This document shows, piece after piece, positions 1 to 64,000 of a DNA stretch of 64,000 nt. Within the stretch, counting starts at the first letter, position 1; the number at the start of each line of letters is the position of its first letter. The position numbers and the translations under genes were made by a program. Source of the stretch: Eledone cirrhosa (Eukaryota); NCBI GenBank assembly GCA_964016885.1, contig OZ024747.1, positions 51,770,001 to 51,834,000 of the forward strand, written 5' to 3'. The notes beneath the pieces were generated by a model. It was not told where the DNA came from. It searched no databases and saw only the letters and a list, made by a program, of their open reading frames with translations.

Positions 1-254
1 TGTAGGTCTCTGTAGGTGTACGAGAGAGGTATATACAATACCTTGTAATCCACAGCTCAGTGGGGATGTGTGCTGCCAAATATAGAAACCACAATGAAAA
101 ATACGTGATATTTGTGTGTAAAGGTGTGAGATACAGACACAGAGAAGGAGACAGGAAGTAGGTTTAAAATATAGCATGAGAGCAGATAAACTATTATAAG
201 GACCAGCCCTACACACACATATATATATATACATAGACATACAAACACACATAC

Positions 255-312
<58 letters not shown>

Positions 313-488
313 GTAGAACACTGGAAGGTAATATCCGTAGCGGTAGAGTTAGGTAGAAGTGGTAACACAACAGTTGAACTAACTGTTGTGTTACCACTTA
401 TATATATACATATATACACACATATATATATACATACATATATTATATTATATACACATACATACACACACACACGTATATATATATT

Positions 489-575
<87 letters not shown>

Positions 576-1671
576 CTGTATATATATGTATGTATATATA
601 TATAAGAAGGGCATGGTAGGGCGATTTTATAAAGAAGTTAACATACATAGCAAGGCAACAGTAAAAATATTTGCATTACTATTCAGGGTCAACTTTAGTC
701 AAAAACAATCTTCACAATTCCATTCCTGTCAGTAAAAACTGGGCTTTCTTTTACTTTTGTATTCTTTTTATCTGAAATATATTTTAGGGGTTTCATCATG
801 ACTGACTTGTTTGTTTGACTCAAACAGTAAAAAAAAAAGATAATAATAAATAAATAAAACTGACGTGAGAATTTCAAATGTAACCCAGAAAAATTTCTTT
901 TATTCAAGAATGTTGAGTTTTTTATTATTTTTCTTTTGTTTGAACCTTTTTTTTTCTTCTGAAAAGACGATCATTCTTATAATTTAACAGTCAGTATGAA
1001 ATATATATGTATTAATATCTCTTGTTTCTCTCTCTCACACACACACACACACACGCGTATATATATATATATATATACATAGATACATATAATATATATA
1101 TATATATATACATATATGTATGTATATTACATACACTATATATATATATATATAAACATGAGAAGAAAGAAGAATACTGCGTGGTTTGTACATGGGTTAC
1201 ATATGATAAAAATAGTCCTTCGTCAGTGATTTGCCAACCATCATTGGTATTTCATCGCATTAAAAATCAGATACCTCAGGTTGGTGCGAGCAATAAGCTA
1301 AAAAAAGTTATTAGGACCAGTAATCGCGTAAAGCGAGGGGGACAAGTGAACAACATAGAAGGATAAAAACAAACCAAAGAAAGGAAATAAACAAGCAACA
1401 TGGTAGTCCTGGTCAGCATAAGCTGGGTGGATTTCATGAGCGATTAGTACAGACGTCCGACGTGAGTGAGATGGAAGCAAGAAAAGGCCCACTGTTAGCC
1501 AAACGGGAGGAAGTGAGAAGGGGAGAAACAGAGAGTGAGTGAGTGGAAGTGCGAGGAAGTGGTCAGTCGAGGGAAAGTGTAACTGACAGAGGGGGCGAAA
1601 GAAGGTGAGAGAAACAGAGAGAGCGGGGAAGCAGTAAGAGAGAAACAGACAAACGCAGCCGAGGTAAATAT

Positions 1672-1897
1672 ATCGTTTCGGAGCTTTGATCATATTGACG
1701 TATTGACTGCTCTATAGCAATTATGTAACTGTATACTATTAGACTTCATATATAGGTTCGATTCGATCAGACCGTCTTCTTCGGAAACAATCTGAAGAAG
1801 ACGGTCTGATCAAACCAATATATGAAGTCTGATATTATAGTTATTTAACTGTAATAGATCAGTCAATACGTCAATATGATCAAACCTCCGAAACGAT
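1672..1897. repeat. Imperfect foldback (~110-bp arms) built from a hammerhead-like Penelope pLTR segment
   Basis: Left arm atcgtttcggag...gatcagaccgtcttcttcgga mirrors right arm tctgaagaagacggtctgatc...ctccgaaacgat. The right arm has CTGAAGA (1792) ... GAAACgattGTA (1890-1901). Confidence 0.8.
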
Positions 1898-2517
1898 TGT
1901 AAAACAGTGATATGAAGAGGTAAAATAACTTTACTTCGTTGTTATTATTTTCATTGTTAAATTAATGTCTAATATCAGACTCTGTATCTAAGGAATTAAC
2001 TCAGCTGAACACGGAACCTTTCTATGAATTTCACTGGATTACTCGCTATCAGATTACATTTAGTTCTATCTACGGTACAAACCCTAACACATTAAAAAAA
2101 TTATATATATATATATTTAACTCTAATTTTCATTTATATTTCGGCTCCCTCACAAGTCGAGCTTATTAAGTTGTGTGTGTTGGACTGTTGTTTCTATTCA
2201 ATACACGCTTACCACGTTTGACTAGCGGCGCACGAGGTGATAAATTTCATCTTTCTGTGTGAACGTTGGTACATAGTGTTTGTTGCATTTAATCTGATTC
2301 TCTCGCTGATGATGCCTAAGGATTATCTGTTACAAACACACTCAGGGCCAAACAGATTAGGGATAATCTGTCCGAGAGATAAAATGGTTATTGAGGCGGT
2401 TTGTATAATAATATATTTTTATTTTATCATTCTGTCTGCTTCTTGGTTAAATATTTCAAACAAATGTGGTTTTTCAACCCTTGTAATATTAGACACACGG
2501 TTTACTGTGTTTCTTCC

Positions 2518-2590
<73 letters not shown>

Positions 2591-2755
2591 TTACACGCTT
2601 CACACCCTTCCACCACTTGTTCATTTTATTGTTTGTTCTTATGTTTATTTTTACGTTTATTTTAATTTTTATTTGTTCTCCTTCCTCCTTTTTTCTAAAT
2701 GTATTTCCACCCCTCCTCCACACACCCTCGGAACTCTCTTCCTAACCTATTTTCT

Positions 2756-2785
2756 CCTGAAGAAGGGCTTAGGCCCGAAACGTCG
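2756..2785 (+). ncRNA. Minimal type I hammerhead ribozyme motif (Penelope-type) in a ~285-bp (TA)n-flanked unit (~2590-2875)
   Basis: CTGAAGA-a-GGGC-ttag-GCCC-GAAAC-GTC. AATAAA follows at 2821. Stem I is very short. Confidence 0.75.
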
Positions 2786-2871
2786 TTCCCCACCGCCTAG
2801 GCTCTCAAGAGCGTGAACCTAATAAACCTTTATTTGTCTGCCTCTCTGTTTTGTTCCCGTCCAAATTTGCA

Positions 2872-2912
<41 letters not shown>

Positions 2913-3419
2913 ACAAGATATTAGAAAAAGCATTTTCCACCTAGTGTTTAGTAACCGCATTAACAATATACAAAGGAAAAACCTTGTCTCAGACCACGAA
3001 ATGTTTTTCTGAACCCCGAGATTCCACCAGCCGAAAGCTAAACCCAATTATCTCCTTCCGGCTCACACATTTGATAACATGGATCTTTAAAATACACACT
3101 GGGATGCAATCACTAACGATCTATCACAAGTTGCCTGGTCCATTACACACACACTCACATCTGCACTAACATCAAAACATCCTGGTAGATATTTGCAGAC
3201 ACTGTCACAAACATATGTGAAAAACACACCCCACCAAGATCTGTGAACAAAACTAAGTATAGAATCCCCAAAAACAAAACAAAAAAAAACAAAAAAAATC
3301 AGAAAAATAAAAAGGACAAACAAAAAAAAAAATCAACAAACTAAAATACTGCCAACAGCAACGCACACATTCGACTGCTATTGCACTGTTCGAATAAAAA
3401 ATATATAATCTTCAACAAA

Positions 3420-4290
3420 GCATAAAGACCATCATAAATAGCCAAAGAACAGCTGGGGAGGAATGGGCCATTGAGGAAATCAAACTCAATACCAAAGTGT
3501 TCTTTTCATTTGCGATAAAACAGAAGGTTATTGTCGCCGGGTGACAGGAGAAACGTTTGGTCCAACTAAGTGGTCAAAGATGCCATTCGAGCAAAGGGGA
3601 AAGCCTAGAAAACCTGGTTTGGAAATAAGTCCACTTTCGTGCACTTGTGGTACAAGCAAACGCAAAAAATCGCAATAGAGACAGTAAAGGTGGCGAAAGT
3701 TAAGACTTGAGAGGACTTTGGCGTTCCCCTGGAATACGACTTCAGATCATCTTCTGTTGTACATGAGTGCATCTGAGAACGATGACTAATTTCTCGGAGG
3801 CTGAGGTCACAAGAACAATTAAAAAGCTCGAACGTGGCAAGGCGGTTGGCGGGGCGGGGGGGGGGTCGGCTCGAGATGTTAAAAGGGGAATTAGATGCTT
3901 GTGTGGTACGTGGCTTGGATCTATGGAAAAGCATGTAAGCAATGGTAATCGGGAGTGATAATCCCAATTTTCTAAGATAAGAGGTAGTGTTTCATTTATA
4001 GAGGAATCTTTTTAAGGGTCCCCGGTAAAGTATATACTAATTGTAAAACAAAGGGATATAAGGGGATTGTTGAGATCACGCTAGCTGATGAAGCGTAGTT
4101 TTTCCTCTGGTCGCATCAAAGGCGACAAAATATTCACACTACGGAAGCTTTTAGAGAAATCGTGGGCGTATTGCCAAAAGGTGTATTCTTGCTTTGTAGG
4201 CCTGTCCATGATAGAGTATATGTACAATGAGGAGAGTTGCGAAATTCGATGGGGATGTTTAAAATTCCTTTATTCATAATGGTGTGATAC
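3420..4290 (+). pseudogene. Decayed RTE-clade non-LTR reverse transcriptase fragment
   Basis: Broken frames give SEAEVTRTIKKLERGKAVG, YRGI..VPGKVY and DKIFTLRKLLEKSWAY..VYSCFV, matching the N-terminal RT motifs of RTE-type elements. Confidence 0.65.
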
Positions 4291-4367
4291 ATATTTCATG
4301 GTTACGTAATATATATATATATAATAAGTACCTTACTTACTGTGGTGACCCGCGATTGAAGACGGAA

Positions 4368-4489
<122 letters not shown>

Positions 4490-4630
4490 CTTTGGGGAGG
4501 TTCATGCTGCCAGTAAAAACACACGCACCTGTTTGTTTTTGACTTCAATTTTGCTATACATTTCCGGTTGGTTGGGTGGGTGGTTCGATAACCGGGGGGT
4601 TGTTTTTATAAACAATATATATATATATAT

Positions 4631-6400
4631 AAAAGAAATAAGATTTCACTTTCAAGTCCAGCATCGCTACAGTATATGGAAGGAATGTATTATGTATTAG
4701 TTTAACGCTTGAAATAGCAGGAAGAAGATCTTAACGTTTCAGACGCTAGTCCTTAATCAGAAGAAAGAATGAGAAATTAGATAGATAGAAGTGACGGGCG
4801 GGGTGGAATCGGAAAAAGAATCATTTAAGAGAAAAATACCAGGTCCATTCATGTTGTCATCTCTTGGAAAACTGTTGATGCTGCCGTTTTGTGTATGATA
4901 TACTTTTTTTTTTAGAAAAGTGGATGTTTGGAGCGCGCCTACCTGAAATAAAAAAATAAAACATTTTGTATATAGAGCAATAAGTGTGTGCTTGCGTATG
5001 CGTGTGTGGGTGTGTGTGCGTATGTACGACGCTAAGAGGATATGTGTGTGTATATGTAAGTAAAAAAGTGTGTGTGCTTAAGCTGTGTGCAAAAGCATGT
5101 TAATAAAAGGGAGTGTGTGTGTATACAGAGTTCTGAAGGGAAAAATTAGAGGTGCGTGTGCGTATTTTGTTGATCTGTTTCGGCTGTAAGAGTATATGTT
5201 TCTGGCCATAAGAGAGCCATAGGACTGAATGTACAATAGCATGTGTGATAAGGGGCGGTGTAACGTGACGGAGGAGGGGGGCAAAGGTTAGAGAAGTAAG
5301 CACGAACGTATATGTATGATATTAAAGAAATTGGGGAGGCGAGTTGAGTCCATGAGGGAAAAGCACCCAAGGCGGTAAATCAGACTCTGTTCAGTCTTGG
5401 TGCGTGAGGCCTGTGATCTGTGGTATAAAAGGACACCCAGGACTCAGACATGTAGGGAAGTGTCGCCTGAGGAACGGAAATGAGGGTCGACGGGAGTATC
5501 TATACCGAGTCGAATGTCCATCAAATGTTCAGCAAAACGGACCGCCAAACGCCGTCCCGTTTGTCCGATGTATAAGGATCCGTAAAGGGAATACCGGAGG
5601 TCATGGAGAACGTGAGTGGAGGTGCAAGTGAAGGAGTGGCGTATAAGGCATAAACCACTGGTGTTTGTGGGAATGGTGAGGTTGGAATTGAAAGGACAAG
5701 TGTTGCAGCGGGGACGAGAACAAGCCGGGTGGAGTCGTAGGATAGGACGAGAAAGAACTGCGTACCAGGAGGTCGCAGAGATTGCGAGCGCGCTTAAAAG
5801 CGGTGATGGGTGGGTTAGGAAAAAAGCGAAGAATGACGGGGTCAGAAGAGAGTGTTCGGAAGAAACGGAGAATATGTCTCTGGAGAGGTAGTGTGATGGG
5901 GTGGAAGTTGAGTAGGAAACGAAGGCAGATGTTAGGAGGGCGCTGGTGAGGGGAGAGGGATGCGGTACGGTCGGTTTCGTGGGTGGGGATGAGAGCAGCT
6001 TGGATCATCAGGGTACGGGGATATCTGCGCTGGATGATGCGGGAGGCCATGTGAAGGGAATGGGTTTCGAAATCGTGGTCCTGGCTACAAAGGCCAACGT
6101 AAACGGAGGAATTGGGAGTAGGGTATGGAGTGTTTGGTGTGGGTTGGATGGGAGGAGGTGAAGTCGAGTAAGAGTGGGAGCCAGTAAGTTTATAGAGGAT
6201 GGAAGTAGAGGTGTGATGAGTGTGCTCGATAGAGAGAGAAATATCAAGAAAAGGGACGGAGGTGGTGAAGGTGAGAGTGGGATGAAAAGATTGAACAAGA
6301 GATAGAAAGCAGTCGAGTTGTTCAGCGGGTAGAGAGGTGGCGCCGGTATAGTCGTCGATATAACGACCGTATAGCTGAGGAGTAGATCCAGCACACTGGG
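4631..6400 (-). mobile_element. Penelope-like element (Neptune-type), 5'-truncated and decayed: RT C-half, GIY-YIG endonuclease, 3' pLTR
   Basis: Minus-strand translation: GRYIDDYTG (~6350-6370), PFLDISL, LLNFHP..PPITAFKRARNLCDLLVRS, SLYIGQTGRRLAVRFAEH (~5525-5580), EQSLIYRLG..HGLN (~5345). The unit ends in (TA)n at ~4630. Confidence 0.85.
4729..4764 (-). ncRNA. Hammerhead ribozyme motif in the PLE 3' pLTR, core mutated (G8->U)
   Basis: Minus strand: tctt-CTGATTA-a-GGAC-tagc-GTCT-GAAAC-GTT-aaga. Stem I tctt/aaga and stem II are intact. Confidence 0.7.
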
Positions 6401-6480
6401 AGAAGGTCTGGGCTTATATTATGTATCTGAGTTGATTAGAAAATTAGAATGTTGTTGTTATTCAATCCGAAGCTTTGTAG

Positions 6481-7593
6481 TTATTCTTTCCAGACATGTG
6501 GACAACGTGAGAAGATTTCATTTCTTGAATTTAGGCAATCGCTATTGCGCAATCTCCTTTAAATATTTATCCTTTCTTCAATACACAGTCCATAAGACAG
6601 ATTGCCCCTTGCGTATGGCTTGGACTTAGTGATAGCTTTCCATTGAATGGAGTTGTCTATACATGAGTCTTTGAAAGACCATCCGTGGCTCGCGAGTTTC
6701 GTTGATGATCCGGGTACCTAAAGGTCGACCGATGGTTCAGGAAGCGTTCCTTAAATCGACGTTCCGCCATACCCACATAGGATTTGACCTCATGTGGTTG
6801 ATTTGGTCGGTTGGAAGTGACCACAGCTTAATAAACTACAGCAGGTGTGTTGCATTGCTGTTGACGGGGACACGGTTCAGGCTTTCGGCAAGAACATCCT
6901 GGTGATGTGCTGCTCTTAGATCTGTTGGTGATGTGGGCTTTCATATTCTTAGCACAGGAGTACCCTAGTTTTACTCTGTGTCTGTTAAAGATGAAGCAGT
7001 ATTTGTGACCTATGTGAAAATGTATATCTAAGAGGGTTAAACAAGTTTTTCCTACATTAGTTTTAACGTTGAGTGAGAAGGGAAGAGAGAACCAGATAGT
7101 TTGTCTATTGTTACGATTTCTTTTCTTATTGCTGTTGGCGTTAGTGGGGGAGTAAGTAATTGGTTGCGAGAAGCCGCTGTTAGCTAACGCTGTGTTATAG
7201 TAGGGAGCCGCTCTGTCAAAGATTGCCTTATTAGAGGAGAGGCTAGAGATTCTAGTACTGGTATTATTTACGAAGTTTCTACAAACGGTAGGAGGGTGGC
7301 ACGAGTCCTTGTGTATGTAATTAGGTTTTTCGTTTAGTTTATGGAAGGGTCTGAAGGTATGTGCGCGAAGGTCTAAATTAATGTCTAAGAAATGTACGCT
7401 AGAGAGGTTGGTAGATACCGTTATCCTAACTCCTGACTCATTAAAAGAAGAAGTTAAATCTTTTTTAAACCGGTCCAAATCGTGACCACATTTATGGCTC
7501 GATAAGGTCAGACCATCGTCGCGGTATATTCCCGTGTGGAAGTCCGGGAATATAACGCGTAATATATCTAAAATAAATAAGCCAACCAAGTCG

Positions 7594-7595
<2 letters not shown>
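6481..7595 (-). mobile_element. Penelope-like element fragment of a second lineage (YRDD type, possibly Naiad-like): RT C-half, Cys linker, GIY-YIG
   Basis: GIYRDDGL, HFLDINLDL, KPNYIHKDSCHPP, CSCRKPEPCPRQQQC..VVY, an in-frame TAA, then SYVGMAERRFKERFLNH and a terminal CLNSRNEIFSRCPH. Truncated at (TA)n. Confidence 0.85.
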
Positions 7596-7652
<57 letters not shown>

Positions 7653-8237
7653 TTAGGCACAGGAGAAGTATTTGCTATTGGTACCAGATTTTACGGGTAA
7701 AACCCGCCAGCAGAAGACCCAAGTGTACAGCACGAGTGAGATTGTTGGATAACAACCATGAACTCGGCTGCTTTCGCTTGGGGATCGAACCGGGTGGATT
7801 GGAAACGGTTACCTCTGACAGAACCCACTGAGGACTCCTTTCGTTGCAATATTTTCAATGTAGACATCTTTACGTTTTTGAGAATAGATTGTGTCCGCCA
7901 TGTCTCTTATTTTAACCCTTTGCTTAGCATGTTTTAATTTCTCATGTTTTTCAAGAGCTAGTCACTCTCAACGTACATCTCACTTTTCCATGTGTGTCGT
8001 TTTACCTACTGTACACAGGTGATGAATAAATAGCACAGTAAGAAAAGAAAATTTATATCGAGAAAATGTTTTGCTTTTTTAAATTTAGAGATTTCTTTAG
8101 AAGCTTTTGATGTCTTCAAGTTGTTATAGGTTTTGCAGTCTTAAGAGCTCGGGCTACCATACCTGATAGCGCTAAGCGAAGTGGATATAACGGAGTTTTA
8201 TATAAACCTGAATCAACTGTTTATGGCTTCCGAACTT

Positions 8238-8239
<2 letters not shown>

Positions 8240-8287
<48 letters not shown>
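8240..8287 (-). repeat. (ATT)n tail or target tract of the Tx1-like element
   Basis: About 16 TAA units on plus, directly after AATAAAgaaatc on the minus strand. Confidence 0.9.
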
Positions 8288-8289
<2 letters not shown>

Positions 8290-8549
8290 TTTCTTTATTA
8301 ACCACAAGGGTTTACATAAAGTAGACATTAAGGACAGTGCAGGACAATGCAGGACGGTACAAATGGGCATTTCTGCGTGTAAAAAAACAAAAACAGAGGA
8401 TGTAAGAAAAATAACAATGAAAATAACAATGAAAAATTCCCCAATAGGGGGGAGACTTCGGAGGGACATTTGTGGAGAAAGCCCAGTAAAAAGCCACAAT
8501 GACCCTGACCACCAAGGCAAGTGCCCTCTCCCAGTTTTCCACCTTTAGT

Positions 8550-11500
8550 TTACAGATATATACTCAGAGTCGGCCCATTCACTCGGGCCATTCTTGCTTC
8601 TCTCACCCATCTTTCAACAAAATGCTGGGAAGAGAGCACTTCCTTCTCTACTCTGATTTTCCTTTTCAAATGAAATTTGAAAAAGTCAATCAGAGCATCA
8701 CCGAAGAGGTAAGTGCTCGTCTTCAGCCCTTTCAAACGTGTCCACCATACTATCTCTTTCGCCATGGCCACCAGACAGATAAAAACTGCCTGCCCTTCCC
8801 GGCTAAAGGAGGAGGGCGGGGCAATCCTCACGATAGACTCAGATGATAGCTGGATCCGTCCTAAACGCGACAGCAGGTGTTCGACATAAACCCACAAGTC
8901 AGCAATTTTCGGACACTGGACGAGTGCGTGCAGGACGGTTTCGTCGCCCTGCGCGCATCTCGGACATGCCCGGCTGACGGCACCTCCATGCCTGTAGAGT
9001 TTATCCCGAACTGGCAAGGCTCCTCGGTAGCACTGCCAGGCCAGAGATTTCTGGAAGTTGTCCATAGGCCCCGGCCCGAAAGTTCTTCCGAAGAGATTGG
9101 CTAGTTGATTTTCGTCGACGCCTAGAGTTTCCCCAAGTACGTCGTCGCTCTTCCCCTCCACTAATCCTCTATAGAACGCCGAGGTGGAGTTTCCACCGAT
9201 CACATTGCCCGATTGGTCGAGGGCTGTGAGCGCCTGAAGACATTCCAGTCTCCAGGCGCTCCCTCTCGGTCTTCGCTTGACCCAGGACTGCAGCTCCGTC
9301 ATGGAAACGAGCTGGGGAAAAACGCGTCTAGCAAACGGCGACCACACCTGATCACCGTCGAGGAAGAGGTGGAGATGTCGTAGCCTGAGCGCGTGCCTGC
9401 GCATCATCAGCCACGGCATGCCCAGCCCTCCACGTAGCGGGTGTTGACAACAGATGGACCGCCTGACCATCGGAGCACGTCCCTTCCACAAAAAGCGAAA
9501 GAGCAAACGCTCCAGCGCAGTCAGGCGAGGCTTAGGACAAGGTACGACGGTTAGGCGGTAGCAGATGACAGACGCGATGTACGCGTTAGCCACCTCCGCT
9601 CGACCTTTCAGGGATAGCTTCCTCTCCGCCCATTTCTGGGTGAGAGAAGCCACCCTGCTCGTCACCTCGTCCCAGTTTTTGTCCGTCTGGAGGTCCGGAC
9701 CGAACCAGACCCCTAGCAATTTAACCGGTCCGTCCGTCCAGCGCCCGACGACGCTGTTGGACGGCATGGACCTGCCTCTCCAGGTGCCGAGCTGCAGGCC
9801 CACCGACTTTTCCTGGTTGATCATTGCTCCTGTCACCGCTTCGTATTCTCTTAGTGTAGTGCCGATCGCCTCGATGTGTTTGGCGTTCGACACCACTACG
9901 GTGACATCGTCCGCATATGCTGACACGGATCTTCCGCATCCTAGTTCGCGCGGGACTCCCCTCAACGTCTCCAGTTTGTGCAGTAATGGCTCGAGAGTCA
10001 ATACGTACAAGAGGGACGAGAGGGGACATCCTTGGCGGACCGAGCGCATGATGTTGAACGGTTCCGACAGGTGACCGTTCACTCTCACCACAGAGCAGAT
10101 GTCGCTGTGCATGGCAGCGATCCAGCCTCTGAAGACGGGCCCAAAGCCAGCCGCCCTCAGGACTGCCGCTAGGTAACGATGGTCGACCCTATCGAAAGCT
10201 TTCGACTGATCTAAATTGATCAAGGACCCACCCGTGCCAGATTCCCTAGCTACCCTCTCTACGATGTATCGCATGAGGTGGAGGTTGTCGTGGATGGATC
10301 TGTCGGGAATGGCGCATGTCTGCGCCTCTCCCACCAGACCACCAACGACAAGCGCCAACCTCTTTGCTAGCACCTTGGCCAAAATCTTAAACTCTGTGTT
10401 TAGCAGAGTTATGGGCCGGAAATTGTCTATGTTATCCCCCTTGTTCGGATCCTTTCTCAGCAGTGCCACCGCTCCTCGGCTCACAGAACTGGGAATTCTC
10501 CCGTTCTGTTGCCAGTTGCAGTAGACGTCCGCCAAGAGGCCTCCGAACAAGTCTGGCATCTGTACGTAAAGTTCATAGGGCAGACCATCCAAACCAGGCG
10601 ATTTACCCCTTGTGCAGCCAGTCATTGCCTCCCTTACTTCAGCGGCTGTTATCGGCTTTTCGCAACACTTCGCCTCAGTGGCCGAGAGCCGCGGCAGTCC
10701 GTCGAGGTAGACACTAAAGTCCATCCCTCTACCCGGCCCCCCGCTGCCCCCGAACAGCTGAGCGAAGTGTCGCTGAAAAGCTTCACACATTTGCCCGGGA
10801 TCGAGTAGCATGCGCCCGTCGTGGTCCACCAAAGACCGGATCGTGGCTTTGTTGCCACGACGCGCCTCCGCCACTCGGGCCCATTGAACGGCTTTCGTCC
10901 CCTCGTGTCTGAGAACACGCACCCTAGCTCTGACAACGCAGCCTTCGTGCTTTGCATTGAAGAATTGGTCAAGGGCCAATTTCGCCGCAAGCACGTCGGT
11001 CGCAATGCCTTTGCTAAGCGCCTCGTCTAATTTTTTAACTAGTTCTCCCTCTGCTCTATTTTTCTCTATTGCTAAAGCCTTACTAAACCTAATCGATTCT
11101 ATTCTAATCGCTCTTTTCAGAGCAAACCACCACTTGTTGTTGACGATGGCCCCCGTCAACGCCCGCTTAACTAGTTCGCTAATCCGGTCTCTGTAGGCCT
11201 TGCGCGCTGGTAAGGACGCGTTTAGCTTCCAGTAGCCGGGTCCTCGTCTATGAAGCCTATCTAAGTCAAGCACACAGGTCACGAATTTGTGGTCCGTGTA
11301 GCTGACTATCTTGAATTGTGGACAGCCTATGCTAGACCTATCTATTTCCCTACAAAATACTCTATCTAGATATGATCTGGATGACCCTATGCGGTTTGTC
11401 CAAGTCCACATTGGCACATTCGGGAAATCCAATCGGTACCTGTCAGACAGTTCAAAACGCCTGAGCAGGTTGGTGAGGCTCTTGCACCCTCCACCCCTAT

Positions 11501-11969
11501 CCGCTAATCCCACACAGTCCCAGCGTGCATCTAAGATCCCGTTCCAGTCGCCCACTAACACTAAAGAGCGCGACGTTCCAAGAAAGGTCTCCAGACGCCG
11601 GAAGAAATCAGGCCGCCCTGCTCCTGTCGGGGCATAGACGGCCACTAGCCTGAAAGCTTGCCCGTCTCCGCTGGTCACGTCCAGCACCACCAGCTTACCC
11701 TCTGGGTCCAGGAAGATGGCCCGTATGGCGAGATCCAAACCTCTCCGAAAAAGTACAGCAACTCCTCCACCCGATCCAGGACGGCTGGGAGATGCGTACA
11801 CATCGTAGCCGCCGAAGATCGGTGCGAAGGCCCGTGCTTCGGAGATTCTGGTCTCGCTGATGGCCACTACATCTATGTTTAGTGACCTGAGGTCGTTGAG
11901 CAGGTGACCCTGCTTCCATGACGACCCCAAGCCACGCGCATTTATGCTGCCTATTCTGAGTGAGGTCAT
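8550..11969 (-). CDS. ORF2: AP-like endonuclease, reverse transcriptase and C-terminal CCHC zinc finger (1139 aa)
   Basis: APE motifs SINARGL, ISETR, VYAP, VGDWN, LDRVF, TDH. RT motifs NFRPITLLN, LDQSKAFDRVDH, VRQGCPLS, YADD, LLGVWF. C-terminal CPRC...ETVLHALVQC. GYWKLN and LDQxKAFDRVDH are typical of the Tx1 clade. Confidence 0.95.
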   Translation of the reverse strand: MTSLRIGSINARGLGSSWKQGHLLNDLRSLNIDVVAISETRISEARAFAPIFGGYDVYASPSRPGSGGGVAVLFRRGLDLAIRAIFLDPEGKLVVLDVTSGDGQAFRLVAVYAPTGAGRPDFFRRLETFLGTSRSLVLVGDWNGILDARWDCVGLADRGGGCKSLTNLLRRFELSDRYRLDFPNVPMWTWTNRIGSSRSYLDRVFCREIDRSSIGCPQFKIVSYTDHKFVTCVLDLDRLHRRGPGYWKLNASLPARKAYRDRISELVKRALTGAIVNNKWWFALKRAIRIESIRFSKALAIEKNRAEGELVKKLDEALSKGIATDVLAAKLALDQFFNAKHEGCVVRARVRVLRHEGTKAVQWARVAEARRGNKATIRSLVDHDGRMLLDPGQMCEAFQRHFAQLFGGSGGPGRGMDFSVYLDGLPRLSATEAKCCEKPITAAEVREAMTGCTRGKSPGLDGLPYELYVQMPDLFGGLLADVYCNWQQNGRIPSSVSRGAVALLRKDPNKGDNIDNFRPITLLNTEFKILAKVLAKRLALVVGGLVGEAQTCAIPDRSIHDNLHLMRYIVERVARESGTGGSLINLDQSKAFDRVDHRYLAAVLRAAGFGPVFRGWIAAMHSDICSVVRVNGHLSEPFNIMRSVRQGCPLSSLLYVLTLEPLLHKLETLRGVPRELGCGRSVSAYADDVTVVVSNAKHIEAIGTTLREYEAVTGAMINQEKSVGLQLGTWRGRSMPSNSVVGRWTDGPVKLLGVWFGPDLQTDKNWDEVTSRVASLTQKWAERKLSLKGRAEVANAYIASVICYRLTVVPCPKPRLTALERLLFRFLWKGRAPMVRRSICCQHPLRGGLGMPWLMMRRHALRLRHLHLFLDGDQVWSPFARRVFPQLVSMTELQSWVKRRPRGSAWRLECLQALTALDQSGNVIGGNSTSAFYRGLVEGKSDDVLGETLGVDENQLANLFGRTFGPGPMDNFQKSLAWQCYRGALPVRDKLYRHGGAVSRACPRCAQGDETVLHALVQCPKIADLWVYVEHLLSRLGRIQLSSESIVRIAPPSSFSREGQAVFICLVAMAKEIVWWTRLKGLKTSTYLFGDALIDFFKFHLKRKIRVEKEVLSSQHFVERWVREARMARVNGPTLSIYL

Positions 11970-12004
11970 GTTTAAAATAGAGTGGAAAAGATGGGAAAGA
12001 CCAC

Positions 12005-14101
12005 TTACCGTACTTTTGGTAGAGGAGGGATGGTTTTTACATCCCTTTTCACTTGATCGTCTGGTGAAGGGACCGTTGAATCGTCCCTTCGGCTGGTCGT
12101 CGGCTCTTCTAAGAGAATGTCTGAGTATACTCTTCGATTGATGGTTCCTCCTAGGTCCCTGAAATCACCAACTGCGTTGGGGAATTTCGTTTTAATATTT
12201 GTGTATTGTTTCTGTGCTATTTTTAGCAGTCTTATGTTAGTTGGCGTTTTGATTGGTGCTGGTATTATGTAGTCCTGTTGTGAAATGTCTGTGTGTTCAA
12301 TTATGTAAGTCATTAGTTTCTTGTTGTGTGTATTTATTGCCGTGCATTTGTTTTTCTGGGGGTGGGGTGTGGTTCTACTATTTTCTTGTCGTTGTTGCTG
12401 GGTGTGTGTGTTTTGTTGTTGTGTTTGCGATGTTGGTGCTTGTGGTGGTGGTGTTGAAGGTGTTGTTGGCGGTGGGGTTGTCGCCGGTGGTGATGGTGGT
12501 GCTAGTGTGGGTGGTGATGGTGTTGGTGTTGTTGCTGCTGTGGGTCTCTTTGCAGTAGACTTTACCCTTTTCTCATTTCTTTCCTCACTTTTCAAAGGCG
12601 ACGATGCGCTGCTTCTGCGTTTGTGCCTTCTTACGACCTTTTGCCATCTCTCTCCCACCTCACACTCCATGTCTGATTCTGTGAGGTCGGGGAGGGGTAC
12701 CAACTCCACTCTTTCACTTGTTGTTGTTGGTGATGTTTGCACTGGAGTCTCTGTTGCAGCTGTATTTGGTATTGCTGTTGTTGTTGTTAGTATTTCCACT
12801 GCTGCTGCTGTTTTTGATTTCCGTGGAGTGGGTATGGGTGCCACGGGCCTATCGTTCCTGGTTGCCGCTTGTCCTGTTGCTGGTAGCCGTGGAGCCGGAT
12901 TCGGAAGGAGGGGGGTTTTCTCCTTTCTCAGGGTCTTCTCGTTGCAGAAGGCCCTGAGGTGAGTCTTCGATCCACAGCGAAAGCATTTCGGGCGTTTACC
13001 CTCAACACTTATGGGCAGTTGAGTGCCGTTATCGAAGTCTATCACATCCGGGATAGCTTCGATGCACTCCTGGTTGGTTTGGATTAGCATCTCAATGGAG
13101 GAGCCGACCCAATCTTCTCTTACTTTTTTCTGTACTTGCAGTACAGTTGTTTTGTCCTCGATTCCGACGAGGACAGACGCGGCCAGCCAAGAAGGGGTCA
13201 TTCCGGGGGGGACGTGGGTCAGTTTGACCCTCACAATTTTTTGCCCACAGTAGGAGGGCACCAACACCATTTCCTCGCTCCTTAGGGTCACTACTGATTG
13301 GGCCTTTGCCTCCTGGGGTGTGGCAAAAAGTACGTCTACGGTGGCATATTTTTTGCCTCGGGTGATGTGCGTTTTCCGCTGCCACACAGACCCCAAGGCT
13401 TTTTGTATTTGGGCCTCTGTGGCTCTTTCCACCCTACGGGATTTTGTACTTACTGTACGGTACGTGACCGTACAGTGCTCTTGGGTTTCAAAAAAATTTT
13501 TCGCTGCCTTGCAGATTGCTCGGTGTCCGTTCTTTGTCACCATCTTCTTCGCTTCCTCTAATTCCTCATTTGTTATGAGGATTGTTTCCAAGTTTTTCGC
13601 AATACCTGCAAATGAGATTGGTTTTTCTCTGCTGTTGTTGTTGTCGTCAGAGCTGCTGGTACTTTTGTTGTTGCTGCAGGTACTACGACTACTGCCTCCG
13701 CCGCTGTTGCTGTGGTTGTTGTTGGTGTTGCTGCTGCTAATGCTGTTGTTGTTTATGCTGCTGGTGATGCTGTTGCGGCTGCTACTGTTGTTTTCATTGT
13801 CACTGTTGCAGTTGTTATTACGGCTGCTACTGCTATTATTCCTGACGTCAGACGAATGAACTGGGTTTTCGTATTTCCCGCACACCTGTTTCGTCGCTGT
13901 CGTCGTCGTCGTGGAGAAACCTTGCACGCTTTGCACGAGACTTTTCTTTTCTTTCGTCACTTGCGAAAGAGAAGGGAGGGAGAGAGACACATTTAAAGAA
14001 GGGAGGGAGCGAGACAATCTTCTCTCTGCTGTAGTGATGATTGAGGAAGAAGAAGACGGAATGAGTGGGAGTGACGTATGAAATTTCTTTTTCGTAGCCA
14101 T
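12005..14101 (-). CDS. ORF1: gag-like nucleic-acid-binding protein with a zinc knuckle (698 aa)
   Basis: CFRCGSKTHLRAFC fits CX2CX4HX4C. Ser/Asn-rich N-terminus and Pro/Thr/Gln-rich C-terminal part. Lies directly upstream of ORF2. Confidence 0.9.
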   Translation of the reverse strand: MATKKKFHTSLPLIPSSSSSIITTAERRLSRSLPSLNVSLSLPSLSQVTKEKKSLVQSVQGFSTTTTTATKQVCGKYENPVHSSDVRNNSSSSRNNNCNSDNENNSSSRNSITSSINNNSISSSNTNNNHSNSGGGSSRSTCSNNKSTSSSDDNNNSREKPISFAGIAKNLETILITNEELEEAKKMVTKNGHRAICKAAKNFFETQEHCTVTYRTVSTKSRRVERATEAQIQKALGSVWQRKTHITRGKKYATVDVLFATPQEAKAQSVVTLRSEEMVLVPSYCGQKIVRVKLTHVPPGMTPSWLAASVLVGIEDKTTVLQVQKKVREDWVGSSIEMLIQTNQECIEAIPDVIDFDNGTQLPISVEGKRPKCFRCGSKTHLRAFCNEKTLRKEKTPLLPNPAPRLPATGQAATRNDRPVAPIPTPRKSKTAAAVEILTTTTAIPNTAATETPVQTSPTTTSERVELVPLPDLTESDMECEVGERWQKVVRRHKRRSSASSPLKSEERNEKRVKSTAKRPTAATTPTPSPPTLAPPSPPATTPPPTTPSTPPPQAPTSQTQQQNTHTQQQRQENSRTTPHPQKNKCTAINTHNKKLMTYIIEHTDISQQDYIIPAPIKTPTNIRLLKIAQKQYTNIKTKFPNAVGDFRDLGGTINRRVYSDILLEEPTTSRRDDSTVPSPDDQVKRDVKTIPPLPKVR

Positions 14102-14338
14102 GTTGTTTTTTGTTTAAAATGAATATTGGGTACAAAACCCCAATAACTGGTTATTTAGCCCCGAAGGGCCAAATAACGGACAGAAAGACCCCTCTCACGA
14201 GGAGGAGGGTGTCTTTATCAACAATTTGGTTCAAGTTTTAAACAATTTACAATTGTTTTAACGGTTAAAAATTACTATACCTTACAGAGCCGAGCCTCCG
14301 TCAACCATGGCATTCAATAATAATAATAATAATAATAA

Positions 14339-14535
14339 TTGTTTCTACTTTATAATAATTGTTTCTACTTTAGGCACAAGGCCAGCAATTACCCCAGTGT
14401 ATTACTGGTACTTTATTTTATCGACCCCGTAAGGATGAAAGGCAAAGTCAACCTCGGCAGGATTTGAACTCAGATCGTAAAGGGACGTAACTATGCTGGA
14501 AAGCATGGCGTCCGACCCTCTACCGATACTGCCAA
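14339..14535 (-). mobile_element. tRNA-derived SINE with duplicated 3' end
   Basis: A-box tggcagtatcgg, B-box gagttcaaatcc, core gcctttcatccttacggggtcgataaaataaagtaccag, 3' ccttgtgcctaaagtagaaacaattatt. The terminal ~20 nt occur twice. Confidence 0.9.
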
Positions 14536-14650
14536 ATAATAATGATTTCATTTATTAGCCACAAGGGCTTTTTATTGTCCCCTACATACCATGTAGGGGA
14601 CAATAAAAAGACAGGGACAGTGGGGGTTTACAATAAGGTCGAGTAAAAGT
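14536..14650 (-). mobile_element. Short 3'-end fragment related to the Tx1-like family, with a perfect 20-bp hairpin
   Basis: taataatgatttcatttattagccacaaggg matches the LINE 3' terminus. Hairpin at 14568-14610. Confidence 0.6.
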
Positions 14651-14672
14651 GCACAATGGCAATAATAATATA

Positions 14673-14728
<56 letters not shown>

Positions 14729-14948
14729 GAGGCGGGCGGGGTTCCAGGTGGGACTGTGTACATACATACATTCGTATTTATATAAGCACAAATACAAATT
14801 AAGCTTTTATGTTCGTGCTAAATTATATAAATATACACATAGCTACATACATACATACGCATACATATATACATACACATATACAATCACATTTATACAT
14901 ACATACATACATACATACATACATACATACATACATACATACATACAT

Positions 14949-15045
<97 letters not shown>

Positions 15046-15495
15046 CACATACATACGTACATACATACAAACATACACATACATATATATATATATATAT
15101 ATACATCCATGCATCTATACATACATACACACATATATATATATGTGCGTCACATACGACAATGAAGCAACCAATCAAACCTTAAAATTCTTAAGAAAAG
15201 AAATGAGAATCTTGAAAATTCTCGTATAAATCGAAATACAAACCATAAAATGGAATTAAAAGTGTAAAAGATAATTCTCTAATCTTATTGAACGCTTAAA
15301 TCTGTCTTTAATCTGATAATTTATTCATAGTCATTGTGTAAAATGAAGGGATGTTTTCAAATTTATGACCCTGCAGTAGTGCAAGCCTATTGTATATCTA
15401 TATGTATGTATTCTAGAACCCTTTGTCTAAATATTTATATCGTCGTCTTCCATCTTATATATGGACAAGTATATATAAATATGTATATATGTATA

Positions 15496-15559
<64 letters not shown>

Positions 15560-15580
15560 ATAAAAAAATATATATATATG

Positions 15581-15688
<108 letters not shown>

Positions 15689-15826
15689 TATATATATATA
15701 TACATATATATGTGTATGTATATATGTATGTACGTATGTATATATATATACATAGCTATATATATGTATATTTATGTATGTATGTATGTATGTACGTATG
15801 TATATATATACATAGCTATATATATG

Positions 15827-15858
<32 letters not shown>

Positions 15859-16009
15859 TGTACGTATGTATGTACGTATGTATGTATGTATGTATGTATG
15901 TATGCATATATGTATGTATATATAAATATATACGTATATATGCAGTCGTGATGTCCTTCACCTTCCACTTTCTCTTTTGCATCAACTGTTGAGTACACCA
16001 ACACAAACC

Positions 16010-17560
16010 CCACTCCCACCACCATCACTACCACCATTATTACCACCACCAACACCACCACTACCACCAACACCACCACTAGCACCACCACCACCACCAT
16101 CACCACACCTACTACCACCACCACCAGCACAATCACCACGAGCATCACCACCACAATCACCACAAGCATCACCACCACCACTACCACTAACACCAACACC
16201 ACCACCATCACCACACCTACTACCACCACTAACACCAACACCACTACCACCACAATCATCACAAGCATCACCACCACCACCATGCCACCCCTAACACCAA
16301 CACCACCACTACCATCACCACACCTACTACCACCACCACCACCACCAACGTCAGTACCACCACCACAATCACCACAAGCATCACCACCACCACTACCACC
16401 ATTAACACCAACACCACCACTGCCATCACAGCACCTACTACCACCACCACCACCACGACCACCACCATGAGTACCACCACAATCATCACAAGCATCACCA
16501 TCACCACTACCACCACTAACACCAACACCACCACTGCCATCACAGCACCTACTACCACCACCACCACCACGACCACCACCATCAGTACCACCACAATCAT
16601 CACAAGCATCACCATCACCACTACCACCACTAACACCAACACCACCACTGCCATCACAGCACCTACTACCACCACCACCACCACGACCACCACCATCAGT
16701 ACCACCACCACAATCACCACAAGCATTACCACCACCACTACCACCACTAACACCAACACCACCACCACCATCACCACACCTACTACCACCGATACCATCA
16801 GTACCACCACCATCACAATCATCACAAGCATCACCACCACCCCTAACACCAACACCACCACTGCCATCACCACACCTACTACCACCACCACCACCAACAT
16901 CAGTACCACCACCACCGCCAACATCAGTACCACCACCACAATCACCACAAGCATCACCACCACCACTACCACCACTAACACCAACACCAACACCACCACC
17001 ACCATCACCACACCTACTACCACCGATACCATCAGTACCACCACCACCACCACAATCATCACAAGCATCACCACCACCACTACCACCACTAACACCAACA
17101 CCACCACCACCATCACCACACCTACAACCATTGATACCATCAGTACCACCACCATCACAATCATCACAAGCATCACCACCACCACCACTACCACCACTAC
17201 CACCACTACCGACTCCACCACAATCACCATAATAATCACCCCTACCATCAACACCACCACCATCAACACCACCACCATCAGCACCACCACCATCAACACC
17301 ACCACCATCAGCACCACCACCATCAGCACCACCACCATCAACACAATCACCATAACAATCACCCCTACCATCAACACCACCACCATCAACACCACCACCA
17401 TCAGCACCACCACCATCAACACCACCACCATCAACACCACCACCATCAGCACCACCACCATCAACACCACCACCATCAACACAATCACCATAACAATCAC
17501 CCCTACCATCAACACCACCACCATCAGCACCACCACCATCAGCACCACCACCATCACCAT
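16010..17560. repeat. Cryptic (ACC/ATC)-based satellite with internal repeat blocks of ~114 bp and shorter
   Basis: Trinucleotide-derived sequence with recurring blocks such as cacaatcatcacaagcatcacc and cacacctactaccacc. Confidence 0.9.
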
Positions 17561-17894
17561 TGGTGATTCATCACCTCTATGGCTGCTGTTTACGATAAAA
17601 TTTAAATTCTCAAGAAACCATTATTATTCTTTGACTAATCTTTGAAATTATACAAATAATTTATTCTCCTTTTTTCAAAAGAAAAGAAATGAAAGTAAAT
17701 TACTTATTTTTAGGGTTTTATCTTATCTCGAACTTTCTTGAAATTGGACTGACATGTATATATATATACATCTCTCTCTCTATATATATATATATGTATG
17801 TATATAGATGTATATAATAGATGTATAGATGTATATATGTATGTATATGTATGTATATAATGTATAATATATATTACACATGTTTCATATATAC

Positions 17895-17926
<32 letters not shown>

Positions 17927-17932
17927 ATATAT

Positions 17933-17966
<34 letters not shown>

Positions 17967-18031
17967 TATGTATATATATATACATGTATATATACATACA
18001 TATATATATATTTATATATATATATATATAT

Positions 18032-18062
<31 letters not shown>

Positions 18063-18101
18063 TTATGTATATATATACATGTATATATACATACATATAT
18101 G

Positions 18102-18179
<78 letters not shown>

Positions 18180-18191
18180 TACATACATACA

Positions 18192-18231
<40 letters not shown>

Positions 18232-18323
18232 TATGTATGTTTCTGTGTATAAGGGGGGGGGGGGTAATTATTCGTAATGTCTTCTTATGATATTTCATCA
18301 ACTTATCACATCTTGATTGTTTC

Positions 18324-18387
<64 letters not shown>

Positions 18388-18514
18388 ATATATGTGTGCG
18401 TGTGCGTATGTGTGTGTGTGCTAAATAAAATACAATATAAACAAACATACGAAGTTACATGAATATTTTCAGATATGCAAACGATACTGTATACTATATA
18501 TATACATTTAAACA

Positions 18515-18555
<41 letters not shown>

Positions 18556-20107
18556 ATGTATGTCTACATACATATTATATATGCACAAACACACATACAC
18601 GCTCATATATATGTATATACAAGAATACATATATATATACATAATTTTGTGTGCCTGTGTGAGTTACAAAAATGAATAATTTTCAACTTTTATCAGATAA
18701 AATTTCCTTATCAAAATTTCTTCGTTCTTTGTACTACATTCCAGTTTTTATAGCATTATCTGAATATCACGTGATATACATGTTAGAAATAGAACCCACA
18801 CTTATCAAAGGCGACGGCAGTGTTTTGTCTCAGCCTGGGCAAGCTTTGGTTGAAGTTGGAGTAAAAGGTTTTATATGTAAATGATATGAGCTTTTAATAT
18901 ATCAATTCAAATAAGGGTGGTGGATAAAATACCATTGCGCTGTTTGTTCCGCAATTTCATATTCTAATTTCAAATCACACCAAAGTCAGGAATTCCCTGT
19001 CAAATCGTGATGTTGATTTCATCATCTTTACTCTTTCCTCAAAGTTACTGACCTTTGTCTAAATCAGATATCGATATAACATATTGAAAATATTTCTCAA
19101 TGTGATAGCATATTTAAAATAAATAAACAGGATATAAATTAACTTGCGGTGTTAGTAAATTCAGTAAATTAGATTGAACAATTTTAACCGTAGGTTCAAT
19201 CTGTAACAGAACGTATTCAGAAAGACGGGAACACAATATTGATAGATGCAACTTTATTTTAATTTATTCACTGCGTAACATGATGTATGCTAATAGATCT
19301 AATGTAAACTGGTCACAGTTTTTTCTGATTTTCAGGCTGTCTACCTTTTTTTCTCCTATATCTAGTAGAAGTACTGATGCAAAGTATGAAGCTCGGAACA
19401 AGTAGAGTTGATGCTGTAGAGTGAAGTAATCTCCCGCGACATTTTACATAGACAATCACGACCAGATTGTGTCTCTAGGTGTGACAAACGACATATAAAT
19501 TAGATAAGGACAAGCATGCTGCTTTTAAACAATGTCCAATCTATTTCCTACATTTTGTATTATTTTTGCTTCCCAAGGTAACCCTCTTGTTTTAGAGTAA
19601 TATCTAAGTCAATTGAATATAAATTGCGAATTTATTTATCTGTGATTTTTAAAAGGTCATCCAATAAATAGAATCTGCTTTATTTGTGTGGATAGAAGCA
19701 AAATTGATTCTTTCGGAGCCTCAAAGTTGCTATTCCGTTGTACGTAATGATTTTAGTTTATTGTAGATTTTCAGTAGAGTGACGGGGAACCGAAAGAGGA
19801 TGGACATAATCCATGTTGGATAATTCAAAAATCACTGATACATTCGTTATGTATTCTTTATGCTGAGTCTTTGAAATCATTCCAGAGTGAAATGTTTTCT
19901 ACATTGCATGTGATATTTACTGATTAAATTCCCTGTTATGTTCAGCGTTATGTTCTTGACAAACATGCTATAAGAGGTGGGATGCCACTTAAGTAAGGTT
20001 CTCCAAGAAATTCTGAATTTGCATAAAATGTAATCATGTTGAATATCGAGTACCATAATTACACATACACACACTCTCTCTTTCACACACGCACACAATG
20101 TTTTTTA

Positions 20108-20166
20108 TTCATTCTGACGACTGAAGACAGACACAACATGTCTTCAAGAAACCACTGGTAAATGAA
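20108..20166 (+). ncRNA. Canonical type I hammerhead ribozyme motif
   Basis: ttcatt-CTGACGA-c-tgaagaca-(9 nt)-tgtcttca-a-GAAACC-act-GGTA-aatgaa. Perfect 6-bp stem I, 8-bp stem II, 3-bp stem III, GUA cleavage triplet. Confidence 0.85.
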
Positions 20167-20278
20167 ATAATTATCTTACGTTGTTTATTAAATAACTATA
20201 TATATATACGTAACGATATGAGAAATTTTTTTTACACATGAATGTATGTATATATGTATATATGTATATATGTATATA

Positions 20279-20329
<51 letters not shown>

Positions 20330-20672
20330 TTATATGTAGGTATATATATATATACACATGCATGCATACATACATACATGCATACATACATACATACATA
20401 CATACATACATACATACATGCATACATACATACATACATACATACATACATACACTTAAGTCATTAAAAGGTCAATTTACATTTTTATTACTTACTTTCA
20501 TATTTATAATTACATTTTCACAATAAATATAATTACATTTCACCGTATATTTAATAAAAACTTTCTTTTATGTGGACTTATTAAGTTACACTTAATTCAA
20601 TACGGCCTTCAAATATAAAAATAATATAAAAAGGTGTCCTGCCTAATTACACTTAATTTAATGTGACCTTCA

Positions 20673-20708
<36 letters not shown>

Positions 20709-20849
20709 TGTTTGTGTGTGTGTGTGTCTGTGTGTGTGTGTGTGCGTGTGCGTGAGTGATTTCATTGAGAGGTGAATTCTACAGAATACATTCTGAACGC
20801 ATTTATATATATATAATTATATATATATATATATTACTATCATACATCA

Positions 20850-21020
20850 TGGCAAAACGAACCGGTATGAGACCCAGGTGTAGACTCTCTCAAGATGGTT
20901 GGATAACATCCATGAGCTTGGCTGGCTTCACTTGGGTTCAACCGGATCAGTGCGAGAATAAGAAGAAGAAGAAGAAAAAGAAGAAGAAGAAGAAGAAGAA
21001 GAAGAAGAAGGAGAAGAAGA
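20850..21020 (+). mobile_element. 3' end of an RTE-like LINE with (AAG)n tail
   Basis: RPR..RWLDNIHEL-type terminus. tggttggataacatccatgagcttggct is shared with 57870-58040 (minus). Confidence 0.6.
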
Positions 21021-21245
21021 TGATCAGCATATCTCCAAAATGGCTGACTGAATACACACGTGTTTTTTCTTTCTTTTTTTTCTCAGTTTCTTCCTCTTCT
21101 CACTTTCTTTATGTTTCATCATTTATTTATCATTGTATCTCCCGATGAAGGACTACTGATATAAAGGCTATTTATCAAGCAATAAACTAATATATATTTT
21201 TCAGTGTACCATGTTGTTTGTTGTGTTGTTCCGTTTACCTTTTGC

Positions 21246-21276
<31 letters not shown>

Positions 21277-21350
21277 CATACATACATACATACATACATA
21301 CATACATACATACATACATACATACATACATACATACATACATACGTACA

Positions 21351-23813
21351 GTCAAAGCGATCAGTCGCATATTTTGACGTGGGAGACTATTTATTAAATT
21401 TAAGATGAATACTATCTCCGACAGTAATGCCACAACTACAGTCATGTTGAATAACTGGTTATTCTTCTAACTATATCTTTTGAAGACACCTTTTATTCGA
21501 ATTCGTAGAGATATCCGACTAAATACATAATTCATTTTACAAGGATTTGCTACAAACAGCATGGCTGAACACAACATCAACAATAAAATTAAGGAAGTAC
21601 CTAAGATAAATAACAAGGAAGGTAAACAAACTTTATTCAGTTGTAGCTACAGAAGAAACCGAAATTATAAATCGCATTTCTCTTGGAGATGCGAACTTAA
21701 TGATTTATTTAATTGTTATAAAATGGAAAAATAAATCCCCCTTGGCTATATGAACAGAATGAAGCTACACTGGGACGAAATACACCCAACTTGCTAAAGT
21801 CCCAGATATTATTGTCAGAGCCATAGAGAGGCTGTCTTCTTCTAAGGTTAAAGACAGAGAGGGAGGATTCTATTTTCACTGATAAAATAAAATATCGCAG
21901 GGGTATATTTCAGGGAGACAATCTCTCTGTGATATTATTCATCTTGTCATTAAACCCCTTGTCCTTTCTGTTCATGAAATGTGAGGGGTACATCATTGGC
22001 TCGCAGAAGGACAGAAATACGAAGCTAACCCATAATTTCTTTGTGGACGATCTGAAACTCTATGGATGGGATGAAGAAAAATCTTGACCTGGTTACAACG
22101 TTCTCAAAGGATATAGGAATGGAGTTTGGCCAAGATAAATGCTCATACATGTAAAGCGGGAAAAACAAACCAATCTAGCAACATTGTCATCAATGGCCTA
22201 ACTGTTTCACCGATATCTGATGAGGACTGCTACAGATATCTGGGGATAGATGAGAACATATCCTATAATAGTATCTGTAATAAAGAACGCGTAACCAGGG
22301 AATACTACACCCGATTAAGAAAGATCTGGTCATCGGAACTCTCTGCGCAAAACAAAACAGTGGCTCATAATGTGTTTGCTGTGCCTGTCCTAACACCAAC
22401 GTTTGGAATAATCAATTGGACGATAGACGAAATCCGAGCAGTTGATGTTGGAACTCGAAAAATACTAAACAACACCAGAAACTTCCACATCAACAGTGAC
22501 ATAGACCGCCTTTACTTGAAACGTAAGCAGGGAGGCAGAGTCCTAACATCAGTCCAGACAACATTTGAATGTCGCATCATATCTCTCCGACAACATCTAC
22601 GAACCTCGAAGCGTAGGAGCCCGTTCCTCTGGCAAGTCTATCTGCATGAAACAGATAAGATCATGAGAGTTTGGAAGGACCTCATCGAGAGATATTCCCT
22701 GTGTAATAATCAAAAACTCACACACAGCGAAGTCGCTCAGCAGTATCGCAGTGAATCCATGGATGAAAAACTACATACTTATCAGCAAAAAATCATGCAT
22801 GGATATGTTGCCAGGAAGCTCCAGAGTGAGAGTAATATAGATAAGGAAAGTAGTCTATCTTGGACTAACAACCACTATATTTGCTCCCACTTTGAAGGAT
22901 ACGCTTTTGCAATCCAAGAACAGGAGATTAACACGAAATACCTGATTCACAAAAGAGATAGGGATCCAGGCAAAACACCTAGATGTGATACCAAGTGCAG
23001 ACTCTGCAGAACTAACATCGAGGATATCACCCATGTCATCAGCAGCTGTCCAAAGATGTCATCGCGGTACTATCTACCTATGAGGCATGTTGTAGTGGCC
23101 AAAACACTGTACAATGCAGTTAGTAAAAAAGATAGCCCCGACAATAAACACATTAAAAGTTACAGCAATGTGGAAGACATCCGTGAACATAATATGAAAG
23201 AGTACTGGTGGAAGGTTCCAGTAAAAACCCCAATAAAATGCAGGCATAACAGACCAGATATTATGATATGGGACAGGGAGAAGAAAACATACACAGTAGT
23301 GGGAATTAGCTGCCCAGCAGATGGCAATATAATATCAAAAATTAGTGAAAAGGAGAATATTTATGCAGAACTGATGAGAAATCTGCAGATACTCCACCCT
23401 GATTATACCTTCAGACTTATGCCTGTGATTATTGGGGCACTGGGGTATGTTAGTAACCGCCACAATAAAAATCTTGAGAAGCCGGGCTTCACAGGAATAG
23501 AAAGAACACCGCTAGTTAGGAAATTACAAGTACAATCCGTTAATGGAACAGAAGAAATATGTAAAACATTCCAAAAATGTTGCATCTAATAACTGCATAT
23601 ACACATGTACAGATGCAAAGCATATACACATGCACACAAACTACTCAAAACATTCACATCCACACATACAATAACATCCATATCTACACATGCATGCATA
23701 CATACATATCTACCTAGTTGATGTTGTGTAAATTCCAATGAGAGAGTCTTGTGTCTATGTTAGAAACCGACTGTCTATTGGTAAAACTTTGTGAAATTAT
23801 AAAACCAGAAGAA
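21351..23813 (+). mobile_element. Internally deleted R4/Dong-like non-LTR retrotransposon with restriction-like endonuclease, flanked by (CATA)n
   Basis: N-terminal W..ELN..FNCY...GYMNRMKLHW from ATG 21561 jumps at ~21800 to RGIFQGDNLS..LNPLS and HNFFVDDLKLY. (CATA)n at 21248-21346 and 23814-23828. Confidence 0.8.
22126..23589 (+). pseudogene. RT thumb, CCHC zinc finger and RLE endonuclease portion of the R4-like ORF (487 aa open stretch)
   Basis: YRYLGI, DRLYLKRKQGGR, CRLC..EDITHVISSC, MRH, NRPDIMIWD, ISCP, VIIGALG. Upstream RT motifs are in a different frame. Confidence 0.85.
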
Positions 23814-23849
23814 CATACATACATACATGTATATATACATAAATATAAA

Positions 23850-23930
<81 letters not shown>

Positions 23931-24888
23931 CGAAGGAAGTGTGGTAAGGAACCAGATGGACCATAACGCACCAGAGTACTCAATACTTAGGGTAGTAGCG
24001 TGGGTAATAGGAAAAAGTTCCAGCTCAAGCCGTCGAAACGGCTTGAGCTCTACAGTCGGGGTCTTGAAATTTTACCTATATATATATATATATTTATATT
24101 CTTGTATGCGTATTCCTTGCCCTTGATTTACATTGTTAAATTTCCCTCAAAACACACCCTCCTATCTTTGAGAAGTAAAGAGACATTGTATAATTCAGTC
24201 ATATGACTACACAACAATGAGACGTCCAAGGTTCTTATGCCTTTGGTCATATGTCTATCTGACTTGACACATTACCAGTCCTGCCCAGGTATATCGACGA
24301 GATGATTTGAAATCAATACCGCAAACAAACCATTCATCTTTTATTTGATAGTGAACTTTATTAATGATTGGCGCACATTTTGACTAATAGACTGAGCTCT
24401 AGGGATTGAAGTGCAGTTATGGGTCATGTAGCAACAATGTAGCACACTTTCACATGTTCGCTGACATTTTAACCACACAGACAATTGAAATCATCTCGTT
24501 ACATACAATAATAATCGACCATATAAAGAGAATAGTTGTAACAACCATTTCTTCAATGAATTTCGACAGCATTTATTGATTTCCTGTATGAGTGCTTCAA
24601 TGTAGCCTAGTGGTTTCGTTGTTCGACTCTAAATCATAAGGTAATACATTCGAGACCTGGAAACTACTTTATTTTACGTTTGTCTTTCTGTCAGAAATTG
24701 CAGCGTGTAGATAGTATTTTCATTTGAAACAGAAATAAAAAAAAATGTTATCTTGATTTCATGACAGCTTTCAAAATATGTTTTTTATTTTATTTGTAAA
24801 CAAATGAAGACTTATATAAAAAAAAAAAAGGCTTTTCAACAATGAGAATAGATAGGAAAAGTTACATATGTACCGCCCTGAAATGTAC

Positions 24889-25038
24889 CTGGTATCTTGG
24901 ACATGAAAATAAACTGAATATTGGAACGACAGTCATCTTGGTAACGGTTTGGCTGAGGGCATTGGTTATCGGTCCGGGATGGTAGAGGGAAATATTGCAA
25001 TGAGAGAGAATTTCTCCTATCCATGGGGGTGAATCAGC
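24889..25038 (-). CDS. Candidate isolated 150-nt coding exon (host gene unknown)
   Basis: Non-repetitive, GC-richer island. T-rich tract then taAG, 50 open codons (ADSPPWIGEILSHC...CPRYQ), then GTacat. No family recognised. Confidence 0.25.
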
Positions 25039-26592
25039 CTTAATAAAATATTACACAATACAAAAATATTGAGTATTCCTTATGATGTTAATCAAAACCA
25101 AGTGAGAGTTTCCATTCTAAAAATAGAACTAATAATAGGAACTCTCAGACTAAATTCACGTTGATTTGGAAATAATCACAGAATAAACATTGCTAAACAA
25201 GTCATTTGCAACTTTGATATCGATCCTATGGAACAGTAATATAACTAACTACAGCCATCATTCGCAATTGAGCATAACTTGGTAGTGTGTACGATGCTTT
25301 CGCTAAGGCTTGTAGTTATCCATGTGGAAAATCCAGGATAGGTTATCTGAAATGAAAGTGAGCTACGCCAGCACTAGACTGGTACTTTCTTTATAGACCC
25401 TGAAAATATGAAAAGTAACGTGGACATAAGCGGTATTGGAACTCAGGGAGACGAAAGACATTCAACACTAACGACTCAGCCAAATAGACCGTATTAAGTG
25501 AAACAAAGAGATTGGATATTCATACTTTGAAAATGTGATCATACTTCCAATCACACATCAAACATTGAGTGCTATTTGAATACTGGTGCACTTCTATTAT
25601 GTATTAAACAACATTTATATATATATATATATATATGGGGGGGGGGTGCATCTGTGTGTATATATACATTTGCATTGTTTATATGTATCTCAACGGGTCA
25701 CTCTGTCCTCTCAGTATTTCTTTGTGAACACCGGAAATGAATGTTTGTAACACAGGAAAAAATATATATAGCTACTACCTTTAATATGTTTGTATATATT
25801 TTATCTAATGCGTATTTGTGGGCGATTACGAGAGTTTGTTTGTGTGACATCAATGGTTGATAAGGTCATGTTTCTGATTTATGAATTAACAAAACACTAA
25901 ACCCTCTGTGATATCAGTACGTATTTTGTTATCTTTCGCTGCTAATCGTTAACTTTGACTGCCTTTCGCGATAAAGTGACTAATCCACACGCATGGGGCA
26001 CTGTAGCACGGTGAAGTGAGAACATCAACCTGTAAAGCTATCTTTTAATTTTCGCCTTTTTCGCATTCATACATATATACGTACATACATGCTTACATAC
26101 ATACACGCATATATACATACATACAAATATAAATATATACATACATACATATATACATACACACATACATGCACACATAAAAACACACATACATAAATAT
26201 ATACATACACACATACATGCATACATAAATGCACACATAAAAACACACATACATAAATATATACATACATACATACATTCATATATATACATCCATACAA
26301 ACATACATACACACATACATAAACACATACATACATACACACATCCAGCCATACATACTCACATAAATAAATACATACATGCATACATACATACATACAT
26401 ACATACATACATGAATACATACATGCATGCATATATGCATGTATGTGTGTATGTATATATGTATGTATGTGTGTTTTTATGTGTGCATGTATATATGCAT
26501 GCATGTGTGTGTGCGTGTGTGTGCGTGTGTGTGTGTGCATGTGTTCCTCTCTATTCTCTCTTACTCTCTCCTTCTCTCTTGCTCTCTCTCTC

Positions 26593-26625
<33 letters not shown>

Positions 26626-26679
26626 GTCTCCTTCTTTCTTGCTCTCTCTCTCTCCTTCTCTATCTCTATCTTTCTCCCC

Positions 26680-26718
<39 letters not shown>

Positions 26719-27038
26719 ATGTGTTTGAATATTGTAATAACACTCGGGATCAACTTGCATAAATGGACTTTATCAATTTTTTTTTTCCCAACCGAAAGAA
26801 ATATCGCCACAATATTATCTTTGAGCTTTCATAACTGGATGAAAGAAATATGATGCTCTTTTTGAAGAAATACCATTTGCAATACATTTACAAAGTCTCT
26901 GGATTACGCTATTGCTAACAATTATAACGATTCTATCAGAATTATATTTGTTTGATAATACCTCAAATATATGAAGGTATGTCATGTTAGGTCAGGCCCT
27001 TATAGAGGTAAACAAATCATCTGAGCAACATAAAACAA

Positions 27039-27153
<115 letters not shown>

Positions 27154-27702
27154 TGTCTGTCTGTGTATGTGTATGTGATGGTGTTTCATGCAACATGTAT
27201 GCATGCTGTGTGGATGCTTTCATAGAAGAGGCATTCTACATTTGTTATGTGTGTTGTATTACCAAGTTAACGTTCCGTGTATTAACCACTCTGTTGTGGT
27301 AGAGGAAGAGGTATGCTACCCAAATTATCTCAATGTTTTACCAGAAAAATAATAATTAATATTGGACAAAATTGGAAAAGCAGATGCTTCCGTAGGAAAC
27401 AACTGGTTACCGTATTTCTAGGGAAAAACACTGATTCTAATGTTCAAATCGTTTTGAAGATTATTAATCGAAGACATTTAGTAATATAATTAACTTTCTC
27501 ATTATCGAGTTGGTATTTGGAAAATAACTTAACAAAGTTCCATTCATAATACTGTCAGTAAATGTATTTTAAATAACTATAAATAAACACTTTGAAATAA
27601 ATACATTTGTATCATAAAACCTGATGCGGTACCTGGAGGTTTGCTATCAAATATGTTGCCAGCTTTCATTGTCATTATTAGTTGTATAAATTAGTTGTAT
27701 AA

Positions 27703-27891
27703 GGGCGGTGAATTGGCAGTATCGGTAGAAGGTCGGACGCCATGCTTTCCAGCATAGTTACGTCCCTTTACGGTCTGAGTTCAAATCCTGTCGAGGTTAA
27801 CTTTGCCTTTCATCCTTACCGGGTCGATAAAATAAAGTACCAGTAATGAACTGGGTAATTGCTGGCCTTGTGCCTAAAGTAGAAACAATTA
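27703..27891 (+). mobile_element. Full-length tRNA-derived SINE
   Basis: gggcggtgaattggcagtatcgg (A-box) ... gagttcaaatcc (B-box) ... core ... gtagaaacaatta. Confidence 0.9.
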
Positions 27892-27998
27892 TATACATAT
27901 ATACTCATTAAAACAACAACAGAGGGCAGGACCGGAAAATTTACTTTAAAATTTTACTTCCCCGAGAGCACTATACATATTTCGATGGCCCAGCTCTA

Positions 27999-28082
27999 TC
28001 ATCCTTACCGGGTCGATAAAATAAAGTACCAGTAATGAACTGGGTAATTGCTGACCTTGTGCCAAAAGTAGAAACAATTATT
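27999..28082 (+). mobile_element. 3' half of the same SINE
   Basis: tcatccttaccgggtcgataaaataaagtaccag...gtagaaacaattatt. Confidence 0.85.
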
Positions 28083-28270
28083 AGTTGTATAAATGGAAAA
28101 ATGATCCTCGGAAGTATTTGAACTGTGTACACAGATAGCAGTAATGAAATACGTCATGGTAGTTACCTCGGTAGTGATTCACTTAACACATCATTGTTTT
28201 TGTAAAACATTATTGTGTTAAACAGAGTAGTGAATTCCTAGATTTGTCAGACAAATGGACTGCTGATATA

Positions 28271-28459
28271 TAATTGTTTCTACTTTTGGCACAAGGTCAG
28301 CAATTACCCAGTACATTACTGGTACTTTATTTTATCCACCCCCGTAAGGATGAAAAGCTAAGTTAACCTCGGCGGGATTTGAACTCAGAATGACAAGGGC
28401 CGTAACTCTATGCGTCAAAGCATGGCGTCCGACCCTCTACTGATACTGCCAATTCACCG
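28271..28459 (-). mobile_element. tRNA-derived SINE
   Basis: Reverse complement of the family consensus including both boxes and the 3' end. Confidence 0.9.
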
Positions 28460-31149
28460 AAGCCATTTGTATTCTGGGATAAAATCCTGTCGTGATTGAG
28501 TTTGCTATTCATCTTTCCAGGAACGATGAGATAATTATCGATCACGCTTCCACCCTTAAAACTACCAAGAAGAAGAAGAAGAAGAAGAAGAAGAAGAAGA
28601 AGGAGGAGGATGGGGGGTTCACCAAGATGAAAGCAGAAGAGAAATGACAACAGGCTGATTACCGATTGATGACATCGGTACAAAATTATTCTAAACAGTT
28701 TGGGAAAGAATCATACAGAGACAAATAGAAAATAATATAACAGCCTTCCCAATCCTTAATGAGGTCGATAATGAAAATACAAAATTGGAAAAAAAAGAAA
28801 AAAATGTTTCCTGTCCTACAGAAATACACCAAAACCAAAAGTGAAAAAAGAAAGATGTACCCAAAATGAAAGAGAACCTAAAGCAAAATATCATCGTTAA
28901 ATCGCAAACAATTGGTCATGGAAAGTGACAAACGGTTCTTTGACTAAAAACAAACATCGTATCTCTAATACTAAGTGAAATCTGCAGAAAGTAACTAAAA
29001 TCAAAACAGAAACCAAAGTAAGGAAATTAGAAAATGTAGAACGCTGAGATTGAATGGAAAGTTGTTGGATTGCCACTGGCGTGAGTGGTAAAGAGAAACA
29101 AATGCAATAAATGAACAACCGTGGGAATATCAAGTGAAGAAATAGTCCAGAATATAAATAATGAGAAGCACCCAGAAATGACAAGGGTCCATCTGCTGGC
29201 TAACGGAAACCTGTAAGGTATTGCAAAAAATATAATCAATGATCTACTGAAAAAAAAATAAAACAGAAATACCACCTGTGTAGTTCACCGAATAAATCTT
29301 AATCAACAAAACTAACGAGACATTGAAACTCCCCAATTTCCACATCCATGTCTTCCTTGCACACAAATGTAATATATACAGCATTAAAAACAATATTGTA
29401 AGACATAAATCCTCAAACGTAAGAAACCAATATATATTTAAAAGAAAAACTAGTTTTATGAGAATGTCGGGATAATAAAAGAAGTTTCCATGTTGTAAGT
29501 TCCTCTCCTCTGGTTGTTACGCAGTCAATACATATGCAGGGCAATATATGCTGGAAAACCTTTGGTATCTAGGACCTCAAACTTTGGAAAAATTGATTGA
29601 AAGAGTAGTGTTGTTAAGCTGGGTTTAGTATCAGATTTACACTCTAAAAATATAAAGGTCGATTATTGATTAAAAAAAAAACATATTTGAAAATTACACA
29701 AGGAAAAGGTTGTTGAAGATGATGCGAGGTGCTTACTCCGTATAAACTCCTGAAACGATAGCTACGAATAAGGTAGAACTAGAGACAAAGGCAAATTAAT
29801 TTATAGAGAGAGCTAAGGTTGAGACGGTGGAGAGAGCTAAGGTGGTGACGGTGATGGTGATGGCGACAGTGATGGTGATGGTGGTGGTGGTGGTGGTGGT
29901 GACGGTGGTGGTGGTGATGATGGTGGTGGTGACAGTGGTGGTGGTGGTGACCGTGGTGGTGACGGTGGTGGTGACAGTGATGGTGACAGTGATTAGTGGC
30001 CGTGGTGGCGACGGTGGTGGTGATAGGGGTGGTGAGAATGAGTAAAGTATATGAAGCGATGCAGTTTAAAAACTGAAGAATTAACTACACTGAAGATTAT
30101 GGGAATATAATTATAGAAGTTATGATGAATGAATGAGTGGGTGATGGCGGGATGGTATGGGTGATAGGTAAATATCTGAAATATATAAGATATATGAATA
30201 TAATTTATGAAGATATAATTACGATGAATGTTATGGAAATATAGATAACATGGAATTATGAATGATGATAGTTGTGGTGGTGGGGTGGTGTTGCTGTTAG
30301 GCACATATAAGATATAAAGTATGAGGAATAAACGAAGTAAGGAAAAAATGAAAAAATGAACAAATGAAACGGGAATGAATTCGTTTTGCAAGGTTTTTTT
30401 ATATGAAATCGAGAAAAAGCTGACACAATGGAGGGGAAATGAAAAATTGAAAATCGAAAAGTTGGAAAGATGATAAAAAATGACAAAATGAAGAAAAATA
30501 GAACTTTTTTTTATATCAAATTATTTTTAATTTTAAAATTTAAAGATTAAAAAAAAAAAAATTACAATAATAATATAATATAGAGTAATGTAATATGAAG
30601 TAAACTAAAATATAAGGATTAGAAGAATATAAGAATGATGGAGGTCATGGAAATATAGAGTATAATGTATTACATATGACATATTATACATAAGACTGGT
30701 GAAATATATGAAACATTGTTTTTGGTGCTGGGTTACCCACAGTTAGTGAGGCTTAGGGGCTGGCAGTGGTTGCCGAGATATAGTGTCTAGACGGGGTGGC
30801 GGGTACTGCGCCAAAATGTATAGATTAGTCACTTTTGTATCAATTCAAGCGTATATATTGATAGTTATAGTTAACTGAACGAAGATAAAACTGCAGTAAA
30901 GGTAAAGGTTTATATAGTAGTATTGTAGCTAAATATGTATAATAAAGCCTCTGACGGAGGTGATAAGACAGAGACAGTATTAAGGGAAGAAGTGGTATGT
31001 TTTATATATTATATTCTATAGAGATTCGTTGACCATTGATGACTTGCTATTAGAAAGTAGAGAGCTTCAATTATGGCAGTTAAAAACAGTTTAGAACACT
31101 TAATAAATGATGTTGCCATAAAACAACTCGCAGATTTTACTAGATAAGG

Positions 31150-32450
31150 AAATTGCTCTGGCTAATTTTAAATATTCAGGTCGCTGACTTGGTGAGTGTA
31201 ATGGAGAATGTGTCCCGCATGTGCGATCCAACTGAACTGGGAAGACACGTACCACACTTCATCAGTCGCATGCAGTTCTCTGACTACAATCGAAGAAACA
31301 GAATCAGGGTGTACAAAGGAGCCACAGAGAAATATAAGTTCACCATGGAGATGGACATGAAAGGGATTTGCCCAATGTACAGGAGCAAAACATGGAATAG
31401 CATAGATAGGACTAAACATAAGATAGGGAAAACCGCTTCATGGTACGACAACCAGAGATACCAGAGTGTCATGTTCGTGGATGCAACCCCTGAAGGTGAA
31501 TTAGCTAACCAATATAGAAAGGTCATAAGAAAGACCCATTTAAAGATTAATGTGGTAGAAAAGCCAGGAACCACCATAAAAATCCCTGATCATCAAAATT
31601 TACCCCTTCAAGAAATGTGTTATATGTAGAATGAATCCACAAATAAATTGTAAAACTAGAAATGTAGCCTATAGCATAATATGTACAGAGGGTACTTTCA
31701 GAAACATGACAACGGCATACATAGGTGAGACAGCTCGAAGCATGGGGGAGAGATTAGACCAACACTGGGGTGAACTAATAGGATAAAAAGACAGTTGAGT
31801 ACTATATGAACACGCCAGACAAATACATGACGGTAATATAGACAACATAGACATTAGAATAATATCTAAACATAGAAATGACTCAACAGGTAGAGAAATT
31901 AGGGAAGCAACTGAAATAGAACTAGGAGAATCGAAGTTGAACAGACAAAAATGAATGGAATAACAACAACAACCATACACAAACACACAATAGTGACCTA
32001 AGATAAATATAGATAAGTATACACAGGTACAACAACAACAACCACACATAAACACACACTAGAGAACAAAGATATAATACAAACACACACAGACTCAGAC
32101 ACGAACACACAACAAAGAGAAAACATACACACACAAACGCATGCGCAAAGAGTAACAAGAATAAATATATAAATAAATATAAAAAATTAATGAAAATAGA
32201 ATAGACATTACAATACAACGGGAGGAAACATAATAATACCACTGATGATGTCATAGTTGTGTGATGAAAGAACTTTGATAGACTATATATATATTTATAT
32301 CTATATTTTTAACTGTTGATCAATCAATGATAATCAATGATTGTCAGCTAAATTAACTAAAGGGATATAAAATATACAGAAGCGAAATCCAATCCAAACC
32401 AAACACTTAGTGTGTTTTATTGTATATTTCTGGCAATATTATAATAATAT
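31150..32450 (+). mobile_element. Decayed Penelope-like element of a third lineage (RT thumb, GIY-YIG, pLTR with hammerhead-like motif)
   Basis: SVMFVDATPEGELA, INVVEKPG, CKTRNVAYSIIC, AYIGETARSMGERLDQH, REIREATEI, several stops. CTGATGA..GAAA at 32242-32269. Outer boundaries are approximate. Confidence 0.8.
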
Positions 32451-32699
32451 GACCCTCCCGATGATAAGCAGATCTTAGCGCTCCAAATCACTACACGTCA
32501 GTAGTTTATCCCAGGTAGGTGATAATGAGTGACGCAGTATTGATTTATCATATAATTGTTTCTACATTTGGCACAAGGCCAGCAACCATCCCATATATAT
32601 ATATATAAGCTGCGATTCTTTGCTTAAACTTTAATCTGTTATTTTAATAAATATATATATATATATATGACTTGGGCTTTGGTGTTGGTGTAGAGCAGT

Positions 32700-33028
32700 G
32701 ATATCAGGTCCACTATCCTCTTGGGGATTCCATAAGCCTGTAAGATCTTCATCAGGCAGTAACATCCCAAAAGTCAGCTCAAAAGTGACACAGAGGAGAC
32801 TGAGGTTAGCTGGACATGCTCAGCGACATCCAGAGTTGACATTGCACTCAGTACTCCTTTGGGAGCCCCTACATGGACACACTAGAAGAGGAAGACCAAG
32901 GTTAACGTATGTTGATGCCCTAAGGACAGACACTGGTCTGTTGGAGATGCAGGACATGGCAGCGACAATGAGGGACAGAGACCGCTGGAGAGAACTCGTC
33001 CATGGATCTCGGGAATTTTACCCGCCTT

Positions 33029-33030
<2 letters not shown>
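32700..33030 (+). mobile_element. 3' terminal fragment of an RTE-like LINE inside (TA)n
   Basis: RRLRLAGHAQRH...LLWEP.HG..RRGRPRLTYVDAL...DRDRWRELV. Confidence 0.8.
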
Positions 33031-33076
<46 letters not shown>

Positions 33077-33130
33077 GTGAGGTTTTTTTTACAAAATGAG
33101 AAATAACCGAGGTGTCCTACACAAGTGAAA

Positions 33131-33426
33131 ATATAAAGAAAAAGAGATGAAATCGAAAATTGCAACTGGAGTCTTATTTTTTTTTTAAATATATATATTT
33201 ATTTGGTTCCTTTACCGGTTTCGCAGTTCTTCTGCTTTTCAAAAGGTGAGTTGAGATGGAGGGTCTGTGGTTTTTCTCACATCTGGTGAGAAAAACCACA
33301 GACCCTCCATCTCAACTCACCTTTTGAAAAGCAGAAGAACCGCGAAACCGGTAAAGGAACCAAATAAATATATATATTTTTTTAAAAAATAAGACTCCAG
33401 TTGCATTTTCGATTTCATCTCTTTTT

Positions 33427-33434
<8 letters not shown>
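33131..33434. repeat. Near-perfect foldback (~150-bp arms, 5-nt loop) with an outward-facing hammerhead in each arm
   Basis: Arms meet at ctcac-atctg-gtgag (33276-33290). Hammerhead motifs at 33209-33246 (minus) and 33320-33357 (plus). Confidence 0.9.
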
Positions 33435-33472
<38 letters not shown>

Positions 33473-33775
33473 ATTATTATTATATACACGCACATACGCA
33501 CACATATATATATATATATATGAATGTATATAACAATATGTGTGTATGTGTACGATAGCTACAAAGAAAAGACAGGGAAACAAAACAACAAAAAGGGGCC
33601 AATATTAACATATAATGTAATTGTCGGTTGAACAAGTGTTGTATATTCAGTTTCTACATATTTTTTCTGTATATAAGTCTGTAGGATTATTTGCATGTGT
33701 GAAAGTCTATAATGCGTAAACACACACATATATATATAGCCTATGTTCATTCATACATACATACATACATATATA

Positions 33776-34010
33776 CGTGAGACACACATACATCCGTACA
33801 TACATACATACGTGAGACACACAAACATACGTACATACATATATACGTGAGACACACATACATCCGTACATACATACGTGAGACACACATACATCCGTAC
33901 ATACATACATACATACGTGAGACACACATACATCCGTACATACATACACACGTGAGACACACACACATACGTACATACATACGTACATACATACATACGC
34001 GAGACACACA
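33776..34010. repeat. Minisatellite, ~31-39-bp unit (cgtgagacacacatacatccgtacatac...), ~7 copies
   Basis: Recurring cgtgagacacaca anchor separated by a variable number of TACA units. Confidence 0.85.
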
Positions 34011-34570
34011 TGCACACACAAACATGATCACACACACACACACACACATACACACACACACACACACACATCACACACACGAAATTGTGAAACATTAGGG
34101 ATGTGGAAAATGCATATGAGATTTAGAGGACTCTAGCACAATTTTATTTTGAAACCTCCGAGAAACAAACGCTTTTTTTTAAACAATTAAAAAATAATAG
34201 TTTACAAAATAAAAACACTTTTTTTTTTGCGGGGAAGAGATGACATGTAAACCTGCAAAGTCAGTTCTTAAAGAAAAACAACAACGTTTATGGTTGGTGT
34301 TGAGGGATTAAGCAATCAAAATATTATTATCAATATCTCTGCTTCAGTGATTACATTTCATCAAGGATGAATGACCAAGAATCATTTTTTTTTTTGTTTT
34401 TCTTCTTAAATTACAATATTTCACAACATTCCCGATTAGGAACGATAAAGTAGAAATATCTTCATTTCATATATTTAAATATATGTATATGTATATATTA
34501 TATATATGTATATATATGTGTGTATATATTTGTGTGTGTATATATGTATATATATATATGTGTATGTATG

Positions 34571-34640
<70 letters not shown>

Positions 34641-34701
34641 TATATATATATATATAGATATACACACAAATATATATATATATATATACATATATGCACA
34701 C

Positions 34702-34743
<42 letters not shown>

Positions 34744-34745
34744 TC

Positions 34746-34815
<70 letters not shown>

Positions 34816-34817
34816 AT

Positions 34818-34886
<69 letters not shown>

Positions 34887-34991
34887 ATATACATTTATAT
34901 ATTTATATATATGTGTATATACATATATATATATACATATATGGAAAAGTAATTACAGAAATATTATTAAAATATAAAGTCATACAGACGT

Positions 34992-35056
<65 letters not shown>

Positions 35057-35929
35057 AGAGGTCAAAATAAAATACCCTGAAAATAAAAATAATTATTAGA
35101 AAATGCAATGAAATGTAATGAAAGCAAAAAAAAAATGTTTTTAAACAAATGTGAAAAGATATACGTATATATATATATATAAATGTTTAAAATAATAAAT
35201 ATACATATGTGTGCGTGTGTATATATGTATGTAGGTATGTATATATGTATATATGTATGTACGTATGTATGTATGTATGTATGTATGTTTTTATGTAAAT
35301 TAATGTATGTATGTCTATATGTATGTATATATGTAAATATTCCTCTATGAATGTGTGTGTGTGTGTTAATGTATGTATTTGTGTTAGTGTTTGTGTTAGT
35401 GTATGTGTTTTTGTGTATGTGCTTGTTTTTATCTATGTATTTGTGTTTGAAATTTTTTTTTTGTGTGTTTATATATGTGTGTGTGTACGTGTGAAGTTGT
35501 GTGTGTTTGTATGTGTTTTGTGTGTATTCTGAATAAAATTGGCAAAATCTTTAGAAAATAATCTTGTATATATTGTGTGTTGAATTGCATTGCTATTAAT
35601 TCTACGCAAATTCTTCACTCTCATAACAATCTGATAGCAAAAATTGACAAAAAATATTCCGTTGGGCGGCAACAGCAGCAGCCGCGGTGGTGACGGTGGC
35701 GGCGGCTGGGAGGGGCAACATCCCCCCATAATCCCTTGTACCCCCAGAAATATGTGGATTGTTTGCCTGGAAATAATGTGAAGTAGAAATAACAAAAATA
35801 CAAACAGATATTAAGAGAGGGATTGGCGAGGGGGTAGGACAGGAAATATACCATAACAACAATAACAACAAAAGCTAAAAACAATGGCAATAACAACAAC
35901 AGTTAAAACAACAACAACAACAACAGTTA

Positions 35930-35973
<44 letters not shown>

Positions 35974-36162
35974 GTAACAACGATAGCAATCAATGAGAAG
36001 AAAAATAATAACAACCGCAGTAAAAACTATAAGAACAATATCAACACCAACAACAACAACAATACCATGAATAACAGTAGCTACAATAGTAAGATCAACA
36101 ACATCGATAAAAATAAAATTACAAGTACAGCTACAATAACAACAGCAATAATATCAACAAGA

Positions 36163-36206
<44 letters not shown>

Positions 36207-36426
36207 AGCTACAATAACACCAGCAATAATGTCAACAACAAGAACAGAAACAACAATAATGTTAGCGTTAATATCCATAACAACATCAATATCAACAATA
36301 ACGGGAACAATATATAAAACAACAACTGAGAATAGAAATTAGATAGATTAAAAAAATAGAGACTTGTCATTTTGTCATCTGGGAATGAGAAATTATTTAC
36401 AAATCGCATCAATAATAATAATAATG

Positions 36427-36474
<48 letters not shown>

Positions 36475-36476
<2 letters not shown>

Positions 36477-36612
36477 TGTTTCTACTTTTGGCACAAGGCC
36501 AGCAATTATCCAGTGTATTACTGGTACTTTATTTTATCGACCCCGTAAGGATGAAAGGCAAAGTTAACCTCGGCGGGATTTGAACTCAAACCATAAAGGG
36601 CCGTAACTCTTT
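36475..36612 (-). mobile_element. 5'-truncated SINE with long (ATT)n tail (36411-36477)
   Basis: Core, B-box and 3' end present. The A-box end is replaced by the tail of the adjacent LINE. Confidence 0.9.
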
Positions 36613-36634
36613 GCTTAATAATAATAATAATAAT

Positions 36635-38343
36635 GATTTCTTTATTGGCCACAAGGGCTGACATCAAGAGAAACATTACAGACGACACAGGACGGTACAG
36701 GACGGTACGATGTGGGTTTTGTGCGTGCAAAGATTTTTATTATTTATATAAGAAAAGAAAAAGAAAAAGAAAAAGACATAGAAACATATATATATATATA
36801 TAAACAATAAAAATAAAAATTGAAACAATTAAAAATTCCCCAATAGGGGGGAAAACTCCGAGGGTTACTCGTGGCGAAAACCACACAAAAGACCACGGCC
36901 ACCCTGACCACCAGGGCAAGCGCCCTCTCTCAAATGTTTCCATTTCTCAAACTACAGGCGTATATTCAGAGCGGTGCCGTTCACTTCGGACCATTCTCGC
37001 TAAATTCACCCACCTTTCAACAAACTTGCTAGAAGGCAGCACTTGCCTCTCACCCTGATTTTCCTCTTCAAGTGAAACTTGAAAAAGTTAATTAGAGATT
37101 CGCCGAAGAGGAAAGTGTCTGTCTTTAACCATTTCAACCTTGTCCACCACACAATCTCTTTCTCCATGGCTACCAGACAGATGAAAACCGCCTGCCCTTC
37201 CTCCTCGAAGGAAGACGGCGAGACCATCTGCACAATGGACTCAGTCGATAACCGGATCAGCCCTACACGCGACAGCGACTGTTCGACATAGCTCCACAAG
37301 TCAGCAATGCTCGGGCACTGAACGAGTGCGTGCACGATGGTTTCGTCGCTCTGCGCGCATCTCGGACAGACTCGGCTGACGGCACTTCCGTGCCTGTAGA
37401 GCTTATCCCGAACCGGCTACGTTCCCCGGAGCACTGCCAGGCCAGGGATTTTTGGAAGTTATCCATAAACCCTGGGCTAAAGGTTCTCCGGAAGAGAGCA
37501 AACAGCTGATCTTCTTCGACGCCCAAGATCTCCCCGAGAACGGCGTCGCTCTTCCCCTCCACTCGTCCTCAATAGAACGCCGAGGTGGATGTTCCACTGA
37601 TATTGGTGCCCAGCTGGCAGAGGGCAGTGAGCGCCTGGAGACATTCCAGTTTCCAAGCACTATCCCTCGGTCTTTTCCTGACCCAGGACTGCAGCTCCGC
37701 CAAGGAGACGAGCTGTGGGAAAACGTGCCTGGCGAATGGCGACCACAACTGTTCACCGTCAAGGAAGCACCAGAGATGTCGCAGCCTCAGCTTGTGTTTG
37801 CGCATCATCAGCCATGGCATGCCCAGTCCTCCACGCAACGGGTGTTGACAGCAGATGGATCGTCTGACCATGGGAGCGCGTCCCTTCCACAAAAAGCGGA
37901 AGAGGAGGCGCTCCATTTTGGTATGAGTTGGGCCGGGGCAAGGGCCGACGGTGAGGCGGTAGCAGATAACGGATGCGATGTACGCATTCGCCACCTCCGC
38001 CCGGCCTTTCAGGAACAGCTTCCTCTCGGCCCATTTCTGGGTGAGTGAGGCCACCTTGCTCGTTACTTCGCTCCAGTTTTTCTCCATCTGGAGGTCCGGT
38101 CCGAACCAGAACCCGAGCAATTTAACCGGTCCGTCCGTCCAACGCCCCACGACGCTATCGGACGACATGGACTTGCCTCTCCAGGTGCCGAGCTACAAGC
38201 CCACCGACTTCTCCTGGTTTATCTTTGCTCCTGTCACCGCTTCGTATTCCTTGGGAGCGGTGCCGAGCATCTAGACGTGTCTGGTGCTCGACACCACCAC
38301 GGTCACGTCGTCGGCGTAAGCAGACTCCGATTTCCCGCATCCT
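36635..38343 (-). mobile_element. 5'-truncated, frameshifted copy of a diverged subfamily of the Tx1-like element
   Basis: Homologous to ORF2 from SAYADD to the end (e.g. VVGRWTDGPVKLLG, CCQHPLRGGLGMPWLMMR), with related 3' UTR, AATAAAgaaatc and (ATT)n tail at 36616-36634. Confidence 0.92.
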
Positions 38344-38460
38344 AATAATTTCTTTATTAGACACACAAGGCTCACATTAAGGAAACATTAAAGACGATAC
38401 AGGACGAAACAGTGTGTGTGTTTTTTTGTGTAAAACCAAATTTATAACAGAAACTAAGAA
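38344..38460 (-). mobile_element. Short 3'-end fragment of another Tx1-like family member
   Basis: taataatttctttattagacacacaagg...aaacatta.agacga.acaggacg aligns with the 3' UTR ends at 8288 and 36635. Confidence 0.7.
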
Positions 38461-38466
38461 AATAAT

Positions 38467-38659
38467 AATTGTTTCTACTTTTTTGGCACAAAGCCAGCAA
38501 TTACCCGGTGCATTACTGGTACTTTATTTTATCGACTCCGTAAGGATGAAAGGCAAAGTTAACCTCGGCGGGATTTGAACTCAGATCATAAAGGACCGTA
38601 ACTCTATGCTGCAAAGCATGGCGTCCGACCCTCTACCGATACTGCCAATCCACCGCCCT
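38467..38659 (-). mobile_element. Full-length tRNA-derived SINE
   Basis: Family consensus from gggcggtggattggcag to gtagaaacaattatt. Confidence 0.9.
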
Positions 38660-38710
38660 CACAACAACATTAATAACAACATCAACAATGTTACATATCT
38701 CAACAACATT

Positions 38711-38860
38711 ATCGGTAGAGGGTCGGACGCTATGCTTTGACGTATAGAGTTACGGCCTTGCCATTCTGAGTTCAAATCCCGCCCAGGTTAAATTTGCCTT
38801 TCATCCTTACGGGGTCGATAAAATAAAGTACCAGTAATGCACTAACGTAGAAACAATTAT
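38711..38860 (+). mobile_element. tRNA-derived SINE with a deletion near the 3' end, head-to-head with the previous copy
   Basis: atcggtagagggtcggacg...gagttcaaatcc...core...gtagaaacaatta. Confidence 0.85.
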
Positions 38861-38882
38861 CTCTAACATCACCATCATCATC

Positions 38883-38951
<69 letters not shown>

Positions 38952-39095
38952 AACAAAAGTGACATCCACTTGAAATTAAAGAGCTTTAATGACAATAAAA
39001 TGACAACTGTCGCCGCCAAGAGTTATAGGTAAACATTTAGATGTCACCAGCTTAAAATAAACCTAACTATAAATATATAGCAACATCACTTCTCC

Positions 39096-39141
39096 TTGTC
39101 ATCATAAATATCATCATCATCATCATCATCATCACCACCAC

Positions 39142-39200
<59 letters not shown>

Positions 39201-39202
39201 CC

Positions 39203-39248
<46 letters not shown>

Positions 39249-39264
39249 ACATCATCATCACCAC

Positions 39265-39317
<53 letters not shown>

Positions 39318-39319
39318 CC

Positions 39320-39350
<31 letters not shown>

Positions 39351-39613
39351 ACACAATTATCACCACAATCATCAACACCGTCATCATTGTCATCTTCAAC
39401 AACAGCATCAGAAATATCATTGTCACCATCATCAACAACACCATCATCACTACCGTCATCATCAGGCCCCCATCATCAAAAACATCATCATCATTATCAC
39501 TATTATCACCACCATTATCATTAACACCATTATCACAACCATCCTCTCCCTCCTCCTCCTTCTCCTCCTCCTCCTCCTCCCCCTCCTCCTCCTCCTCATC
39601 ATCATCATCATCC

Positions 39614-39655
<42 letters not shown>

Positions 39656-39781
39656 CCATCATCATCATCACAAACACCATCAACACAATTATCGCCAATA
39701 TCATCATCGCCGTCGTTACCAACAACATCACAAATCAAATCATCTTCGTCACCATCATCACCGCCGTCATCACCACCACCC

Positions 39782-39818
<37 letters not shown>

Positions 39819-40240
39819 AATCATCACCACCATCATCATCAGCCCCCTCATCATCAACATCATCATCAACATCATCAGCACCCTCATCATCAACAACATC
39901 ATCAACATCATCATCACCCTCATCATCAGCACCCTCATCCCCAACATCATCATCACCCTCATCACCACCACCCTCATGATCATCATCATCATCACCCTCA
40001 TCACCAACATCATCATCACCCTCATCACCACCACCCTCATCACCAACATCATCATCACCCTCATCACCACCACCCTCATCATCATCATCATCATCATCAC
40101 CCTCATCATCAACATCAACATCACCCTCATCATCAGCACCCTCATCACCAACATCATCATCACCCTCATCATCAGCACCCTCATCATCAGCACCCTCATC
40201 ATCAACATCATCCAGACCATCATCGCCGCCGTCACCATCT
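39096..40240. repeat. (ATC)n-derived compound microsatellite
   Basis: Long CAT runs, a CCT run and recurring caccctcatc sub-units. Confidence 0.9.
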
Positions 40241-40331
40241 AAACTATAATAATGGAAGGTCTGCGGGACTGCGTACGGTTTTTTTTTTTTAAATCCCGTT
40301 TGTAAAATAAGTTGAATTACTTTGAATAAAT

Positions 40332-40517
40332 AATTGTTTCTTCTTTTGGCACAAGGCCAGCAATTATCCAGTAGATTACTGGTACTTTATTTTATCGACC
40401 CCGTAAGGATGAAAGGCAAAGTTAACCTCCGCGAGATTTGAACTCAGAATGGCAAGGGCCGTAACTCAATGCGTCAAAGCATGGCGTCCGACCCTCTACC
40501 GATACTGCCAATCCACC
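40332..40517 (-). mobile_element. tRNA-derived SINE with 17-bp target-site duplication
   Basis: tactttgaataaataat at 40318-40334 and 40518-40534. Confidence 0.92.
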
Positions 40518-40690
40518 TACTTTGAATAAATAATGAATGAATATTACATAATTTATCTACTAAATTTCGTGGCTGTTCATTAAATATATTTTGTTAATTT
40601 AAAGATTCACTTCTTTAAAATTTCTGAAATGTCAACACTTCCGCTTAAATAAACATACTAATTTTCTCCTAATGTAGTATATATATATAT

Positions 40691-40880
40691 AACTGTTTCT
40701 ACTTTTGGCACAAGGCCAGCAATTATCCAGTACATTACTGGTACTTTATTTTATCGACCCCGTAAGGATGAAAGGTAAAGTTAACCGCGGCGGGATTTGA
40801 ACTCAGACCATAAAGTGCCGTAACTTTTTACTGCAAAACATGGCGTCCGACTCTCTATCGATACTGCCAATCCACCACCG
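40691..40880 (-). mobile_element. tRNA-derived SINE inside (TA)n
   Basis: Family consensus flanked by gtatatatatataa-like sequence on both sides. Confidence 0.9.
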
Positions 40881-41439
40881 TATATATATATAATATCGTC
40901 TTTTTTAATATATCATGGATTACGTTACTGATTACATAAGACAGTGTAACTCAATCTTCGTTCAATTTCTATGTATTATATATTGTCAATTACGATTTTA
41001 TTTGATGTATCATATCTACATATATATATACCTGTGTATAATATCAATATACACACTACACATGCTAGCGAGGGGTGGTTTTTCTGCTAGTCATCATAAT
41101 TATCGCCAACATTGATATTATTTTTATTATTGTATCTATTGTTAAAGAGAATTTAGTCAGTTATTGGTGTTGTATGGAGAATGTACTCAATGTGGCGATG
41201 AGTCGTTTCTGATTTCTTGTCAAATAAAAAGGTCTCCGGTGTTGATGTAATCTGAAGATAAAAAATGTGACGTTGGAAATTATATGGACGTAATCAAGAG
41301 GATTGGGGTTAACGCGATTGAATAACAGATATTTGAAGCATTGTACTTAAACTTGTATTTCCCTTGTTATTGATTCTTGTTGCTATTAATGTGACTATTG
41401 CATTGATGAAATCTTTAGAACGTGGAACAGAAGGATTTG

Positions 41440-41800
41440 CGGCTTTCAGTTATGACTCATTTACGGTCTGAGTTCAAATCTCGTGGTGGTCAACTTTGCT
41501 TTTTATCCTTCCAAGGAAGATAAAGTAAAGTACCACTGAAGTTCTTGGCTCATTATAATCGACTTTCCCTTAAAATTGCTGACCTTGTACCTAAATTAAA
41601 AATCAAGAAATTGGCAGTATCGATAGAGCATCGGACAACATGCTTTACGTTCTGGTTTCAAATCCCGCTGAAGTTAGCTTTGCTTTTAATCCTTCCGGGG
41701 ACGATAACATAAATACCAGTCACACACTGAGTTCGATTTAATCGACTTTCCCCTCCCCCAAAAATTATTGACTTTGTGCCTAAATCAGAAACCAATATTA
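41440..41800 (+). mobile_element. Two older tandem SINE copies (subfamily with an extra aatcgactttccc segment)
   Basis: B-box gagttcaaatc, degenerate core and 3' ccttgtacctaaa / ctttgtgcctaaatcagaaac in each copy. Confidence 0.7.
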
Positions 41801-43239
41801 TTTTCTTTGTTGTTGTTATTACTGATGTTTCAACATTTGTTTTTGTTGTTATTGTTATCGTCGTTAAGGTTACAATTGGCATTATTCTTGTTGCTGTTGC
41901 TGTTACTTTTATTGTCGTTACTTTTGCTGTTACTTTTCTTGTCGTTAGTCTTGTAGTGATTAGTTATGTTGCAAATGTTATTGTGACTGTTTATGACGTT
42001 ACAATAGTTGCCCTTGTTGTTGTTATATTCATGTTACAACAATTGTTGTTGTTGTTGTTGACCTTGGTAGTACAACAGTTGTTATTGTTGTAGTTGATGC
42101 CATTTATTGCAAATGTTGTTATGGCCTGTGTTGCAAATGTTATTGTTGCTATTTTCATAATACAACTGATGTTTCTGCTTTTACTCTGTATTGTTGTTGT
42201 TGATGTTGTTGTTGTAGTTCTTGGTGCTGATGTCCAAAACACCATCATTGTCAACAACAACAAACACAATAACAAACAAGAGTGAGGGGTCAGAGCTGTG
42301 CAAAGCTGATCAGAGACTATGTTTACGTAATTCATCTCGAGAAAATGAGACTATGGGGGAAGATGGAGAAATTTAGGAAGAGCGATGACGTCACTCCTTA
42401 GAGACAAGCTTAAGGAACAGATATTTAAAAACTGGTGGGTTATTCCATTTTCAGCTTTTAATTTAGCGTCTTAGTTAGGAAATATTTCTTTTGAAAACTC
42501 TCACGGATGTATCTCCCAGGGAATTACACAATTCTATACAAGTCAGACTCCTTACAAAATAGTGATATCCTTTATACACCTTCCTCCTTTTGTACATTTC
42601 CTTCAATAGAATCTGAAATTTTGTCACAATTTTGATATTTCCTCTACAAAGTATAGTTTATATTTTCTCCTTATTCTTTTGTTTGTCTCTTTGTTTTCTT
42701 CTGTCTCTCTCTTTCTTTATTATCTTTTCATTTTTCTCTCTATCTCTCTCTCCCTCTCTTTCTCTCTCTCTTTCTCACACACACACGCACGCACACACAC
42801 AAACACACACACGGACACACACACACACACACACATACACATATATATATATATACGCTCACACTCACAGGTATGCTCACACACACACGTATGCATGCAC
42901 GCACGCACTCTCCGGTAGGTCTACATAAATACCTATGTAAATTCATAGACATTCATGCACACATATATGATGATCACTAATTTGCATACTCATGTGTGTG
43001 TGTGTATGTGTGTATTCGTGTATGTGTGTGTTGGTACATGTTAGTGTGTGAATAAATATTAATACGATTGAAAGACATCGTCTTCTGCGCCAAAAGATGT
43101 ACCAATCATACTGACAGGCTTTTACCCCATTTATCTCACTTTATATCAATTTCTCTCTTCCTTTCTCTATCTCGATTTCACCCTCTTTCTCTCTCCGCCC
43201 CCCTCTCCCTCTCTCTCTCTCTGCATACACACACACACA

Positions 43240-43328
<89 letters not shown>

Positions 43329-43962
43329 ATAAATCTTAATATAGAAATGGCTTCTACAGTACTAGAACTGATTCATCCAAAAGAAATCATCGTGATGATT
43401 TCTTTTGAATGGAACTGTTCTAGCGCTGTAGAAGCCATTTCTGTATTAAACTTGATGTTTACATTCTACTAATGTATTGAGCACCTTACTAACACTGGTT
43501 AGCCCCCGACTCATATATATATATATATATATAATAATAAGAATAAAATGTGGAGAAGGAGCACACGAGTTAGGATATTACCTTATTCTTACTTTTATAC
43601 CTTATTATAGTGTAATCTTCCCCATGCCTTATTATACATTATTAATTATAGATTATTATTATTACTCTTTTTCCATTTTTAATTACCTCCTCCATTATAT
43701 ATATATTGTATGCCTTTTGTGTGTGTGTAGCCTCTGCATACCCTCTGCACCCTACTATCGACGCCACCCCATCTATGGCTCAACTAACCACTCGACTCCC
43801 GGGATTGAATATGACCGCAGCTAGTAAACAAGGACCCACACCCCACCCTCCCGCACCAAAATTAGACTTATCGTCCCCTACCTTTGCTCTTTACTCTCTT
43901 TACTCTTTGTTCTTGAATGTTTGGTTGGTAGAGTCCATAACACCAATCAAACCCCTTTTATA

Positions 43963-44007
43963 GCTCTGACGAATCCTACGGTTACGTAAGGAAGAAACAT
44001 TGTAAGC
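43963..44007 (+). ncRNA. Type I hammerhead ribozyme motif near the 3' end of a (TA)n-flanked unit
   Basis: gct-CTGACGA-a-tcc-tacg-gtta-cgta-a-gga-a-GAAAC-att-GTA-agc, followed immediately by AATAAA (44009). Confidence 0.8.
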
Positions 44008-44074
44008 CAATAAAAATCTTTTGATGTTGTAGACGCTCTTGTGTTCTTTATCATATATATATATATATATATAT

Positions 44075-44174
44075 ATGAAAACAGGGAGAATAAGACGCTT
44101 ATTAGGAAGAAAAATAAAAAGGAAAAAAATAATATTTTCCTTCCTAATAATCGTCTTTTTCTCCCTGTTTTCAT
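44075..44174. repeat. Short inverted-repeat (MITE-like) unit in (TA)n
   Basis: tgaaaacagggagaa.aagacg.ttattaggaag mirrors cttcctaataatcgtctt.ttctccctgttttca. Confidence 0.8.
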
Positions 44175-44309
44175 ATATATATATATAAACGGAAAAAATG
44201 AAACGAAATTTCATTCCTCACTCTTAGTACGGCTGTTACTTAAATAGAAGTATGTATACGTACATACATATATGTATACAGACGTTCAATAATCTGGCAG
44301 GAAGGTATA

Positions 44310-44350
44310 CGTTGCTGACGATAGCTAATAAGCTTGAAACAAGTACAGCG
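44310..44350 (+). ncRNA. Type I hammerhead ribozyme motif
   Basis: cgttg-CTGACGA-t-agct-aata-agct-t-GAAAC-aa-GTA-cagcg. 5-bp stem I with one GU pair. Confidence 0.8.
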
Positions 44351-44446
44351 TTCCTTTATCAGTGTTGAACAAATGAGCAACGATGGTTGCTAGACACTGT
44401 ACGGCTTAATTCGGGATGTTTGTTTACAAACACACCGAGCATTATA

Positions 44447-44554
44447 ATAAATGTTCGGTGAATCCATACGTACATATATATATGTGTGCATGTATGTATA
44501 TATATATACGTAAGATGTATATATATATATGTAAGATGTAAGAAGGAGGCAATA

Positions 44555-44623
<69 letters not shown>

Positions 44624-44727
44624 TATGTATACGTACATACATATATGTATACAGACGTACAGTAGTATGTATATATACATACATGCACACATATATATAT
44701 GTACGTATGGATTCACCGAACATTTGT
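44447..44727. repeat. Inverted repeat (~55-bp arms) around a (TA)n-containing spacer
   Basis: aaatgttcggtgaatccatacgtacatatatatatgtgtgcatg mirrors catgcacacatatatatatgtacgtatggattcaccgaacattt. Confidence 0.85.
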
Positions 44728-44979
44728 TATATACGTATTTGTTATATACGTATTTATTTATATACGTTTATTGAATCATTTGTATACACGCACACACACA
44801 CACCCATATTTATATGTGCGTGTATTTGTATACCTATGGCGAGTGTTTTCGCGTATGCTTGTGTATGTACGTATTTGGATGCGTGTATATATTTATTTAA
44901 TTTCAATTACCTCTGTATTTTATTTACTTTATTATTAACTCTGAAGCGGAGAATCATTCCGTTTCCTATTTAGAATTTT

Positions 44980-45248
44980 AGTCTACGACTTCAGTTATAC
45001 CATTTACGTGGTTTTGTCTTTGCGTGCAATTGTTCTCCACGCTCCACATATGACGTATTATCTTCGTTTTTTCTGTTCATTGCCAGAAAACGTCTCTATG
45101 AACCACCTAAGAGAATATAAGTCTACGACTTCTTTTATACCATAAACGTGGTTCTGTCTTTGCGTGTAATTGTTTTTCACCGCTCCTATTAATGGCGTAT
45201 TATATTCGTTTTTTCCCGTTCTTTGCCAGGGAACGTTTCAACGAACCA
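44980..45248 (+). repeat. Diverged 140-bp tandem duplication
   Basis: agtctacgacttc...cgtggtt.tgtctttgcgtg.aattgtt occurs at 44980 and 45120. Confidence 0.8.
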
Positions 45249-45484
45249 AAGTATCTTCTTCTTGTCTTCCTCCGGTTGCAACGTTTTTTGAAATATTCAC
45301 TTCTGCGTTTACAGACTGACTTTGTTAGTTTCAGAAGATCCCGTTAAGGGTGAAAGCAGCGATTCTTTGCTTAAACTTTAATTTGTTATTTTAATAAATA
45401 TTTGCTCTACGGTTCTTATATATTTGATATAGATTTATCCTTATCGAGCCCTCTTTGGATTTTAGTCTTCAAATTTATTATTAT

Positions 45485-45561
<77 letters not shown>

Positions 45562-45650
45562 GTAGGAGGTGAGTTTTATTGCAGTACAATAAAGCAATGC
45601 AGATATCGGATAAGTAGCACTCTACAGTTTGTAGGACTGGAGTATAAATA

Positions 45651-46022
45651 ATATATAAGATCAAAAGATGGTTAAAAGAGTTCCATGTATTTTATTATGC
45701 GCATTTCAAAAACAAATATCATCATGCAATAACATTTGCGTTTTCGCCAGATAAAATAGGGAGACATGATATGAAGGTTAAAACACACTTGTGAATAGTG
45801 CAGTTTTAAATCAACATATCTATGTTGATATCGATGATAGATATCAACATATCTATCATATGATATGTTGATTTAAAACTGCACTATTCACAAGTGTGTT
45901 TTAACCTTCATATCATGTCTCCCTATTTTATCTGATGAAAACGGAAATGTTATTGCATGATGATATTTGTTTTTGAAATGCGCATAATAAAATACATGGA
46001 ACTCTTTTAACCATCTTTTGAT

Positions 46023-46031
<9 letters not shown>
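45651..46031. repeat. Foldback with ~170-bp arms and a self-palindromic spacer; third arm copy at 46343-46510
   Basis: Arms 45651-45820 and 45862-46031 are near-perfect reverse complements. Block 45561-45646 recurs at 46244-46329. Confidence 0.9.
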
Positions 46032-46074
<43 letters not shown>

Positions 46075-46196
46075 AGATGAGTTTAAATTATTTTTCCCAC
46101 ATCTTACGTTAACTATTTTTCCCATTTTGACGCTATAGTCCCTTATATACTATGGAATGCTGCTCGCTTTTCGCTGCAGTGTTTTCTATACCTTTC

Positions 46197-46246
<50 letters not shown>

Positions 46247-46500
46247 AGGAGGTGAGTTTTATTGTAGTACAATAAAGCAATGCAGATATCGGATAAGAAG
46301 CACTCTACAGTTTGTAGGACTGGAGTATACATAATATATAAAATGTTGATTTAAAACTGCACTATCCACAAGTGTTTTTTAGCCTTCATATCATGTTCTC
46401 CTGTTTTATCTGATGAAAACACAAATATTATTGCATGATGATGTTTGTTTTTGAAATGCGCATAATAAAATACATGGAACTCCTTTAACCATCTTTTGAT

Positions 46501-46538
<38 letters not shown>

Positions 46539-47389
46539 CTATTGCCTCCTTTGTGTGATTAACAAGCAAGTTTAACCTTTCCGGCACTGCAGATTGACTT
46601 GGTCTTGTTGAAACCACAATGTTACCAGGTCGACAGCTGAAGATATTTTTTCTATTGTTGGCCTTACACGTTAGAATTCCAGTGGAGAAATTTCAACAAT
46701 GCAGCAAACTGCTAATTAGATATTTATTTTACTCATGGAATACAATGAAACCATAATACAATATACAGTTTCCCAGATTTTACAGAAAATATTTTTTGCA
46801 GTGATTTTAAGTGAAATCGTATTTATGGATATGTAGTATGGTCATCACTGATTACAGAATCAAGCTAAAAATACGTGAGAGATTAATGAAGCAGAGCTGA
46901 GGTAGCTTCTGTCAGTAACTGGCTAGGTAATCGCCACGAATAGACCTGTGTCATGCAAGGCGAAGAATAACAAAAATAATTTAAGATTGTCTGATTAGTC
47001 TTTTATACACTCGTCACTGTTTATTTTTATTGGAATTGATGAATATCACTTACGATACATAAACGATACATAAACGCTTTATTCTCCTACTATAGCAAAT
47101 TTCACCAAATGATAAGTTCGTTGTGCATACATGCCGGGTTGTTTAATTTTCTCAATGTTGTGTCTAATTTACTGCAGTACCATCTTATCTCTTGTCTTAC
47201 GGTATATTTTTCATCTACCAAATTCCATTCACAGGTCATTAGTCAAACTAAACTTCTCAAAGTGACCTTCTTAACCATATAGCCAGGACAACGACTTAAA
47301 TGTGGTTTTCGAACATAGCCACTAGGTTTGAAATCTTGGTGGAGAATGGTTAGTTAATTATATCCAATCAGTTGTTCACTGATACTTTG

Positions 47390-47660
47390 TTACTCTTCTT
47401 TTTCTTCCTCTTGCTCAACGAGGCCGGGGGTCATCTTAAGCCAACAATCCCAAAGACATGTCGTACGTAGAGCCGACCAGGTCCACCAGCACCCTCCATC
47501 ACTGGTGGTCCCGCGTGCCAGCTCCTCTTCATTCTCCAAGGTGATGTCGAGCCACCGGAGATCTTCCCTGGTGATATCCAGCCATCTGGTGCGAGGACTG
47601 CCATGGGGGGGGGGGGCCTCTTCCAGCCTGCAGCCGCTGCATCGAATGAGAATATGGCCC
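47390..47660 (-). mobile_element. 3' end of an RTE-like LINE
   Basis: GSPRTRWLDITREDLRWLDITLE...ELA terminus with a GAA-rich tail. Confidence 0.6.
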
Positions 47661-47689
47661 TGGTAGAATGATCTGGTGGAAGGCGGAGG

Positions 47690-47970
47690 ATATGTTATCG
47701 ATCCCGAAATGATAAAAGGCAAAATCGACATGTATGTGATTTGAACCCAGAATCCAAAATTTCGGAACTAAATACACTTTGTCCGATTCTTTAACGATTC
47801 TGTCAATACATTGCCCTACACACACCTTTAATAATGGTTTTTCATTTAGACACATGGTCAGTAATTTCACGTGAGAGGAAAAGTTGATTATATTGACCAC
47901 CATAGTTAACTTTATTTATCATTCTTGGAAGGAGGGAATTCAAAGTTGACCTCGGCGGGATTTGAACTTA
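47690..47970 (-). mobile_element. Two degenerate SINE copies
   Basis: ttatcgatcccgaaatgataaaaggcaaa..gatttgaac and caaagttgacctcggcgggatttgaact. Confidence 0.65.
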
Positions 47971-48233
47971 CCGTGTGCCTTTTAGAATGAATAGTATATG
48001 TAAAACCCTAATAAAGATATAACATAAGACTCAACTAAATGACTATTTTCACGTGATTATTTAAGTAAAGCTTTACATGCTATGACGTCATTAAGGCATT
48101 TTTAGCTTGAGTCATGGTGGTTCTTGAATACGCCATTTTGTAGTGTTGTGTTGAGCAATTATTTATCGCCAGGAGGTTGCTACCACTATTACTACTACTA
48201 CTGCTACTACTACTACTGCTACTACTACTACTG

Positions 48234-48286
<53 letters not shown>

Positions 48287-48431
48287 ACTACTGCTGCTAC
48301 TACTGCTGCTACTAATAATAATAATACTAATACTACTGCTACAGCTGCTACTACTGATATTACTACTACTACTACTACTACTACTACCACTACCACTACT
48401 ACTATTGTTGCTGCTGCTGCTACTACTACTA

Positions 48432-48463
<32 letters not shown>

Positions 48464-48539
48464 ATATGAAATATTACAATGCTTACGAGTGTCTAATTAA
48501 TTCTATTGATGAACACTTAGGTAATTAGAGGCTGGAAAT

Positions 48540-48943
48540 GATTGATATTGATAACGATCGATATGATGATGATGATGATGAAGATGATGGTGTTAATAGT
48601 GATGGTGGTGATGATAATGATGATGATGATAATGATGGTGATGGTGATGGTGATGGTGATGATGGTGATGGTGGTGTTAATAGTGATGATGATGATTGTG
48701 GAGACGGTGATAGATGTTGATGGTGGTGATGATAATGATGGTAATGATGGTGATGATGATGATGATGATTATTATAATAGTTATGATGATAATATTTATG
48801 ATTGTTGGGACGATGATAGATGTTGATGATTATGATGATGATGATGATGATGATGACGATGATGATGATGATGGTGATGGTGATGATGGTGATGATGATG
48901 ATGATGATGGTGATGGTGATGATGGTGATGACGATGATGATGG

Positions 48944-48978
<35 letters not shown>

Positions 48979-50335
48979 TTGATGACGATGATGATGTTGA
49001 TGACGATGATGATGTTGATGGTTATGGTGATGATGATGTTGGTGATGATGACGGCGATGATGTTGATATTGGTGATGGTGGTGATGATGATGGTGATGAT
49101 GGTGATGATCTTGGTGATGGTGATGGCGATGATGTTGATATTGGTGATGGTGGTGATGATGATGGTGATGATGGTGATAATGGTAGTGCTGATGGTGACG
49201 ATGGTAATGCTGCTGCTGGTGATGTTAGTGGTGATGGTGACGATGGTGGTGATGTTGGTGACGGTGATGGCGATTATGGTGACGATGGTAATGCTGCTGG
49301 TGATAATGCTGGTGCTGATGGTGACGATGGTAATGCTGCTGGTTATGATGGTGGTAGTGCTGATGGTTATGATGGTGGTAGTGCTGATGGTGACGATGGT
49401 GGTGCTGCTGGTGACGATAGTAATGCTGCTGGTGATAATGGTGGTGCTGATGGTGACGATAGTAATGCTGCTGGTGATAATGGTGGTGTTGATGGTGACG
49501 ATGGTAATGCTGCTGGTGATGATGGTGGTAGTGCTGATGGTGACGATAGTAATGCTGCTGGTGATGATGGTGGTAGTGCTGATGTTGACGATAGTAATGC
49601 TGCTGGTGATGATGGTGGTAGTGCTGATGGTGACGATAGTAATGCTGCTGGTGATGATGGTGGTAGTGCTGATGGTGACGATGGTAATGCTGCTGGTGAT
49701 GATGGTGGTAGTGCTGATGGTGACGATGGTAGTGCTGATGGTTATGATGGTGGTAGTGCTGATGGTTATGATGGTGGTAGTGCTGATGGTTATGATGGTG
49801 GTAGTGCTGATGGTGACGATGGTAGTGCTGATGGTGACAGTGGTAGTGCTGATGGTTATGATGGTGGTAGTGCTGATGGTGACGATGGTAGTGCTGATGG
49901 TGACAGTGGTAGTGCTGATGGTTATGATGGTGGTAGTGCTGATGGTGACGATGGTAATGCTGCTGGTGATGATGGTGGTAGTGCTGATGGTGACGATGGT
50001 AGTGATGATGGTGACAGTGGTAGTGCTGATGGTTATGATGGTGGTAGTGCTGATGGTGACGATGGTAGTGCTGATGGTTATGATGGTGGTAGTGCTGATG
50101 GTGACGATGGTAGTGCTGATGGTTATGATGGTGGTAGTGCTGATGGTTATGATGGTGGTAATGCTGATGGTGCCGGTGGTGGTAGTGTTGATGGTGACAG
50201 TGGTAGTAGTGCTGATGGTTATGATGGTGGTAGTGCTGATGGTGACGGTGGTGGTAGTGCTGATGGTGACAGTGGTGGTGCTGATGGTGACGATGGTGGT
50301 AGTGCCGATGGTGACGGTGGTGGTGGTGCTGTTAT
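48540..50335. repeat. (GAT/GGT)-derived compound satellite grading into 15-21-bp sub-units (ggtagtgctgatggt...)
   Basis: Pure GAT runs on the left, structured trinucleotide-derived units on the right. Confidence 0.9.
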
Positions 50336-50456
50336 TATTGACTAACACTATGGATCAAGCCGAAAGCAACAATTAATTTCCTTTCAGAGAGTGGAACATT
50401 TTTTTCAAACCAATTTATATAACATCTACTATGTCATACCACGCTGTCCACGTGTG

Positions 50457-50489
<33 letters not shown>

Positions 50490-50506
50490 GTATATATATA
50501 TATATA

Positions 50507-50645
<139 letters not shown>

Positions 50646-50686
50646 TATATATACGCACATATGTATACATGTATATATATATATAT

Positions 50687-50798
<112 letters not shown>

Positions 50799-50808
50799 GC
50801 ACATATGT

Positions 50809-50853
<45 letters not shown>

Positions 50854-50996
50854 CGTGCGTGCATACATACATACATGCATATTCTGATTGTTATACTCAT
50901 AGAAATTTTTTTCTTAAATTGTGAATTCTTGGTCAAACACATACAAACATATACATACCACACGCGCACGCGCACACATATTTATTTGTATATCTG

Positions 50997-51058
<62 letters not shown>

Positions 51059-51473
51059 TGCGTTTGTGGTTTTACATAGATACACATATATGCGTATTTA
51101 AGAATCCCAAAGCACCAACTTCTGTTAAATACACAATATTATATTGAATTTCTTTCTTGACAACACACTAGGCAAAATTATTTAAAGTAGTTTGTCTGAG
51201 TGTGTGAGAGAGATTGTGTGTATGTGTGTATGTGTGTGTTTGTGTGAGGGCGGAGGGTCTGGTTTGGTGGGGACGTATGAGGAATTCAATCAATTTCAAT
51301 ATATTATTGCTATTTGGTGTTCGAAGGAATGTAGAGAGAAATTCAGATTGGAATAGAAGAGAATGAAACTGTAGTATTTAGAATAGAGAGCAATATTCTT
51401 CAGTCTTTGTTATTTGTAGTTTTCTGGTTTTATTTAATGATTCCTGACCACAATTGCCTAGGGTCAAGTTTTG

Positions 51474-51700
51474 AAGGACTCCTGTTATGAACATATCACT
51501 AATGAGGTGTATGTCACTAACATAGAAGAGGGTATATAGTGTTCTCTATATACAGCAGTGTGTAGAATTTCGTGCATATAGAAGTCTATATAAGGACCCC
51601 TGTTATGAAGATATCACTGAGGTATATGTCACTAACATAGTAACAAAAGAGAACTGTGGTGTTATGTGTATAGAACAGTGTGTAGAAATGTCGTGTATAT
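51474..51700 (+). repeat. Diverged ~120-bp tandem duplication
   Basis: aaggac.cctgttatgaa.atatcact...tgaggt.tatgtcactaacatag occurs twice. Confidence 0.75.
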
Positions 51701-51878
51701 AGAATATATACATAACATATACATAACATATATTTTACGACGTCACAACTACATTACACCATATTACAGTACACTTCTTCCCCAGGGCTATATGTTATAC
51801 ACGACTACCTTATTACATCACCACGACACCACAGCTCCACGACCACACAGCTCCTCGGGCACACAGCTCCTCGGGCTC

Positions 51879-52152
51879 CATGGCACTACGACACCACGGT
51901 TTCAAGACACACGGCACCATGGCCGCACAACCTCACGGCCTCATGGCACTACGACACCACGGCATCAGGACACACGACAACATGGCGGCACAACCCCACG
52001 GCCTCATGGCACTACGACACCACGGCATCAGGACACACGACAACATGGCGGCACAACCCCACGGCCTCATGGCACTACGACACCACGGCATCAGGACACA
52101 CGACAACATGGCGGCACAACCCCACGGCCTCATGGCACTACGACACCACGGC
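51879..52152 (+). repeat. 63-bp GC-rich minisatellite, ~4.3 copies
   Basis: catggcactacgacaccacgg recurs at 51879, 51942, 52005, 52068 and 52131. Confidence 0.92.
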
Positions 52153-52358
52153 AGCAAGATAGCGCGGCTCCATGTGATTCCACACAGCCTCACAACTACA
52201 CAGTCACAATCACAAAAGCTCTGTGTTACACAATCTTACACTTTACAACCACCCAATTACAAGTCATAAAACTGTTTCATAAATATAATATTTCGGACAT
52301 TTAATTAAAAAAATAGGCAGAGAGACAGTTAATAGGATGGAGGAGAAGAGGGGGAAGG

Positions 52359-54456
52359 TTGGAGTGGAGGGAGGTTGGAGTGGAGGGAGGTTGGAGTGGA
52401 GGGAGGTTGGAGTGGAGGGAGGTTAAGGTGGAGGAAAGTTGGAGTGGAGGAAGATTGGGGTGGAGAGAGGTTAAGGTGGAGGAAAGTTGGTGTGCAGGGA
52501 GGTTAAGGTGGAGGAAAGTTGGAGTGGAGGAAGATTGGAGTGGAGGGAGGTTAAGGTGGAGGAAAGTTGGAGTGGAGGAAGATTGGAGTGGAGGGAGGTT
52601 AAGGTGGAGGAAAGTTGGAGTGGAGGGAGGTTAAGGTGGAGGAAAGTTGGAGTGGAGGGAGGTTAAGGTGGAGGAAAGTTGGAGTGGAGGAAGATTGGAG
52701 TGGAGGGAGGTTAAGGTGGAGGAAAGTTGGAGTGGAGGAAGATTGGGGTGGAGAGAGGTTAAGGTGGAGGAAAGTTGGAGTGCAGGGAGGTTAAGGTGGA
52801 GGAAAGTTGGAGTGGAGGAAGATTGGAGTGGAGGGAGGTTAAGGTGGAGGAAAGTTGGAGTGGAGGAAGATTGGAGTGGAGGGAGGTTAAGGTGGAGGAA
52901 AGTTGGAGTGGAGGGAGGTTAAGGTGGAGGAAAGTTGGAGTGCAGGGAGGTTAAGGTGGAGGAAAGTTGGAGTGGAGGAAGATTGGAGTGGGGGGAGGTT
53001 AAGGTGGAGGAAAGTTGGAGTGGAGGAAGATTGGAGTGGAGGGAGGTTAAGGTGGAGGAAAGTTGGAGTGGAGGAAGATTGGAGTGGAGGGAGGTTAAGG
53101 TTGAGGAAAGTTGGAGTGGAGGGAGGTTAAGGTGGAGGAAAGTTGGAGTGGAGGAAGATTGGAGTGGAGGGAGGTTAAGGTGGAGGAAAGTTGGAGTGCA
53201 GGGAGGTTAAGGTGGAGGACAGTTGGAGTGGAGGAAGATTGGTGTGGAGGGAGGTTAAGGTGGAGGAAAGTTGGAGTGGAGGAAGATTGGAGTGGAGGGA
53301 GGTTAAGGTGGAGGAAAGTTGGAGTGGAGGAAGATTGGAGTGGAGGGAGGTTAAGGTGGAGGAAAGTTGGAGTGGAGGGAGGTTAAGGTGGAGGAAAGTT
53401 GGAGTGGAGGGAGGTTAAGGTGGAGGAAAGTTGGAGTGGAGGAAGATTGGAGTGGAGGGAGGTTAAGGTGGAGGAAAGTTGGAGTGGAGGAAGATTGGGG
53501 TGGAGAGAGGTTAAGGTGGAGGAAAGTTGGAGTGCAGGGAGGTTAAGGTGGAGGAAAGTTGGAGTGGAGGAAGATTGGAGTGGAGGGAGGTAAAGGTGGA
53601 GGAAAGTTGGAGTGGAGGAAGATTGGAGTGGAGGGAGGTTAAGGTGGAGGAAAGTTGGAGTGGAGGGAGGTTAAGGTGGAGGAAAGTTGGAGTGCAGGGA
53701 GGTTAAGGTGGAGGAAAGTTGGAGTGGAGGAAGATTGGAGTGGGGGGAGGTTAAGGTGGAGGAAAGTTGGAGTGGAGGAAGATTGGAGTGGAGGGAGGTT
53801 AAGGTGGAGGAAAGTTGGAGTGGAGGAAGATTGGAGTGGAGGGAGGTTAAGGTTGAGGAAAGTTGGAGTGGAGGGAGGTTAAGGTGGAGGAAAGTTGGAG
53901 TGGAGGAAGATTGGAGTGGAGGGAGGTTAAGGTGGAGGAAAGTTGGAGTGCAGGGAGGTTAAGGTGGAGGACAGTTGGAGTGGAGGAAGATTGGTGTGGA
54001 GGGAGGTTAAGGTGGAGGAAAGTTGGAGTGGAGGAAGATTGGAGTGGAGGGAGGTTAAGGTGGAGGAAAGTTGGAGTGGAGGAAGATTGGAGTGGAGGGA
54101 GGTTAAGGTGGAGGAAAGTTGGAGTGGAGGGAGGTTAAGGTGGAGGAATGTTGGAGTGGAGGAAGATTGGAGTGGAGGGAGGTTAAGGTGGAGGAAAGTT
54201 GGAGTGCAGGGAGGTTAAGGTGGAGGACAGTTGGAGTGGAGGAAGATTGGTGTGGAGGGAGGTTAAGGTGGAGGAAAGTTGGAGTGGAGGAAGATTGGAG
54301 TGGAGGGAGGTTAAGGTGGAGGAAAGTTGGAGTGGAGGAAGATTGGAGTGGAGGGAGGTTAAGGTGGAGGAAAGTTGGAGTGGAGGGAGGTTAAGGTGGA
54401 GGAAAGTTGGAGTGGAGGAAGATTGGAGTGGAGGGAGGTTAAGGTGGAGGAAAGTT
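52359..54456 (+). repeat. Purine-rich 16-bp satellite with higher-order repeats
   Basis: Monomers ttggagtggagggagg, ttaaggtggaggaaag and ttggagtggaggaaga. Matching variant blocks recur at offsets of 752 and 256 bp. Confidence 0.95.
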
Positions 54457-54931
54457 GTAGTGGCGGTGGTGGTGGTTATGGTAGTTATGGTGGTGGTGGT
54501 GGTGATGGTCGTGGGGATGATTGTGGGATGATGATGGTGGTGGTGGTGACGGTGGGGGTGGTGATGGTGGGGGTGGTGATGGTGGTGGTGGTGGTGGTGG
54601 TGATGGTGGTGGTGGTGATGGTGGTGGTGGGGAGGGATGATTATAAATGTGATGACGATGTTGATGGCGATGATGATGGTAATGATCATGGGAATGGTGA
54701 TGAAGGTGATGATGATGGTGATGGTGATGATGAGGGTGATGGTGATGGTGATGGTGATGATGATGATGATGGTGGTGATGATGCTAATGGTGGAGATCGT
54801 GGTAATGGTGAAGGTGAAATATGATGATGTAGATGAGTATGATGGTGATAATTTTGATGATGGTGATGATGATGGTGAAGAAGATGAAAACTGTATTACT
54901 ACTACGGCTACTACTGCTATTGAAACTACTT

Positions 54932-54977
<46 letters not shown>

Positions 54978-55049
54978 AACTACTATACTACTACTACTAC
55001 TCCTACCACTACTACTACTACTATTACTACTACTACTACTACTACTACA

Positions 55050-55081
<32 letters not shown>

Positions 55082-55141
55082 CACCACCACCACTACTACT
55101 ACTATTACTACTACTACTACAACTACCACCACTACTACTAT

Positions 55142-55200
<59 letters not shown>

Positions 55201-55202
55201 TC

Positions 55203-55246
<44 letters not shown>

Positions 55247-55893
55247 ATTAGTAACAATATGAGCAACAGTGGCAACAAAAGCCTAAAACAGCAGCTGTGT
55301 GTAATTTCACGTAAATTATAAATCAGTGGGAGGTCTGTAGCATTTCTAGAAGCTTCTTTGGTGTTTCTATAGTGGTTCTATACACAAATCTGTTTGTCTT
55401 TTATAAAAGACAAACATGTAGAGAGAGATGTTTGGATCGTTCAATGTTCCTGTCATTTACACTCCTTCAGCATTTCCAAATATATAAAACAATATTGTTG
55501 CTGTTGTTGTTGATGCTGTTGTTGTCGTTGTTGTAGTTGTTGTTGCTGCTGCTGTTGTTGTTGTTGGGTTGTAGTTGTTACTGCTGTTATTGTTGCTGTT
55601 GTTGTTGTTATTGTTGGGTTGTAATTGTTGTTGTTGTTGTTGTTGCTGTTGTTGTTGTTGTAGTTGTTGTTGATGCTGTTATTGTCGTTGTTGTAGTTGT
55701 TGTTGCTGTTGCTGCTGGTGTTGTTGTTGTCGTTGTTGTTGCTGGGTTGTAGTTGTTACTGCTGTTATTGTTGTTGTAGCTGTAGTTATTGTTGGGTTGT
55801 AATTGTTGTTGCTGTTGTTGTTGTTGTTGTAGTTGTTGTTGTTGTTGTTGTTGCTGGGTTGTAATGGTTGTTGTTGTAGTTGTTACTGCTGTT

Positions 55894-55924
<31 letters not shown>

Positions 55925-56170
55925 GGATGTAGTTGTTGTTACTGTTGTTGTAGTTGTTTTTGCTGCTGTTGTAGTTGTTATTGTTGCTGTTGTTGTAGCT
56001 GTTGCTGTTGTAGTTGTTGTTGCTGTCGTTGTTAGTTTTGTTGTTTGGGTTGTTATAGTTGTTGTTATGTTTGCGGTAATGGTGGTGATTGTGGTGTTGG
56101 TAATGGTAGAAGTGTTGTTGTTGATGGTGACGATAGGATGATAGTGGTAGTGGCAATGGTAGTGGTAGTG
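54457..56170. repeat. Adjacent (GGT/GAT)n, (CTA/CCA)n and (GTT)n compound microsatellites
   Basis: Direct inspection. Interrupted by a short non-repetitive stretch at ~55250-55490. Confidence 0.9.
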
Positions 56171-56364
56171 GTAGTTGTACTTATTCTGCCTCCATATAGT
56201 CGTTGTCAACACCATTAACACCTTCAACAGTAGTGGCACCATCATCAAGTCTTTGAAATAATCGTAGTGACACCATAATCATCATCATCATCACCCTACC
56301 ATAGTCACCATTTCCCCATCATCAGCTAACACTAGAAAATGTAAATTTACACGTATAATGTGAA

Positions 56365-56690
56365 GGTACGTAGCTTAGTGGTTAGGTCTTTCGCCTCACG
56401 GCCGTAGGGTCGTCAGTTCAATTCCCGGTGGCACATCATGTACAAGAGCAACCCACTTTATTTCCCGTTGATCCAATCCATTCAGCAGGTAAAAATGAGC
56501 TGTACTTCTAATTGAATGCTACAGCCTTGTCGCAGATGTGTCACGCTGAATCTTCTTGAGAACTACGTTATGTGTAATAAGTGTCTGTGGAATGGTTAGC
56601 CATGTTAGCATGGTTAGCCATGTTTCATGAACAGGATATTCCATTGATAGAATCAATTGGAACACTCCTCGCGGAAATTGACGGAGATCC
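56365..56690 (+). mobile_element. Second, older tRNA-derived SINE family
   Basis: Head ggtacgtagcttagtggttagg...gtcagttcaattcccggtgg has A- and B-box-like motifs. The body differs from the main SINE and the 3' limit is approximate. Confidence 0.55.
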
Positions 56691-57332
56691 AATACAACAC
56701 ATACGCATGTATTTTATGCAGTAAATAAATAATCTTTTTATTGAAATTATTTATATTCTAATACAAATAAAATGTAAATCTATATTGGATAGTCCATAAA
56801 GTTTCCTCGGGGATTTTATAGATCCTTTCCTGGAAATATTGCGCATCAATGACCTAGTGTTAAATATATTTATTTTAGACACACATAACGGATGACGACA
56901 ACATATGGTCTAACAATGTTTTGGTCATTTCGTCGTTATTGTTACCATCAGGTAAGCCCTCGTCGACTTCTCCTGGTACCACTTGAGAAAAATGGCTAAG
57001 GTAGAGACGGAGCTACTGCTCTCTGTTGTGTTTTATGAAAGATGGGTGTGATCAGCATTATTAACTCTGCTTTTCTGAGCAGGAGATAAAAAAAAAAACA
57101 GATGACTCTTTCAATGCAGGAGTAACGCCAAGCTTCTCAAATAAAAGACATTTTTATTTTTTGTTTTGGACATTAAGATACATGAAAAAACACTTTTTCA
57201 AACATTTCATTTAATATTTAATACAATATTTATTTTTTATTTATTTATTTATTTTATTTTGCATATTGATAAATTATATTGGATAATAATTAAATGTTTA
57301 AATTTTCAATGGTTGATTAAGAAAGATTTAAC

Positions 57333-57750
57333 AGTAAATAAATGTTTACATTTTTAGCGGTCGATAAATTATATTGACCAGTAAATAAGTGTTTACATAT
57401 TTAGTAATCGATAACATATGATTTACCAGTAAATGAATCTTTACATATTTAATAATCGATAACATATGATTTACCAGTAAATAAATCTTTACATATTTAG
57501 TGATTGATACATCATTTTACATAGTAAATAAATGTTTACATTTTGAGTGATCGACAAAACCTTATTAAGTAATAAATGAATATTTACATTTTAGTGACTG
57601 CTAAATTATATTCAATGTTTACATTCTTAGATATCAATAAACTATGAATGACGAGTAAATAAATGTTTGCATTTTTTAGACATCGATACGTTTGAACATT
57701 AACAAATTGTTTACATATTTGGTGATCGATAAAGCATATTGAAAAGTAAA
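57333..57750 (+). repeat. AT-rich ~47-48-bp degenerate tandem repeat, ~9 copies
   Basis: agtaaataaatgtttaca-like anchor at 57333, 57380, 57428, 57476, 57523 and onward. Confidence 0.8.
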
Positions 57751-57867
57751 TAGAGACGTAAAACGGAGTAATTAAAGTGTTTGTAACATGAAAGAAACCA
57801 GATGATGTTAAAACTATATGTTGTGTTATTATAAAAATATAACATAGGTATTACAGGGATTGTTAAG

Positions 57868-58042
57868 GTCTTCTTCTCTTCTTCGCCTACTTATTCCTGA
57901 AAAGGTCGTGGGGGCAGAGTCCTGAAACCCACCTTCCAGCGGTTCCTATCAGAAGCACCCATCTCTAACTGATCCTGCATGATTCCCCAAACGAGACAAG
58001 CCAAGCTCATGGATGTTATCCAACCATATTACTCGGTGTCTA
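57868..58042 (-). mobile_element. 3' end of an RTE-like LINE (same family as 20850-21020)
   Basis: Shared tggttggataacatccatgagcttggct and a GAA-rich tail. Confidence 0.6.
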
Positions 58043-60449
58043 CGGCAAATTGGCAGAGTCGTTGAAACGTCGGATAGAATTGTTAAGGTATTTCTGATAA
58101 TCTGTCACTACTGGTGTGTATCTCGATTAGAAAACATTGGTCTTAAATTCTAAGACGAATTTGTAACTACATATTTATGTATTTAATTTTTGTACAACCA
58201 ATCTTAATTCAGTCTATTAGTCTAAAGATAATAACTTTTGTTTATAATGAGGGAAGGGTAGAGAGTTGCTATTAGATGTTTTCATTCTTATTTACCATCT
58301 TCATGGAATTAAAGCTAACCCACATGCTACCATCATAAATGAAATGTATGGGTCAGTCCACCTCGTGGTTACGGCTGACATGATGGAGAAGACATTGCCC
58401 CTGAGGATGGAGAGGGAGACGCGTTGGAACAGCCACTTCACTTCACAGGGCTCGCACTTGTGGGCAGAAAACTCCGTTCCAAGAGCAGTGGCAGGGATGT
58501 GGTCTGGAGGCAAAGAACACCGGAATTCTCACTGCCGCAGGCTCAACCACACACCTATCAGAGAGCGGCGGATACTTTGAAAGTTTACTCTTTTCTGTCT
58601 GGCGGACAGCGAAGCGTGGGCTGGTAACCGAATGCATCATGTTGCCGAGAGAGAAGCGGTCTATCACCGAGGAACGGGAACATTGTTATGTAGTGAAGTC
58701 TTTTGCTGGCCCCCTAGATCCAGCCCTGCTGGCTCGAAATGGGAAGGTAAGCCTTCACCGCTCAGGCCATGTTTTATGATTTCTTTGGGAGCAGTATGGC
58801 GGGGAAGCGATCAGTAGTATAATGGCATAATTCGTAGTAACATTAAGTAAAACTATGATCGCTGATGGCAAGATTCGCGTTTATAGTTTTAGTATATCTA
58901 CACGTTTCATTTTGTAGTAACTTCTGATATAATATGTATGTATATTATACACGATATTCATAGGTAAATTTTGAACACATGGCAAGAACGAATTCAAATC
59001 CATTAATCTGACGCCCAAACGACTCTGCCAATTCCCACAATTAAAATTACAATCTCTATAAGTATTTATGTTATATAAAAAGAATTTCCAAACCCGGTTC
59101 CGTCGGTCCTTGCATGTTCATGAGCTATGTTCAGAATTTCAAGTACATTGTTAAAAATACAATGTATATATTCATACACTGTTGTGTATTCATTCTCCTC
59201 TAGATGTAAACATGTCTTTCTATTGATTGTTATTCTCACCATATAACAATCTGAGGAAGAGGGTAGTTGAGGGAGGGAGCCATGTGAATATTCATTTAAA
59301 TAAAGGGAGTCCTTGTTAAAGAAGTATTTTGTATCATTCGTATATAACTTCATTGCGATAATAGTATACACCTGTGTTAAATATAGTATACACATATATT
59401 ATATAGAAAATGGTTATATTAACCTCTTTGATATTAAACCGACTGAAATCGCTCCTAGTTCTACGATATAAACTTGTTTGAATTAAAATGTTTATATTTA
59501 TCTAAATACCTTCCATAAACATTTTATGCCAGGTCCTTTGTTAAGATATGTTTCCAACACTAACTTGATAATGAGAAAGTCAGTTATATTATTAACTCCC
59601 TCTAAATAATTAATTATTTTCAAAATTCTTTGAAAATGATAGACAGTGTCTTTCATTAGAAATATGGTAAAGAAAAGGTTAATAGTATATTCACATATTA
59701 TTTTGTACTTGTTTATAAATATATGATATTCATATGTCATATATGACATTTATATAATTACAGTATATACATCTGATAGATATACAATGTTTATAAATAT
59801 AGTACATTGAGATGTTATATTTTATCATAATAATCATAATAATTCTCAAATTTCATTACATTTTATGAATATGAATCAAATCCCATCTGCGTTTCTATTT
59901 AGTTGAATTTAAATTAGATTTTAAATCATTTATATATAATTCTTTGACCTAAATAGAAGAACGTTACTTTTTGTTTATTTTCATATGTATTTAATTTATT
60001 TTTAACATGTAGTATTAAAATCACATTTATTTTTCTCTTTAGTCGCTAATGAATATTTTATTACCATTATCCGTATTATTAGTATCATCATTACTTTCAT
60101 TAATACCATCAATTATTTATAAGTTATTCTGTTTAGTTTGAGGATTAGATCAACAAGATAGATTTTCCTTATGTTGAATAATTTTTTACTTTATTTATAC
60201 CATATTTCTATCATAATTTAGGAAATTATTGTTTATTTATTACCATTTTTAAATTAAAAATATTATTTTATATTATCAATAAGGTGGTGAAATGTCAGAG
60301 TGGGACAAAATAATTTGCGACATTTGTTAAGGCTATTTTCTCTCTGAGTTCAAATATGGCTGAAGTCACGAAGTCATTTTTGCATAAAACATCGATAACT
60401 AAACGATTAATTTACTAGTGCAAGCGATTCTTGGATATATTGGATATAT

Positions 60450-60504
<55 letters not shown>

Positions 60505-60574
60505 GATAAATGCAACAAAACAAACACCGGGGTTCAAAAATATAAAGTCATATTAGCTTCACGTTGGAAGGAAG

Positions 60575-60608
<34 letters not shown>

Positions 60609-61143
60609 TAGGTGATTCAGTGAATTACTAGTGTTGGTACAAAAGCAAGCACTCTACGCACAGGCTGGGTGTATATACTAGAAAAATACGAGGAAGTTTG
60701 CTTTACATGTATAACATATTTATTGTGTATCGACCTATGGGTGACCTGGAGTCAATCCTCTACAAAACGCCGGCCATTAATCGCTCATATACAGGAAACT
60801 GACTGGCCAGTCTGCCGATATGCAAATCTGGCTGATCAGTGGATCTGCTGATATGCAGATCTGACCGATCAGCCAGTCTGCTAAAATGCAAATCCGGCCT
60901 ATCAGTTTATTATTATTATTATTATTATTGAATGCCATGGTTGACGGAGGCTCGGCTCTGTAAGGTATAGTAATTTTTAACCGTTAAAACAATTGTAAAT
61001 TGTTTAAAACTTGAACCAAATTGTTGATAAAGACACCCTCCTCCTCGTGAGAGGGGTCTTTCTGTCCGTTATTTGGCCCTTCGGGGTTAAATAACCAGTT
61101 ATTGGGGTTTTGTACCCAATATTCATTTTAATCAAAAAACAAC

Positions 61144-63255
61144 ATGGCTACGAAAAAGAAATTTCATACGTCACTCCCACTCATTCCGTCTTCTTCTTCC
61201 TCAATCATCACTACAGCAGAGAGAAAATTGTCTCTCTCCCTCCCTTCTTTAAATGTGTCTCTCTCCCTCCTTTCTCTTTCGCAAGTAACGAAAGAAAAGA
61301 AAAGTCTCGTGCAAAGCGTGCAAGGTTTCTCCACGACGACGACGACAGCGACGAAACAGGTGTGCGGGAAATACGAAAACACAGTTCATTCGTCTGACGT
61401 CAGGAATAATAGTAGTAGCAGCCGTAATAACAACAGCAACAGTGACAATGAAAACAACAGTAGCAGCCGCAACAGCATCACCAGCAGCATAAACAACAAC
61501 AGCATTAGCAGCAGCAACACCAACAACAACCACAGCAACCGCGGCGGAGGCAGTAGTCGTAGTACCTGCAGCAACAACAAAAGTACCAGCAGCTCTGACG
61601 ACAACAACAACAGCAGCAGCAGAGAAAAACCAATCTCATTTGCAGGTATTGCGTAAAACTTGGAAACAATCCTCATAACAAATGAGGAATTAGAGGAAGC
61701 GAAGAAGATGGTGACAAAGAACGGACACCGAGCAATCTGCAAGGCAGCGGAAAAATTTTTCGAAACCCAAGAGCACTGTACGGTCACGTACCGTACAGTA
61801 AGTACAAAATCCCGTAGGGTGGAAAGAGCCACAGAGGCCCAAATACAAAAAGCCTTGGGGTCTGTGTGGCAGCGGAAAACGCACATCACCCGAGGCAAAA
61901 AATATGCCACCGTAGACGTACTTTTTGCCACACCCCAGGAGGCAAAGGCCCAATCAGTAGTGACCCTAAGGAGCGAGGAAATGGTGTTGGTGCCCTCCTA
62001 CTGCGGGCAAAAAATTGTGAGGGTCAAACTGACCCACGTCCCCCCCCCCCCCCCCGGAATGGCCCCTTCTTGGCTGGCCGCGTCTGTCCTCGTCGGAATC
62101 GAGGACAAAACAACTGTACTGCAAGTACAGAAAAAAGTAAGAGAAGGTTGGGTAGGCACCTCCATTGAGATGCTAATCCAAACCAACCAGGAGTGCATCG
62201 AAGCTATCCCGGATGTGATAGACTTCGATAACGGCATTCAACTGCCCATAAGTGTTGAGGGCAAACGCCCGAAATGCTTTCGCTGTGGATCGAAGACTCA
62301 CCTCAGGGCCTTCTGCAACGAGAAGACCCTGAGAAAGGAGAAAACCCCCCTCCTTCCGAATCCGGCTCCACGGCTACCAGCAACAGGACAAGCGGCAACC
62401 AGGAACGATAGGTCCGTGGCACCCATACCCACTCCACGGAAATCAAAAACAGCAGCAGCAGTGGAAATATTAACAACAACAACAGCAATACCAAATGCAG
62501 CTGCAACAGAGACTCCAGTGCAAACATCACCAACAACAACAAGTGAAAGAGTGGAGCTGGTACCCCTCCCCGACCTCACAGAATCAGACATGGAGTGTGA
62601 GGTGGGAGAGGGATGGCAAAAGGTCGTAAGAAGGCACAAACGCAGAAGCAGCGCATCGTCGCCTTTGAAAAGGGAGGAAAGAAATGAGAAAAGGGTAAAG
62701 TCTACTGCAAAGAGACCCACAGCAGCAACACCACCAACACCATCACCACCCACACTAGCACCACCATCACCACCGGCGACAACCCCACCGCCAACAACAC
62801 CTTCAACACCACCACCACAAGCACCAACATCGCAAACACAACAACAAAACACATACACCCAGCAACAACGACAAGAAAATAGCAGAACCACACCCCACCC
62901 CCAGAAAAACAAATGCACGGCAATAAATACACACAACAAGAAACTAATGACTTACATAATTGAACACACAGACATTTCACAACAGGACTACATAATACCA
63001 GCACCAATCAAAACACCAACTAACATAAGACTGCTAAAAATAGCACAGAAACAATACACAAACATTAAAACGAAATTCCCCAACGCAGTTGGTGATTTCA
63101 GGGACCTAGGAGGAACCATCAATCGAAGAGTATATTCAGACATTCTCTTAGAAGAGCCGACGACCAGCCGAAGGGACGATTCAACGGTCCCTTCACCAGA
63201 CGATCAAGTGAAAAGGGATGTAAAAACCATCCCTCCTCTACCAAAAGTACGGTAA
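61144..63255 (+). pseudogene. ORF1 with a premature stop
   Basis: AAA->TAA at 61654-61656 splits ORF1 into 170 and 531 aa. Poly-C expansion at ~62040. Confidence 0.9.
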
Positions 63256-63290
63256 GTGGTCTTTCCCATCTTTTCCACTCTATTTTAAAC

Positions 63291-64000
63291 ATGACCTCAC
63301 TCAGAATAGGCAGCATAAATGCGCGTGGCTTGGGGTCGTCATAGAAGCAGGGTCACATGCTCAACGACCTCAGGTCACTAAACATAGATGTAGTGGCCAT
63401 CAGCACCAGAATCTCCGAAGCACGGGCCTTCGCACCGATCTTCGGCGGCTACGATGTGTACGCATCTCCCAGCCGTCCTGGATCCGGTGGAGGAGTTGCT
63501 GTGCTTTTTCGGAGAGGTTTGGATCTCGCCATACGGGCCATCTTCCTGGACCCAGAGGGTAAGCTGGTGGTGCTGGACGTGACCAGCGGAGACGGGCAAG
63601 CTTTCAGGCTAGTGGCCGTCTATGCCCCGACGGGAGCAGGGCGGCCTGATTTCTTCCGGCGTCTGGAGACCTTTCTTGGAACGTCCCGCTCTTTAGTGTT
63701 AGTGGGCGACTGGAACGGGATCTTAGATGCACGCTGGGACTGTGTGGGATTAGCGGATAGGGGTGGAGGGTGCAAGAGCCTCACCAACCTGCTCAGGCGT
63801 TTTGAACTGTCTGACAGGTACCGATTGGATTTCCCGAATGTGCCAATGTGGACTTGGACAAACCGCATAGGGTCATCCAGATCATATCTAGATAGAGTAT
63901 TTTGTAGAGAAATAGATAGGTCTAGCATAGGCTGTCCACAATTCAAGATAGTCAGCTACACGGACCACAAATTCGTGATCTGTGTGCTTGACTTAGATAG
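63291..64000 (+). pseudogene. ORF2 5' part (APE domain), inactivated
   Basis: TGG->TAG at 63342-63344 and a 3-bp deletion removing the Glu of the SETR motif (~63404). Confidence 0.9.

Follow-up and report, generated by a model that had tools for sequence, protein, structure and literature searches.

A young, high-copy L1/Tx1-type LINE resident in (ATT)n microsatellites of Eledone cirrhosa

Microsatellite-specific retrotransposons of the Tx1 clade have been described previously, including Kibi for (TC)n, Koshi for (TTC)n, and crocodilian families for (TTCC)n and (TTTC)n (PMC4494074, PMC3812793). The repeat (TAA)n is the described target of Dong elements of the R4 clade, among them the snail element DongBg, which employ a restriction-like endonuclease (RLE); one passage of the same review classes Dong among APE elements (PMC3812793). 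Tandem-repeat tails are found in LINE clades such as the I factor (TAA) and UnaL2 (TGTAA), and stringent LINE/SINE pairs with a common 3′ stem-loop are described for UnaL2 and a maize L1 lineage (PMC3747384). The only Tx1-SINE pair that we found in print, SINEU/Tx1-Mar, is argued from common targets (PMC4494074). For human L1, templated or chimeric insertions formed by annealing of the cDNA strand are reported to be rare and mostly shorter than 250 bp (bioRxiv 2024.08.27.596794). In the passages of these sources on which we draw, no APE-class LINE with an ATT target unit was found, and the supplement and figures of PMC4494074 may list further Tx1 targets.

Here we report on a window of 64,000 nucleotides from Eledone cirrhosa (GCA_964016885.1, contig OZ024747.1, positions 51,770,001 to 51,834,000), in which all coordinates below are counted from the first base. 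Our main reading, to which we assign a probability of roughly 85%, is that a young, high-copy LINE of the L1/Tx1 type occupies (ATT)n tracts in a single orientation, with target-site duplications of 15 to 19 bp, and that its ORF2 protein likely nicks the (AAT)n strand and primes there. The first copy in the window (8288..14315, minus strand, ~6.03 kb, 5′ module A) belongs to the L1/Tx1 group of APE-RT LINEs and is intact. It begins with GAATGCC at 14315 on the minus strand, immediately 3′ of an (ATT)8 tract (14316..14339, minus strand), and this 5′ end is in register with all 30 of the 30 best genome matches. The tract is the tail of a SINE (14340..14535, minus strand, with a 20-bp end duplication at 14332-14372), a point on which the initial annotation is corrected. 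At 8288 the copy finishes ...AATAAAGAAATC and passes into approximately 16 ATT units (8240..8287, minus strand) that are wholly or partly target-derived; poly(A) is absent, as had been noted before. Just inside this end lies a stem-loop, AACC-CUUGU-GGUU (8300..8312, minus strand), supported by folding and by stems with compensatory changes both in the sister families and in the SINE, followed by AATAAA (8294-8299, minus strand) and GAAATC.

ORF1 (12005..14101, minus strand) is open for 698 amino acids and has low-complexity arms flanking a conserved core. A gag-like CCHC knuckle and one or more RRM domains are expected in ORF1 proteins of the Tx1 clade. The core carries a single C-X2-C-X4-H-X4-C knuckle (aa 373-386) that is also present in module B, whose ORF1 is 53% identical to that of module A across 202 aa. 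A Pfam profile search with ORF1 gave 0 matches at the cut-off, a homolog search gave no matches, and a single-sequence structure model reached a pLDDT of 32, too low to use. ORF2 (8550..11969, minus strand) is open for 1139 amino acids and comprises APE, RT, and a C-terminal CCHC motif, with Pfam matches to Exo_endo_phos, RVT_1, and zf-RVT. The APE motifs N, E, Y, GDWN, D, and DH are all found in alignment to the human L1 EN, the RT motif is YADD, and the best solved-structure match is human L1 ORF2 (182 bits).

The element therefore has every feature of the L1 superfamily (L1/Tx1), namely an ORF1 together with an ORF2 that bears an N-terminal APE, an RT, and a C-terminal CCHC. Its two ORFs and N-terminal APE rule out membership of the Dong/R4 clade. 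The initial annotation had placed it in the Tx1 clade, and this is likely, given that the RT groups with U2-inserted and fish TX1-named proteins (98/99; 40/60 rows), but falls short of proof in a tree with a polytomy at its base and no vertebrate L1 row. Searches with ORF2 (phmmer) give 290-472 bits to these same proteins, compared with the 182 bits for human L1, and 386 to an algal L1-type protein. Insertion at a specific sequence, accompanied by a target-site duplication of short and defined length, and the one ORF1 knuckle are Tx1-type traits, whereas the target, (ATT)n rather than (TC)n or (TTC)n, is not that of Kibi or Koshi. Together with relatives that are ~50% identical, the element forms its own deep lineage (100/100). 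The fish ‘pol-like’ proteins BAC82605/6/9, which we take to be the Kibi and Koshi deposits, are ~35% identical in the RT, and their grouping with the element has an SH-aLRT of 84 in a quick tree but no resolved sister relation in a careful one. An alignment-based scan yielded distant relatives only, a metagenome scan with P0003 yielded none, and the ESM Atlas yielded generic APE-RT clusters only. We make no claim of horizontal transfer, as ORF2 words occur in public runs under many organism labels and the low-depth run X5 covers the SINE region too, which fits trace host DNA. No RNA run was among those listed with the ORF2 words, an outcome that has no bearing on expression.

A second copy begins at 60930 after TT(ATT)7 (60907..64000, plus strand, tract included), and so both copies do start directly after ATT units, as first observed. 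This copy had been called full-length; the window alone shows only part of it, and the adjoining assembly confirms the description, with an end ~2.95 kb past the window, an ATT tail, and 98.2% identity to the first copy. However, neither of its ORFs is intact, the longest open frames being 554 and 532 aa. A 5′-truncated sister-family copy (36616..38344, minus strand, ~78-80% identical, ATT tail at 36616-36633) had been cited for the ATTATTA at its 5′ junction. The sequence is there, but it consists only of the two ATT units that end another short LINE 3′ fragment, which lies upstream together with a SINE (38345..38648, minus strand), and so this copy is weak evidence on its own. The window also holds a short piece from the 3′ end of a sister-family LINE (14536..14660, minus strand), recognized by sequence and fold and flanked at both ends by ATT units.

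Across the assembly, in which 6,204 exact 3′ ends of the LINE are found, the proposed ATT-tract specificity is borne out. (ATT)4 in a single phase (ATT|G) precedes 2,394 of 2,505 intact A-type 5′ ends (95.6%), and against a B(ATT)5 background of ~1e-4 (540,085 overlapping matches per ~6e9 strand positions) this association is not due to chance. We also drew a positional sample of 100 3′ ends; for 62 of them a 5′ end is present, of module A in 41 cases and of module B in 21. An ATT run of at least 9 nt is present at 61 of these 62, compared with a fraction of 0.0022 among 20,000 random positions, and modules A and B, which differ in 5′UTR and ORF1, follow the same rule. Repeats of TA, CA, and CATA, which are far commoner in this genome, show no comparable association with the LINE, and (CTT)n occurs at LINE sites only occasionally, within compound tracts. 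At a few 3′ ends (L098, L118/119, L133, L053) a lone ATT gives way to other sequence. The copies thus lie in ATT tracts in one fixed orientation, which is likely to reflect targeted insertion.

One young subfamily comprises 1,129 copies. In a sample of 60, 51 are full-length, all 51 in a tract, and both ORFs are open in 30 of the 51, and hence the case for recent activity stands genome-wide. In adjacent tandem pairs of the same module, the 5′ part of the upstream copy matches its downstream neighbor in 5 of 15, with switch points located 0.6-4.4 kb inside the element. In most tandem pairs the two copies inserted independently, with no 5′ copying. We suggest that, when reverse transcription takes place immediately upstream of an older copy, the new cDNA on occasion invades that copy and acquires its 5′ part from it. 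A competing account, which we rank as a credible but lesser prospect, is that allelic crossover or gene conversion after insertion joins the pre-insertion allele to the new upstream copy without any cDNA invasion. It predicts the identical layout of left flank, resident 5′ part, new 3′ part, duplicated spacer, and resident, and the pair L331/L330, identical from end to end, might reflect simple duplication or misassembly. However, chimerism occurred twice in succession in each of two arrays (L185-187 and C1:114.8 Mb), the switch points would require frequent crossovers in very short windows, and pairing of cDNA with nearby DNA has been described in human L1 (bioRxiv 2024.08.27.596794).

The tracts are also occupied by other elements, and 5′ tracts of the LINE are recognizable as tails of SINEs, sister LINEs, and RLE elements. 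Among neighbors no more than 130 nt away, RLE elements lie in opposite orientation in 65 of 66 cases, whereas members of the LINE's own family (49/49) and SINEs (21/22) are in the same sense. The RLE neighbors have a single 1071-aa ORF with RT, CCHC, and RLE, are best matched among solved structures by R2 proteins, and are flanked at both ends by (AAT)n in L192, L193, and L194; we call them Dong-like on the strength of these features. The abundant SINE has the LINE's 3′ CUUGU stem-loop, an ATT tail, and the same duplication length, and it likely uses the same machinery. The hairpin claim draws on four types of stem, related by compensatory changes and seen in a small number of families, with AACC/GGUU, GCC/GGC, GGC/GCC, and GGGC/GCCC flanking one loop across LINE families and the SINE; the isolated 3′ ends of the SINE and the 36.6-kb copy fold no better than shuffles. 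SINE duplications, found in 12 of 54 copies, span 12-20 bp, all begin with ATTA, and extend into unique AT-rich DNA. Away from LINE ends, only 10 of 42 SINE 5′ flanks contain an ATT run of at least 9 nt, and short ATTA sites are commoner than tracts, which suggests that the nicking requirement may be short.

We infer that ORF2 would bind the 3′ CUUGU hairpin of its RNA, and that its APE would nick AAT^AAT on the bottom strand. The L1 endonuclease likewise cuts at a T^A step. Read-through AUU units after GAAAUC would then pair with the primer, in which case no poly(A) would be copied, and a second nick at ATT^ would follow ~17 nt downstream. Each insertion would leave two tracts, leading to head-to-tail pile-ups mixed with opposite-strand RLE elements and SINEs. 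It is the APE domain itself that we propose reads the tract, and some contribution may come from base pairing between the primer and the (AUU)n end of the RNA. Indeed, that pairing might be the main source of specificity, if a loose endonuclease blind to the tract cut AT-rich DNA at T^A steps and efficient priming were confined to nicks able to pair with (AUU)n. The SINE duplications that start with ATTA yet continue into unique DNA, the LINE copies in short or imperfect ATT motifs (L033, L118/119, L303), and the tandem-repeat-tailed clades reported in PMC3747384 all fit this idea, which we nevertheless consider the less probable one. Full-length copies nearly always have at least 12 nt of perfect ATT at their 5′ side; this sequence represents duplicated target from the right of the first nick. 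Priming by 3-6 nt of microhomology would often yield duplications that extend into unique DNA.

That the 5′ ATT units derive from the target, as the initial annotation held, is demonstrated by duplications that carry variant units, which measure 17 bp in L123, 18 in L059, 18-19 in L060, 17-19 in L033, and 15-16 in L136. A 3′UTR DNA search, which skipped common words and so returned mainly diverged copies, served only as a source of example duplications. In the four truncated copies among them, the duplication begins directly after the last bases of the element. An element-free paralog of the L059 site lies in the window (45340..45490, plus strand), matches the upstream flank of L059 at 97%, and bears an ATT tract (45475-45486). 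Among contigs of public runs aligned to the first copy and to locus L172, which break at the repeats, no empty allele was observed.

Truncated copies give a less decisive answer. A tract stands at the junction in 19 of 38 true 5′-truncated copies (15/31 from the positional sample, classed by eye, and 4/7 young), which is ~200-fold over the 0.2% background but no more than half, a borderline outcome for the refuting condition that the initial annotation had set. The 31 are what remains of 38 non-full-length rows after 7 were left out, of which L145, L138, L157, and L164 are deleted or interrupted module B copies and L154, L095, and L101 have other modules, and the pairs L160/161 and L118/119 each duplicate one event. 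The other 19 comprise 6 with a short ATT motif only, 6 that abut an opposite-strand RLE element without a tract, and 7 with unrelated flanks, including two (TTC)n and one ACT/ACC. A scripted junction-phase test anchored 7 of 12 truncated copies and allowed ATT| in 5 of the 7. Copies that look truncated at element position 2263 were not counted as truncations, since they represent a second 5′ module.

The half of the truncated copies without a 5′ tract, along with the invariant phase at full-length 5′ ends, could be taken to mean that the element carries (AUU)n at both ends of its RNA and creates tracts by random insertion. We regard this as very improbable. Variant flank units duplicated on both sides largely refute it, and the recognizable SINE, sister-LINE, and RLE tails, the tracts present at the remaining half of truncated copies, and the coupling of neighbor orientation to tract strand also argue against it. 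Wide insertion followed by survival only in harmless microsatellite-rich regions, which the great abundance of simple repeats in this genome might seem to favor, is refuted by a phase and strand that are base-exact even in the youngest copies and by the lack of such association with the commoner repeats.

We tentatively propose, as a possibility that we hold to be less probable than its negation, that ATT tracts are a self-renewing niche of three classes, with the APE LINE and its SINE on one strand and the RLE element on the other, in which the SINE is driven by a Tx1-type LINE via the common 3′ hairpin. Because every new LINE would insert directly upstream of older relatives, cDNAs left incomplete would often be finished by copying the resident. 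If so, this would help to explain why the full-length rate reaches ~85%, why hundreds of copies are intact, and why one ORF2 is found with exchanged 5′UTR/ORF1 modules. The candidate SINE partner and the neighbor-templated 5′ ends bear on how LINEs exchange ORF1 modules. As a large young family with many copies in which both ORFs are open, the LINE is a leading candidate for an actively retrotransposing element in octopods. The octopus literature that we found discusses RTE and Dong, and Tx1 targeting was not found there. Each insertion splits a tract and duplicates ~17 bp, and so the LINE likely influences the trinucleotide microsatellites of octopuses and could be a confounder for ATT markers.

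Among known systems, as far as the cited sources describe them, Kibi, Koshi, and the crocodilian Tx1 families are likewise two-ORF APE-RT LINEs with microsatellite-specific insertion, but here the unit is ATT/AAT without C, the host is a mollusc, and thousands of copies are mostly full-length. Keno, the U2 snRNA-specific Tx1 element, is approached through two metagenome relatives in U2 genes (L216 and L218; Rfam) that score 472 and 381 bits to ORF2, yet the target differs and the tree branch is separate. The UnaL2 and maize L1 pairs resemble the present pair in a common 3′ hairpin with compensatory stems and a common tail on LINE and SINE, whereas in our case a Tx1-type LINE is the partner and the target repeat serves as the tail. 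Human L1 chimeras offer a parallel in that a growing cDNA would pair with and duplicate nearby homologous DNA, but the stretches here are 0.6-4.4 kb, affect about one third of adjacent same-module pairs, and are favored by target sharing. Dong has a single ORF and a C-terminal restriction-like endonuclease. It shares the microsatellite, and Dong-like RLE elements occupy the same tracts in this genome, whereas the present LINE has an N-terminal APE, two ORFs, and the opposite orientation. The occurrence of both enzyme classes in the same tracts with opposite polarity provides a natural comparison of convergent target recognition within one genome. A microsatellite-specific Tx1-type LINE is known as a mechanism class, and the ATT target unit is new relative to the sources cited; it adds an APE-type solution to (TAA/ATT)n, a target for which the literature that we found names no element other than the RLE element Dong.

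Copy 1, the full-length LINE of the window, lies on the minus strand from 14315 to 8288 (6.03 kb) and comprises a 214-nt 5'UTR, an ORF1 of 698 aa, an ORF2 of 1139 aa, and a 262-nt 3'UTR. Its ORF2 contains APE, RT, and zinc-knuckle domains with the catalytic motifs present. Its start directly adjoins a SINE whose tail is (ATT)8, and its 3' terminus, AATAAAGAAATC, is followed by about 16 ATT units. Copy 2, which starts at 60930, is full length in the assembly and 98.2% identical, with broken ORFs, and a LINE fragment of a sister family occupies 36634-38344. An open frame of 274 aa at 6828-7652 (minus strand), whose motif we take to resemble that of a Penelope-type RT fragment, returned nothing at the cut-off in a Pfam search. 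At 22663-23589 (plus strand) and 23448-23825, the C-terminal portion of an element of the RLE type, with a weak zf-RVT match, lies beside an RTE-like fragment.

The genome searched was the 3.0-Gb assembly, in which the exact 3'-end 34-mer occurs 6,204 times and the intact 5' end of module A, one of the alternative 5'UTR/ORF1 parts, 2,505 times. Directly before 2,394 of these 2,505 ends stands (ATT)4, in one phase; as background, B(ATT)5 has 540,085 overlapping matches in about 6e9 strand positions. A tract was likewise present at 30 of 30 loci drawn from the 40 best 5'-end matches, where flanks are unrelated. A positional sample was formed from the first 100 exact 3' ends, which all lie on contig C1; in it, 62 copies reach a 5' end: 41 of module A and 21 of module B, a distinct 5'UTR/ORF1 (core 53% identical) fused to the same ORF2 near position 2263. 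A perfect ATT run of at least 9 nt adjoins 61 of these 62 junctions, with a background of 0.0022 at 20,000 random window positions, and at least two ATT units immediately follow the 3' end in 89 of the 100 copies. ATT tails also terminate sister families at 74-84% identity. We regard the ATT-specific LINE as real and strongly supported, representing a new target in a known kind of element.

More recurrent heads occur right after ATT tracts (3' flanks of L126, L143, L209, and L301; 5' end of L154), and these are probably further 5' modules or sister families. Furthermore, (CTT)n repeatedly adjoins the ATT tract or junction (L103, L112, L114, L133, L288, L289, L292, L297, L298, L324), and (TTC)n stands alone on the 5' side of two truncated copies. 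Either compound tracts or a minor target like that of Koshi may underlie these occurrences.

The initial annotation had looked to 5'-truncated copies for ATT at the 5' junction as a sign of targeting. With seven rows dropped as not 5' truncations, the positional sample holds 31 truncated copies, 15 of which have a junction tract (13 in a strict script test; in addition L123, whose tract is a variant one, and L181, where the tract lies past a 13-nt inversion). Five others show a short ATT motif, five adjoin a 5'-truncated RLE element on the opposite strand without a tract, and six have other flanks. Combined with four of seven truncated copies in the young sample described below, a tract is present in 19 of 38, far above background but short of a majority. 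The association is thus at its weakest in truncated copies. It is plausible that junction deletions account for the missing tracts. Several truncated LINEs (L162, L170, L099, L167, L147, L319) meet an RLE element of the opposite strand head to head, without an intervening tract; either sequence was deleted during insertion, or two cDNAs were joined at a single break. At L159-L161, short truncated copies with one common truncation point form a 395-bp tandem array.

Imperfect tracts bear on whether the ATT is derived from the target or encoded by the element. Among 10 loci picked for this purpose, the element is flanked on either side by duplicated variant units at L123 (17 bp), L059 (18), L060 (18-19), L033 (17-19), and L136 (15-16), and L048 has a duplication of 22; clear duplication is absent at L104, L105, L118, and L058. 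In four truncated cases the duplication begins right behind the last bases of the element, and thus the element contributed no ATT there. Moreover, the L059 site has a paralog in the window that lacks the element and carries an ATT tract.

Other elements share these tracts. Within 130 nt of 200 junctions, 66 neighbors are of the RLE type, 65 of them in opposite orientation, whereas all 49 same-family LINE neighbors and 21 of 22 SINE neighbors are same-sense. The RLE elements have a single long RT-CCHC-RLE ORF whose top solved-structure matches are R2 proteins, and (AAT)n flanks them at both ends. We call them Dong-like on the basis of excerpts from two papers rather than a tree: Dong targets TAA (PMC3812793), and Dong-R4 and L1-Tx1 are both recently active in O. 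vulgaris (PMC13282606). At 68.69-68.71 Mb of contig C2, an 8-kb unit of a LINE and a truncated RLE element is tandemly duplicated (L205, L206), and differences between its LINE copies are almost confined to the last 130 bases.

The LINE, its sister LINEs, and the SINE all carry a CUUGU loop roughly 18 nt upstream of the ATT tail; the stem that closes it is AACC/GGUU, GCC/GGC, GGC/GCC, or GGGC/GCCC. A stem of at least 3 bp is found at 140 of 148 LINE ends and 35 of 46 SINE ends, rows whose kinship reduces them to four independent types. Duplications flank 12 of 54 SINE copies (12-20 bp), every one starting with ATTA, which would fit machinery common to LINE and SINE, as well as initial nicking of the bottom strand behind TAAT. 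These same duplications show that short sites are usable, which keeps alive the rival view that RNA-primer pairing is the basis of targeting. L138 and L157 are module-B copies that the SINE interrupts within an ATTA site, in both cases at position 1924 of the element.

The assembly contains 1,129 matches to a young-allele pattern. The young sample (60 of the first 100 matches, four picked because no 5' end was listed) comprises 51 full-length module-A copies, all behind (ATT)4, two of module B, and seven truncated. Both ORFs are open in 30 of the 51, and in 13 of the 41 module-A copies of the positional sample; the median difference between young copies that are not neighbors is 48 bases. Public runs X1-X13, which span ten organism labels and nine studies, contain over half of the ORF2 31-mers, and the signal in X5 is likely trace host DNA.

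Head-to-tail neighbors are mostly independent insertions. In some pairs, however, the spacer repeats the entire variant-bearing 5' tract (34-59 bp), and there the upstream copy matches the downstream copy over its 5' part only. For example, L185-L187 have four private variants in common to position 511 and L185/L186 nine more to 1143, whereas in their 3' parts L186 and L187 most resemble other loci, with 3 and 10 differences. A like pattern occurs at C1:114.8, C28:71.9, C4:365.9, and C1:439.1 Mb, arrays chosen with bias through their identical 5' ends. In the positional sample, 2 of 9 adjacent A/A pairs have zero differences in 480 nt versus 4 of 820 overall; in the young sample, 3 of 6 directly adjacent pairs, one identical throughout, show none before 1,000 nt versus 0.5% of 1,266 other pairs. 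We favor invasion of a resident copy by cDNA as the source of these chimeric pairs, with a probability of about 0.6; allelic recombination is a more tentative explanation for the same pattern. A process related to cDNA invasion has been described for human L1 (excerpts of bioRxiv 2024.08.27.596794).

The placement in the Tx1 clade made by the initial annotation is likely. Similarity leans toward Tx1-type proteins (290-472 bits) over human L1 (182), but an algal L1-type protein reaches 386; the comparison set includes fish proteins named TX1 or pol-like. The closest named homolog is an Argonauta hians protein (73%), which makes an octopod the likely host. In an RT tree of 40 rows (20 others left out, and no vertebrate L1 among the rows; another tree has 60), the element, two close relatives including the Argonauta protein, and relatives at about 50% form a clade with support of 100/100, which falls in an unresolved group with U2-inserted and fish proteins. 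Judged by sequence, the element probably belongs to the Tx1 clade. Two of the metagenome relatives (L216 and L218) sit inside U2 snRNA genes, the habit of Keno according to parts of PMC4494074; the Keno-like insertions of Tx1-type metagenome elements in U2 genes are at L216:4675-4885, L218:5815-5977, and L220:9079-9233. In L220 a U1 gene follows 2.3 kb further downstream, and the 5' end of L212 has a U1-like start by eye, below the Rfam cut-off.

In literature listings and the starts of abstracts, no ATT-specific Tx1 element, octopus LINE target preference, or present SINE-LINE pair is reported, nor are these in portions of PMC4494074, PMC3812793, PMC9115989, PMC13282606, PMC4758252, PMC3747384, PMC2790886, PMC2684134, and PMC4746887. 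A prior mention in Repbase, Dfam, the 2004 Kojima paper, or a 2015 figure or supplement, outside the literature covered, seems rather unlikely. Three extras accompany the ATT-targeting finding, each of them testable. The element works like Kibi and Koshi but has a different target, and it differs from Dong in its enzyme.
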